This document shows positions 1 through 64,000 of a DNA stretch of 64,000 bases, in pieces. Position 1 is the stretch's first letter, and each line of letters opens with the position of its first letter. Source of the DNA: Podarcis filfolensis (Eukaryota); NCBI GenBank assembly GCA_964270895.1, contig OZ185441.1. One strand, 5' to 3'. A program made the position numbers and the translations under genes. Under the pieces are notes generated by a model that did no database searches, had not been told where the DNA came from, and saw only the letters and a list, made by a program, of their open reading frames with translations.

Positions 1-384
1 CCTTAGAAAGTAGCAAAAGGAAGTATGGGGTTCCTTTTCCACAAGCTGTGGCATAGCAGCCCCATCAGACAACCACAATCTAGGCTCCAGAAACTAAAAT
101 ATGAACCAGTCTTTGGGTCACATAAACAGCCGCACCACTCCTACCTTCATACAACTGAGCAAACAACTTGGGAAGACTTCCACTAACCATGGTTTCCCAT
201 TTTGTCCCAACTGGGAAACTGTGGTTAATGTCTTTGGAATGAACCTGGATATGAACAAAGCCATGGGGCTTTTCTATGTTTCTCTGGACAGGCCGACCAA
301 CAAGTCATATAGACAAAGGACTGTGAAACGCTGAGAGATAAAAGGTGAAGTGGCAGGCAAGTCCAAAACTTTACAGTTTAATGC

Positions 385-480
385 TCTATTGTGTTTTTAA
401 TATTTGATTGGGAGCTGCCCAGAATGGCTGGGGAAACCCAGCCAGATGGGCAGGGTATAAATAATAAATTATTATTTATG
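385..480 (+). mobile_element. 5'-truncated L2 tail
   Basis: cagaatggctggggaaacccagccagatgggcagggtataaataat matches the tail of the 26100 copy. Confidence 0.7.
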
Positions 481-2136
481 ATGATGGTGGTGATGATTCT
501 ATATCCACTTGCTGCCGAATGGAGGGGTTTGTCAGCTCTAACCCTCGATTACCCTTCACTCCCTCTTCTGTTTCCTGTGTACAAGGCCTCTAGTGCTGAA
601 ATACCCCATAGCACTTGAGAGTGAAAATATGCTGTATGCTCAGTATCAGAGAAATCAAATCAGTTGCCTAGGGCCACACAGGATGTTAGTGGGAGGGCAG
701 GATTTGAAATCCAGATTCTTCAATTCCCAGAACAGAAGACTCTTTTTCTCCCTTTCCAAAGTACTGAATATAGAAGAGTCATTATGATTAGCAACACAGT
801 TTTATGAGACGGGGCATGAAACCCTTTGCCAAGCATTACCTCACGGTGGCCAATTAACCAGCACCTTTGATTAGCCAGTGTTCTCAGAACATTTTTAGCT
901 CTTTCTAGGTGTGTCAAGCTCATCTCACTCTCCAAGCATTTAGAAATCCTCGGGATAACTCAGGGCTGCCATGGTAGCTAAACAAGTATACAGCAAATGT
1001 GTAGGAGTGTGGGAAGTGAGATTAAGTGCTCAGGTGACTTTATGCATATTCATTCTGAAGGTGGCAAAATAATAAATCACAAAACAGTTGAGTGTGTGAG
1101 GCTGAGGTCCCTCCCTGAAAACAGGTGACATCTCCCTTATCGGTAATTATCTCACTTGGTTGAATAGTGCTGGGGGGGAAGAGAGAAGGCTAAAGAAGGA
1201 ATTGAATGAGGAAAATGAGGAATGAAGCTCAACAGAACTAGATTTAACGTTAATCCAGCCAATGCCGTATCTATGTTGTAACAGACCACCCAGCTGTGCC
1301 AACTGCAATGACAACATACACATGCGAGTGCTGGTTTGCACTGGTAATTGTAGTGAGACGAGAAAGGAGTAGAGAGCCTAATAATATGCAGCTCAGAATA
1401 TGTTGAACCAACACAGAAACTAAATGTGATAAATGAAATTGTGCACAAGATAGAGACTGCTGCAGGGCATGGCTCCTGTACATTTAATAGTTGTGCTCAT
1501 GAGGAAATTAACAGCAGGCAGACAGAATACACTTCCAGGTTTACTTACACACTCTCTTCAAAAGAATACAGAGAAACCACCACTGACCCAGTGTGAGGGC
1601 TCATGCCTCAAGTGGCGTTGACCCAGCCTGACTTCCATGGCAAGACATCACAGTCCCTTCTCCTCAAAGCCCAGGCGAAGATGGGCTCACGCCACTGCTA
1701 ACACTGTGCCCAGAGCCTCTTTGCTCTGTCTACCTCCTCAGCGAGCCCTATGGCCGATACAGCAAGGTCCTTCCAGGAACAGAGTCATCGGAGGACATCC
1801 ATGGGAACCAGCAATTCTCAGCAAAAGAAGAAGAGGGGAGGAAATGCCAACTCAATAACCCTGGCACCATGTTGTCTCTGATCCTGATACCAGACTTGAA
1901 TGGGGCTATTATTATGATAATATTTTATATGCTGCTTTGAGTTTGTCTTGGGGCTTTAAAGCGGGATATAAATTAAATTAAGAAGCAAGCAAACACTGGT
2001 GTGTGAGGCTCTAGCTGTCTGCTCAGGTTCCTGCCATGTTTTGCTGTCTGTCCTCCTGATTTCCAGCTCTTGAACTTTCTATAGACTGACCCCTTCCCTC
2101 AGGAGATGTTGGGCTGGCATGAGCCAGGATGCCTGA

Positions 2137-2286
2137 NNNNNNNNNNNNNNNNNNNNNNNNNNNNNNNNNNNNNNNNNNNNNNNNNNNNNNNNNNNNNNNN
2201 NNNNNNNNNNNNNNNNNNNNNNNNNNNNNNNNNNNNNNNNNNNNNNNNNNNNNNNNNNNNNNNNNNNNNNNNNNNNNNNNNNNNNN
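2137..2286. other. Assembly gap (150 N)
   Basis: Run of N. Confidence 0.99.
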
Positions 2287-3159
2287 TGGGGAGGGGGAAA
2301 GGATGCTAGGAATAAAACAAAAATACTTAGGGAACCCCCTGCTCCACCCAGAATCCTGGTTTCTTTTTCCCATGGAGAAGGAGAACAAAGAAAAACCAGC
2401 TCCACTTATTCCAGGGACTGAAAACTAGATTCATATTCATTATACCCATGGATCTGAGGTTTGCTTTCCTCTTTTCCTTCCAACTTTTTTTTTTTTACTA
2501 CTTCCCTTTTCCTTTTCTTCAACCCTGCCTATGCAGAGACACGCAGCAGACTTCGTTTTATTTCCACACACTGTAGAAAGAGATTTCAGGGGAGTGCCAG
2601 GACACATTTAGCCCAATTAAATGTTGGCACTGTGTTCCATCCCCCCCCCCCAAATCACCCGGGTGGAAATTTTAAAGGTCAAACTGGCCACTGTGAATTG
2701 ATGCCTCCCATCTACATTTCCTTGCACTGGGCTGCTAGCAGGGTGCATACAAACAAATGTATCGCTACAAATTTTAATCTTAAACATCACTTGTTGTTTT
2801 TTGCTTTAAATACACAAATAATGAGATAGGCGTGATGAAATTTCCACAGTGAAATGTGCTAAAGAAGCTAAACGGTGGTAGTAAAATCTTTAGCTATCTC
2901 TCTGGAATTCAAGACTTAAAATTATTCCCAGCTGAAAACCACCCTAAACTTGCACTACTGTTTTATTTTTTCAAAGAATGAGCAGAGAGCAAATTTCAAG
3001 AAAGATTCTTCCACCCCCTAAAAGCTTTTAAATAAATGCAGGCCACATAAGAGGAATTTTAGGCCCCATCAAAGCAAGTATTTCATGAGCTTCCATAAAC
3101 ACCCAAGCATTAGCCAACCCTATTTTTTACACAGGTATACACTGACTGCCTTGTCTGTT

Positions 3160-3350
3160 CTGCTTTCCGTGCAGAAGGTCTCAGGTTCAATCCTAGAATA
3201 TCCAGGTAGGTTTCAATAAAAACTCCTGTCTGAAACGCTGCAGACCCTCTCCTAGTAAGCATCAACAATACTAAGACATCCCAAATGGGAGGCTCTCGTG
3301 GTATACAAATGGTATCTTGCTATAGACTTCAGTAAGATTTCTTATGTAAG
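3160..3350 (+). mobile_element. tRNA-derived SINE (Squam3-like), decayed
   Basis: gcagaaggtctcaggttcaatcc...ccaggtagg; homologous to the copies at 35980, 48478 and 53928. The family name is a recalled assignment. Confidence 0.6.
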
Positions 3351-4304
3351 CAAGGAAATCATGATGTTGCCCCTTTATTACCGATAGAACCATAATTCAG
3401 CTACAGAAGATTTGATGGTACACTGTTCAACCTGTAGCTTTCAGGGGATGAATGGGTGTGCGAGAAGGAAAAAAGTAGGCAAAGAGCGCTTGCTCTCCAA
3501 TTTTGAATTATTCAGACTTGGAAAAAGCTTATTTCCATCTGAAACAAAATGTAGCACACTCGGAAAACATTTATGAAAGAAAAGCCAACAGACTTCGTAA
3601 TTACAGCAAAAGAAAACTCCTTCCTGCTGTTCTCTCAAGAAGTCTTGTTACAATGTTGTGCGTGCATCAATTTCAATATGGGAGATGTAACAACATCAAC
3701 AAGCCAGAAACATCCTGCATTACAGACTTTGAGCAATTATCTTTGGACATAGGCGTATGAAGCCAATACTGTGGAATATATTGTTGCATGTTCTGAAAAT
3801 GTGCAGTATTAAGGAGACTGGGAAGTAAACTTGTTCTGGGTATTCGTAGTGCAGTTGTTATCACTCACCTATCACTGTATCTTCTTTTGCACATCTCCTG
3901 AGTACATATTCAACAGTGATATATGGCTGTTGCTGAAAATGTTTATTCATGCTGCTGTAATGCACAAGGATGAGCATGCCAACCAGCTTGTCCCTGCACC
4001 AGTTGTGTACCTTATTTCAGGCTACCAGAGCTCATGCACAAGCATAGTCTGATCGTAGGAGTTAAGCTCATCTAAGGCCCCTAAAAGCAATGGTTTTAAA
4101 CACACCTAACACTGCATAGAATTGCAGCCTGAGTGGTATGTCAAGTGCTACATAACTGTCAGCAAACAGAAGCATTCTGACAGTAACCGCATTATTGTGG
4201 TTCTGTATGAAGCACACTGTAGGGCACACATTCAGTCTTTGGAGGCCTGTTGTTGTTGAACCAATGAAGGCTTATACCCAGTGCAAAAGAGTATATAACG
4301 TGTA

Positions 4305-4705
4305 TTGTTTGTTTGTTTGTTTGTTTGTTTGTTTGTTTGTTTGATACACCGCCCTTCATCATAAGATCTCAGGGCGGTACACAGAATAAAGCACAGGATA
4401 AAAACAATAATTGGAACAAAACAGCAAAACAATAACTTCCCCTCTTCCTACAGACACATTTAAAAGCCTGTAGAATATTAATCAGCCCAAGGCCTGGTTG
4501 AAGAAGAACATTCTCACCTAGTGCCTAAAAATATATAATGAAGGCACCAGGCGAATCTCTCTGAGGAGAGCATTCCGCAAGTGGGGAGCCACTACAGAGA
4601 AGGCCCTTTCTCATGTTGTCACCCTCCGAACCTCATGTGGAGGAGGCACACAAAGAAAGGCCTCGGAGGATGAACACAGAATCCAGGACGGTTTATATGG
4701 GGACA
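4305..4705 (-). mobile_element. L2-clade LINE 3' end with (AAAC)n tail
   Basis: Reverse complement of the RAFSVVAP-encoding motif near 4575..4610, 3' stem motif near 4344..4380, and (TTTG)n tail 4305..4343. Confidence 0.75.
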
Positions 4706-4857
4706 GTTTATATGGTTCAACGGAGGCCAAGACTTAACTTATGGAAGTAGCATACCAACCCAGGTCATCAAAGCTTGTTTGAATTTGCAAGAGATACGCA
4801 CAGGGGTCCTTGCCCAAACAAACAAGCCATCTTAGCGAGCATGAGAAAGGCTATTAC

Positions 4858-5017
4858 CTGCACCACTGGGTGTCCCCCCGCAGACGCCTTGACAGCCCCT
4901 CGACTTCCTTCAGTCTCGTAATGGGCTCGGTGGTGGGACTTCGGCTGCACTTCAATCCGAAGTTCATAAGGTCCTGAGTGAGACGGCAGCTGCCAATCCA
5001 GAGCAGGCAAGGATGGG
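4858..5017 (-). CDS. NFATC1: NFATC1 exon 3, start of the Rel-homology DNA-binding domain
   Basis: Acceptor tttccattacag|C CCA TCC TTG; donor GTG CAG|GTAATA; 160 nt, phase 2 to 0. Encodes [41 protein letters not shown], including the [12 protein letters not shown] motif. Confidence 0.98.
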
Positions 5018-6204
5018 CTGTAATGGAAAGCAACCGCAATTAAATATTAACATCCAGTCCACTATCATAAACCACAAGAATCTGGCACTATTACTTTAGA
5101 GGCCACGTTTAGCAGTTCATCCTTCACCATCTTACACTTAAAATTTCATCAATGGAGATAATGGTATGACATAAGTAATTTAATAGGTAATGGTTATTTT
5201 ATGAAGCTTTATGTATGGCACAGATTTGATAGGCCAGATGCAATCAGATGCTTAAACAAAAATGGAAAACATTTTAAGCTTGGTTAAAAAAATAACAACA
5301 CTTAATGCATCAGCCCATTAATCAAAATGGACAAATGCAGATAAGTAAGATGTGTGCATGGAGGGTGGGGGGTGGAATCTATTCTGAGTTAGACTGGGTG
5401 AGGTTGGGTATCAGAACTTCAGTTTCTCCAATTTACATTCAACCTACTTTGTTTTTGATCCTGTTTCAGCAGCAACCAAAATTATTTAGTTGGCTTCAGC
5501 CACAGATTGGCTCAGCAATGTTCCCTCTGCACTAAGGGTGTATCTTTGCTTTCTTCAGCACAGGCAAACCGTATGGCGACTGACTTCAGCCAGCAATGAG
5601 TTCGTGCCTTCCTGTACTGCCATTGTGGAGAGTTCACCTCTATGACAGGCAGGGCAGATGCCAGAACAGGATCTCTCAGGTGATGTTGCACCTGTCTTTC
5701 AGAGATTCCCCCTCCCCTCTCTCAACAACATCGAGAAGCATCACGTCTCCGCATCTACCCAAGGTGAAAAATGAGCCCTGAGTTGTTGCATAAGCGCAAC
5801 CATTTACAGTTTATGCAGGTAATATAGGTCAGTGGTAGCCAATCTTTTTGACAAGGATGCTACAAGTCAAGTCCAAAATATCAGAGTGACCCTCTCTTCT
5901 ATATGTATGTTGCCTCACGTGGCTGTTGAGTTGGGGACTAGGCAATGTCACCTTGCAGGAGGGGCAGGTACAAATACATACCTGACAGTTTATCGGTTGG
6001 AATTATTTCTATCCTGCCTTGCAGCTTGAGTTTCCAAAACAGAAACAGAAAAGATCCCGCAATAGCCTAAATGTGCATTCAAAAGTAACAATGAAAGATT
6101 AAAGGTCCTAATTGCCATTAAAAGCATGCATGAGTCTAAAAGCCACCAGGTAGGACACTGAGAAAATGAACTGGGGAAGAAGCAGTCCACAATCAAGGTG
6201 ACAC

Positions 6205-6340
6205 AACTGATAGCTCAGCCAGTAGAGAAGGAGACTCTTGATCTCAAGGTTGTGGGTTTGAGCCCCACGTTGGGCAAAAAAAAGATTCCTGCATTGGACT
6301 AGATGACCCTCGTGGTCTCTTCCAACTCTGTGATTTTATG
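6205..6340 (+). mobile_element. tRNA-Lys-derived SINE with CR1-like tail
   Basis: Head tagctcag...gagactcttgatctcaaggttgtgggtttgagccccacgttgggca followed by ttggactagatgacc...ttccaactct. Confidence 0.8.
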
Positions 6341-7171
6341 AAAAGGCCCTCTGTCTCATGCCTACCCCCTCCTCTCAGAAGGTGAGGATACCTTGAGCAG
6401 GGCCTCTGAGGAAGATCTGCACAAGGCAGTTTCGTGTGAGAGTCAACAGTCCTTCCAGTCCTTCCAGTCCCAAGCCACTTACGAAGTCTTAAGATCAAAG
6501 CCAACTTAACTAGGTTATAGCCAGGCCCATGGCTCCTCCTGCTTCCATCCAGTTCTGCCATAAAGTCCTGCTCTCTGTGCCACAGACCACCGAAACTCAA
6601 ATCTGAGTGAATGACTTATCCCCCCCTTATAGACTCAATGGTTGGTGTGAATAGGACCCAGGGTAAAATCTACTACCAAAATATTACCTACAACTATAAG
6701 AGGCAGACACCTCTCCATCATTTTAAGTCAAAGCTGCTATGATTACAGTGTTACCATGCCACACTGTCTTGAGAAGCCTGAGGTGACTGGAGTAAAGTTT
6801 TCACTCAAGCACAATTGGCAAGTTCATGAGGCTCATCCTGTGCTGTGTACATCTATGTATGCTAGCATTTAAATGTTCCTGGATAATTATCTGGAGCTCC
6901 CACTTGACTGCAAGAATAATTTATATAATATAGAGCAGCTGCATAACTCATGTTGCAGATCACTTCATGTTATGAAACAGATGCTTCCATCTTTAAGCCA
7001 GTTCATATATGATGGATTTTGCTCTCTCTTTCCCCCAAATATCTATCAGATTGTGACATTTTCAGGGTGTTTCATTCTTAAAAGCTCTAATCCACCAATC
7101 ATCACAAAGTTTGGATCCTCTAACTTTCAAAGGGAAATGGAGAAAAAAGCAAGGTGAAGCTGGCTGAATTA

Positions 7172-8014
7172 CCATATTTTTTGCACCATAACACTCACTT
7201 TTTTTCTCCTAGAAAGTAAGGGGAAATGTCTGTGCGTGTTATGGAGGGAATGCTTACAGGTGGCGGGGGGATCTGCTGCAGTCGTGAGCAGAGGATCCAT
7301 GGTTCCCCTTCCTTCCCTCCTCCGTGGCTCGCTTTGAAACAGCAAAGCGGGAGAAGAGCCGCTGAGTGGGGAGGAGAGAGGGACAGAGAGCCTGCTTCTT
7401 TAAAGGAGCAAAGTGGGAGAGGAGAGGAGCCACTTACACATGTGTAAGCGGCTCCTGTCCGGTTGGCTCCTTTAAAGCAAGCAGGCTCTCTGTCCCTCTC
7501 TCCTCCCCACTCAGCTCGCTACATAGCAGCAAAGTTTTTCAGCTTGCTAAGCCAGGGATGAGCCGGGAGGAGGGAGAAAAGCAGAGCCTGCTTGCTTTAA
7601 AGGAGCAAAGTGGGAGAGGAGAGGAGCCTTCTCCCCTTATACTCCTCTTCTTCATTATTAGCAGCATCCTTCTCCGCCCACCCCACATGTGCTTCTTCTC
7701 CCCTTAAACCCCTCTTCTGCATTATTAGCAGCATCCTTCTCCACACACCCCACGCGTGCTCCTTGTCCCTTGAGTGCTTTTCCTTCCCTCCCCACTTAAA
7801 ACGTGGTTACAAAGCATGGATCCACATGGATCCTCAGGATTTTTGCATTGGGCTACTCCTAACTCACTGTCAGATCACATGTCTGTGGCCACAGCATGAA
7901 CCACAAAAATCATACATCCACTGTTTCGTTTAGAATATTTTTTTTCTTGTTTTCCTCCTCTAAAAACTACGTGCATGTTATGGTTGGGTGCGTGTTATAG
8001 AGCGAAAAATACGG
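7172..8014. mobile_element. TcMar (Tc2-like) non-autonomous element, 843 bp
   Basis: TIRs CCATATTTTTTGCACCATAACAC / GTGTTATAGAGCGAAAAATACGG with TA on both sides. CCGTATTT termini are typical of Tc2-type elements. Confidence 0.75.
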
Positions 8015-10239
8015 TAAAAAACACACAAACAAAACTTTATTTTCTCTGCTTAAGATCTTAGAGGAGCACCTGAAACACTGACTGAATGCAGTTGCTGTTT
8101 CTGTTATAAGGCAGCCATGTAGTTAGGCACGCCATAATTAAATCCCACTGCAAGGGCTGACCAACAAAAGTAATAATAATAAATTGAGAATTAAATGCAG
8201 TTTTCCTGACAGAGGAAGTGGCATGATGCTTTAAACAGTTTCATGGGTTGTGGCTTGGCAATGCAATTTCCTATTCTAGGTTATCTGTATTGTGCACTTA
8301 ATTTCCTGCAGCACAACTTACTTAAAAGGAAGAGATATCAAACACATATTTAGATAGAAGTTCTTTCGTGGGGGAGGGGACCAGGAGAGCCCAACTGCAT
8401 CACACACAGGATAATATCCTGAAGAATACATGGGCAGATGCTCAGTGAAGGCAAGAGCTGTAAACCGTACTATTCCATAAGCATCAGCTGTTTAGTGTAG
8501 ATCTAAAATTAATGTAACATATGAATGAGACAAACATGTTTCGAAACCCGTGTTGCCAGGGTTGGCTGACTTATACCCTCAATGACAAATCTGGGTTTCC
8601 TGCCATGTTCATGTGTGGATTGGCCCCTAATCAGCAAAATCCCAAAGTCTTCTTTGGAGCTAGCCTGATCATCAACTGGCAAACTCACCCACTGTTATTC
8701 TAGTACGAAAATTCAATACTCTTCCAGGACTAGCTTGGCTGTGAAACTGACTGCAGCCACACAAATGCTTGGAGCAAGGCAGAGTGGGTAGAGCCAGTGC
8801 AGCAAATAAAGTTGTCACAATTTTCCTGGTGTTTCTTCTTGCCTTTCACAGCCACCTGCCACACCCAAATTGAGCGAGTAAAATTAATCCTATCGTGTTA
8901 TGAAAAGCCTTCACTGCTTAATTTCTATGCATCGAGGAGCAATCAAGGATAGAGGAGTCAGATCAGTTAACAGAACTGGCAACGATTCACAACAGCAGTT
9001 GATTGGTTTAACAAGAGTAACAAACAGAATGTCAAACTGCACAGGTGATGCCTAGTGACATCTTATATGTGATGATCACATGAAATATCATTATCTAGCC
9101 AGATCTTTCTCTTTAAAACACCTTTGTCTCCTTTTGCAGAAAGGGACTGAAATAGTTCACAGTGCAAGGAAACTGGAACTTAAGTTTCCAACAAATCCCT
9201 GTTTTCCAGCGAAGTTTAAAAAGTTAGGAGAAAGAGTGGTCATACTTAGTGTCCCTAATGCTGAATTTTACATATGGTATTTCAATCCTCCACAGTGGTG
9301 CTGAAGAAGGATTTTAAAAAACACCCTATTTCTAGGAGAAATCCAAAATCAAATTTATGAAATGTCTTATGATATAAACAATATCAGGAGCCATGATGGG
9401 GAGAGGGCTGAATATTTGGATTTTCATTTTGTCAATTGGCAAGGCAGTCCACATGCTAACACTTACTGTGAAAAGATGCAGGTTACATTACAAATATGTT
9501 GTATACAGGCCACACTATCATATTACTTCGCTGCGATCATTTTAAAGCAAACCTATTCTGCTTTTTCTTATTATGTAAACTGGGGTGGGCACAAACAATA
9601 TATTACCTTTCGTCCCCCAAAACAGCAAACAGACAAAATATGTACGCCAAAAGGATCAATAACATAATAGCAGCAAAATAATAAACTTTAACTAGGTAGC
9701 CTACACATAATATGAAAGCTACTAATGATCCCACAGATGCTGTGTCAAGCAGTAAAATGCCCACCGCTGTGGTTATTTCAGGCGCATGGGTGTTGTTCAC
9801 CCTGCCAAAGCCTTCTTGGCAGATGGCGCATATATTGTACCCTGTGGAATCAGACAGCTCTGTTGATCAGTGCTATTTAGATGCCATCTTTCAGGGCAAA
9901 GCCCTACTCAAGTGGCTATCACAATTAAAGGAGAAAATGCAATACACTGCATCTTTAAATATTAAATATTTTAAGAAAGTTTAACATGATGTAAAAAAGT
10001 CCAACTCACAGCACGTTTTTAGTTTAGCTGAAATAGGCATGCCTTTAAGGTCCATTTACTAACTGCTACTGATGCGGTCACGTGTATCTCCCTTGGGAAG
10101 GGGTTCCATAAATACAGAGTCACCACCAAAAAGGCCCTGTCTCTAGTTCCTGTGGGGATTCTCTTGGGCTTAACTTAGCGCAGCAGCTAGATTGCTGGCT
10201 GTCAACGCCATATAATACCTCTGTTGAGAGAGCTGCAAT

Positions 10240-10710
10240 ATGCTACTAAGTGCACTTCAAGGTCCTGCTTTTATCATTCAAAGCCCTACTACAAACTTGA
10301 GGCTAGGATACCTAAGGGGCCACCTTGCCCTCTATATCCCTGCCTGGCAACTGCACACCTCAGATGGGGCAATGCTGAGAGCGCCATATGGCCCCAAAGT
10401 GAACTTAACCTGTGGGGTGGAAACCTGGATTTTAGTGTTGTAGCTCCAGCTCTCTGGGATCAATTACCAGCCGAAACCAGACAGGCTTCTAGTTAGGTAC
10501 CCACTGAAGACATTTTTGTTTAGGGAGGCTTTCCCCAAGGTGCAACCTGCTCACTAATGGTTTCAGCAACTGGTATGCTGCCTCTGACAGTGGATGAAGC
10601 ACATAGCCATCACAGTGAGTAGCCTTTGATAACCTTAGCCACCATGGATTTGCGTAATCATCTTTTAAAGCCAATGCTTTATGTAAACCACTTTGAGATA
10701 CTTATTAACA
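10240..10710 (+). mobile_element. Degenerate L2 3' fragment
   Basis: Decayed YLRxHL and FSVVAPALWDQLP translations. Confidence 0.55.
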
Positions 10711-11049
10711 TCTTTTGTACTTACAAAAGCAAGAGCTGTGACGTATCAGAAGACTTTTGCAAAATTCACAGTGGGGTGCTTCCTTTGGCATGGTACATGC
10801 TGGTACATACTGATGCTAGATACCAATACATTTGATTATCTAATCTTGTGGTACAATACCAAGAGGGAAGTATGGCTTATGTTGCAAACAACCTGGTTGA
10901 ATGAAGGCAAACATCTCCCAATCATGTACACCAGAATTCTCTGCACAGCACTAAGTTTATTGTGAAGGGAGGCTTTGATCTTTAGGCATTCCATCTCCCT
11001 AGCCATGAACTCAGCTGAACCGTCAACCAGCTTCGAGTGCATTGGTGGC

Positions 11050-11545
11050 CTGATAAAAATTCTGCTGGTGCACCAAACATCTCCTTGTCTGAGCTAACTG
11101 AGGTGGTTTCAAGGGTTCTGTTGACGTCTCCAAAGACCATTAGCCTTCAACATTCATGCCAAAGTGGTCTGCCTTATCAGGAATGACTAAGGATTTCATG
11201 GCCTTGGTGGTATTCAGAGACCTGTGTGTATCTGGGCAAGGCAGCCTTCTGATCGAGTTTTCAGTAGGGGACTAGGTTAAAATTATCTGTGAGCAGAAAA
11301 GCCATATTTGATTCCATTGTCATGGACAGATCATTCATTACCTGGATTTACCTACAGCTGTCTGCAACCTCTACAGGAACAGAGGCTGAGTGTAATAGGA
11401 CTGCCCCTCATACGGATGAACCTGGGTGGTTTTCTTAGGTAACCAGGAGTTTTTCCTGCAGGTTTAGCCAGCAGTCTTATTGAGGCTCTGGTCTCCACGG
11501 GGAATGAGGGACTGACCCAAGCTATCAATACGATCACTCCCAAGT
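11050..11545 (+). mobile_element. Degenerate L2 ORF2 endonuclease-region remnant
   Basis: Fragments translate as FNIHA, DFMA and INTITPK, resembling L2 APE/linker motifs; no intact ORF. Confidence 0.4.
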
Positions 11546-13947
11546 GTTATCAGCACATAGAGCTCTATCAGCACCTTGGTAATCCATAGTGATCCTTTCT
11601 CAAAAGTAAGATTGTGTCAGGATTGTAGCTATACCTAGATGTTGTGTCTTTAACTAGAAACCATACGACGTTCAAAACCAGAGGATGCCATTTCTATTAC
11701 ATCACTAGACAATTCCCTGTCAAAGACACTTAAACAAAAGCTAAGGAGGATTATTGAAATATCTCAGCTTCCCTTCTTTCTGCCTCACTAGGCTGTAATC
11801 ATTTGCCTCAAGAGCATTTTCCATCATAGATGCAGAAGTTTAGATAAGTTATTCCATTTTGCTGGAAGCAATGTGATTCACATGGCCATTAATCTGCTTG
11901 TATCAATACTTCCCTTATGAACTGCCGGTTCTGCTGTAAACATTTTCTACATGCTAAATCTTGGCACACAAGATTAAAGGCTACCTGGTTACAAACAGAA
12001 CAGAACCTTAAAATGCACACAAATACATCTACACACAAGGCTCTCAATGTGGGCTTTGTGCAGGAGCAGCACCCAGATGTTTGGGATTAAGCCAGAATCA
12101 GAATCTCAGTGCCAAGCATGCAATGAGGATCCACCGATTATTATGATTTTAAAGAACTAAATGCCAGTGATCTCCACAGTTCTTGGACAGGCTGGCATGG
12201 CAAGTATTCTTTCCCAGTGAAATCTAAGGTTGTAATATTGAAGCCACTTTCCTGCAAAAGGTTGGCCTCTCCTCGTCCCACTCCAAACCCCAAAGTGTTT
12301 GCAAAAAGGGGTTGAGGAATTAGCAACTCAGGAACATTTCCTTGTGAATGCTAATAAAGTAGGCTCCTGGAGACACCATTCAGAGTTTGCATGAAACTCA
12401 AACACCATTGTGAAACTATCCAGCCATGCGCACAGTGGATGGCTCTCAGCAAGTCCCTATCTCACAGTTTCAAATCCCCAACTATAACATGGAAATAAAA
12501 ATGATCTCACCCGGTTATTGTGGATACAAAATGTAAAATTATAATCACACCAATTCTTACATCCAAATAAGAACTTCCTTTTAGGATAGAGGGGCCTTGT
12601 TGACATAGAGGCAGGTGTGGTCTTCCATATGATCATAGATATGTGAAAAAACAACTATTACTTCAGGAATTTTCCAATCACCCTTTTGTTTTAGGATTCC
12701 TCCCCCCTCCCTTTATTACAGAGGTAATACAATAGTTTTGGCAAATAAACCATTCAACAGGGTGGATCTTGGAATCTGTATTATTTGCTGGAACCTAACC
12801 TAGACTTTGAAACAGAGCAGATGTATCAGAGGGTGGGAATCCCAGCTCAATCGTGACGAATTATTGCTGGGGAGGTGTTTTTCTTGGGGGGTGCACTTAA
12901 AATAACAATTTCAATTGTGTGCTCCCATGATTGTATTGACATCTGCATTCAGTTGTCCAGGGTTATTTAATATATAATACATATAATGAAAAGTATTTAT
13001 GGGTTAAAGGAAGCTTGGTCAGGGCATTTGATTGGTAAAATAACTTAAACCACAATTTTACAGTAGCTTCCAGCTGTCCTGAAGCACGAGTTAATGAGAT
13101 CACATGGAAACAGACTGAAAACCAGGAAACATTTTTTTTTAACACAAAAACAAAACAGTGGAAAAATGCTAGATTTTACTTTCATTAACACACTAGGGAA
13201 TGCTCTGTTCATTTTAACTGCAGGTGATAAAATGTTTATTTCCTTTTTAGAAAACAAATCTCTGTTAGCTACTGTATGATAAAGATTATGGTGGTCTAAT
13301 CACCACTTGATTCCCCCCCCCCAATTGTTAAACACACACGTGCAGGGCCCTAACCTACCCACATTTTTTTCTCAGCTAATGTAAACTTTTGGGGAGATAG
13401 CATCCGATAATTTCTTATGCAGGAGAGCTCTGAAAATCATTGTTCTCCTTTAGAAGTAAGTTGGCAGTTCTGGAAATCACTGCTACAACCCACACTAAAC
13501 CAGTTTAGGAGCTAGCATGCATCTACATCTGCCTGTGAGTTTTCCATTCATGATGTTTAGAACTTTAATTCCCAAACAGACGTTGTAGGTATCTGGTACA
13601 CATTTCCACACTTCCTCATGGTGCAGACATATCCGTCACCCATCACCACATTACATGGGGGCTAACTTTAGGGGTGGAGGGTGGGGTCTGTGGGCAATCC
13701 CCTACCCCATGTTGATGGACTCCAACTCTCAAATGTACAGGATTATTATTTTTTAGTACAACTAACCAATTTAACTAACAGTATAGAAAGCAAGTAATTA
13801 CTACCTTATTTTGATGTGCTATACAGATATATGCACACACACGCCCCAGCCATAAAACCAGGATGATTATTTTTTTTAAAAAAACACCACTGTCCTACCA
13901 ATTATTCTGAAGCTATGTATGAATAGGAGGAGAAACACTTTTAGAAG

Positions 13948-14021
13948 AGATTCATTTATTGCAAGGGGTTGGACTAGATGGCCCTTGCAGTTCCTTCCAA
14001 GCCTACCATTCTATGATTCTA
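13948..14021 (+). mobile_element. CR1-tail SINE fragment
   Basis: ggggttggactagatggccc...ttctatgattct. Confidence 0.65.
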
Positions 14022-14650
14022 AGTCATGTAAAATAAGGAGGAAATGAACAGGGAAGAAGGAACTCTGGTAAGATGGAAGGGTGGCTACAGAAAGCATCAT
14101 GAGATCAGGGGTTGCATGAAGCTCCTGCAAACTGCCAACCTGTGCCCTTAGGAATAGGACATTAAATATACAAACAGGCCACTGGCATTAAAAACTAGGC
14201 CAAGCCAGTCAAAAGCCATACAGTAGTGTGTAAAGTTAGGGCATGTCATTTTAAACTTGTTTCCACTGTGCTTTTTTTTTTAAATGTTATTCTGTAACAT
14301 CTATTTTGTTATATTACTCTTATACAAAGTTATACTGTTTTCAAGGTTGGAAAAACAAAAGAGAAACAACAGGAACCCATATAGCAATTCCAATAGCCTA
14401 CAGATGGTGGCTTGACGCTGCCTTGCTATTGGTCAATGTGAAATTAAACCAGGGGACACCACGAAAGAAAACGGAAGCACAATGTTGCAGGCCTGATTCT
14501 AACAGGCACCACCAGAAATCTTGTCTTTGACTCTTTAGATGAAATAGCAAAAAAAAGGGGGGGAGCGGGGAGTCAGCAGGGACAGGGCATTAGGAAAAGT
14601 AATATGTATATCTTTTTACCCCACAAAAAATAAATCCCACAAACTTGTAC

Positions 14651-15752
14651 CTCATGTAGGATGATGGGGACAATGGCTTAGTTTTGGCCCATGGATAGGG
14701 ATGTTGAGGCACCGAAAGGTACTGATCACAGAAGCTTCCTTTCCTGATGTGCTGAAACCCCGGAAACTCTTCTGGCGACAAGTCGGCTGTCGGCGATATG
14801 GTCCCATGATCTTCCCCGCTCGGTTCGGTCTTGAGCGTCATGGACTGGGTGTGATCGATCGCCGTTCTCCTGGACTTGGTAGGAATCCCATCGTTCATGT
14901 CTATTGTGCTGTCAGTGGTGAGGGCGTTGATGGCTGCGACGATGGCCGAACTGGTGTACTGGTTAGTGTTTCCTAGCCATGTCTCATCGGTCACGCTGAC
15001 TCTTGGAGAAGTCTGGGGAGAGGGTGTTGGAGAGGGGTGTGGCGAGTAGGAAGTCTGCCTGCCATTCAGGCTATATTTTCTTTTGTTGCAGGGAGAAGAT
15101 GGCCGGGAGTTGCGAGTGCTCAGCCAATTTTCCTCGGTGATGCTCGTTCTGGGAGACGCCGATGGCGAGTGTCGGGGTGAATTAAGTAACGTGCAGGTCA
15201 CCATGCTCCGTTGATACGCTTCCTCGGCGTCGGTGGTCTTGGGCGACACACACGGCGATTGCCAAGGAGATGTCTGAGGCGAAGTATAGGGATAAGAGTA
15301 ATTGGATTCATAAGACGATGCTTCTGAATTGCAGCTTCTGGAAGACAGGCTGCTTGCTGGACTCAGGCAAGATGGGTCTCGATAGGCCTCTATGTTCGGC
15401 AGGTTCAACGTCGCAGTCGTAGGCGATCTCTTGGTGTTTGGGACGGGCTCCTCGATTTCTGGATCATGGAAGAACTGGTTGTTGTTATGATGCAGCCCCA
15501 AGTAAGAGGTTATTTCGATTCGAGGGCTTTCTAGCGCTGGCACGCCATTAGGTCTGACGTTGGGAGACAGATAATATCCGGCGGTGCCACTTTCAGCATG
15601 CCCTCCATATCCCGAAGGATGATTAGCTGATGGGACAATCGAAATGACTGGATTGGATGTCTGAAGGCCATGACATGGAGCTGACAATGAAGGATGTGCC
15701 ACACTTAGAGGCAAGCTGGAATTTATATTTGAAGGTGCATAGTTATAATGTT
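14651..15752 (-). CDS. NFATC1: NFATC1 exon 2, NFAT homology/regulatory region
   Basis: Acceptor ttttgtttttacag|AA CAT TAT; donor ATG AG|GTACAA; 1102 nt, phase 1 to 2. Encodes the calcineurin-docking PRIEIT (15508..15525), SRR1 (SPASSLSSRSCNSEASSYES), three SP repeats, the NLS KRKY and the LxVP motif (YLSVP). Confidence 0.98.
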
Positions 15753-15977
15753 CTGTAAAAACAAAACAAAAGATAAAAAAACAAAAAAGAATGGCATGAG
15801 ATGTTGCACACGCAAAGGAAATTCATTAGCAAACTGAATCCCAAACGTGATCCAGTGGATAGGAGGAGAGCTTCACCAGGGGGTTCAGACACCACTTTAG
15901 CTATTTCTATTCGGTGAGCAGGCTCTTTGCCCTTTGTTCTCCTGCTCTGAAGTGGGAATTACATTGATAATCTAGAG

Positions 15978-16062
15978 CAGGGTTTCCCAGCAGGACCAGT
16001 GCTCAGAGAGGATGGGAACTGTAGTCCAAAAACAGCTGGGGACCTGAGTTTGGGAAACCCTA
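15978..16062. mobile_element. Fold-back hAT MITE, internally deleted
   Basis: CAGGGTTTCCC / GGGAAACCCTA termini; TSD ATCTAGAG / ACCTAGAG. Confidence 0.75.
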
Positions 16063-16070
16063 ACCTAGAG

Positions 16071-16192
16071 GAAGGGGACCAGATGTTGTTGGACTCCAAC
16101 TCCCATCTGCCCCAGCCAGCCTGTCCAATGGTTAGGGGTGATGGGTGTTGTAATCCCGCAACATCTGGAGGGCCACAGGTTCCCTACCCTTG
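16071..16192. mobile_element. Fold-back MITE of the GGACTACAACTCCCATC family
   Basis: Shares the internal inverted motif (ggactccaactcccatc ... gatgggtgttgtaatcc) with several other copies in the window. Confidence 0.6.
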
Positions 16193-17811
16193 CTTTCTAG
16201 AAATGATTCCACAGAATCGGAGCATTTGATTGCACACTGAAGGCATATTTGGATGCTATCAAGAAACAAATGCAAGCTATCTCTGCATCTTCTTTTGTGT
16301 GTGTGTGTGTGTTTCTGGTGCAACCGACAATGCCGTGACTCACAAAGCTCCCCAGCAGAAAGAAGAAGCAAGGGTTTGATGCATATCTTGAACTCCCACA
16401 TCTAATTCACAGAGGAGTTTGAGCTGCTGCTCTGAACGTTACAATGGATCACACAGAGAGAATGGCAGTCGCTCCTTTATCTTTTCTCAGTGCTTCCAAC
16501 ACACATTCAAAGCTGCCCTAAAACTTCACTGCCATTATGTGGAATGCACGGAGCCTTAGCGGCCAATTTTTTTGGGGGGGAAAGCGGTGCAAAATACGAA
16601 GCAGTGACACTGTGATGCCCAAATATGCATCTCTCTGTGCTCTGATGTGGCTTTGCTTCTAATCTACTGAGCTTGAGAACAGAGAACAGGGCAGCACTAG
16701 AGAGGAATGTCTGACTCTATGACGTACCTGGGCCCCGTGGGTCCCTGTGCTTCTGTCCAGACATGCCTGCTACCTGTGTGAATTGTGGCGCCTGTAGATT
16801 GGCCACACATGTTATTTGCATAATGTGCATTATGCTTTATACAATGTTCCCTACAATGACTTTATTTCAGTGTAGCTTCTGTCAGAGAACGGTGCATTTG
16901 GAAATGCTGTGTTTCAATGCTTAATAACATTGCTATGAGGAAATGAAGATTCCAGCCTTCCTAATAACTTCTCTCAATATTATTTCCAGGCTCAGCATCG
17001 GCACGCATAGGTCCCAGCACTCTGTTAGAGCCCACAAATGCCACTTAACCCTGGTCAACCTTTAAAAAAACTTCTTTTGTAACAGCACTGGGCAGTTGAG
17101 TCTCAAAGCCACCATTTTAATTTCCTCCAAAGACCCTTACATAGTACTGCACCAGGGCATTGTGGGAAATTTGAATGGTGGCTTTCTGCTGCTAAGCAAC
17201 ACTGCAGCTGCCTGCCGTTACCAGGTAAGTCTGCCAAAGTTCACCCACAGATAAGGGGATCCACCAGAAGGACCTTTACAGAGAGCTCCCCTCAAACTTG
17301 CTTCCTGTTCCTGATGATCTCTTCCTAGATTGCACTTCAAAGCAAAGTTTGTGAGGGGCAAAAGTCTTTGAAGGAGTTTTTAACACTGACTCCAACAAGC
17401 AAAAAGTGAATGAACAAAATGCCTGAAGATAAATAAAAGGACACACAAAACTAAGATGGAGATAAATGTTATATGAAAAACCATTTTTAAAATCTTATTT
17501 CCAACTACAGCTCATACAGATTAAAATGTATATGCGGTTTGTCTCAGACTGTTGGTATTCATCACAAATGTTTTGAGATAAAGTGTGAGAGAGCATAATT
17601 ATGCACAGTAAACACATGAAACTGTACTAGGCACACAGACGCATGTTGCGCAAAAGAAAAAGAGAGCTTCTTCTTCCACACAAACCAGCACAGCTTCCAC
17701 ACAAATCAGCCAGAGCACAAGCAACACCCCACCCCTGGTCTTCTTACTTCAATAACTCAAACTGGAGCAAAATGGCTCCATTCACTCTTCAACATCAGAT
17801 CGGTACAAGTA

Positions 17812-18036
17812 CAGTGGTACCTTGGGTTACAGATGCTTCAGGTTACAGACTCCGCTAACCTAGAAATAGTACCTCAGGTTAAAAACTTTGCTTCAGGATG
17901 AGAACAGAAATCGTACGACAGCAGTGGGTACCTCAGGTTAAGAACCTCAGCTAAAGTGGTACCTCAGGTTAAGAACAGTTTCAGGTTCAGAATGGACCTC
18001 CAGAACTAATTAAGTTCTTAACCCGAGGTACCACTG
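17812..18036. mobile_element. Tc1/mariner (Tigger-like) MITE, copy A
   Basis: TIRs CAGTGGTACCTTGGGTTA / TAACCCGAGGTACCACTG, TA on both flanks; homologous to three other copies. Confidence 0.88.
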
Positions 18037-18083
18037 TAAGTCCTTTTCTCAAAGCCAATGCCGAAAACAAGCCAGATTATGCT

Positions 18084-18111
<28 letters not shown>
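18084..18111. repeat. (TG)14 microsatellite
   Basis: Direct observation. Confidence 0.95.
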
Positions 18112-18114
<3 letters not shown>

Positions 18115-19469
18115 CCTGTTAACCATGAAGAAGCAGCTGCAGTTTACAAAAGCACACAGAAATGGAGGTTGTTTGGAAATGTTTAGAGAGTTGTCATTCA
18201 TCTGAGCTTCCTGTAGCCACCAAATTTCACCAGACCGGCCCTGCTAGCAACTCAGTCGGAGTGGAACTACATGATACACTTAACCCAGTTCAAGTGTGAG
18301 TTTCCTTGCAGCTTTTCCACATCCCTGGCTGCTGCTGGTGGTGAAGAAATTAACACTATGACATGGGCAAGCATCCCTAAACATTACAGGATGAAGCAGA
18401 GATGACTTGACATGGGGCAGCCCTGTGCCATAGACACACCCTCTGAACATGTGTGATTTTCTATTCTCCTTTTCGAGAGGTGTATTAATCTGTTGAAGAG
18501 CTCCTTGACATCACTTTGAGCAGCAGTGGAGTCCTTTGAGGCTAATGGATTTCCCCTGGCCACTCCTTAGCTGGCTACTTTTTTGACCTTGCATGTTTGC
18601 ATTTCTGACATTCTGCTGAAGTCACATTTTCTACCTAGCCCTCTGCAACCATGAGGGCTTAAAATGTATGTGCATGTGTGTGTGTATATATATAATTTAA
18701 CTTGACTCAGTGGTACAAGAATCCCCTTGCACTCATAGGAACTAGCAGCTCTGACCCCACTACAAAATAAAACCGTGCATTTACCATTCAGGTTATTCAG
18801 TCTGTATATTTCTGAATTGAAGCTACCTGCAGTTTTAACATGTCTTTTTCAGCTTCAGGTGCTTTTAAAGAATCCTGTACTCCTGATTGATTGAAACAAA
18901 CAAGTCAAGGCTTCTTCACTTCCTTCACATACAATGTTTGTTTCCTTCCTTCCCAGGAGACAAATGCCCCAAGCGCTGAGTCTTCCCTACTTACAAACCC
19001 GAGATCCGGAAAAGCTGTTAATGATCAGGCTGTATTCCCAACACAACTCAATCCTCTCTAGCATTGCATGTGCAGCAGAGACTCTGAGCTCCTGGCGGCT
19101 TCTCTTGTTCTCTCTCCCTCTTTTTTGTTTCTTACTAATATACTCAGCTCCCTCATCTCCCTAGTATTCGGATTTGATAAATGATTCAAAGTGAGACATT
19201 GACACACGACACAAAACACCCAGCTGCTCTGTAAGCAGTTCAGAGAGATATATGTTTGGCTGATTTTTATCATGCCGCGCATCATTAATATATTCAACAC
19301 CCATACAAATCCTTTTAACAGATGCCTTAGGAAACCTGGATATTGACCAAAAGATGTTCATTGACTTAGAGGGGTGGAGCAGCACAAATAAAACAGGGCT
19401 ACACTGCTCTCGTCATGCAATTCAAATCAATGGTGTTTGCATTATATTCGTACAAAATATACACTGTCT

Positions 19470-19931
19470 CAGGGGTTGGGGAACCTCCAGTGGCGTAGCG
19501 TGGGGGGTGCAGGGGGGGCGGACCGCACCGGGCGCAACATCTGGGGTTAGGGCAAATCAATGGGTTAGGGGGCGCAAATCCACGGGTTAGGGGGCGCAAA
19601 TCCACGGGTTAGGGGGCGTAAATTACTTGCCTTGCCCCGGGTGCTGACAACCCACGCTACGCCACTGGGAACCTCACACCCAGGGGCCAAATGTGGCCCT
19701 CCAAACCTATCCATCCCTCCCTCCAGACTCTCCCCACACCACAACCTCTCAGCTCTGCATCCTCCTCATTAGTTTTTGCCTGGCTGGAATGTGTGTGAAT
19801 CTGTATAGAAATTACTGCATAAAGGAAAAAATATACATTCGCTGCTCCAGCCCACTTCTGGTCTGCGGCCCCTGGAAGGTTGCACAGAAAGGAATGTGGC
19901 CCTCTGCCTCGAAAATGTTCCTCACCCCTTG
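19470..19931. mobile_element. hAT MITE (host of a nested insertion)
   Basis: Termini CAGGGGTTGGGGAAC / GTTCCTCACCCCTTG; 8-bp TSD CACTGTCT / CACTGTGT. Confidence 0.65.
19488..19667. mobile_element. hAT MITE nested in the previous element
   Basis: Perfect 17-bp TIR CAGTGGCGTAGCGTGGG and perfect 8-bp TSD GGAACCTC; internal 22-bp tandem repeats. Confidence 0.92.
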
Positions 19932-20783
19932 CACTGTGTGTAAAAGTACTTGGGGCTGCATAAAAGGGCAGGTACTGAACTGAACGCAATCCACTGAAAA
20001 TGCTGTATGACAGCCATTAACAGAACCAGGTTCTTAACACTGGGTGGTAGTGGTCTAGGGGAAGACATGACCCTGTCTGTACACTTTTATATCCTACTAG
20101 GTCAGATCAGGTGAAAACCTTGCTTGCCCTTCCCTGGCCACATCTCCATCATCATGGGATCCCTTTGCTATCCAAAATATTATTTGTTGGCTTACCTGCC
20201 CTTCAGCATAAGGCCCCCAGGGCAGGCAACATATATACCCACATAATATAAAACACAACATACAAATTAGTTTGAAAAGGGTTGATTTTTTGTAGTGCAG
20301 GATCTCCCATAGCATTTAATCTTCCAGAGTGAGGGAGGTTCTTGTGTTCAAATAACAACAATGAGATTTATTGGTGTGGCTGTTCAGATCTGCCTATACT
20401 AAGAAGAGCTGAGGAGGTGGAAGTGGTACTTGAACACAAAGGCCACACCTGGCCTCCTCCAGGAACAATACTGAGAGGGGAAGACGAAGACCCTCAAAAC
20501 AGTCTCCAGCTAAGGCATGTACTTCTCCTGTGCCGTTTTCTGTTCTGTGTTCCCTAACTAGATCCACAGACAATGTATGCATCTGTGACTGTCCTCATCA
20601 AACCCACAGGAGACACAGGAAGGACTGGTACTTCCTGTGGAACTTAGTCATATAAATATCTTGCTCTGTGCCTCTGGGCTGTTTTACACCGCTGAATATC
20701 TCTAGCCAGCAGTGTATGTGGGTATGCAACTGCCTGAGGAAATGTTTAGTATGAACTGGTCTGTGCATGTTCAGAGCTGGGAG

Positions 20784-21136
20784 CAGGGCCGGATTTGGTT
20801 TGATGAGGCCCTAAGCTACTGAAGGTAATGGGGCCCTTTATATGTCCAGCTGTCCTTTGTCAACAACAAATTGTCAAGTTTTTTTTGTGTTGAATATATG
20901 CTGTATTGTAATTTATGGACCTAATAGGTATCTAAAGCCATTTGCACATAACAAATAGGAGCCTACACAACACAAAACATTGTTGCTGTATGTAGGTTTT
21001 ATTTTAGATGTTTTTTATCTTATATTTTGGAAAGGTACATTCAGTGGTTTTTTTCCCTTTAATTTTTTTGGGGGGCCCCCAAGAGAGTGGGGCCCTAAGC
21101 TATAGCTTCTTTAGCTTATATGTAAATCCGGCACTG
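20784..21136. mobile_element. hAT MITE
   Basis: TIR CAGGGCCGGATTT / AAATCCGGCACTG; 8-bp TSD GCTGGGAG / GCTAGGAG. Confidence 0.85.
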
Positions 21137-21863
21137 GCTAGGAGGAATCTCAGGGATTGCAGCTAGACTTTTTCCAGGTGCCACAGATATGACACCCTTC
21201 CAAGGAAAGTAATAGCATTGGGTCACATTGCACACTGATATAAAGTTGTTTACAACTGGATCGTAGCCCAACACCTAGCATGGATCAAACCAATGATATC
21301 TCCACCCTGTCTGTGAGAGAAGACTGACTCATATATAGCAGAAAATGTAAGTGGGTTCTGTGTTGCAGGCCAGATCTGAAAATATTGAAGAAGGCTCACA
21401 ATTCTAAAGATGCTTCTAGAGTAACTGCATTAGGGAACGTTTAAGATCTCAAGCAAACCTGCATAGAGGGGAAAAATATGGATAGGAATAGCTATCCAGA
21501 TAGAACAAACACCTACCCTCCAAAATAAGAGGTACAGTAGTCCTGTTCAAACATAGAATTTTTCTGGTTCCTTGGACTGGAAAGATGTGAGGTGCCTAAA
21601 TTGTGCCACCACACTTTTAAGGGCTCTACTATATATATTTGTCAGTCTTCTCTTAAGAGATGGTGGTGAAACCAATAGTTTGACCCATACTAAGCTCCAT
21701 TCAAAGTTCTGCTTCGATCAGGGTCCTGCCGTGTTTAGCACCTGTTTCCCCAGGTGCCTCCACCATCTGAAATAGGACACGTGGCAACCAGAGACAGCCT
21801 TTTCAGTGATGGCTCCTCGGCTTTCAGAGGTCTTCCCTGGCAGCTACTTTTACTATCATTCAA

Positions 21864-22851
21864 GGAACAATCTTATACACAAGAAAGTGGCATAGAGCAA
21901 GCTGGTGAAATTAAGCTGGCATAAAGTTGCACCAGATCCAAACTCTGTTCATCAGCGGAATTACTCCTGGCTGAGCCAGCCTAAGCCTGGCAGGGGGAAA
22001 ACAAGCCTTTAATATAGTGTTTGAGTTGCACCTTTTATGGGCTGAACTTATGGTGAGCTGCCAGGTCATGTTACCCAGCTGAAAGGGCCTAAGATTCACC
22101 CTAAGTCCCCACTCTCTGGTTCCACCACACCCCCTTTTCAGGGCTTATGCCAGTTTGAGATCCACCAGGCCCAACTCAGCTGGCTGGGGGAGATACACCA
22201 CGACATCTCTGGCTGAGCCAAGAATGAAGGAGTTAAGCTGATGTACTCAGGCTATGCTAGGAACCTCCCAGCTTAGCCAGAGATCCACTGGATCCTAAAC
22301 CAGGGGCAAAAGAAGGCTAACTGACACCTGGGGCGGGGCAAACCACCGGCTACACATGCGTGTGTGGCGTCGCTACGTAGGGCTGCTGGCACCGCCCGAG
22401 CACCATACGGATAGTGGCAGGATCCTCTGCTCATGGCTGCGGTGGCAGCGGAGGGATCCCACCGCTGTCCGTACGGCACTCGAGCAACGCCAGTGGCAAA
22501 CCACTATGTACAGTGCATGTGCGGCGTCACTACGTACAGCACATGCGTGTGACACCGAGCATGCATTGTATGTAGCGTTTTGCCACCACTGCTGCTCGAA
22601 CACTGTATGGACGGTGGCAGAATCCTCTGCTCACGGCTGCAGCCATGAACGGAGGATCCTCCACATGCGGCTGCGGAGGCGTGATGGCCACTTGCGCCGC
22701 CGTGCTTGGGGGCGGCGGGGCGAGCACCCCGCAGGGTGCCTTCTTGTCACTCCCCCCCCCCCCGACATGGCACCCAGGGTGCAACACCCTCCCCGCGACA
22801 CGACTATCCTAAATCACACATCCTGGTGGATAATGCTATAGGATTGCACTC
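21864..22851. mobile_element. GCAATCC-terminal MITE, inverted copy of the 34868 family, interrupted by the 22301 element
   Basis: Segments near 21870..21935 and 22271..22292 align to the reverse complement of 35110..35180 and 34900..34925; right end ATAGGATTGCACTC. Confidence 0.55.
22301..22806. mobile_element. CpG-rich hAT-like non-autonomous element with internal palindromes
   Basis: 8-bp TSD TCCTAAAC (22293..22300) / TCCTAAAT (22807..22814); decayed CAGKGGC-type termini. Confidence 0.6.
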
Positions 22852-23597
22852 TTAGAGTTCTATTTTCCTATGCTTTAACATGATTTGGTGATGATAGTAC
22901 TTTGGGGGCAGTTTTGGCGTATTGGGGCGTGTGATAGTTGTCTGAATTGTAAAAGGCAGTTCTCAGACCACCTCATAACTCCTTAGTACTTTTTTCCTGG
23001 GGAAATACATGCTTATGCCATAACCGGGTGAACTGTAAGGCCTCACACTGCCAGTGGAACCCAGATACTTTCTCTTACGTATCCACAGAATTCCACAGAA
23101 AAGTGATGGCTAACTTCTCAGGATGTGGGAAGGGGAGGCCACTGCTTACGTTCAAGCTGCTTGCGAGAACTGCATCCCCACCCAGTCATCAACAGTCCCT
23201 CCTCCTTCAAGCAGCATGTGGCAAACAACCCCCCCCCCACCCCCACAGAACTTCTCGAGCTGAGCAATCAGGAAAGAGGCTGGCCCCAGAGGTTTCCTGC
23301 AACCGCTGGGCTTGAGTTGTATTGCTGGGAACCTTTCATCAAGGACTGTCTTCAAAGGCCCTTCTGCTCCCAGACTGATGCAAGGACCAACTCAAGTTTC
23401 CCCAAGCTGAGATCTTTAAGATCCTCCCATGTCTTCTAGCCAAAGGTTCCTATTGAGCATGCTCAGAGTACACAAATGACTACGCAGAGAAGTATACACA
23501 CTATAAGAAGGTGGCATACACATAATTGACAAGGACTATGATGGTGTGACACTGGGGTTTGATGGTAGTGGGGCAGCCAAAAAGGTTCCATGTAACC

Positions 23598-23723
23598 CAG
23601 GCCTTTTTTCCAGCCAGAACTCATTTCCAGCACTTCTCAGGTGGGCGCCATTGCCATTGTAAGAGAACAAGGGAGGAGTTCATGGTAAGTTCTGGCACCT
23701 CTTTTTCTAGGAAAATAGCACTG
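23598..23723. mobile_element. hAT MITE
   Basis: Termini CAGGCCTTTTTTCC / GGAAAATAGCACTG; flanks ATGTAACC / GTGTAACT (6/8 match). Confidence 0.55.
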
Positions 23724-24288
23724 GTGTAACTAGTATGTAAAACCTGGTCTATAGCCCATCCCAAAGCACAGGCTGCCCTGGCTCTGGGCCTTACATGGCG
23801 TTTCCCCTCCCACTCCCCTTCCTCTTTCTTCAGCCTCTTTGACCCTCCAGCCTGTCAAGCCCTTTGACTCTCCAGCACAGAAGGCAGCTCGCTGCAGCGT
23901 GCCTTGGTCACTTTTATCCCACTGACCTCACAGCAGCCACGCAGGCGGCAAATGCTTCTGAATCCCAGTTGTTGGAAACCACAGAAGGGGAGCACGCTCT
24001 TGCGCTCCAAGCCTGCTGGCTGGTTTCTCACCAGCAACTATTTGGGAACAGGACGCTGGCCTAGACGGGCCATTGGCCAGATCCAGCAGTCTCTCCTGGA
24101 TGCTCCATCTGAGAGGGCCTTTCCGCAAAAAGACACTTGCTTTGCCTTTACTCCTTCTATCTGCACACATCTGCAAAGGCTTCTCAACACGCATCTGTGA
24201 AACCTGAATTCTACTTTTCCCTTTCCCTTTCTTTCTTTATTTTTAAAAAGGTTACACAGGTGGGAAAAGGAGGTCACATTACCCTAAG

Positions 24289-24289
<1 letters not shown>

Positions 24290-24328
<39 letters not shown>
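24290..24328. repeat. (CAG)13 microsatellite, i.e. (CTG)13 on the NFATC1 sense strand
   Basis: Direct count. Confidence 0.97.
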
Positions 24329-24329
<1 letters not shown>

Positions 24330-24361
24330 TGTTTCGCGAGCCGTTTGGAACAGGCAACCTC

Positions 24362-24428
24362 CTAGAACCTTAGAGTTGGAAGGGACCCCAAAGGTCATCC
24401 AGTCCAACCCCCTGCGATGCAGGAATCT
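24362..24428 (-). mobile_element. CR1-tail SINE fragment
   Basis: agagttggaagggacc...ggtcatccagtccaaccccctgc. Confidence 0.7.
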
Positions 24429-24529
24429 CAACTAATCCAAGTGTGCTCTCCTTAAAAACTCCCAAGGGGAGGAGTCAGAGTGCCCACCACCACCTCTGCG
24501 GGGAAACTCTGCTCGCTTGATCCGAGCTG

Positions 24530-25440
24530 ACCCGTCCCTTAGGGGAAAGAAGAGAGAGAGAGACGCTTCCATCGCAGCCACGGGAGGCGCCTCCAGATGG
24601 CTCCCTCCTTCCCTCCCTCGGCTCCGCCTCTGCCGAAGACCGTTCTTCCTCCGTCCCAGAAGAACCGCTATATTTAACGTGCTGCAAATAAACTAACCTC
24701 TTCTCCCCCCCCCCCACCTTAAATCCCGGGAGGCCGGAGTCGCCGTTGCCTCGCCACCCACCTTTGCTGCCGGCGCCCTGATCGCTCTGGTTAAACTCGA
24801 AGAGGAAATCGAAATCGAACTCGGGCTCTTCCTCCTCCAGGCTGGTCATGGCTTGGCAGGGAGACGCAGCAGCAGCGGCAGCGACCTCCTCCTTCCCCGA
24901 CGGCGCGGGGGGAAAGTTGCCACGGACGGTCTTCTCCCTTCGCAGCCCCCGGACACCTGTTGCCGCACCAGCGAGCGAGGAGCTTCCTCCTCCTCCGCCG
25001 CCGCCGCCTCTGGACAGGCCTGGGGGTCGCGCTGACCTCCGCGCCGGGCAAAGCTACCCAGGAGCTGCCTGCTCGCTGGCTGGCTGGATGGCTGCAGGTC
25101 CCGGGACGGCGCGGCCCCTCCTGGGCGGCTGTAAGGCGAGCCTGGGGCGCGCGCTCGCTTATCGCCCGATCGCTGCCTGTCTGCGGGATCCTCCCCCTGC
25201 CTTTGTTGATCTACACCCGGAAACATCAACAAGCGACTTGCTCTGCCCGCCTCGCGCTCTCGCTCGCTGGCTGGTTCCTCTTTTTTTAAAATAAACCCTC
25301 TCTGCTCGGGTTACAGGCCCGGAGGGGGGGGGGTGCAGACAGGAGAGGGACGCTGGCCTCTCGTCTCCTCTGCCGCGGCCACCTGTCCGAGTTAGGCTCC
25401 TAGGGGGGAGGGGGGGGTCTACCTCCTTCTCCATTTCAAG
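24530..25440. promoter_or_regulatory. CpG island over P2 / exon 1-beta
   Basis: Dense CpG and GCC repeats. TATA-like TTTATTTTAAAAAAAG on the minus strand near 25281..25296; boundaries approximate. Confidence 0.8.
24762..24849 (-). CDS. NFATC1: NFATC1 exon 1-beta (MTSLEEEEPEFDFDFLFEFNQSDQGAGSK + phase-1 G)
   Basis: The EFDFxFLFEFNQ motif is characteristic of the NFATc1-beta N-terminus. Start context GCCAAGCC-ATG; donor G|GTGGGT at 24760-24761; 88 nt, phase 1. Confidence 0.96.
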
Positions 25441-25879
25441 TTGGCTGCAGCGTTATTTGCTTCCATTTCTCTCTGCACCACCACCCCTTTCATGTACACG
25501 TCCCTTCCACAACCCCAATGGCCTTGGTGATGTGGTCTGTAAGTTGCCTCACATCTTAGCAATCGGGCATTTTCCCGCAGATGCGTATCCAAAGGCAGAT
25601 GCGGAGGCGTAGAAATTTTATGAAATTAATATTCCCTTCCAAAAAGAAGAGTACATTCTATGAATATATTTAGTGGGTGGCCAGGAACACACACCCCCCA
25701 GCATGTTCCCCTGTGTGTTTAAAAACCTTCCTGCTGAAAACCCATAACTTTTCCAATTTTGTTGTGCTATAGCCCTTCAGACAGTAATAATGTAGCATTG
25801 GGAAAGCACAGAACTAATAAAGCAGAATAAAGCCATTGGTAATACTGTATACCTCCTCTTTCCATATGAACTGATATGG

Positions 25880-26040
25880 ACCCTGTGATCATCATCTGAA
25901 GCCCTTTTTCATTGCCTCATCCATGAGAGGTCCAGAGAGTGACAACATGAGAATGGGCCTTTTCTGTGGTGGCTCCCCATGTGTGGAATGTTCTCTCCAG
26001 GGAGGCTCAACTGGCACCTTAGTTACACATTTTCTCTCTA
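25880..26040 (+). mobile_element. L2-clade LINE 3' fragment (second family)
   Basis: gggccttttctgtggtggctccc...gtggaatgttctctcc motif. A probable tail continues at about 26390..26465. Confidence 0.55.
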
Positions 26041-26099
26041 TGACCAAACCTTTGGCTAATTAACAATCCATGGCCTTTCAAATGTGGTGGTTTGTTGTT

Positions 26100-26335
26100 T
26101 TGCTATACCCCACCCATCTGGCTGGGTTTCCCCAGCCACTCTGCATGGCTTACAGCACATAAAAATGGTAAAACAATAGACTTTTAAAATTTCACGATAC
26201 AGGGTTGCCTTCATATGTCTTCTAAAAGTCAGATAGTTGTTTATTTCCTTGACATCTGATGGGAGGGCGTTCCACAGGGCAGGAGCCACTACCAAGAAGG
26301 CCCTCTGCCTGGTTCCCTGTAACCTCACTTCTCAT
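26100..26335 (-). mobile_element. L2-clade LINE 3' fragment (same family as 47940)
   Basis: RLQGTRQRAFLVVAPALWNALPSDVKEINNYLTFRRH, nearly identical to the 48016 ORF. Confidence 0.85.
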
Positions 26336-27707
26336 GGTTTCTTTCTGTTTTATTATGTGTGTTCTTGTTTGTCTTCTCATCTTGTATTTTTATGAATTTT
26401 AATGTTGTGAACTGCCCTGTGATCTTCTGGTAAAAGGTGGTATAAAAATTAAACAAATAAATACTACTATTGGGTCATGTTGTACAACATGCCCACAATA
26501 AAACACCAGTCTAGAGGGGCCCTACAACAGTGGACATTTTGACTGCTTGATCATTCTTGGGCTTCTGGAGAAAGGGCAAGATATAAACTGAAAAAACAAA
26601 TAATAAAATACCCAGAGGATATTAGCCCACAACAGCCAATCATGGAGGAGACACTTAAGCCCTTCTTCCTGCCCTCTTTTCTATAGTCCCTGTGTTTTTG
26701 TTCTTCACGTTCATCGAAGGGCAAACATGATGGCAACCTAAAGTGGTTCCATGAAGCATTTGGCCCATCTTGGAGACAGCAGGTGAGAGAGTACAAATCA
26801 CCCGAGCCCAAAAAGCCCACACCTACAACCCAGATCACAACTTGTTCAAAAGAGAGTGAAGGTTCTTGCGGAACAAAACATGCAGTAATGGTGTGAACCA
26901 AACCCACACACCAAGTTATTCCAAAGAAGAGAGGGTTATCAATCATAGCCCCAAGAAGCCAGCCAACACCCTGAGACATGTTGGTGCCAAAAGTTGCCAA
27001 CTCTTGAAACTCACGTCTGGTATTTGGTGCCCAGAGCCAGGCTAGGGGGCGGGGGCGGCAGCGCTGGAGCTGGGAGCAGCATGCAGCCCTCTTAGGCAAG
27101 CCAGCGGGTGGAATAAAAGCTGTTTTAGATAACCAGGTACAATTAAAATAACAAACGAGGACCAGGGGTGGGAATCCCTCTTTGCTATATGGCAACGGGG
27201 GTGGAAGTAAAACAAAACAAAAAACCCAGCCATATCTTTTCTTTTGTCCTCAATGTTTAGCAATGCACTTGCTGCCTAGGGAAAATAAATAAATAATAAT
27301 AATAATCCAAATGGCTCCCTCAAGGTTTGGAGGTAAAAGTATATTGGGCAGGCCACATCTTACAGGGGAGACCCTACCACAGCCATGTGTTAACATTTTG
27401 TTTCTAGCAATGGCAGTCCTGGGGGCAAGGGACAATGAAGCTGTCGGGCATTTACTTCACATCATAAATCCAAACCCACAGGTACTGTGTTAGGGGCACC
27501 GTTTCACTTCACGTGTCTTTGTGAAGGTGGCAGTGCTTGTCGACTGAATGGACAGGCTGTGCAGCTGCATCCTTTGCATGCGGCTGCACACCGATCCATT
27601 CAACCTACAGTCTCAGCCAGGCCATAGGAGTTGGCTCGGAGTGTTGCTTCCGCTGTGGCCAGAAACAGTGGACACACTCGTGCCTCCAGATGCATCCAAG
27701 AATCAGA

Positions 27708-27710
<3 letters not shown>

Positions 27711-27750
<40 letters not shown>
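27711..27750. repeat. (GT)20 microsatellite
   Basis: Direct observation. Confidence 0.97.
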
Positions 27751-27751
<1 letters not shown>

Positions 27752-28230
27752 TTTCTCAGGGAAGATGAGCATTCTGCAAATTTCCCTAGCGATAGTCACG
27801 AGAATGCCTGTGTCCGTTGCAAAGTTAAACAAGGGTGTAACCCTTTCAACAGTGCTGGCCAAAAACGTTTTGCCAATGGAAGCACCAAAAAGAGCCTCCT
27901 TCCAGCACACTACAGCTGACATTTCAAGAAGCCTCATTCAGACATCTGTTCCTGCCTTCATCATATATCCCTCTTGAATTTCACCACCTGAAACAGCCTG
28001 CCTGGGACAGACAGCCTTGTCTTCCAGCATTACATCTAATCTGGGTTTCTTTAGAATTTACGTATGTACAACGCACATGTTCGAACTAAATTGTGAGAGG
28101 GGGGACAAGGTTGTGTTTTAAAAGACGGTTTACCTCTGGGAGCCAACAACTGGTCCATATTAAATGCCCCTAACAGACACATTTATGAGTCCAGCCTGTG
28201 TCTGAAGGCAACGGCAGAGGTCTCAAAAAT

Positions 28231-28442
28231 ATATGAATGTAAGAAGAACCAGCTGGTCAGGCCAATGGTCCATCTAGTCCCGCATCCTGTTCTCATGGTC
28301 ACCAACCAGTTGCACGTGGGACAAGAATACTCTCTCCTCCTGGGTTTTCCAGTAACTGTTATTCAGGAGCATACTGAACTATGGAGGCAGGACACAGACT
28401 CCATCATGACTAGTCGCCATTGAGAGACTCACCCTCCATGAG
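28231..28442 (-). mobile_element. CR1-like LINE 3' end remnant
   Basis: aagaagaaccagctggtcaggccaatggtccatctagtcc...catcctgttctc motif, as commonly seen in squamate LINE tails. Confidence 0.45.
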
Positions 28443-30662
28443 ATGCATGTTACAACTCCAAGAGAAAATCTGTGAACTTTAAATCTGCTTCAGGAATTTT
28501 GGATGTGCTAATGTCTGCTTTTGGGGATTATGGTGTATTGTCATTTTCTGGGGATGCCTACCTGCCACTTAGATATGGATATAGAGAGAATCCAAGAATT
28601 CTGGCATATCTATGTGCAGCTTATAAGCAGGCCCCGTGCTTTTGTCCTGCGTTCCTCTCATGTGATGAATTTTTGGTCATGGTGATCTCTTGCAGAAGCA
28701 TTCTTGGGAATTAAAATGTAAATGTAAGATACCTGAAATATGTAAGGGCTGTTCCTTAACACGAATTGTTGTTGTTGGCACCTGCAAATGCATTTTTCTG
28801 TCTTCCTCAACCACTGTTCTTTGCTCTGAACTATCTTTTGCTAAGTCACCAGACCTGGATGATTAAGTGCTCAAGAGACATTTTGCTTTCTTTCGGTGTG
28901 GACGCATTGGCTTCCAGGTCAATCGCATGACCAGTTTTTATGCACTGAAGTCAGCCAAAGCTGGCCTTTGCAGTAATTTTGTCATGTTTAACCAGCTGCA
29001 CATATGCCATCCATCATCAAGTACCCACAAATGTGAGGAAAAACAACTTTTCTATGAACAGTAAATCTGAGTGGTACTGTTGAAGCCAGGAATTCCATCT
29101 GGAGCAAGCAGGACAGGATTGTATTTTTGATAACTTACTTTGAACAGCTTTCCCTGGAGAATAACATTTCTGTTCGAAAATTGGGAAGCAGCTGATAAAA
29201 TAATGATTTGCGCCCGTGGATTTTTCCTTCTCTTCATTCTGAGATGTTTACGAGGCAAGTTCAACATAACAAATTTACTAAAAAATAAATAAACTATGGC
29301 TGACTCGACTTCCTGTTTAGAAAAAGTGCTGTGAATGGGTCCTTAGTAGGGTTTGTAGTTCCAAGGAAGTGGGGTTGTTCCAGTTGATGATTTCTGAATG
29401 TTACTTACTCCCCCCCCCCCCACAATGCACACACTTTTTTGGGGAAAGACTTGCATCTCTTACATTGTTTCTTTGCTTTTATTCACCTCTTCTGCCTAAC
29501 CTCTTACAAAGTAAAAAAAGCAATAGCAAACTAACTAGGCTTAATGTCATAAACAACACATCCTTTTGGAAGGCATAAGGAATTGGGGGGGGGGGGTTCA
29601 GCTAAAAAGTCTGATACAGTCACCAGGGAACCTGGCAAGTGATAAGGTTTGTATTTCATTCCACTGGCAGACAACAGTCTAATCGACAACGGTTTCCAGT
29701 TTCCCAGAGCACACTGATTAGGATGCACTTGTATCTTCTTGGCTGACTGACACATGATGAAGCCTTGAGGATGAATGGCAGCTGCTTGTCTGAGTGGGCT
29801 GGCAGTTGTGAGAATAGCTGATCGAGAGCTTGCAAACAGCCTGCTTTTGATTCCAACCAACAAGACCCTCTGTGAAAGGAAGGGGAATTGTCTGCAGATG
29901 CGTTGCATTCATAGGCTACGAAATAACAGCAAGTTGTGTTGCAACCAAGGTCAGCTGAACCTGGGTTTCAAATCTTCACCTGCTGGGTCTTATTTTAAGC
30001 TTAAGTACATTTTTCTAGTCCTTACATTGTGTAACGGTGTATTTGGGGTGGGGTGTTTCTGTGTGTGTTTTTTGGCACTGCCTGACCTTGCAGTAGTCAA
30101 GTTTTAGGAATGGGCTGCTAGGTTGCAATCCACAAGGTGGTTCAACTCAAGTCTTTGGCTTCCATTACACTAATGCAGCTTAGATCTGAGAGCTTGAGTT
30201 CAAGCGATTTGTGGATCAGGCTAAACATACATTTCCCTTCGAGCTGTTTCCCGCACCCCACTTGCTAAGGATCACCAATCTTCTGCGAGGGGAGCGTGAA
30301 TAACATAGCAGTCATCACTATTACCACATATTATTTAGCTGCAGCACCCACTAGTGCCAAGTGTTATATAAATCACATGAGAAAAAAGAAGTTTAATAAC
30401 AATAGACATGCATACAATGTACTAATTAAAATGTATGTTCCAAAACACTGGGGCTTCACATTATAAAATGTGCTGTCATTAATTAAAGCCCAGAATAATG
30501 TCCAGAACAATAAACAAAAGTCTAGGGCAGACATGAAGACCATATGCTCCAATCAATATTCCTATTGCTCATCAGACCTATACTCCTTCCAATCTATAGT
30601 TTTAGCTCCTAGCACCCACAGTACTCACACTCACTCTGAAATAATTCCAGAATAAACCAGTA

Positions 30663-30798
30663 AAGGGATTCCCAAACTTAAGTTTCCAGCTGCTGCTGGA
30701 CTACAATGCCCATCATCTCTACATAGCAGGACCAGTGGTCAGGGTTGATGGGAATTGTAGTCTAAAAACCGCTTGAGACCCAGATTTGGTAAACCCTG
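30663..30798. mobile_element. Fold-back hAT MITE
   Basis: AAGGGATTCCCAAACT / ATTTGGTAAACCCTG termini; TSD AACCAGTA / ATCCAGTA. Confidence 0.75.
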
Positions 30799-33700
30799 AT
30801 CCAGTAATTTAGTGGGAGTGCCGCACAGTAAGTGTCTTTAGGACCACAACGCAAAGTAGTTGCTTCCCCCACCCCTTTAACAAGAAGCTGTTATTTGCAT
30901 TGTTTGGCTTGTAATTAAATCTTTAAAAATGAGGTTTTTATAAACAAGGCTTTAATTGCCTGCTTGAAAAATACAGCGTTTCCCTTTAGCCAAGATAGTT
31001 TTAAAGTCTGCAACATGCAAATGACCTCACCGTCCCAGAAGCCAGCACTACGGAGCTCCCAGATCTTCAAGGCTATATTTCAAAGGAATAGTTTTTAAAA
31101 GCAGTTATGGAAATGGTATTCCTCTATAGACTCTGGGAATCCCATTTTCCAGGATGATGGCTGAAAAGTCCATCAAAGAGTGCCAGGAAAAAAAACATTT
31201 TTTTTCCATGAGATCCAGTATGCTTCTCTCTCCCTTCCCCCTACTTTCCATAACAAAGTACTATATTGCCTTACACATTTTCTATTATGGTTTACACTGC
31301 TCTGGCAAACATCTGCTCCTGGTCCCCCCTGCCCCGGGCAGTTTGCAGAATCTGATACTGAACTGGTGGCAGCCACTGCTGGCCCCTTTACACTGTTACT
31401 TCAAACATTCTTAGCAAAGATGCTACCCAGGCATCTTGACAAGGAACTAGCTAGGTGCTCTGATGTTGGGCAAGGGTGTGTTTGTGAGCGAGTGAGACCT
31501 GGCTTTGAATGAAAGAGGTTGTTGTTGTTGTTGATTTAAGAGGCACATCTGCACCGCCGATTGGCAAGACAAGCTATGTTGTGAAATGTACCAGCTTTCC
31601 CTGCCTTTCGATTTCGTCTTGGCTCCCAGCTGTTTGTTCAAAGTTTGCTAGGCTGAATCACCAGGGCATTTATTTTTTTTAAAGGACTTTGGCATCAGTT
31701 TTTAAACTACCATCCGGAAGAGCAGAATCATCATGGTAATTCTTTAATAGGAATTTGAGGGGGCAGGAGAGGAACCGAAATAAATAAATAAAGGGTAGGA
31801 GAATAAGCGCCTTTGTCTCACAGTTTCTCCCCTTTGCTCATTCTGTTTTTTAGTTGATTTGATTTCTAGTCTTCGCTTTTAATACTTAAAAGTGAAGGAG
31901 CACAACAGCGCTGCTACAGGCAGTGCCCCCATATCTGAAAGTTAAGGTTAAAATACATTAAGAATTTGTGTTTGCATTGTATGTGTGTGCGCATGAGTTT
32001 GTGTTTCCAGTGAACAAGATTCGACCTATTGATCTAGGGAAACAAGTGAGTGCAGAAACAGACAATGAAACATCGGAAGCGATTTTCGGAAAACTGTTGC
32101 GTAATGTAGCTCTTAGAACCCAAAGATGCCTATGAACACTAAATGAAGATCAGGAACAAAGCGTTAATAATGGCCGTCTACCCAGGGAACTTGAGAAACA
32201 GTCTTATACTGAGTCATTGGTTGCCGCAGCTTGTATTGTCAACCCTGACCCTCCAGGATTTCAGACAGCTGCCTTTCCCAGTCCTTCCTGGTGTTATGAA
32301 CAGGCAGGACAACAGGCAGGAGGTTTCCCAGCGGTGGGACCCACTGGCTGCTACAGTCCTCTTGAGCACCTTACCCCCAAAAGGGGATATTAGCCACTAG
32401 GCAATAATTATTCAACACATCTGGGTCCAAGGAAGTATTTTTAAGGAGGAGATGCACCACTGACTCCTTCAAGGCAGGTGGTACTTTCCCATTCTCCAGT
32501 GAAGCACTGATCATTCCCTGGACCCACCAGATTTTGCAAACCATCATGGAATCTTTTAAAGAAAAATCAAAATCAAAAATAATTTATAAGAGAGAAACGG
32601 CTGCCTCAGTGGGTTGAGCAACCCTCAGTCTTGGGACAATTTTGCCTAAACGCCCTCTGCAATTCACCACCTGCAAAGCAGGCAATAAATATGAGGTTGC
32701 TGCAATTTCATTCTGCACTCATCTCCACTTGCATAGGAGACGTACCAGTGTGTCCAAAGTTGAGACGTCAGTCAATGACAAAGGTGCAAAGCTTTTGCTT
32801 CTTTTGTGAGTTGGTGATAATAGTTAGCATCTCTCAAACAGAAATGTGAAATGCATATGCTCGCCGGATCGTATTTGGTTCAGGCTAGATGTGCAGCTGT
32901 TTGCAGGATGAATCGAAGAGATCTCCCGAGAAGCACTAAAAGCACTGAGCCAACAACAACCAAGTGAGCATGCAAATTTACCTACGTAAGCTAGAGAGTC
33001 TCATTGTGAGGAAACAAACGAAACTGTTGCAGCATTAAAATGCAGAGGTGGTTTTAGACACTGTAGCCAAAGACTTCACCAAGAACCAAAGTGATTTTAA
33101 AAGACCTCTTAGGTTCATTCTTAGATTAGAGTTTTTTTGTGTTAAAAAGAGACAAAGGGCTAGTAGAGAGCAACGTGTTGCTGGAATTGGTGCACAAAGC
33201 AATCTGGAGAACTCTAGCAAAGAAACTGGAAGCTGCAGCCCAGTGTTGTTTGCTAGTAGTGAATCCCAGTCCACTGTAGCATCATTTTACAAAGTTTGCG
33301 CAGCAAATATTGCTTGAAATACTTCAGGGGGTCTTGAAATACTTAAGGTCAATGGATCAAACTTATTGCATACCCAATAACTAGGGGGTCACATAGTTCT
33401 GCTTCTAGCAAGGAGCTTTTGCTTTTAACAGCTACATCACAGGCAGAAATTATGTGCTCAACATGTGATGAAAATAGACTCGTTTGTATAATATTTGAAT
33501 CTTTGTCTTTCTATCTATCTTCTGTTCAGCCATTTTGACCGCACTAGAAGCTATTGTCTTTCTTCTTTCCTGGCAGCCTTTAAACCTCTGTTAGCCAACA
33601 TGCAAATATATGTGCCAGTTGTCATGTTTTCCTTGATTTTATGGCTTCATGTGTGTACAAGCCTGTACAACTAATGATTGGCCAAGCAGAGCACCAGCAA

Positions 33701-34003
33701 GACTATCAGACCTAAGGAATACTTTGCAGCAGCACCCGCCCTCTCCAGTTTTGCAGTCCTAAGCATACAGTGACAACTGTGAAGTTTTATTGAGCTCTTG
33801 GTGGGTCAACATGATGAGTTGGCTCTAATCATTTTAATGGTTCAAAACTGTACAGGCCTTCCGAAGGAGAATGCAGATGATCATATACCGAACAGCGGTG
33901 TACAACAGAGAGTATGCAGCTAATAAAGGGAGCTGCTCAGCCAACTCAAGCAAACATCTGTAACTTAGATCACAACGAATGTCAGTTAACATGCTTGTGT
34001 ATT

Positions 34004-34141
34004 CAGCCTTCCTCAGCCTGGTAGCCTTTAGGTCTTGTTGGACTCCAACTTCCATCAGCCCCAACCATCACTGCCCAATGGTCAGGGTTGATGGGAGTAG
34101 GACTCCAAAACATCTGGAAGGTACCATGTTGTAGAAGGCTG
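34004..34141. mobile_element. Fold-back MITE
   Basis: CAGCCTTC / GAAGGCTG termini with the internal ggactccaac / gatgggagtagg motif; no clear TSD. Confidence 0.6.
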
Positions 34142-34592
34142 GTGTAAATGAGCCCACAGACTTAAGACTTGGCATCATTTGGGGGGGGGGGTTGTGTGCA
34201 ATGCAACACTACACATATCAAAGCAAAGGTTATTTCAAGCCAGAAGCCTTCTTTGAAAAAATAAAGCTTGAAATATTACAAAGATGTTCAGAGCTGTGCT
34301 AAGTCCCATACAAGAAGCTGAGAAGTTCATTTCACTCGCCTAAACAGATTGAGGGCTTCGCTCCTCTACTCACAGGAGCAGGTCTCGTTGAAGCAGAGGC
34401 AGCATTATAAAAATAAGTTACAGCTCAAGGGAAGATCTCATTTTTAAAAAGGAACAGTGATCATAGTTTACATATTAGTATATCAAGTGATAACTGGTTT
34501 TTTTGAATGTTCGTGGTATGAAAGAATAGTTTTGATCTATTATTTTAAGGCAATTTAGAGGTGACATTTGCTTCTGCCTGCCTTTTAAAATA

Positions 34593-34818
34593 CAGTGGTA
34601 CCTTGGGTTACATATGCTTCAGGTTACAGACTCCACTAACCCAGAAATATTACCTCGGGTTAAGAACTTTGCTTCAGGATGAGAACAGAAATCGTGCTGT
34701 GGCGGCGCGGCGGCAGCAGGAGGCCCCATTAGCTAAAGTGCTGCTTCAGGTTAAGAACAGTTTCAGGTTAAGTACGGACCTCCAGAACGAATTAAGTACT
34801 TAACCTGAGGTACCACTG
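34593..34818. mobile_element. Tc1/mariner (Tigger-like) MITE, copy B
   Basis: Same TIRs, TA TSD. Confidence 0.88.
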
Positions 34819-34867
34819 TAGTTGGCTACTGTACAGTAGTTGACTGCTATTGCAAAAGTACACTTAA

Positions 34868-35191
34868 GGGGGCAATCCTATGAGAAGAGCAGCTTCAGAT
34901 GCAGTGGATCTCTGGTTCAGACGTCCAGGCTCAGATGATATTCCCTGGCTCAGCAGAAGATATGACTGTATTAACTTGCTCATGCCAACTCAGTCCAGGC
35001 TCAGCCAGGGGCTGGGGTAGTCGTGGGGGTGGGATTTAGGAGGGAACCTAAGACTGTTCAGCTCAGTCACATGACCTAGCAACCTGGGAGAGTCTCAACT
35101 GCTGAATGAAGTAGGAGCTGGATTAACTTTACGCCGGTTGAACTTACACTGTCTTGCTTTACGTCCATTTCTTGTGCATTGGATTGCTCCC
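34868..35191. mobile_element. MITE with GGGRGCAATCC TIRs flanked by TTAA
   Basis: GGGGGCAATCCTATG / CATTGGATTGCTCCC (13/15 inverted match); TTAA at 34864..34867 and 35192..35195. Confidence 0.65.
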
Positions 35192-35979
35192 TTAATTGTC
35201 ATTCAACAGACTATTTGGAAACTGAAGCACTTTAAACTAATTTCCCCCTAATCCTAATCATGGAATGAGCCTCATTGGACCTTGATCCTAAACGTATTCA
35301 CTCAGGCGTAAGTCCCAGTGAGATCAATTGGGATGACTTTTGAGTAAGCATGCTCTGACTTGCAGCTTTCCGTTGAGCTGATTTCCCTTGGGAGCAACAG
35401 GAATCGCTTGCAAGTAAGACTACAATTGTAAGCACCCCTGTTCAAAAGTGCATTCCACATTGATTTGAAGTAAATCCTATGATGGTCACTAAGGTACCAA
35501 ATGTTCAGGTCTAGGATGTGGTGCCTCACCCGTAGCTCCTTGACCTTTAACAGAGATGTTATAAAAAGTGGAGTGCAACTGAAGGGTGCAATCTTTTGCA
35601 TACTTACTTGGGTAGAAGCCCTATTGACCAAGACCACGAATTCTGAGTGAATATGCATAGGATTGTGTTTAAATCCAATTGCTCTAGTAGTTTAACTGGT
35701 TTGTAGGTGGGGTTACTGAAAACCGCTGCCAATTGGCGTCAGGTAGGCGCCTTCACTGTTTTAGGTGCTTGGTAAAAATGTTTCTGTTTAGACAACCCTA
35801 CCCAGACATGTAGAAAGTTTACATGTGTATTGATCTGTTTTATCACTTTCTCCTGGTTTTAATTATTTGGATGTTTTAAATGGCGGTTTTAAAACTGGTT
35901 TTGTCGTTTTATTCTTTTACAGCTTTGAGCAACCAATATATAAATTATATGAAATACATAGAACACTGTTACCTTCTGG

Positions 35980-36165
35980 GAAGTGTTGCAGTTCAGTGGT
36001 CGACTTCTGTGCAGAAGGTCTCATATTCCATACCTGGCATCTCCAGGTAGGGCTGGCAAAAAGCCTTTCCTGACACCTGAGAGAGTCTCTGCCAGTCCAT
36101 GTATGCAGACAGTGCTAAGCTAGATGGACCAAACATTCTGAATTGCTATAAGGCAACATCCCATG
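35980..36165 (+). mobile_element. tRNA-derived SINE (Squam3-like)
   Basis: gttcagtggt...gcagaaggtc...ggcatctccaggtagggctgg...gctagatggacc. Confidence 0.7.
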
Positions 36166-37248
36166 AAACCAGTTGCTTTGGAATCTTAAGGAAGCCCATG
36201 GAACTACTCTAGAACAGCGAGTCACCTTTGCTTTCCTGCAATGCAGGCCATTTTATGAAAGTTTCTTAAATCTCCACAACAAGGCAACAGCGAGGGGAGA
36301 AAGATGGAGGTAGCCGAACCAAGGAAACAAACAGACCATTTTTGAAAGAAGTTGGGGAAGGGGAGGAGACTAGTGTCTTTTCTTAAGTTTTGAAAGTATT
36401 CCTAGACTTTAGAAATCGACAACGGTAAAACGGTTTTTTAATTAGAGCAGGGCGTGTGCTCTGTCAGACCTCGGCTTCCTCCTACCCCAGCCGGCGCTAT
36501 TAAATGCTAGCATTTAGTGGTTAGAAGTAATTTGACGGGCTGGATTGGTTCTGCACACTGTTAACTCTGTAAAATATCGGCGCGCACAATGCACAGAGGC
36601 AGCCGCGTACTCTGAGAACTCCACTGTGTCCTGGGATTCCTTTGGTTTCAGAAGGAGGCTGCTCCACCCCTCCGATCCCTTTCCACCGGCTCCCATAAGC
36701 ATTGCTCTGTTGCACATCCCGCGTAAGCAAGGCGCCTGCCCACACGCAGCAGCCGGCAGCTAGTCAGCCAGCCCACCCCAAGGGACTCCGGCGATGCCCC
36801 TTAGAATAAAAACTAAAAGAGGGGGCGGGGGGGGGGAACCCAGCCTTTCCCTCTCCGCCTTGAGCTCAAGGATCTCGCAGCGCCCAAGGCCAAGTTCAGA
36901 GAGGGAGAGGAGACACCTATTGGCAAGAAGTCGCAGCAGGCAAAACGAAAAAGAAGGGGGAAAAAACCTGAAGGCTGCTTTGGGGAAACACCAGGGGGAC
37001 ACCGCTTCCCTCCTCCCAAGCGCAGCCGCCAGCTTGGCCCTCCCGCCGGTACACACACACACAGACACGCGCACGCGCGCACACACGCGCAAACACAGCC
37101 CGGCGCCTGCCCGGGTTTCCCTTGGCGCGGCTCTCCACAGAAGCAACAGCAGCAAAAATGTCAGAAAAGGCAGAGAAGAATCTGCGTCCGGAGAGGAGAA
37201 AGCGGGAGAAAGCGGCTCCGGGAGAGAGAGCCACCAGCGGTACTTTAC

Positions 37249-37267
37249 CTTCTTCTGCCGATTTCAT
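37249..37267 (-). CDS. NFATC1: NFATC1 exon 1-alpha coding part (MKSAEE + phase-1 G), the Met37-equivalent start
   Basis: Minus strand reads AGCAGC-ATG AAA TCG GCA GAA GAA G|GTAAAG. MKSAEE matches the NFATc1-alpha N-terminus. Canonical donor at 37247-37248; phase 1 fits exon 2 (G+AA gives E of EHY). Confidence 0.93.
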
Positions 37268-37307
37268 GCTGCTGCGACGGGACGGACGCGCACCGAAAGT
37301 TTCCCTT

Positions 37308-37370
37308 TCACCACTGGGCTGGATCTCGAGGCGCCAAGAGGATTTGGTTCAGAGGATCGCCCCTTGGCAT
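37308..37370 (-). other. 20-codon upstream ORF (MPRGDPLNQILLAPRDPAQW*) in exon 1-alpha
   Basis: ATG at 37370, TGA at 37310..37308; the ATG is 103 nt upstream of, and out of frame with, the ATG at 37267. Confidence 0.7.
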
Positions 37371-37819
37371 CCGCTCAGCACAAAAGGAGAGAAAGTGAGG
37401 TGGAGGCAGAGGGAAGAAGGTAGATCCTCTCTCGCGCGCGTGTCTTCACGCCCACGTAGCACAGCGCGCGTCTCCAAAGCTATTAAATGGAGACTCCAAG
37501 CTGGTGTTTCCCTCTCGCCACGGAATTTGGAAAGCCAAACGCGCGCACGGGAGGGGGGGAGGTTTTTTTTGTTTTTAAACAGAATAAATCTGGATCCTAA
37601 GCAGATGTCATTGAAATGAGCGTTGAGTGGGACGTGGGGAGAGAAGGGAAGGGAAGGAGGGGTGGTAAGGGCAGGCGCAAGGGATCCTGCCCCAAAGAGG
37701 AGCGAGAGAGAGCGCTTAGGAAGTTACTCACACGCGCTCTCCCTCCCTTCTCCTGGTGTCTTATTCAGGGCCGGGGTTTATTTTGATCAGGAAAGTTTGC
37801 AGAGTCTCCAAGTCTCTCT

Positions 37820-37930
37820 CTGACGCACGGCTGCTCGGTGACTGCTGCCTTTTTAAAGCTGGAAAACACCCCCCTCCCTCCTTCCCCCTCCCAGCCCCTC
37901 TCCCCGCCCAGAGCCCCGTGATGTCACGGG
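37820..37930 (-). promoter_or_regulatory. NFATC1 P1 core promoter
   Basis: Minus strand GGTGTTTTCCAGCTTTAAAAAGGCAG: TATA-like TTTAAAAA (37850..37857) and NFAT site (37860..37866). Also a GC box (37902..37909), a CRE/ATF-like TGACATCA inside an inverted repeat (37915..37930) and a half-CRE at 37821..37825. Lies about 560 nt upstream of the alpha ATG and resembles the mammalian P1 core as recalled. Confidence 0.75.
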
Positions 37931-38262
37931 TCCTGCGAGCTCCTCTCAGCTGCCTGGCGAAGGAGTCAGCCAGCCAAGCCAGCGGAGAAGAGCGCTGCAA
38001 GCTGGAGAAGAAAAGTCCTAGAGGAGAACCCCGCTCTAGCTCCGCTCCACCTCCAGCGGATTCTGCTGAGCAGGCAGATCTTCGCCACCGTCGAGGCTGC
38101 GACCCAGAGCACCCACCTAACCGATTCTATCTATCCCCGAAGTTGGGTGCGCGGGGGACCTGGTGTCTGAGAAATGTGAGCCGCAGATCAATAAAGGTGG
38201 GAGGAAGAGGGGCTGGAGAGAGAAGCGGAGAGGGACCACGCATGCTGAAATCATTAGGCTGA

Positions 38263-38347
38263 GGAAAGGGGAAAAAATCTCAGGCTTCCCCCGCTGTGGA
38301 AATTTGGAAAAGAGCATCAACTGGCAAGCATCAGGAAGGAAAATCCC
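38263..38347. promoter_or_regulatory. Cluster of five NFAT (GGAAA) sites including a tandem pair and a kB/NFAT-like composite, upstream of P1
   Basis: GGAAAG 38263, GGAAAA 38270, GGAAAT 38298, GGAAAA 38306, GGAAAATCCC 38338..38347. Confidence 0.55.
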
Positions 38348-39310
38348 ATTCTGCTAAATTACTAACAGACTCCGAAGAGTTAGTTTCGATAACTGAGATT
38401 TATTGAGATGGGTCTTATTCCCTAAATATTTCAGCAGCGCCGTTTTGAAATTGCAAAATCAACCCGGGAGGAGTGAAGTGGCGCGTTTACAGCTCCTCCC
38501 TCTTTAAAGCAAAACACACGCACGCACACAAAAATACACAAATGCACAGTGGCACTTGAAAGTATAGGCTGCGATAACTTTTTATGAAGGCCCCAAACAG
38601 TATGCGGGGCTTTGGTATCGTTCAAGCCTTCTGTTAATTCAATCCTTTCCCGCCGAGCGTTTTGCATTATATCACTGCTGCTCTTGATTTGCCAAAATTT
38701 AAAAACGGGTGGGTGGGTAGAATTCCTCGCTGGAGTTGACAAAAAGAAGATCTGGGCGGTTAAAATCTCGGGCGCATGAATAAAAATAACAACCACCACC
38801 CAGTAAATCTACTTCACAACACTCCATTTGTCTGGGGGAAAGGAAGCTCTGCGGACTCAGTGAATAAGGAGAAGCCGGTTATTTGTGTTCGGGAACTGCT
38901 GAAAACGTGCTACATTTGGCACGGACCTCAGACAGAGCTTAGCGTAACTTCTGGGGCGGTTTCCTCCCCAAACGAGCTCGAGGCTCCTAAGTGCTTCACA
39001 ACGTCAGTGAAATTCTAGTGTAGCGAGAGAGATCTCCGAAAGAAGGGGCGCCGCACGGCCCTCCCCCCGCGCACGGCTTTTTAGCTCCTGCAGGAGTTCT
39101 TTGCAGAGTTGAGTTGGGAAGGAGAGCGCAGGCGAGCACGTGCGCGCGGGGAGGGCGCGCCGAGGCAGGCTTGCTCGGCCTGTGGATGGGTTGCAATGGA
39201 AGAGACTCGTGGCGACGCGCTTTTTGAGACTTTCTCTGGGCGTGGGAAGCTGACAAACCCTTCACAGAAATCAGTAGGGTTGATCCCGAGTCAATATGCC
39301 ACGTTTCTCA

Positions 39311-39462
39311 GGTTAGGAGCGCTCAGTAAGATTGGTAGAGGTTAGACTTCCTCAGGGTGGTGAGTTCGAGACCCACGCTAGGCAAAAGATTCCTGTTTTG
39401 CAGGGGGTTGGACTAGATGACCCTCGAGATCCCTTCCAACTCTACGTTTCTATGATTCTATG
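39311..39462 (+). mobile_element. tRNA-derived SINE with CR1-like tail
   Basis: Same family as 6205; ggttggactagatgaccctc...ctatgattctatg tail. Confidence 0.75.
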
Positions 39463-41099
39463 GCCTCTCTTCCTATCCGGAAGCGTTGCAACGGGCCCTT
39501 CTCCTCCTGATTTTGCAGCTCCACCCCAAATTCTTGAGTGGGCAACAGGTACAAGTCCTTTAACACCCAAGTGATGTGTGCCCAATATGTGGCTCCATCA
39601 GCCAGTCTAATTATCACACCGCTGCTACGACTCTGCCACTACATACTGGACAGAATCCGACCCGAAGGGGCATTTCCTAGCTTTTCTGCTCCCCTTTTGC
39701 GCTTGGCGCTTCACGGTCTTGAACTGGGAATGGCGTCCGGAGACGCACGAAGGGTCGCCACTGCCCTTCGTTGGGTGGGGGACAAATGGGCAAGAAAAAC
39801 CAAGGAGGGATGTTGGTGGGAGGAACACACGAAACCTCCTTTTAGTGAGTCCAAACACTGATCCATCCAGTCCAGGGTCGCTCACATTGATTGGCAGTGG
39901 TGGCTCGCCAGAATTTCTGGCGGGGGTTCTCCCTGGAGCGCAGAGGACCTTTGGCCGCAAGGCATGGACTCTGGCAACGGAGCGCAATGGCCATCCCTTG
40001 AGTTTTAGTTTCCACTCGTTTTCGGAGTTTGGGGAGTTCCCCTTCATAGTGAAACCGCCGGCGCTATTTCTACAGATATAGAGGAAACAGGACGTGCCTG
40101 GTGGGCGAAGGGTTAGGGTTCTTCAGTTCGCTCAACCTGCCTGTATCTGATCTCGCGTTTATTCCACCCCTCTTGGCCATTCAAATCGTAGGGGGACATT
40201 TCCAGAGCTAGAATTGAAGGGACAAGGGGGGAAAAAGAGAGACAGAAAAATGAGGTTTGTTGACACTTAGCGCCTGCGGACCCGCAACCACGACGCGCTC
40301 TGGCACACAGGCACGCACGCTCACACATCTCCAAATAGAAGTGCGGATGTTCCGAGCACAGTGGGATGTGCCGGACTTCAAATATACAGAGGCGAAACAG
40401 GAAAGGTCCATCTCCTCTTGACACAGACCACTGCAGCGACACGTGCGCCTACAGAAGCGCAGCACTTGCCCGGGTATTCGCTACCACCGCAGAAGCAAGA
40501 GTTGGCACCCTGGTCTTTGCACTGCGGACCTGGATATACTCAGTGGAGGACCTACAATTTGGGGGGTCCTGAAGCTTGCTGGGGGGCCCTTCGCAGCCAG
40601 CAATGAGGTCTGGGTAACCGCCGTTGTCTTCTTCAGTGGGGTTGTTCCATGACAGATCACCACACCTTTACAACATCTGCGCTACTGACTCTCAGACTTT
40701 GGGATTGTTGAAATATACATAATAACAACAAAATAATAATAATCATTTGGGGATTAGGGACCCTGTAGTTTAAGCTTCATTCTTTTTATAGTAGATCACC
40801 CCTGGGCATACCACATTCTTATGGCATCGTGTGCAGGCGTGGAAAGACACCCACAGCCCAAAATGAATCGTACTGTAAAAAAAAAAAAAACCGAGCTGGA
40901 AATACATGTGGGGGCAAAGGAGTTAATGAATTGTTTAAGGCTATGGAGGGTGTCTATATTTGGTGGAAGTTGGTGGGGGGAGCTTGTGGAGTTTATTTCT
41001 CTGTTTTTCTCCCCACAGCTGACCAGAAAAAGCACCCACACATGGTATCAATGTTCCCAGCAGGAGAGCATTCGATCGGAACACCAAGAGATGACTTGC

Positions 41100-42400
41100 A
41101 CGTGCGAAGGGGCCATCACGGATCTAATACCCCCGAGCGGTGCTTCACGCAATCAAGCTGTAGGAAAGTGGCGCACGCGTGCGCACACGCGACGGGGTGG
41201 GCATTTATCCCGGTGAAAAGTATGCGTTGAGGGAAAGTTGAGCGCGCGCGCTGTTCATCATCAACCCGGTGCCCTACGGAAGCACCGCATGGGTGCTGGA
41301 CGCCTCCGGCTGCTATAGTCGTCACTTTGAATGGAAAAAGGGCTGCATTTTTAGGATGGGGAACCATCGCTTGCGGGAGGGGAGTAGTTTAGTAGCACAG
41401 CAGCACATGCCTGCCTGACACGCAAAGAGCGCGGCTTCCATCCCCGCCGCCTCCAGGCAGGGCTGTGAGAGGAGCAGCACACACATACACGCCGCCAATC
41501 TGAAACTGCGGAAAGCCGCTGCGAGTCCAAAGAAAAGAGGGACCAAAGCTGTGATTCGATGGCAGGCAGCTCCCTGGGTTTCCTTCACGCCACCACAACA
41601 CACACACACACGTGCGCAAGGAAGCCGTCTTCCCCACAGCAGCCCTCGCCAACGCCGGCCGGCCAGCCCCCCCCCCCCCCCGCGCGGGGGCGTCCCGTCA
41701 GAAGCCACCCAAGTCCTCTCTCCTCCTCCTTCCCTCTTCCTCGAGGGCCACCCCGCCCCCACCAGCCCCCGCGCTGGCTCTGAGGCAAGGGCTGGCGCGC
41801 GGGCGGGCGGGAATGTTGTGTGCGCGCGCGCTCTCGAGCGCGTGAGTGTGGAGGCTCCCCTCTCGAGCTCCGACAGGCTGCTGAGTGAGGATGAAAGCTG
41901 CTCTCGCCCTGCCTGCCTCCTCCTTTCCTGTCTGCTTCCAGTGAGCTCTCGCTCGCTCGCTCTCCCTCCCGCTTCTCCGGCGCTGAAATGACGGAATCCC
42001 CAGTCTGTTGCCTCCTGTTTAATGCCGTTGCCTGGACCACCGTGGCTCGGCTCCAAGTCCGAGGGAGTTTTCGAGGGAGGAGGAGGAGGGCGGCGGGCGG
42101 CGGGCGCAGCAGCGGCAACTGCAGCCAGCTAACCTTGGCCGCCTGGGCTGCGGCGCGCAGCTGGCCCCACCGCCAGATGTTCCCGCTTGCTCGCTGGGCC
42201 CAGGCGGCCCCCAGCGCTGGCTCCCCACGCCGCCGCCGCCGCCGCCGTTCCCGCCACCAAGCTGAGGGAAGCTGTCTCCTCCCGCCTTCTGCTGCTCTCT
42301 CCCTTGCCCCGCCATTTCTCTCCCTCTCGCTCCCGTCGCCTCCCTTCTCCTGAAGTTTGTTTACAAGCGCTACCAGGAGAGGCTGCGAACCTGACTTTAT
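41100..42400. promoter_or_regulatory. Separate CpG island upstream of P1 with no assigned exon
   Basis: Very GC- and CpG-rich; contains (GCC)n, the palindrome GCGCACGCGTGCGC and a kB-like GGAATCCCC; boundaries approximate. Confidence 0.65.
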
Positions 42401-44191
42401 TTTAGGGATTGGTGATGACTAACAAAGTTACAAGAGAGCTTTTAGTACCGAAAAACAAGCCTATTTTTAGTCGGGCCTGTTGTTTCAGTGGCTGGACTGT
42501 AGCAATTTCACCCCTACGCCCCTTCCAGATGCCAGCTAACTCCTGGCGGGGAGGTGCCCTGAAAGAACAACGCACAAATAGAGAGAGAGAGAGAGAGGCC
42601 TGTTCCAAGTTTTGCACCAGAAGGCATGTAGCAGTTAAGAAATAAATAACCTGCCTGAATCAGCTCGAGGAATCCCACACATCATTGTTTTGGATACAAC
42701 TGACTTCAATTTAATTTGGCGTTTCCAGGACACAGGCCCCACGGCTGTTTTCCACCTCCCTTCAGGCCAAAGGCAACCCTCAAAAGAGTGTCAGGTGCAC
42801 TTTCGGTGACCTCTCTGCGTTGGGACAGCGGAGCCCTGATGCTGGAGTGGGAATAATGCTCTGCATTCATCGAGGACCCCTCCTTTACCTTCCTATTTAT
42901 TTAAAACATTTCTTCGCCACCCTTCATCCGGATGGAGTGCAGGGAAGCATGCAACAGGACCGGGCCCTGCAAGTCAGTGGGAGGAGGTGTGTGCCTCCTT
43001 TAAGCACAGCAGGGAAATCTATGGCATATATGTCTCTCATCACTGCCTTGCTGTGGGGAGAGCTGCGCTAGGTCACACAGTGACCACAGCTTAATGCAGG
43101 TCAGGAGCTGGCAGCATTATGGCCCACATCTAAGGAAGTGAAGAACATGGTTCTGTGTGCCCAGTGGCTTTTCCCAAAAGCACCTCCCCGTGCTTCACGG
43201 CAACCGTGGAAAATCAGTAGAATTCAAAGGGGCAAAAAGGGAACTCATCCCACCTGGTCTGTGCAAAAGGCCTGGCATCACCTAAAAGTACAGTGTACAG
43301 ACTAGGCACCGGGAAGATCCAGATTCAAATATTTCCACAGCACACACTAGACGTGCAAAAAAACCTAGAGTCCTTCAACCCAGTAGTCTCCCAATCTACA
43401 ATATGGTAATAACAACAATAATAATGTCATCATCATGTCGTAATCACTATGCAGAAATCACATTATTACGATTCCCCTTCTTCTTTTAACAAGTCCAGGG
43501 ATGCTAAAAGGAATAATGCATATAATAGAAACGTAAATGATGGTTTTACTACACAGGGCTGCTGTGAAGATTAAAGAGATTGTTTATATGAAGCGCTTTG
43601 AACTTTAAACATGAAGTAAGTGCTTAGTATTATAATTATTTATATGAGGGAAGCAGCATATAAAGAAAAATAATAATATATATATAATATAATAAATGAA
43701 TACCTTATTGAAGTTGAAATGAGGTACCTATTCTGGGGAGAGTTTTGAATGAAGGACATGGATGTGTGATTCAGGAGACCAAGCTCCCGCCAATTTGGTG
43801 CTTGAAGTAGAATGTACCAGTATTCTAGAGGTTATTGCAGTGGGTATGTTGAGAGAACAAAGTAGCCAACAGTGTCGTTTTATGGATAGGAGTGAATTAA
43901 CTGCTTTCCACTCTACTTTATTAAATGCAGTATGACTTGCACACATTTTCACCAAAAGTTCAAAATTTATTTTAAACTTTTGCCCATCTGGTGCTTCTGA
44001 TGGTGTATAAATATGCTTCCTCCCTGTTTGCCACCATTTGGGTAAGATTTATGCTTTTTGGGGTCCCTTAAAAACCTTGCTGTTTAACCATGCAGATATT
44101 CTTTTGCATTACGGTAGCTTGCACCTTTTTCAAGTGATATAAGAATGAGGTGCACAATTTATCAGAGTCTCACTCGTTGTGGTTTTAAATA

Positions 44192-44409
44192 CAGTGGTAC
44201 TTCGGTTTACATACGCTTCAGGTTACAGACTCCGCTAACCCAGAAATAGTACCTTGGGTTAAGAACTTTGCTTCAGGATGAGAACAGAAATCGTGCTCTG
44301 GTGGCAGCAGGAGGCCCCATTAGCTAAAGTGGTACCTCAGGTTAAGAACAGTTTCAGGTTAAGAACGGACCTCTGGAACCAATTAAGTACTTAACCCGAG
44401 GTACCACTG
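44192..44409. mobile_element. Tc1/mariner (Tigger-like) MITE, copy C
   Basis: Same TIRs, TA TSD. Confidence 0.88.
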
Positions 44410-45200
44410 TACTCTCCAAGCTTCCTGAAGGGATTTGACACTCTTAACTGAGCCTTTCCCCCCTTCTCTTTATATAATCCTCTTATTTCAGGGTGGGAAT
44501 TGCCTTTTCAAATTCAGGTTGGCTGTGTCCTAGTCACTTATAAGTTTAGTTTTATAGCTTTGTGATCATGGCTTCCAAACCATTTAAACTATTTACATCT
44601 TGTACTAGATCCTGAGCACTGTTTAGAATTAAATCAATAATTGCTTCTGTCATGACTTAACAGTGCAATCGTGTGCGCACTTACCTGTAAGACTTTCTTC
44701 TGCGCAAATATGCAGGGGATTATGCTGCCCCCATTTATATTTATATTTCCTCAAATCATTTATATTTCCTCAAATCAGACCATTCATATTGGGTAGGTTC
44801 CAGAGATGCTGTGAGCAGAGATACACTCCCGGGGCAGGGGAGGGTGTGACCTCTCCCCCATGGCTCCTGAAAACCTGGAGGCCTCGAGGAAATAGTGTGG
44901 AATCAGAACTGTCATTGTGGAGGGAAGAGGGTGCTGGATTCCAGCCCCTTCTGCAAGTAGAAGGAGGAGTATGGCAAGTTTGGACCCAACTCAGTGATGA
45001 GCTTTCTGATTTACCCTGATTACTTCTGGCATCAGACAGAAAGACATTACAGTTTTGACTGAGAGCAGATATGTCCCTATTAGATAATAATGCATTTTTA
45101 CCCAGAAAATTCTGTCTGGGGTGATTCTCCGGATTCCAAAAAATAATAATTGCCCCCTATGCTTTATTCAGTATATAGAGCAACACTACATGCGGTATGA

Positions 45201-45557
45201 TGATGCGGGTGGCGCTAGGACACGGGTGGCGCTGTGGGTTAAATCACAGAGCCTAGGGCTTGCCAATCAGAAGGTCGGCAGTTTGAATCCCCGCCACAGG
45301 GTGAGCTCCCATTGCTCGGTCCCTGCTCCTGCCAACCTAGCAGTTCAAAAGCACGTCAAAGTCAAGTAGATAAATAGGTACCGCTCTGGTGGGAAGGTAA
45401 ACGGTGTTTCCGTGCGCTGCTCTGGTTCTCCAGAAGCGGCTTAGTCATGCTGGCCACATGTACACCAGCTCCCTTGGCCAATAAAGCGAGATGAGCACCG
45501 CAACCCCAGAGTCGTCTGCAACTGGATCTAATGGTCAGGGGTCCCTTTACCTTTACT
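45201..45557 (+). mobile_element. Sauria SINE with duplicated 5' head
   Basis: tRNA-like head (GGTGGCGCTGTGG A-box, degenerate B-box AGTTTGAATCC) and CCTTTACCTTTA tail. Probable TSD TGCGGTATGA (45191..45200) / TGTGGTATGA (45558..45567). Clearly homologous to the copies at 54461 and 58348. Confidence 0.9.
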
Positions 45558-46571
45558 TGTGGTATGACCTACGCTGACCTTTGGTGCAGTGCTACTCAAA
45601 GTGGTGTTCCATGGGCTGCTGCTGGTCTGCAAGCCATCAGTCGCAGGTCCATGATGACTCCACCACAGTCCAAGTTGGGTGGGATGCTTCAGGAGCCAAA
45701 TACGGTACTAGTCCGTGGCAGATTGGGGCAGGGGGAATTGCTGGTCCAAATCAGATAGTCTGAGAAGTGCTGCTGATTTGCCCTGTTTTGCCACATTTCT
45801 GATGTGTCTGCTGTCATAATAATACAGTACAGTAAATACAGTACTGTACAAAACTGTACTGTACATCCTCTTTTTTTGAGGGGGGGTGAGTGGGTGTATG
45901 TTTAAGTTCCAGGCCGTCTAACTAATTCATCTATTTTGGCTTTGGGACTTTTATTAGCATGTAAGTGCCAACTCCCCCCCCCCACTCCACCACCGTCAGT
46001 TTTCCTACCGATTTAATATTTCTGTATGATTCTCCTTGGTTTCTACAAGCCTATTGATTACCTTTACTTTATGGCCAAGCACAAGAGGCAATCAACCTTC
46101 CTGAGGGCGGATAAGAGTGAGAAAAGGGTGTTGGATGGAGGTGCAGCATTGTCCAACCTTAGCACAGTATCACTAATCTGGCTGAGAGTATATTCAATAA
46201 ACGGATGTTATCTTCCCCTAAGGGCTTTATATTAAATTTAAGGAGATGGCAAATGGGGACCTAAACCTCAGGAACTAAGGATGGTTAGGTCAGACAAGTA
46301 GTTTGTTAAGAGTGCTGGAACTGTAGCTCTCTGAGGTGTGTACCTATATATGGGATACAAACACAGGCTGTGTACACACCAAACATTTATGTTACCCTCC
46401 GCCAAATATTTTGAGGAACTGTAATTTACCCCCCAGAGAGCTACAGTTGCAGCACTCTTAACAAACCACAGTTCCCAGGATTCTTAGGGTGTAATGTGTG
46501 GGCTTCAAATGTGCTTTAAATATATGGTGTGTATTCAGCCACACTTGGCAGGACCCAGTGACTTGAAGACT

Positions 46572-46710
46572 AGGGATGTCCCTCTAGTGGCCCTCCAGAT
46601 GCTGCTGGACTACAACTCCAATCAGCCCCATCCAGCATGGCTGGTGGTCAAGGCTGATGGGAGTTGTAGTCCAACAATAGCTGGCAGGCCAAAGTTTTTC
46701 CATCCGTAAG
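46572..46710. mobile_element. Fold-back MITE
   Basis: ggactacaactcc ... ggagttgtagtcc inverted pair; boundaries approximate. Confidence 0.6.
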
Positions 46711-47939
46711 CTAAAGTTTCCCATGCTGGGTAATGTCAGATAGACTAGAAGTTTCTGCATCTGCATCTGAGCAACAAGGACATTTAAAAATTCAGGACAA
46801 AATGCCCCAGGCTAGGCAACAGTGCCTCTTCTTTCAAGAACTTCCTCTCTGGGTAGCTAAAGAATCTCCCACCTGGAATAGCACTTCTCCATGGTTGCTC
46901 AGCCAATGTTTCTATCATTTTCTCAACCAAGAGCAGGATCTCAGATCAGCTGGATCCTTCCGTTGAAAGTTCCAGTTTTATAGAGACACAAACCTCTCAG
47001 TAATGCCCCCATAGTTCTCATAATTGCAGAGACAACCTTGATAAACAAGGCCTAGCAACCCACAAGTGCCAGAAGCAGTGTAAATAACAATAACCCAAAA
47101 TTTATATTTAATCTTAAAATATTTATGTTTAATCTTAAAATATATCTTTTAGTCGTCGTTGTCCCCCAAAAGTTACTCTCATTATTTTAATGGCCAGGGT
47201 ATGTAATCCACAGAAAAATACCTCAGGAAATATTGCCAATCTTTCAGCTAGACTCATTGCTCTGTGAAAGATTTCTCTCTCTTCCAATTTGCTCTTATTT
47301 TGAACGATAGCTTAGCATAGATTCCACATGACCTCAGCCATCTCCCTGCTTGAGAATTAGCTCCTTTGTTTATACCAGTGCATATCACTGTATAGCTCCT
47401 TATTCTATCACAGTTACCCCTTCACTATTTTTATCGTTGCTCACTCTTATTCCCTCATCAGTCTATAGGTTTCATTAACTTTCCATTTAAACGTGCTATC
47501 GGTTTTCTTTTAATACATAACCCTTCCATTGTGTAATCGCGAATTCCAGCACACTGGCCTATTTCCCAAGTGTATCCAAATCCTTTCACAGTCTGGAGCA
47601 TTCCTGAAATTTATCAACCATCCCCATCCTATTATAATGTCATTGGCATGTCTGGGCCAGCAATTCAGTTTATAAGCCTTAAACAGAGCAGGTCCGTCTC
47701 AGCATTCAGCCAGGAGGGATCCCCCTCCCAAATTGTCAGCTCCATGTGTGGGGAGGTTAGATCTCCCCTGCCACCATGAGTCATATCACTGTTTCTTAAC
47801 TGCTCTGCAGGGCCTGATATCTGGCCTTGAACTACAGCAGTATTACACAACCTTGGGACCCTCCAAGACGAACATTGCCCACCAGCCACGTTCTGCAGCT
47901 TGGCAGCCCTGCTGTTTCTGTAGTCCAATAGTAGTAGTA

Positions 47940-48425
47940 ATGATGATGATGATGATATTATTGTCTCCCCAACCACTCTGGGGGGCTCCCAACAGATTAA
48001 AAACAGAATTTAACATCAAACATTAAAAACTTCCTTAAACAGGGCTGCCTTCAGATGTCTTCTAAAAGTCAGATAGTTGTTTATTTCCTTGTCATCTGGT
48101 GGGAGGGCATTCCACAGAGCGGGCACCACCACCGAGAAGGCCCCCTGCCTGGTTCCCTGTAACCTCACATCTCGCAGTGAGGGAACCGCCAGAAGGTCCT
48201 TGGAGCTGGACTTCAGTTTCCGGGCAGAATGATGGGGGTGGAGACGCTTCTTCAGGTATACTGGGCTGAGGCTGTTTAGGGCTTTAAAGGTCAGCACCAA
48301 CACTTTGAATTGTGCTCGGAAACATACTGGGAGCCAATGTAAGTCTTTCAGGACCAGTGTTATATGGTCTTGGCAGTCACTCCCAGTCACCAGTCTAGCT
48401 GCCGCATTCTGGATTAGTTGTAGAC
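47940..48425 (-). mobile_element. L2-clade LINE 3' fragment
   Basis: ORF 48016..48390 reads DHITLVLKDLHWLPV...FKVLVLTFKAL...GAFSVVVPALWNALP, the conserved C-terminus of L2 ORF2, followed by a simple-repeat tail. Confidence 0.88.
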
Positions 48426-48477
48426 AGCAATACCAGGGGGTTTATGGAAGTCTTGGTGGGTCACAATCATAGATATT

Positions 48478-48648
48478 TAGGAACATAGGAAGCAGCTGTA
48501 TACCAGGTCAGTCCATTGTCTGCCCTGAGGTGCAGCAGTTCTCCGGGATTTCAGAGGAGTCCTTCCCAGCCGTACCTGGAGATGATGCCAGGAATTGAAG
48601 CTGGGACCTCATGCAAACAAAGTGCATGCTCTGTGACTCAGCTCCATC
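48478..48648 (-). mobile_element. tRNA-derived SINE (Squam3-like)
   Basis: taggaacataggaagc tail and acctggagat...gggacct head on the reverse strand. Confidence 0.7.
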
Positions 48649-49217
48649 TCAGTTCTAGGTGGCTTTGGCTTGGTGGGTCACACATCCCAAAAAAATCCCT
48701 ATGGTTCTAGGTGACTTTGGTTTGGCGCATCATACATAAGTCATGTTTCATGCCAGTCCTCAAAGCAGACATTTCCCCCCATTTTTTCCTTTGGTTGGCA
48801 TTTAAAGTCACCACATAGTGACTTTAAAAAAACAAGCACACCATCTTCCCCAACTCAAAGCATGCCTTTCAAAAGTGGGTATCAGTGTCAAAATCTTGAG
48901 AGGCCCAAGTTATCATGTATAGAAGCAGCACAAGAAAAAATAAAAGAGAAGGCACAGAAGGGGTATAAGTGAACTGGTGGGATGGGGCAGCTTTGTCCAA
49001 CATTTTAGATTTCTGAAAGAGAAATCATGATGTATTTCCATTTAGTGCTTCCATCTTAAACATAGTCTTTCTGCAGCAATTCTTACAGATTTTGATCGCT
49101 TTGACTCTCAAGTGATCATGCTTAGGACTGCAGCCTTATTGCTTGCCTGGATGGCTGGATGAATTTCTCAGTATTTTGGCATATACTAGAGAAAAATAAC
49201 ACCACTAGACTATGGGT

Positions 49218-49225
49218 CCCCCCCC

Positions 49226-49256
<31 letters not shown>

Positions 49257-49265
49257 TGTGTGTGT
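49218..49265. repeat. Compound poly-C/(CT)n/(GT)n microsatellite
   Basis: Direct observation. Confidence 0.93.
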
Positions 49266-52200
49266 CTCTTAAAGAGATGACTGGACCCAGTCATCAAACA
49301 GTTTAAGAAGTACAACTGATGCAAGAAGTTCTGAAGCAAGCTGGTGTATCAATTGGAAGTGAAGTTAAGAAATGGGAGAAAAGTGAAAGTGATACCAGGG
49401 AGAAGCAAGACGAAAGCCTTGGAGAGAGAGAGAGGCGGGGGGGCCAAGAAGCAAAGAAAGGGATCAGGCAAAGTGAATGTGCCAGAAAAATAGGTAGGTC
49501 TGTGAAATTTCATAGATCTCTGACGGCTTTTTGAAGAGGAATGCATGCAGCTGACTGTATTTAGGAGAGGGGAAGCTTCTGATATCTATTCCATCTTATT
49601 AGACATGAAATTTGGAAATTTCCAAAGGCTCTGAGCAGTCTGGGAAACTGATTTTGGGGAACGCATTTCAGACTCCGCATGGAACTTAATGTGGACCTCT
49701 ACTCCCTTTAAAGTGTTCTCTGTTGCAGTTTGAGAGAAGCAGCATTCAAGGTTGCACATCTTAATTCTGGAGAAATTAAGCTATATGAGCTCATCCCTAT
49801 CTCCTAATTGCTGGAGAAGTTACAGCCGCTACTCTCATGTGGGGTCCCTATATGCCTCACTTCTAGGATCTTGTGTTTAACCGTATCTCTAAAAATCACT
49901 GAACAAGCAGTTCCAAAGGCTCATTTTTCAGCTCTGCTCTGCTCTTCCTCTTTACTAATCCCAAATTACGTTGCAAGGACCTTATCCTCCTCTTGTTCGC
50001 TGCAGCCAGAATGACTGTAGCTAGTGGTTGGAAAACATCCTCTGACTTCTCAATTGCTAACTAGTACAGCTGCATTTGGCACATCAGCTTTGATGGAAAC
50101 ATTTACAAAGGCCATGCCCAGCCTGGTGCATTTACTACTATGTGGTTCCCTTTCCTTATGTTCTCCAACTCCTCATCTGTAGGTTTAAAAGATCTGACCT
50201 GCAGTCTTTTGATAAAGGGCAGTATACAAATCTTGTTGTTGTTAATTTACATGCTGACCTATGGAAGGACCTGATGAGATAGTCTGTCCCTTCCTATGTG
50301 AATATTTTTGTGTGTATGAATATTGCTTTGTCCACATGCCCTGTAAAATGAACCACAAGAGACCCATGATCATGGATTTATTATTGTTGATTCTGCAATG
50401 CAAAGTTCTGATGGTACAAAATCAATAGTATATATATTGATTCCTCTATCTATCTATCTGAACAGGGATCAGGTGGTCACTGCTGGTGGGAGAAATAATG
50501 AAGACGGGTAGATGGGGCTTTACAACAGACAATGTGTATTAATTCACATCCTTCCACATGTGGAAAGTCAGCCTTGCTTTGTTTTCCTGCTCACTCTGCT
50601 GAGTGGGGCCCTGGATTTCTGCCCACAAAGTCTTGCCTTGGTGCCAGACTCTGTGAACTGACATTCTTAGGGGCGAGTCTCCCAGGAGCGGCATGGGCTG
50701 TCAGATTCCTCCTTCGTCTCACCGTTGCTGCTTGTAGAAATTAGCAGGGAGGCAGATTAGGGCAAAGCTAGAATTAGTTGACTTTGCCTGCCATTAGCTC
50801 TGGCTCCGCCTACTTTCTGCCCTACTAATCGCAGTGGGTGCCAGTCACCACTGCCTATGACCATGGGGAGCCAACTAACTTCCTCTTCCTTTTATAAAAC
50901 CTCTGAGACCTGCTGCTCATGACTGCTAGATATACAATGCTTGGGGAGGGGGGGTTGGTCTCTGCATGCACACCACACCATATGTTAATACGCAAGGATT
51001 CAGAGTTGCTTAGACTAACACAGGTGTTAGCGTTCACTGTGTGAATGCATTTAATGTGGCTTTAGCGACTGTGGTTGATCCGTGATCAGGGTTGCAACCA
51101 TAGCATATGAAGGGAGGGAGACTTCATCATTCCCTCACAAGGTGGTCCTGCCAAAACTCCCCCCCCAAAGCTGCTATTAGCTCCAGAAGCTAAATTAATA
51201 ATGACCAATTATTCTATATGAATATGAGTTAGTCTGCAACGATTCAGTACTAACTCAAAAGGCATGGTAGAAGTTCCCAATGCAGCCAACGTGTCTCAAG
51301 GAAGAGCATAAGCTAGGGAACGCCAGAATCTGCTCTCTGCTAGCTTTTCAACCTATAATGCATTCCTTTTCGGATCACCCCCCTATCATTAGGAGTATTT
51401 GTAACTGTGTACCAGATGTCTGGAAAGGGAATCTCTTCCCACTAGCAAAGCCATACCAGGGAAGGTTTGCTGTGTGTCCCTTCCTGAAGCAGCAAAGAGG
51501 ACTTCTTTCCAGTCCAGTTTGGAACATTAGGTGAATTGCAACTTGCTTTACTTTAGCCGTGCTACTAATGCTGCAGAAAGGGAAAAGCGGAAGAGTGGTG
51601 TTTTCGGCCAGTTTGCTTCTTTGCAAGAGAGTCTACTGTATTGGGGAAAGGGCAACCTGCACCCCTGCAAGATAAGTTAGGTGTTAGGAACAACAGGGAG
51701 ACCTGGCAGGGAGTCACCATTTCCTGCCGTGAGAATGGGGGGGGGCAAGGGGGGAATCATGGTGGGATATGGCAGATGTGCTCAATGGAGGACCTTTTCT
51801 AGGCACCATGATTCACTGTGCTGCTGAAGTGTAGCAGAGGGAGTGAAAGTGGGGGTGGGGTCTCAGGAAGGAGTTCTCTCCTCCCCACCCCCAAAATCAC
51901 ATCTGGGAGTTGTGAGCAAAACCAGACTGTTTTGACGCTCTGCTGTGAGCAGGCCAAATTAATAATCTGGCAAGACAGCTGCTACTGTTCTTTCGTCTGA
52001 GCAACTCAACTCATCACCTCGGGGAGAGACTCTCTTTCTCCAAGGCGCCTGCCTGCCTCCTTTGCCTGCCCAGGTCTTCTGCCTCTGCAGGGTTGCTCCT
52101 CAGCTTTGGGCTTAGCTCTGTCCCCTTGCCCATAAACCGCCTGCCACTATGGTCTTGACAGTTTGCTGCCCACGGACATTGTCACCACTTCATCTCATTT

Positions 52201-53666
52201 GCTGCCTGTGACTACAGAGGACCATTGCCAGAGGCTGATCTTTCCAAGGTCCAGGATCAAATACTTCTGAGGCACAGGGAATTTGGGAGACAGAGTCTGT
52301 ATGAGAGAGACAGAGAGAGAGATTCATGGGAAGATGGAGACTAAGGACTATCAGGGACATGGAATAAATGCAGAAAGAGCATTTAACGTGCAAGAACTCC
52401 GACAGGGGCACACCTGGCACCTGCAAAATACTCAAGGGAAGGTTTCCTGAATGACTACCTGGCCTCTAAATAAAATTCCTGTGATCTGCAGTTCTATTCC
52501 CCTAAGTATGCAACCCCTGTTACTACCTGTCTCAGTGCTTTTCTCTGGCTGTTGTTCAGACCATAACAAATGGCAGCAACTTGCTCTAACAAGGTCTATG
52601 ACTGGACTGAAGACTTTTGTGTCTCCAGGGCTGGAGCAGCAGAAGGCCTTAAAGCAGCTGGACTCATATTTGGAGCTGTGCCTTCTTCCTGGGCAATTTC
52701 CACCAGGCTCATTGTCTGCACTGATAACCTAACATGGCGGATGTGGGCTACTGATGTGAAGCAGAAAAGTTCTTGAGAGGCACAGGCCAGGAGCATTTGG
52801 GTTCTGGAGATCCAAACTGAAACTGTCGTCATTGATCAAGCTCAAGATCACCTGATCCAGCAGACTCTGACTCAGTTCTTGTTGCTAAGGCCCGGGCTCA
52901 GTTTTCTACACCTCTGCCGCCTCCTCAGATTGGCTGCTCCTATCTGAGTCAAGAGTAAGAAGCAGAGTCCAGGTTGCGGTTCACACCCAGGGATTCTGAT
53001 GGCTATGTTGCCTATGTAAAAACAAGTCTTTTCTTTTCTTTTTTTAAGTGAGATTTTTTAAAAATAAAGTTGGATTCTGAATAAAGTTTGCAAGCCAAGC
53101 CCCCTGTGCCTATGCTTTGTGGATCTGCAGTATAAGTTCTGCACTCAGAAGCTGAGTTGCCTTGGCAAGCACCCAGTATCAAATAGCCTTGGTGATAGAA
53201 GGATGATCTGAAAAAGGAATCCATGACTGCTGGGAAGCTGGCAGAAAGGCTGTTCCACCAGTCATTCCAAAAGTCTTAAAATTTTGGCAGTGTGATGCTG
53301 TGGCCGAAATGGTCACTGCAGTGAGTAAGGATCAACAAGAGAGTCAGGGGTATGTGCTGAAATGACACAGATTTTACTTCTCTATCTATCTATCTATATA
53401 TATGAGTCACAATCCACTTCTTGAACAAGCTCCATTTATATGAGTGGGGCATCCATCCTCACACATGGAAACACCTTATTTGGGCTGCAATTTTTATGCA
53501 CACTTCTCTGAAACCAAGTCCCACTGATCTCCGTAGGTCTTACTTCCGAGTAAGATATGGATAGGATTGCACTGCTAGGCTAGGTTTGTGCAGGGGGAAA
53601 AACACCATAAACTGGATAGTGTGCACCGTAACTTACAAACCAATATTTAGGCTAGACTCATCCACA

Positions 53667-53714
<48 letters not shown>
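53667..53714. repeat. (ATT)16 microsatellite
   Basis: Direct count. Confidence 0.97.
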
Positions 53715-53715
<1 letters not shown>

Positions 53716-53927
53716 GATTAAAAAGCTAAACTCTCTGCCCAGTTGAACTACTCCAGTGCACATATTTTCCCCAACAACTTCCTCATTTTCCACCTTGTCC
53801 ACCAGGCTTTGATTATGGAACAACTGCCCTAGTATATCAGCCATCCATTTCGTAGTGCAGACGTATCTTTATCATTAAGGACTACAGAAAAGCGGTCATT
53901 GTGAGAAGGGGAAGGACCATGCATTGC

Positions 53928-54115
53928 ACAGGAACAAGCTTTCTGTTCAACCAGACCATTGGCCCATCTTAAGCCCAGTATTGTCTAGACTGACTGTCAG
54001 CTGTTTTCCAGCATTTCAGATAGGGAATCTTTCCCATCCTTACCTAGAGATGCCTGGGATTGAACCTGAGACCTTTGGCATGCAACGCAGGTACTCTGCC
54101 ACTGAGCTGTGGCTC
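53928..54115 (-). mobile_element. tRNA-derived SINE (Squam3-like)
   Basis: agatgcctgggattgaacc (B-box) ... ctctgccactgagct (A-box) on the reverse strand. Confidence 0.75.
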
Positions 54116-54460
54116 TTCCGCACTGCAGGTGTCTTTTTGTGTTATGGTGTGTGGGATAACACACTGCACTCTCCTTGGGATCCCTGTTGGTGAAGGTGAA
54201 ATAATCCTATGTCAAGAATGGAGAACGTGTCTTTATCTGCGCTACCATAGTGTCCCTTAGTGCTTTGCTTTTCCCCACCGGAGTGAACCTACTATTCTAT
54301 GAGTATTACTTTATTTGATATAAGTTGCTTATTTTAAAGGTGTGTTTTATTATCATATTTTTGTATTGGATTAGATTGTTATAAGGTGTACATTTTTTGA
54401 TTCTTCAGTTTGTAAACCTCCTTGGGTATTGTAAAATAGAAAGATGGTATACAAATTAAA

Positions 54461-54810
54461 GGGATGCAGGTGGCGCTGTGGGTTAAACCACAGTGCCTAG
54501 GACTTGCCGATCAGAAGGTCGGCGGTTTGAATCCCCGCGACGGGGTGAGCTCCCATTGCTCGGTCCCTGCTCCTGCCAACCTAGCAGTTCGAAAGCACGT
54601 CAAAGTGCAAGTAGATAAATAGGTACCGCTCCGGCGGGAAGGTAAACGGCGTTTCCGTGCGCTGCTCTGGTTCGCCAGAAGCGGCTTAGTCATCCTGGTC
54701 ACATGACCCGGAAGCTGTACGCCGGCTCCCTCGGCCAGTACAGTGAGATGAGCACTGCAACCCCAGAGTCCGTCATGACTGGACCTAATGGTCAGGAGTC
54801 CCTTTACCTT
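54461..54810 (+). mobile_element. Sauria SINE, full length
   Basis: A/B boxes, CCTTTACCTT tail, perfect 13-bp TSD TATACAAATTAAA (54448..54460 and 54811..54823). Confidence 0.93.
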
Positions 54811-56673
54811 TATACAAATTAAAAGTGATGGTAATGATGATGATGATGAACCGACCTTACATGTGAGAGGGTAAAGTTGGGTGCATTTGGGGATTTTGTT
54901 GGACTGGCTGAAATCTGCCTGCAACCACTGATGACTCTTTTGCCTGATGCAAAGAGGCATTTACTGCCCTCTCCCCATAACTATGGTGGAATCTACACAC
55001 ATACCCTCCCCAAAAAAGGTTCTGAAAATGCTTTTAAAAAAGTGTTTTAAAGAATACATTGAATTTTCCATAAGGCTCACCATGGCCATCTAGTGTCACA
55101 TTGTATATTGCACTTAAAACACACTTAAAAACATTTTATTTGAAGCTGTATAGCTGTCCTATGTCTCAGATTGTAGCCCATTTGCTACAAAGGGCAACAG
55201 AAACCACCAAGCCAGGCTTTGGTGTCTTGGTTAAGCTCACTTTCCCCTTTGTAGGTTTCACGAGAACACTCTGGTGTGGGTCTCTGCTTACAAGAACAAA
55301 GCACTGATGAAACTAATTTGGAAAAGAAATATGAAAAAGTAACAAGAGTTAAGCTGATACAGCTATGATGCCAGGGATCGTTTCTGCTTGAACAAGTGAC
55401 CGAGATGACGTGAGCAAAATTCCACGTTTAACAGAGCAGCACATTTACTCAGAAGTCCTAATGTGTTCTCCCAGGCTACTTTTCAGCTAAATGTGCATCA
55501 AATTGCAACCTAAGGGAATTGGCTGTATTGGGTGGTATATGTGCGATTTCAAAAAGTATCTTCAGTATCTGGTAGTTTTTTCCAAACTGCTCAATGTAAT
55601 TCATTTCTTGGTATACCGCTCCCCCTTCTGGCATACCACTGATAAAACAGGAAAACAGGATAGAGAAATTCTGATAGAAAGACAGGAAGGTCTACACAAG
55701 GATAATGCTTGGTAAGCTAGGAGCTGCAGCACATAAGATGGGGAGCATCTTCATAATGGGCATCCTGTTTAGGAATCTCATGCCTCATTCTCCTTATGTT
55801 TGGTTTCCATAATCCAATTTATGTCTCGTGAGCTTTTGGGCGCCTGTTGAAGACCTTCCTCTTTCAAAAAGCCCTTTAAGTGGAAATATTTGTCCAAGTC
55901 CGTATCTGTACTGGATTTTCCATGTGGTTTTCCATGTGAAATTGCTTTCATATATGGAATTGTTCTCAAGCATCTTTTACATATGGATTTATTTTTGATT
56001 GCTTTTGGGTTGATGTTTTTGATTTTTTTTTTTATGTGCTGGATCGTTTTAAAATGTGCTTTCTTTTGTTATTATTGGATGGTGGGTGGTTAGGGAGAAA
56101 ATACAGAACAAGTTTTCAGTACAGCACTAAGTGAAATAGTCTGTGACAAGATTGCATTCTACCACAAATAATAAAGTATTGCAGGAAAACAGTGAGGCCT
56201 GGCACTGATAGAGGAGCAACAGCTCTGTTAGTTTCAAGTATATTTATGGGTTTGCCAGTTTATATATATGTCATAATCCCATAGAGGTGACTGCCCTGAG
56301 TGCATTGATAATTGAAATCTGATCTGAGCACTCTTCGGACCACAGTAACAGTATTACTTCCAGTCACCCAACTTTAGGAAACTGTTGAAATGATTGAAAT
56401 AGCAAACTATCAAAGTTATGAATTGAACAATAGCAAAGAACGCAGAGACTGTAATGAGGGCAAAAATCTCAAGACATCTGGGACATGGGGAAATTTTTTA
56501 TAATTGGAGTATATAATTGGTAGCAGTATTATTATTGGAATGATTTGACTGGATTTGTCATTAATTGGAGGATTTTATTGAAAATGAATAAAAATTATTT
56601 AGAAATAAATAAATAAATAAATAGCAAATGCCGAACAGGGATAGAAGGTACCTAGATAGAAGGTACCTAGATA

Positions 56674-56899
56674 CAGTGGTACCTCAGGTTACATACGCTT
56701 CAGGTTACAGACTCTGCTAACCCAGAAGTAGTACCTTGGGTTAAGAACTTTGCTTCAGGATAAGAACAGAAATCATGCTCTGTCGGCACGGCAGCAGTGG
56801 GAGGCCCCATTAGCTAAAGTGGTGCTTCAGGTTAAGAACAGTTTCATGTTAAGAACGGACCTCTGGAATGAATTAAGTACGTAACCAGAGGTACCACTG
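56674..56899. mobile_element. Tc1/mariner (Tigger-like) MITE, copy D
   Basis: Same TIRs, TA TSD. Confidence 0.88.
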
Positions 56900-58347
56900 T
56901 ATCACCAAAACCTGACCCTGAATGCATGTTAATCACTTGAGGACTGCAACATCAGGTGATACCTTGCATGTGCGAACGGACCGTCACGGCTTTAACAGAA
57001 CTTTAATATGTCTCCCCACATCAGCTCAAAGGCCATGCTGAAACAGGGAACCGTTCCACCCAATTGGTGCCAGTCACAAAACGTTCAGGGGGAAAGGACC
57101 GACATGGGTGGAACAGGTCTTTAGCCTCTATTTTATTTTGCCATGTAACTTTCAAAGGAAAACCCCGAACCCCAGTTTGGGGTGTGTGACAGGAGACCAG
57201 GAGGGCTTAGGATCCTTTGGATCACAGCCACTTCACAATATGCCACCCCCACCCCCACATGTCCCCCTTTTGGCAATTCTGCCATCAAAGATCTAATGTT
57301 GTTTGCGTCAGGCTTTCGGAGGAGCTAATGTCAGGAAAGTAGGTTCCAACACTGGATCTCCTCCTCTGGTGTCAGTGGGATAAAGCCAATCTATTCTGCG
57401 GCCCCTGAGATGCTAGAGACCACCGGATTGCACTTTAAATATGAAAATGGCGAAGTGCCTCTGGGGGTCCAGGCCTTGATGAGGAATTGAGCTGCTGCTG
57501 CTGCTGCTCTCTGCCAGCTCAGTCACTCTCACCCCATGATGCCCGTGACTCTGCTTCTTATGGAAATTGCTCGCTGTTCCTCCTTTTTCCAAAAAAGCTG
57601 CAGTCCCTGATGCTGATCCTCCTGAGGCTGAGGCTTGTCTTGAGTCAAGACGCACACAAGATCAGCAGGCTGCCTTGTCGAGAACAAAACAGGCAGCCAG
57701 ATGACTCACAGCCCAGAAAAGGAAAGGAAAGAGGAAGAGGTGGCTTGCTCTTGAGTCACAGAACCTTTTGCAACATAACTGTCTCCCGCTCCCCCATAAA
57801 GATATGCGTGCCACCCAGGGGTGCCTTGTTCTTCCCGCCCGTTGTGATGCTTCTTTTGCTCCCTATAGAAATGTCAAGTCCTGCTGTCCCCGGTTTTAGT
57901 TTTTTGTTTTTCCGCAGCATCTGCCTGTTTCACAGTTAAGTGTGAAACGTGCTGTGCTAATCCGGGGAGTTAGAGCTCCATCTAGTGGACATAGAAGAAG
58001 TGGCCAGAATAAGGTTTTGCAAAAAAACAAAACAAAAAACCAATCCAATGTTATGCCCAAGTTTTCCTCTGAAGGGCAAACAGCAGCTCCAGGAGGCAAT
58101 TTAGATGAGGGGAAAAGCACCACCAGGGCTGGTGGTGAAGCCCCTGGTCTATAGCCTCACCCCAACCCCATAGGCCAGCTCTGGTTATCCCTTCCCTGTG
58201 GGGATATGGGGGGGGGGGGCGCGGATGGGTGTGATTTTCAGTCCAAATAGTTTAACTGGGATAAGTGAAGAGGCTAAATAAAGGAATGGGAGAGTCAAAG
58301 CCAACATGGATGAGAAAAGCTGTTTCTCTGTCTGTAATCAACAGGGA

Positions 58348-58700
58348 GGTAAAGGTAAAGGGACCTCTGACCATTAGGTCCAGTTGTGACCGACTCTGGG
58401 GTTGTGGCACTCATCTCAGTTTATTGGCCGAGGGAGTCGGTGTAGAGCTTCCAGGTCATGTGGCCAGCATGACTAAGACGCTTCTGGCGAACCAGAGCAG
58501 CGCACGGAAACGCCATTTACCTTCCCACCGGAGTGGTTCCTATTGTCTACTTGCACTTTGATGTGCTTTCAAACTGCTAGGTTGGCAGGAGCAGGGACTG
58601 AATAATGGGAGCTCACCCCGTCGTGGGGATTCGAACCGCTGACCTTCTGATCGGTAAGCCCTAGGCTCTGTGGTTTAACCCACAGCGCCACCCGCAGCCC
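58348..58700 (-). mobile_element. Sauria SINE, full length
   Basis: Reverse complement of the same family; perfect 13-bp TSD TAATCAACAGGGA (58335..58347 and 58701..58713). Confidence 0.93.
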
Positions 58701-59583
58701 TAATCAACAGGGAAGCTAATAGTTATTCAGCTGCTACATTTGAACATTCTCCCCATACATTTGCAAATGTAAAATAGTGAGATGTTTTGAAAAGCTACTT
58801 TAAGAGACTGTAAGGAGTGTCTAGGAGGGTAGTTTTTGAAATAACTTTTCTCTCCCACACCAAAAGCTGTCCAGGTGCCATTGACAGTTCTGCCCACCCC
58901 CCTTCCCATTTTCTGAAGGCCAAAGAAGCAAAGCCTTCCTTAGAAAATGAAAAGGAAGAGGGGAGCAGAGAGAGAAAGGTTTTCAAATGGCTGTCTTGTT
59001 ACAGGTAATGGGTATCTTAGGGACCACCACCTCCTCCTTATTCACCAGAATCTCTATGGTGATCCAGGAGGCAATTTTGCAATACCATCCATTCATAGCA
59101 TTCAGTGTTGGGCAGGCTGCAACATGGGGCTTAGATGTCTGGTGAAACCCAAGTTCAAATTCCCGCTCAGCTATGAAAATCAGTGATCTAAACCTCCACC
59201 CCAACCTCTAAATTATTAAAAATGTGCTTGTTGGAGGCCAGGCCAATTCAAAATGTATCAGATGAACAACAGAGGTGGCTGCAGCACACAATTATGAAAT
59301 CCCATCTCTGTGAAAATGTATAGTTTTGTGAAACAGTCCTCTTTGAGGGTCCATGCTTGTACACCTTCTGGAAACACTATGAAAATGGAGGTGGGGACAG
59401 AGCAGTGGAAACCCTTCATAAGTTCTTTGTCTGATTATCAGCCAAATACCCAAATGGTCTTCTACTGATTTCTGAATGTGTGTTTTTTCCTGAGTAGGAG
59501 AAGGGAGCACCATGTCTGTGAATATACCTAGCGGCTGCCAATCCCTTGCCTTTCCCTCGTTATGCTGCTAACAGGCCTGCACA

Positions 59584-59783
59584 CAGAATCATAAAATTTA
59601 GACTTGGAAGGGACCCGGAGGATCATCTAGTCCAACCTGAGACCGCCCTAAGACCTCCAGGTATAAGTAGTAATAAATTCAATAAATAATAATAATCTCC
59701 TGCAATGCAGGAATTTGCAGCTATCCCATATGGGGGGACTGAACCTGCAACCTTGCACCACACTCTATCCAACTGAGCTAACC
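59584..59783 (-). mobile_element. tRNA-derived SINE with CR1-like tail, interrupted by a 60-bp L2-tail insert
   Basis: Tail 59584..59637, insert about 59638..59698, head ends with ccaactgagctaacc. Confidence 0.7.
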
Positions 59784-60271
59784 GTCTCTCATATCTAACC
59801 AGCTGCTTTTCAACTTCTTTATATATAAAAAACCATCCTTCCTTTATTTCTTTCCCCCAAGAACTCTACAGCTTATTGTGCTCATGTGTCTTAATGGCAG
59901 AATGAGTTAGCTGTGTGTCAAGAAGAGGGACGCATGTGCTCCTGAGTAGTAGGTCAGTGACCATGGCTTGTATAGTCTGCTACCAACGAGGTATAGCTTC
60001 TTTCCAGGCCTTTATGCCATTTGGAAGTAATTGCTTTTGGACAGATGGCAGGTGAACAGGGGGGCCCTGTGACCGCTTGCCTCTTCTCCGAACTCCTTGA
60101 CAAAAAGACTCACTTCTAGACAACTGCAGCTTGATTTCTCTCTCTCTCCTGAAAAACCCCAGCACTTGAATTAACTTCATTGTGAAAGACATCAGACTTG
60201 CTATTCTCCAAGTCTACGCCCAGGTCCCCTGCATTATAAAGGCTGCCAATGCCTTTCCTGATCATTGCAGG

Positions 60272-60646
60272 ATGGGGTCACCAACCTTGGTGGGTGCTTG
60301 TGCACATCTGTACACAGGAAAAATCCACTGTGGGCAACGCACACACCAGTGGTGGACTTTGGGCTCTAAAATTGGGTGGCGCCCTGCCTCTCGCCTTCCT
60401 TTGTTGTAGCACCCCTTGTGGCCCCCTCTCGGCTTGGTGTCCAGAGTGGGCGAACCGGTCATGCTCCCCTAAATCTGGCTCTGCACACAACACAGCCCGA
60501 GCACAGACTGCACTCTGTTCTATCAGCTACATTTGCAAGCTTCTTTCAAGCCAATGTCCCAAGGGGAAGAGGAGGAGGAGGCAGGAACCTTGTGGGCAAC
60601 AAGGAAGACCTCTGTGGGCATGTGGGCACCATGCTAGCAACCCCTG
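60272..60646. mobile_element. Possible hAT MITE remnant
   Basis: GGGGTCACCAACC ... GCTAGCAACCCCTG termini; no TSD found. Confidence 0.35.
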
Positions 60647-61048
60647 ATTTATTCAATTATTACTTATGACCACAAAGATTTTTTTGGCAGTTAAGATGAA
60701 GGCGTCACCTACCTCTCTAGGTGCAGGAGATTGTGGGACTGCCAATTCCCTTCGTCCCAGCATTGCATAATAGCCATTTGGCACTGGATATTCTCCCAGT
60801 GACAACTTCTTCACTAGATGCAGTGTGCAAATAATTCCGCAGTAACGCAGTTCTCATGGAAGGACAGGCAATAAAACTGCTTTGCAGGGATCACAATTCT
60901 GCAAGATCACACCCTGTATCCACTCCGTGTAAATTGCACCCCATGAATACAATTTTGAATTCCTGCCTTGGAAAATAAGTGCTTAGGATTGGATATACTA
61001 CCACTGTGATGCCAAAATGTCTTAAGGGTTTGTGTTCCTACGATGAGT

Positions 61049-61165
61049 CAGCCTTCCCCAACTTGCTGCCTTACATATATTATGGCCTACAACTCCCATC
61101 ATCTTCAGCTAGTTCACTTGCTGGTAGTCTAAAACACCTGGAGGGCACCTGGTTGGGGAAGTCTG
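61049..61165. mobile_element. Fold-back MITE
   Basis: CAGCCTTCCCCAAC / GTTGGGGAAGTCTG termini; no TSD found. Confidence 0.55.
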
Positions 61166-64000
61166 ACCTAGGTGAATTAATCACCCCTTATCAAGACTGC
61201 GTCAGCACAGCCATGACACTGAGGTTAAACCTGTACCTTTATGGAAGTGTGATGTGGAATATTGCTATGGAGAACATCACACATTCATGATCTTCTAAAT
61301 GGACTTTAGCTACCATCGTGGAACTGGCTACATCAGCAGAACCACATATTCTTAGAACTGAGAGGCAGCCTTTCATGATGAGTTCATAACTAACAGGGAG
61401 CACAGCAGGACCCCAGAGTTGAAACAAAGTATGTGGAGCAATGGAGGCCCAACTTGTGTGCTAGTGGAACTATGGGCACCTACAAAATTTGGATATCAAG
61501 TCCCCACTCTCCAGCTGTTTAAGTGGAAACAACAAATCAAAGGGTAATTTGTAGTCATTAATTTTGATGTATAGGCTTCCCTATCCAAAAGGGGTCAACA
61601 GAGGTTGTGAAATTATAACCTAAGTAAGAGGTGCTGACTGCAAAAAATAAAACCCCTGAACCTGCTAAGGCATCTTGCCAGCAGTGCTCTGTCCCTGACT
61701 GTCCCCTCTGAATTTCCATCACATACTGTACAGTGCATCCTAGATCTTTGGCAGCATTACTTAAAATCAATGAATTTATTGCCTGTACAGTTGGTAACTG
61801 TACTGACATCTAATTGTCTCCAAAATAATTTACTTTCTAACTAGCTCATTCTGTCTGTTGTCTTGTTTTCTCTCCCACCCTTCCTTTCATTTTATCTTAG
61901 AGCCGTCTTTCCCAGTCTGATGGATTTTCCCCACCAGTCTCCACTCTTCTGTTCTCTCTTTCCATCCATCTCTGCTCCTTTAATTATTGCTGAAGTTCCC
62001 CACGGGTCCATTTTCCTCCTCAGGTGCCCTCACTCCTTATCCTGCAATCTTTGCACACTACCACAACAGGAGTGCCATTTTTACACCTGCCCAAACTATT
62101 CTTTGCTTTGGATACTCACATTTCTTCTGTGCCTCTCAATTATGGGATCTTCTTGACAAGGGCTTTAGTTCGCTTTCTTTCTAAGAGGGTCTTGGCACCC
62201 TGATTTGAGTTCCATTCCAGCTCATAGATAATGGAAATCTCTTATTTTTTTTACACATTTTACAGATTTCCCTGCAACTGCAAACTCTCCCAGCTGTCTT
62301 CTAAGATTCATCAGCTCCTATATGTCTCCCAATACAGGTGTGTTGGCTGAGGCTGATGGGAATTGTAGTCAAGAACATCTGAAGTTCACATGTACTGCTA
62401 AGTCATGGTTTAATAACATATAGTTTAGCATATGTGAATGAGATGGATGTATGCCTGATATGGGCTGTTCGAACGAAGGGTCGCCTAGGTAATAAGTTAA
62501 ATGAAGAACCACCTGAAAACTTTGGAAACTGTGAATCCCCTACCCCCCCCCCACCTGAAAGATCTTGAAAGATCCTTAAATTATAAACCCAGAACCTGCT
62601 GCTTGTGTGCCTAGATAAGCAAATGAAGGCTGCTGAATATTAGTCTGAACCCTAATTTGGAATAAAAGTAACAGCAGAAGGGAGAGACATGTGATTGCAA
62701 AACGGTTCATGAATGTGTTCTGTTCCAGGCATCTGACTGTGCTGACTCTGCTGCAGAATGCACTCATCAAATCTATGGCTTTCAGCTGATGGAGTGGCAA
62801 ATAGGCCTTTGACTGTAGTTCCGTATCTGAAAGGGAAGATTTTCACCGGCAATTGGCTGAGCAAAGACCTACTCACACAATAACAGCTGTGAACCCTGCT
62901 GAGGGCATCTGTTGGGTTGTTAATACTGCTTGGGAATCATATAGCTCTGACTGTGTTTTGTTTACTAGAGAAATTCCTATGCTTTTCAACAGCGTTAAAA
63001 GATATTGTACCTCCTGTTTGTTTACATATAATGCTGGGACTGTGTTGTCTCTGTTCCCTACTGCTGATTTTCTTCCCTGCAGGGGGGCTAGCATATTGAA
63101 GGGCTTTTTTATTATTTTCATTTCAGCTGAGTTATAATAATAATAATACCAGCCTAAATGTACAAATGTGCTGTTAAAACAAAGAGCGTTGCAGGGAGCT
63201 GGGGCCTGATTCTCTCGCTATTCTTACACCAGCATCTGTAGGGAGAAACATCAACTATGGCATTTGAGAAAAGGAAAAGAGGCCTTGCAGGTAGAATCAC
63301 GAGACAATTTCCAGCCTCAGCACAAGTAACGACAATTTTAGGAAATGAGTGGGGAGCATAATGCCTCTCAGAAACAATAATAGGAATTCTGGTGGTAAGC
63401 AGGACAGTAGCTAGTCCCCCTAAATTAAGCCATTCCATCACACAGTAAAACTCTTTCTCTGCTGAAATGGAAATATTCAGGAAGCTGAATTTTTACATTC
63501 TGTGCTCTGGTGGAATTACAGGATACACAGACCATTCCCAATGAAAGAGTCACGAGCCCTGAAACACACACTTGGTTAACTGGTTCAATGCTGTCTCAAA
63601 AATGAAGTGGCACATGACTAGTTCCAGTACTGTTCAGACCTGATCAGACATTGCCTTTTGAAATATTCAGCACAATCGCTCCCTGTTATTTTCAGTATAT
63701 CTCTGGACTGCCTGATTTAGTAGGGACCAGGTTTTCCCTGTGTCATTAATTGTGATAGAAGATATATATCGCAGGTGTGTTGTCACTACTGAGGATCTCC
63801 AGTCTAAGCAATGTGTAAAGTCACAGAAACCCTGTCCTTCACTGAAGCCAACAACCCTAGCTACAATGTGAAAACTTTGTTTTCTGTGAAAGTTGGGCCA
63901 CTTAACCTTGAAACGGATCCATGTATTTCATTCACTTCCTTATGACAGACTCTTATATCTAGATAAGTTCCTTCCACCTCTGTAATAGTTGGTTTTGGCT

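Follow-up and report, generated by a model that had tools for sequence, protein, structure and literature searches.

The window analysed here, a 64,000-nt stretch of DNA from Podarcis filfolensis, carries the 5' part of NFATc1 on its minus strand, an identification made through the similarity of exon 3 and the beta exon, with the gene model compared exon by exon and no joined spliced protein used as a query. Exon 3 (14651..15752) is the first exon common to both isoforms and encodes (E)HYNYAPSNINSSLPLSVAHPS...; it starts at 15752, preceded by ttttacag. Vertebrate NFATc1 proteins are recovered with a 366-residue stretch of it (14653-15750) at E-values as low as 7.5e-212, and the four best matches, unlabelled sequencing-run contigs and Sphaerodactylus NFATc1, show 86-93% identity. 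The coding part of exon 2-beta (24762..24849, minus strand), MTSLEEEEPEFDFDFLFEFNQSDQGAGSK plus one base, extends from an ATG at 24849 to a donor GT at 24761-24760 and matches the beta N-termini of other squamates. Exon 1-alpha lies at 37249..37760, as far as it was compared with reads. The order 37267 > 24849 > 15752 on the minus strand places alpha upstream of beta, with the two start codons 12.4 kb apart in the window and exon 1 splicing directly to exon 3. A perfect (CAG)13 repeat is present on the plus strand at 24290-24329, within the intron, some 430 nt downstream from the donor of exon 2-beta. At the locus of the skink Lerista edwardsae, neither a pattern search nor blastn recovered a recognisable alpha exon in the 10 kb that precede the beta exon, and the alpha exon of this species, if present, would lie more than 10 kb away.

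The coding end of exon 1-alpha reads ATG AAA TCG GCA GAA GAA G|GT at 37267-37247, comprising the main start codon and the six alpha-specific codons MKSAEE (37250..37267), a base at 37249 that is the first of a split Glu codon, and a phase-1 donor GT at 37248-37247. This succession of MKSAEE and a phase-1 donor matches nearly invariant columns of our vertebrate alignment, and joining the exon to exon 3 at 15752 yields MKSAEE-E-HYNYAPSN. The stranded RNA run from a closely related organism (label E, discussed below) covers 37242-37760 continuously, with the start of cover at 37242-37263 and none in 37110-37241, and all of its first mates fall on the plus strand, fitting RNA transcribed from the minus strand. 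Five of these reads end loose at 37249, and their loose part, once reverse-complemented, corresponds to the opening 30 bases of exon 3. The spliced reads differ from the exon 3 of the window at one base: at 15730-15735 on the minus strand they read GCATCT against GCACCT in the window, giving Ser for Pro in HYNYA(P/S)SN, and Ser is the residue found at this position in most other species.

Upstream of MKSAEE the reading frame is interrupted. The ATG at 37370-37368, corresponding to the ancestral Met1 codon by outgroup alignment, opens a frame of 20 codons, MPRGDPLNQILLAPRDPAQW, that is stopped by a TGA at 37310-37308 (whole frame 37308..37370, minus strand). The MKSAEE ATG at 37267 begins 103 nt further downstream, that is, 34 codons plus 1 nt, with 40 nt left between the upstream frame's stop and the main ATG. 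The MKSAEE frame is itself closed upstream by a TGA at 37349..37351 on the same strand; with both frames closed by TGA, no alpha-peptide of about 42 residues can be read in frame from Met1. These coordinates and frames come from a deterministic reading of the sequence and are not statistical, and the preliminary description had given the same positions, spacing, closure and start contexts on the minus strand. The context of the upstream ATG is gagcggATGc, with C at both -3 and +4, and that of the main ATG is agcagcATGa, with A at -3. Also as described there, remnants of the extension fall in three different frames: MP in that of the upstream ATG, PLG (CCT-CTT-GGC, 37341-37333) in the third frame, and GERETFGARPSRRSSMKSAEE in that of MKSAEE, with GERETFGARPSRRSS standing immediately before MKSAEE in the same frame. 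Its contention that deleting one base of the GGGG run restores no frame likewise holds, since this run (37363-37360) lies upstream of the TGA at 37351-37349, and the loss of a G from it would leave the two frames disconnected. The interval between the TGA at 37349 and the MKSAEE ATG at 37267 contains no in-frame AUG, and the sole in-frame near-cognate codons in it are ATC at 37324 and AGG at 37306, either of which might conceivably serve for initiation. As no in-frame AUG lies upstream of MKSAEE, an alpha isoform initiated at an AUG has just six alpha-specific residues, in agreement with the earlier proposal that only the short alpha N-terminus is made in this lizard.

The RNA cover and the splice reads together place the upstream ATG in the spliced alpha mRNA. 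The AUG at 37370 and its in-frame stop are both inside the mature mRNA and upstream of the main AUG, so that the former first codon has become the start of an upstream open reading frame (uORF), as had been suggested. The transcript's 5' end lies beyond 37760. A transcript start near 37825 may be supposed from promoter-like motifs and from RNA cover reaching at least 37760. These motifs, found as pattern matches at 37851..37933 on the minus strand, include TTTAAAA from 37857, TTTTCC from 37866 and a CRE-like TGACATCA from 37926; the cluster resembles descriptions of the inducible P1 promoter, and would be a candidate for the same function. The RNA-covered leader contains a further mini upstream frame, ATG-ACA-TCT-GCT-TAG (MTSA*, 37597..37611, minus strand; context atttcaATGa), whose ATG at 37611 is 241 nt upstream of that at 37370. 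Provided that transcription begins at the place implied by the RNA cover, the AUG at 37370 is therefore not the first: two AUGs, at 37611 and 37370, intervene between the inferred transcript start and the main ATG, both with a pyrimidine at -3. We also observed that RNA depth is 11-21 over 37638-37760 on the minus strand against 3-9 nearer the donor, with cover continuing beyond 37760; with 41 reads in all, this step may be sampling noise, or it could reflect an additional transcript form whose end or splice site lies upstream.

We then examined this region in public sequencing runs, where the exon 1-alpha stretch is present under at least six organism labels from eight studies. Positions 37110-37760 were compared with a DNA contig of organism B (X4, depth 24), a DNA contig of organism E (X9) and the RNA run of organism E (X23). 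Organisms B and E share 92% and 86% of sampled 31-base words with the window and are thus close relatives of the lizard, differing from it by 2 and 1 bases, respectively, over 651 nt. Contig X4 spans 37110-37760 with no indel between the two ATGs, its only differences being adjacent substitutions at 37362 and 37363 that turn AGG into AAA (Arg3 to Lys) and leave the length of the upstream frame unchanged. Contig X9 spans the same interval with a single substitution at 37386 and again no indel between the ATGs. Organism E additionally has a 10-nt deletion at 37195, in intron 1, some 50 nt downstream from the donor of exon 1. The RNA reads of X23 between the two ATGs show no joint, indel or base change, at a depth of about 6 in a single run. 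A further run, X1 of organism A, yielded no sequence for this interval, an outcome that can be a false negative. The 103-nt spacing is accordingly real in at least two further organism labels, and the 1-nt deletion or 2-nt insertion that would restore one open reading frame is absent from 37267-37370 in the two independent DNA contigs and in the RNA reads.

To place the lizard state in an evolutionary setting, we collected alpha N-termini through two homologue searches seeded with NFATc1 proteins and two cluster look-ups. An annotated extension that is in frame and ends in MK[SA]AEE occurs in teleosts (MQD..SKFNFGP..GKERGL..), in many frogs (MPRTSVAAA..LPLGP..FFPFI-), in the turtle Pelodiscus, where a long in-frame extension is annotated, in the crocodilians Gavialis and Alligator (MPSAGAPPAPPKFLPGPPDPARGRETLVALQRS..), in nine birds (MPSAAPPAAAAPPSRDPASGRERPAAAPQRGARPLGST-), in marsupials (..SKFPFGPPAPACGRETLVDLQ..) and in placentals (MPSTSFPVPSKFPLGP..GETLGP..). 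The motifs SKF-x-[FL]-GP, G-[RK]-E-[TR] and MKSAEE are common to the long forms, and the first Met and the second-start M-K-x-A-x-E are nearly invariant across the vertebrate alpha forms of our alignment. Given this taxonomic spread, the N-terminal extension of about 36 residues is evidently ancestral, and in frame in other jawed vertebrates. All four squamate alpha isoforms seen (Pogona, Elgaria, Python and Liasis) start directly at MKSAEEEHY. Within the NCBI pipeline (XP_ models), long starts are given for crocodilians, birds and the turtle, and short starts for at least Elgaria and Python. A homologue search with the Elgaria alpha isoform returned no further squamate clusters and no transcript contigs. 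These annotated protein starts suggest that the disconnection may be widespread in squamates.

The site of the break was sought by frameshift-aware dynamic-programming alignment of outgroup extension peptides against the 121-nt lizard stretch, with both ends anchored; the guide peptides included Gavialis, Alligator, Pelodiscus, two marsupials, six birds and placentals. Two sequences labelled Homo sapiens were viewed among the collected N-termini and served neither as queries nor as guides. The upstream frame aligns with the N-terminal half of the outgroup extensions. For Gavialis, Alligator, Pelodiscus, both marsupials and four of the six birds the best path requires a single 1-nt shift, which falls at 37316-37313 with the crocodilian, turtle and marsupial guides and at 37322-37316 with the four birds (37322 with Anser). 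Along this path the lizard reads ..LLAP-RDPA in the Met1 frame and continues as SG-ERETFGARPSRRSSMKSAEE in the main frame, where a bird reads ..PPSRDPA SGRER... Shuffling the interior bases reproduced the observed score in 0 of 200 trials with Gavialis, 0 of 200 with Pelodiscus and 0 of 150 with Chroicocephalus. The Met1 frame can be followed as ..PRDPA up to 37317 and the MKSAEE frame as SGERE.. from 37315, and the extra base proposed from these alignments would most simply be one C of the CCC run at 37316..37318 on the minus strand. With the placental guides and the two remaining birds (Tyto and Pogoniulus), the best path instead takes two 2-nt shifts and crosses the third frame (PN-PLGASRS), leaving room for a further indel; the net change is +1 under either history. 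The preliminary description had called for at least two indels. Its three-frame reading does fit best with placentals, Tyto and Pogoniulus; the necessity of a second event falls away, as one 1-nt shift suffices, and a single indel appears to be the history favoured by the nearest outgroups.

Taking these observations together, we consider it highly probable that the locus combines a real break in the frame, a short alpha start and the loss in frame of an ancestral extension. We propose that a fixed 1-nt break has separated the ancestral first start codon at 37370 from the rest of its reading frame, such that the first half of the extension would survive as the 20-codon uORF and its second half as untranslated leader in the MKSAEE frame. 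Alpha would then start at the conserved internal Met, the equivalent of mammalian Met37, with MKSAEE(E) as its only alpha-specific residues. Ribosomes scanning a transcript from promoter P1 would meet the weak-context AUGs at 37611 and 37370 and would mostly leak past them, while those starting at 37370 would make a short peptide, terminate near the main AUG and reinitiate poorly. The weak start context makes a damping role for the upstream frame plausible, and we tentatively posit, at rather less than even odds, that this frame acts as a mild cis-repressor at most.

With comparable hesitation, and at somewhat short of an even chance, the break may be real and the upstream frame a neutral relic that nearly all ribosomes pass, the shorter protein being its sole consequence. 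The C residues at -3 and +4 accord with such passage, the encoded peptide is not obviously constrained, as seen in the double substitution of codon 3 in organism B, and we found no paper linking NFATc1 to an upstream reading frame in its own mRNA. Against it, none of the three organism labels compared has lost the AUG or the frame, but these are close relatives and the point carries little weight. A bolder proposal is that the frame break is old and common to all squamates, and that selection has maintained the former Met1 as the first codon of a regulatory uORF; we regard this as unlikely on present evidence, if by no means fanciful. Were this so, squamates would offer a naturally occurring truncation of the alpha-peptide that lacks its first 36 residues, the alpha-specific peptide would be dispensable for inducible NFATc1 function, and the second Met would be an authentic ancestral start site in use across the vertebrates.

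Loss of the extension could conversely be the first step in the decay of the alpha transcript into a non-functional isoform, leaving only the exon 2 beta isoform to matter in this lineage. We hold this to be very improbable: MKSAEE and the phase-1 donor are undamaged, the AUG has a good context, RNA reads show exon 1 expressed and joined to exon 3, the promoter-like motifs are kept, and four further squamates have annotated alpha isoforms of the short kind. Less credible still is an assembly artefact, in which a homopolymer base miscalled in the C run would conceal a continuous alpha N-terminus of 40 residues truly encoded by the animal. A one-base change in the CCC run would indeed reconnect the frames, and this is the usual signature of a consensus error; however, the same spacing recurs in contigs of organisms B and E, derived from other public runs, and in RNA reads, and the four squamates with an annotated short start belong to other families. 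The preliminary description had also entertained a mammalian gain, whereby the ancestral upstream AUG opened a uORF that mammals later fused to the main frame. Nothing beyond the lizard state itself favours this idea, and it is refuted by in-frame extensions with shared motifs in lineages from teleosts to placentals, among which the lizard is nested, so that its probability is close to nil. Continued production of the long form, whether a ribosomal frameshift, editing of the RNA or a small splice inside the exon were to restore the frame, is equally negligible, having no point in its support and against it both the unaltered RNA reads between the ATGs and the lack of a slippery heptamer evident by eye at 37320-37305.

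The shortened alpha start bears on a regulator of immunity and bone. In mouse and human the alpha-peptide comprises 42 residues, is rich in Pro, Ser and Thr, and is encoded by exon 1 under promoter P1; it is the feature by which NFATc1/alphaA, the inducible and pro-survival isoform, differs from the beta isoforms, yet what the peptide itself does is poorly understood (PMC3464794, PMC13297361). A lineage whose natural alpha form has six alpha-specific residues offers a comparison by which to ask whether the first 36 residues matter. The same comparison bears on whether the conserved second Met is a physiological start site, a question that has shaped the design of a mouse exon 1 knockout, in which the second ATG was targeted for fear of its use as a start site (PMC10620225); we found no paper showing initiation at the second Met of mammalian NFATc1-alpha, which the preliminary description had given as established. 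For annotation, squamate alpha isoforms starting at MKSAEE are probably correct rather than truncated models.

Compared with mammalian NFATc1/alphaA (PMC3464794), the lizard gene has the same exon order, the same splice of exon 1 to exon 3, the same MKSAEE end and the same ATG-CCA (Met-Pro) at the old start. The mammalian Met1 is in frame and supplies 36 more residues, whereas that of the lizard is out of frame by +1 and its frame stops after 20 codons. The alpha N-termini of birds, crocodilians and turtle (e.g. MPSAAPPAAAAPPSRDPASGRERPAAAPQRGARPLGSTMKAAEE) are those of the nearest outgroups, and the lizard segments ..APRDPA and SGERETFGARPSRRSS match their two halves, although in these outgroups the extension forms one continuous reading frame, unlike in the lizard. 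Furthermore, the lizard transcript resembles those with uORFs of the C/EBP-beta type, which tune the translation of transcription factors by leaky scanning and reinitiation (PMC3045505, PMC2685610), in that its leader contains a small frame that opens with an AUG and closes a short way before the main one. The lizard frame, too, is found in the gene of an inducible transcription factor, and any translation or regulatory effect of it would be putative; unlike dedicated elements such as the C/EBP-beta uORF, it arose by disruption of a coding extension. The kind of event is a familiar one, in which an N-terminal extension is cut off by a frameshift and its start codon is left behind as a uORF. 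The lizard change is a real but modest and lineage-specific one, and adds a new instance to this class.
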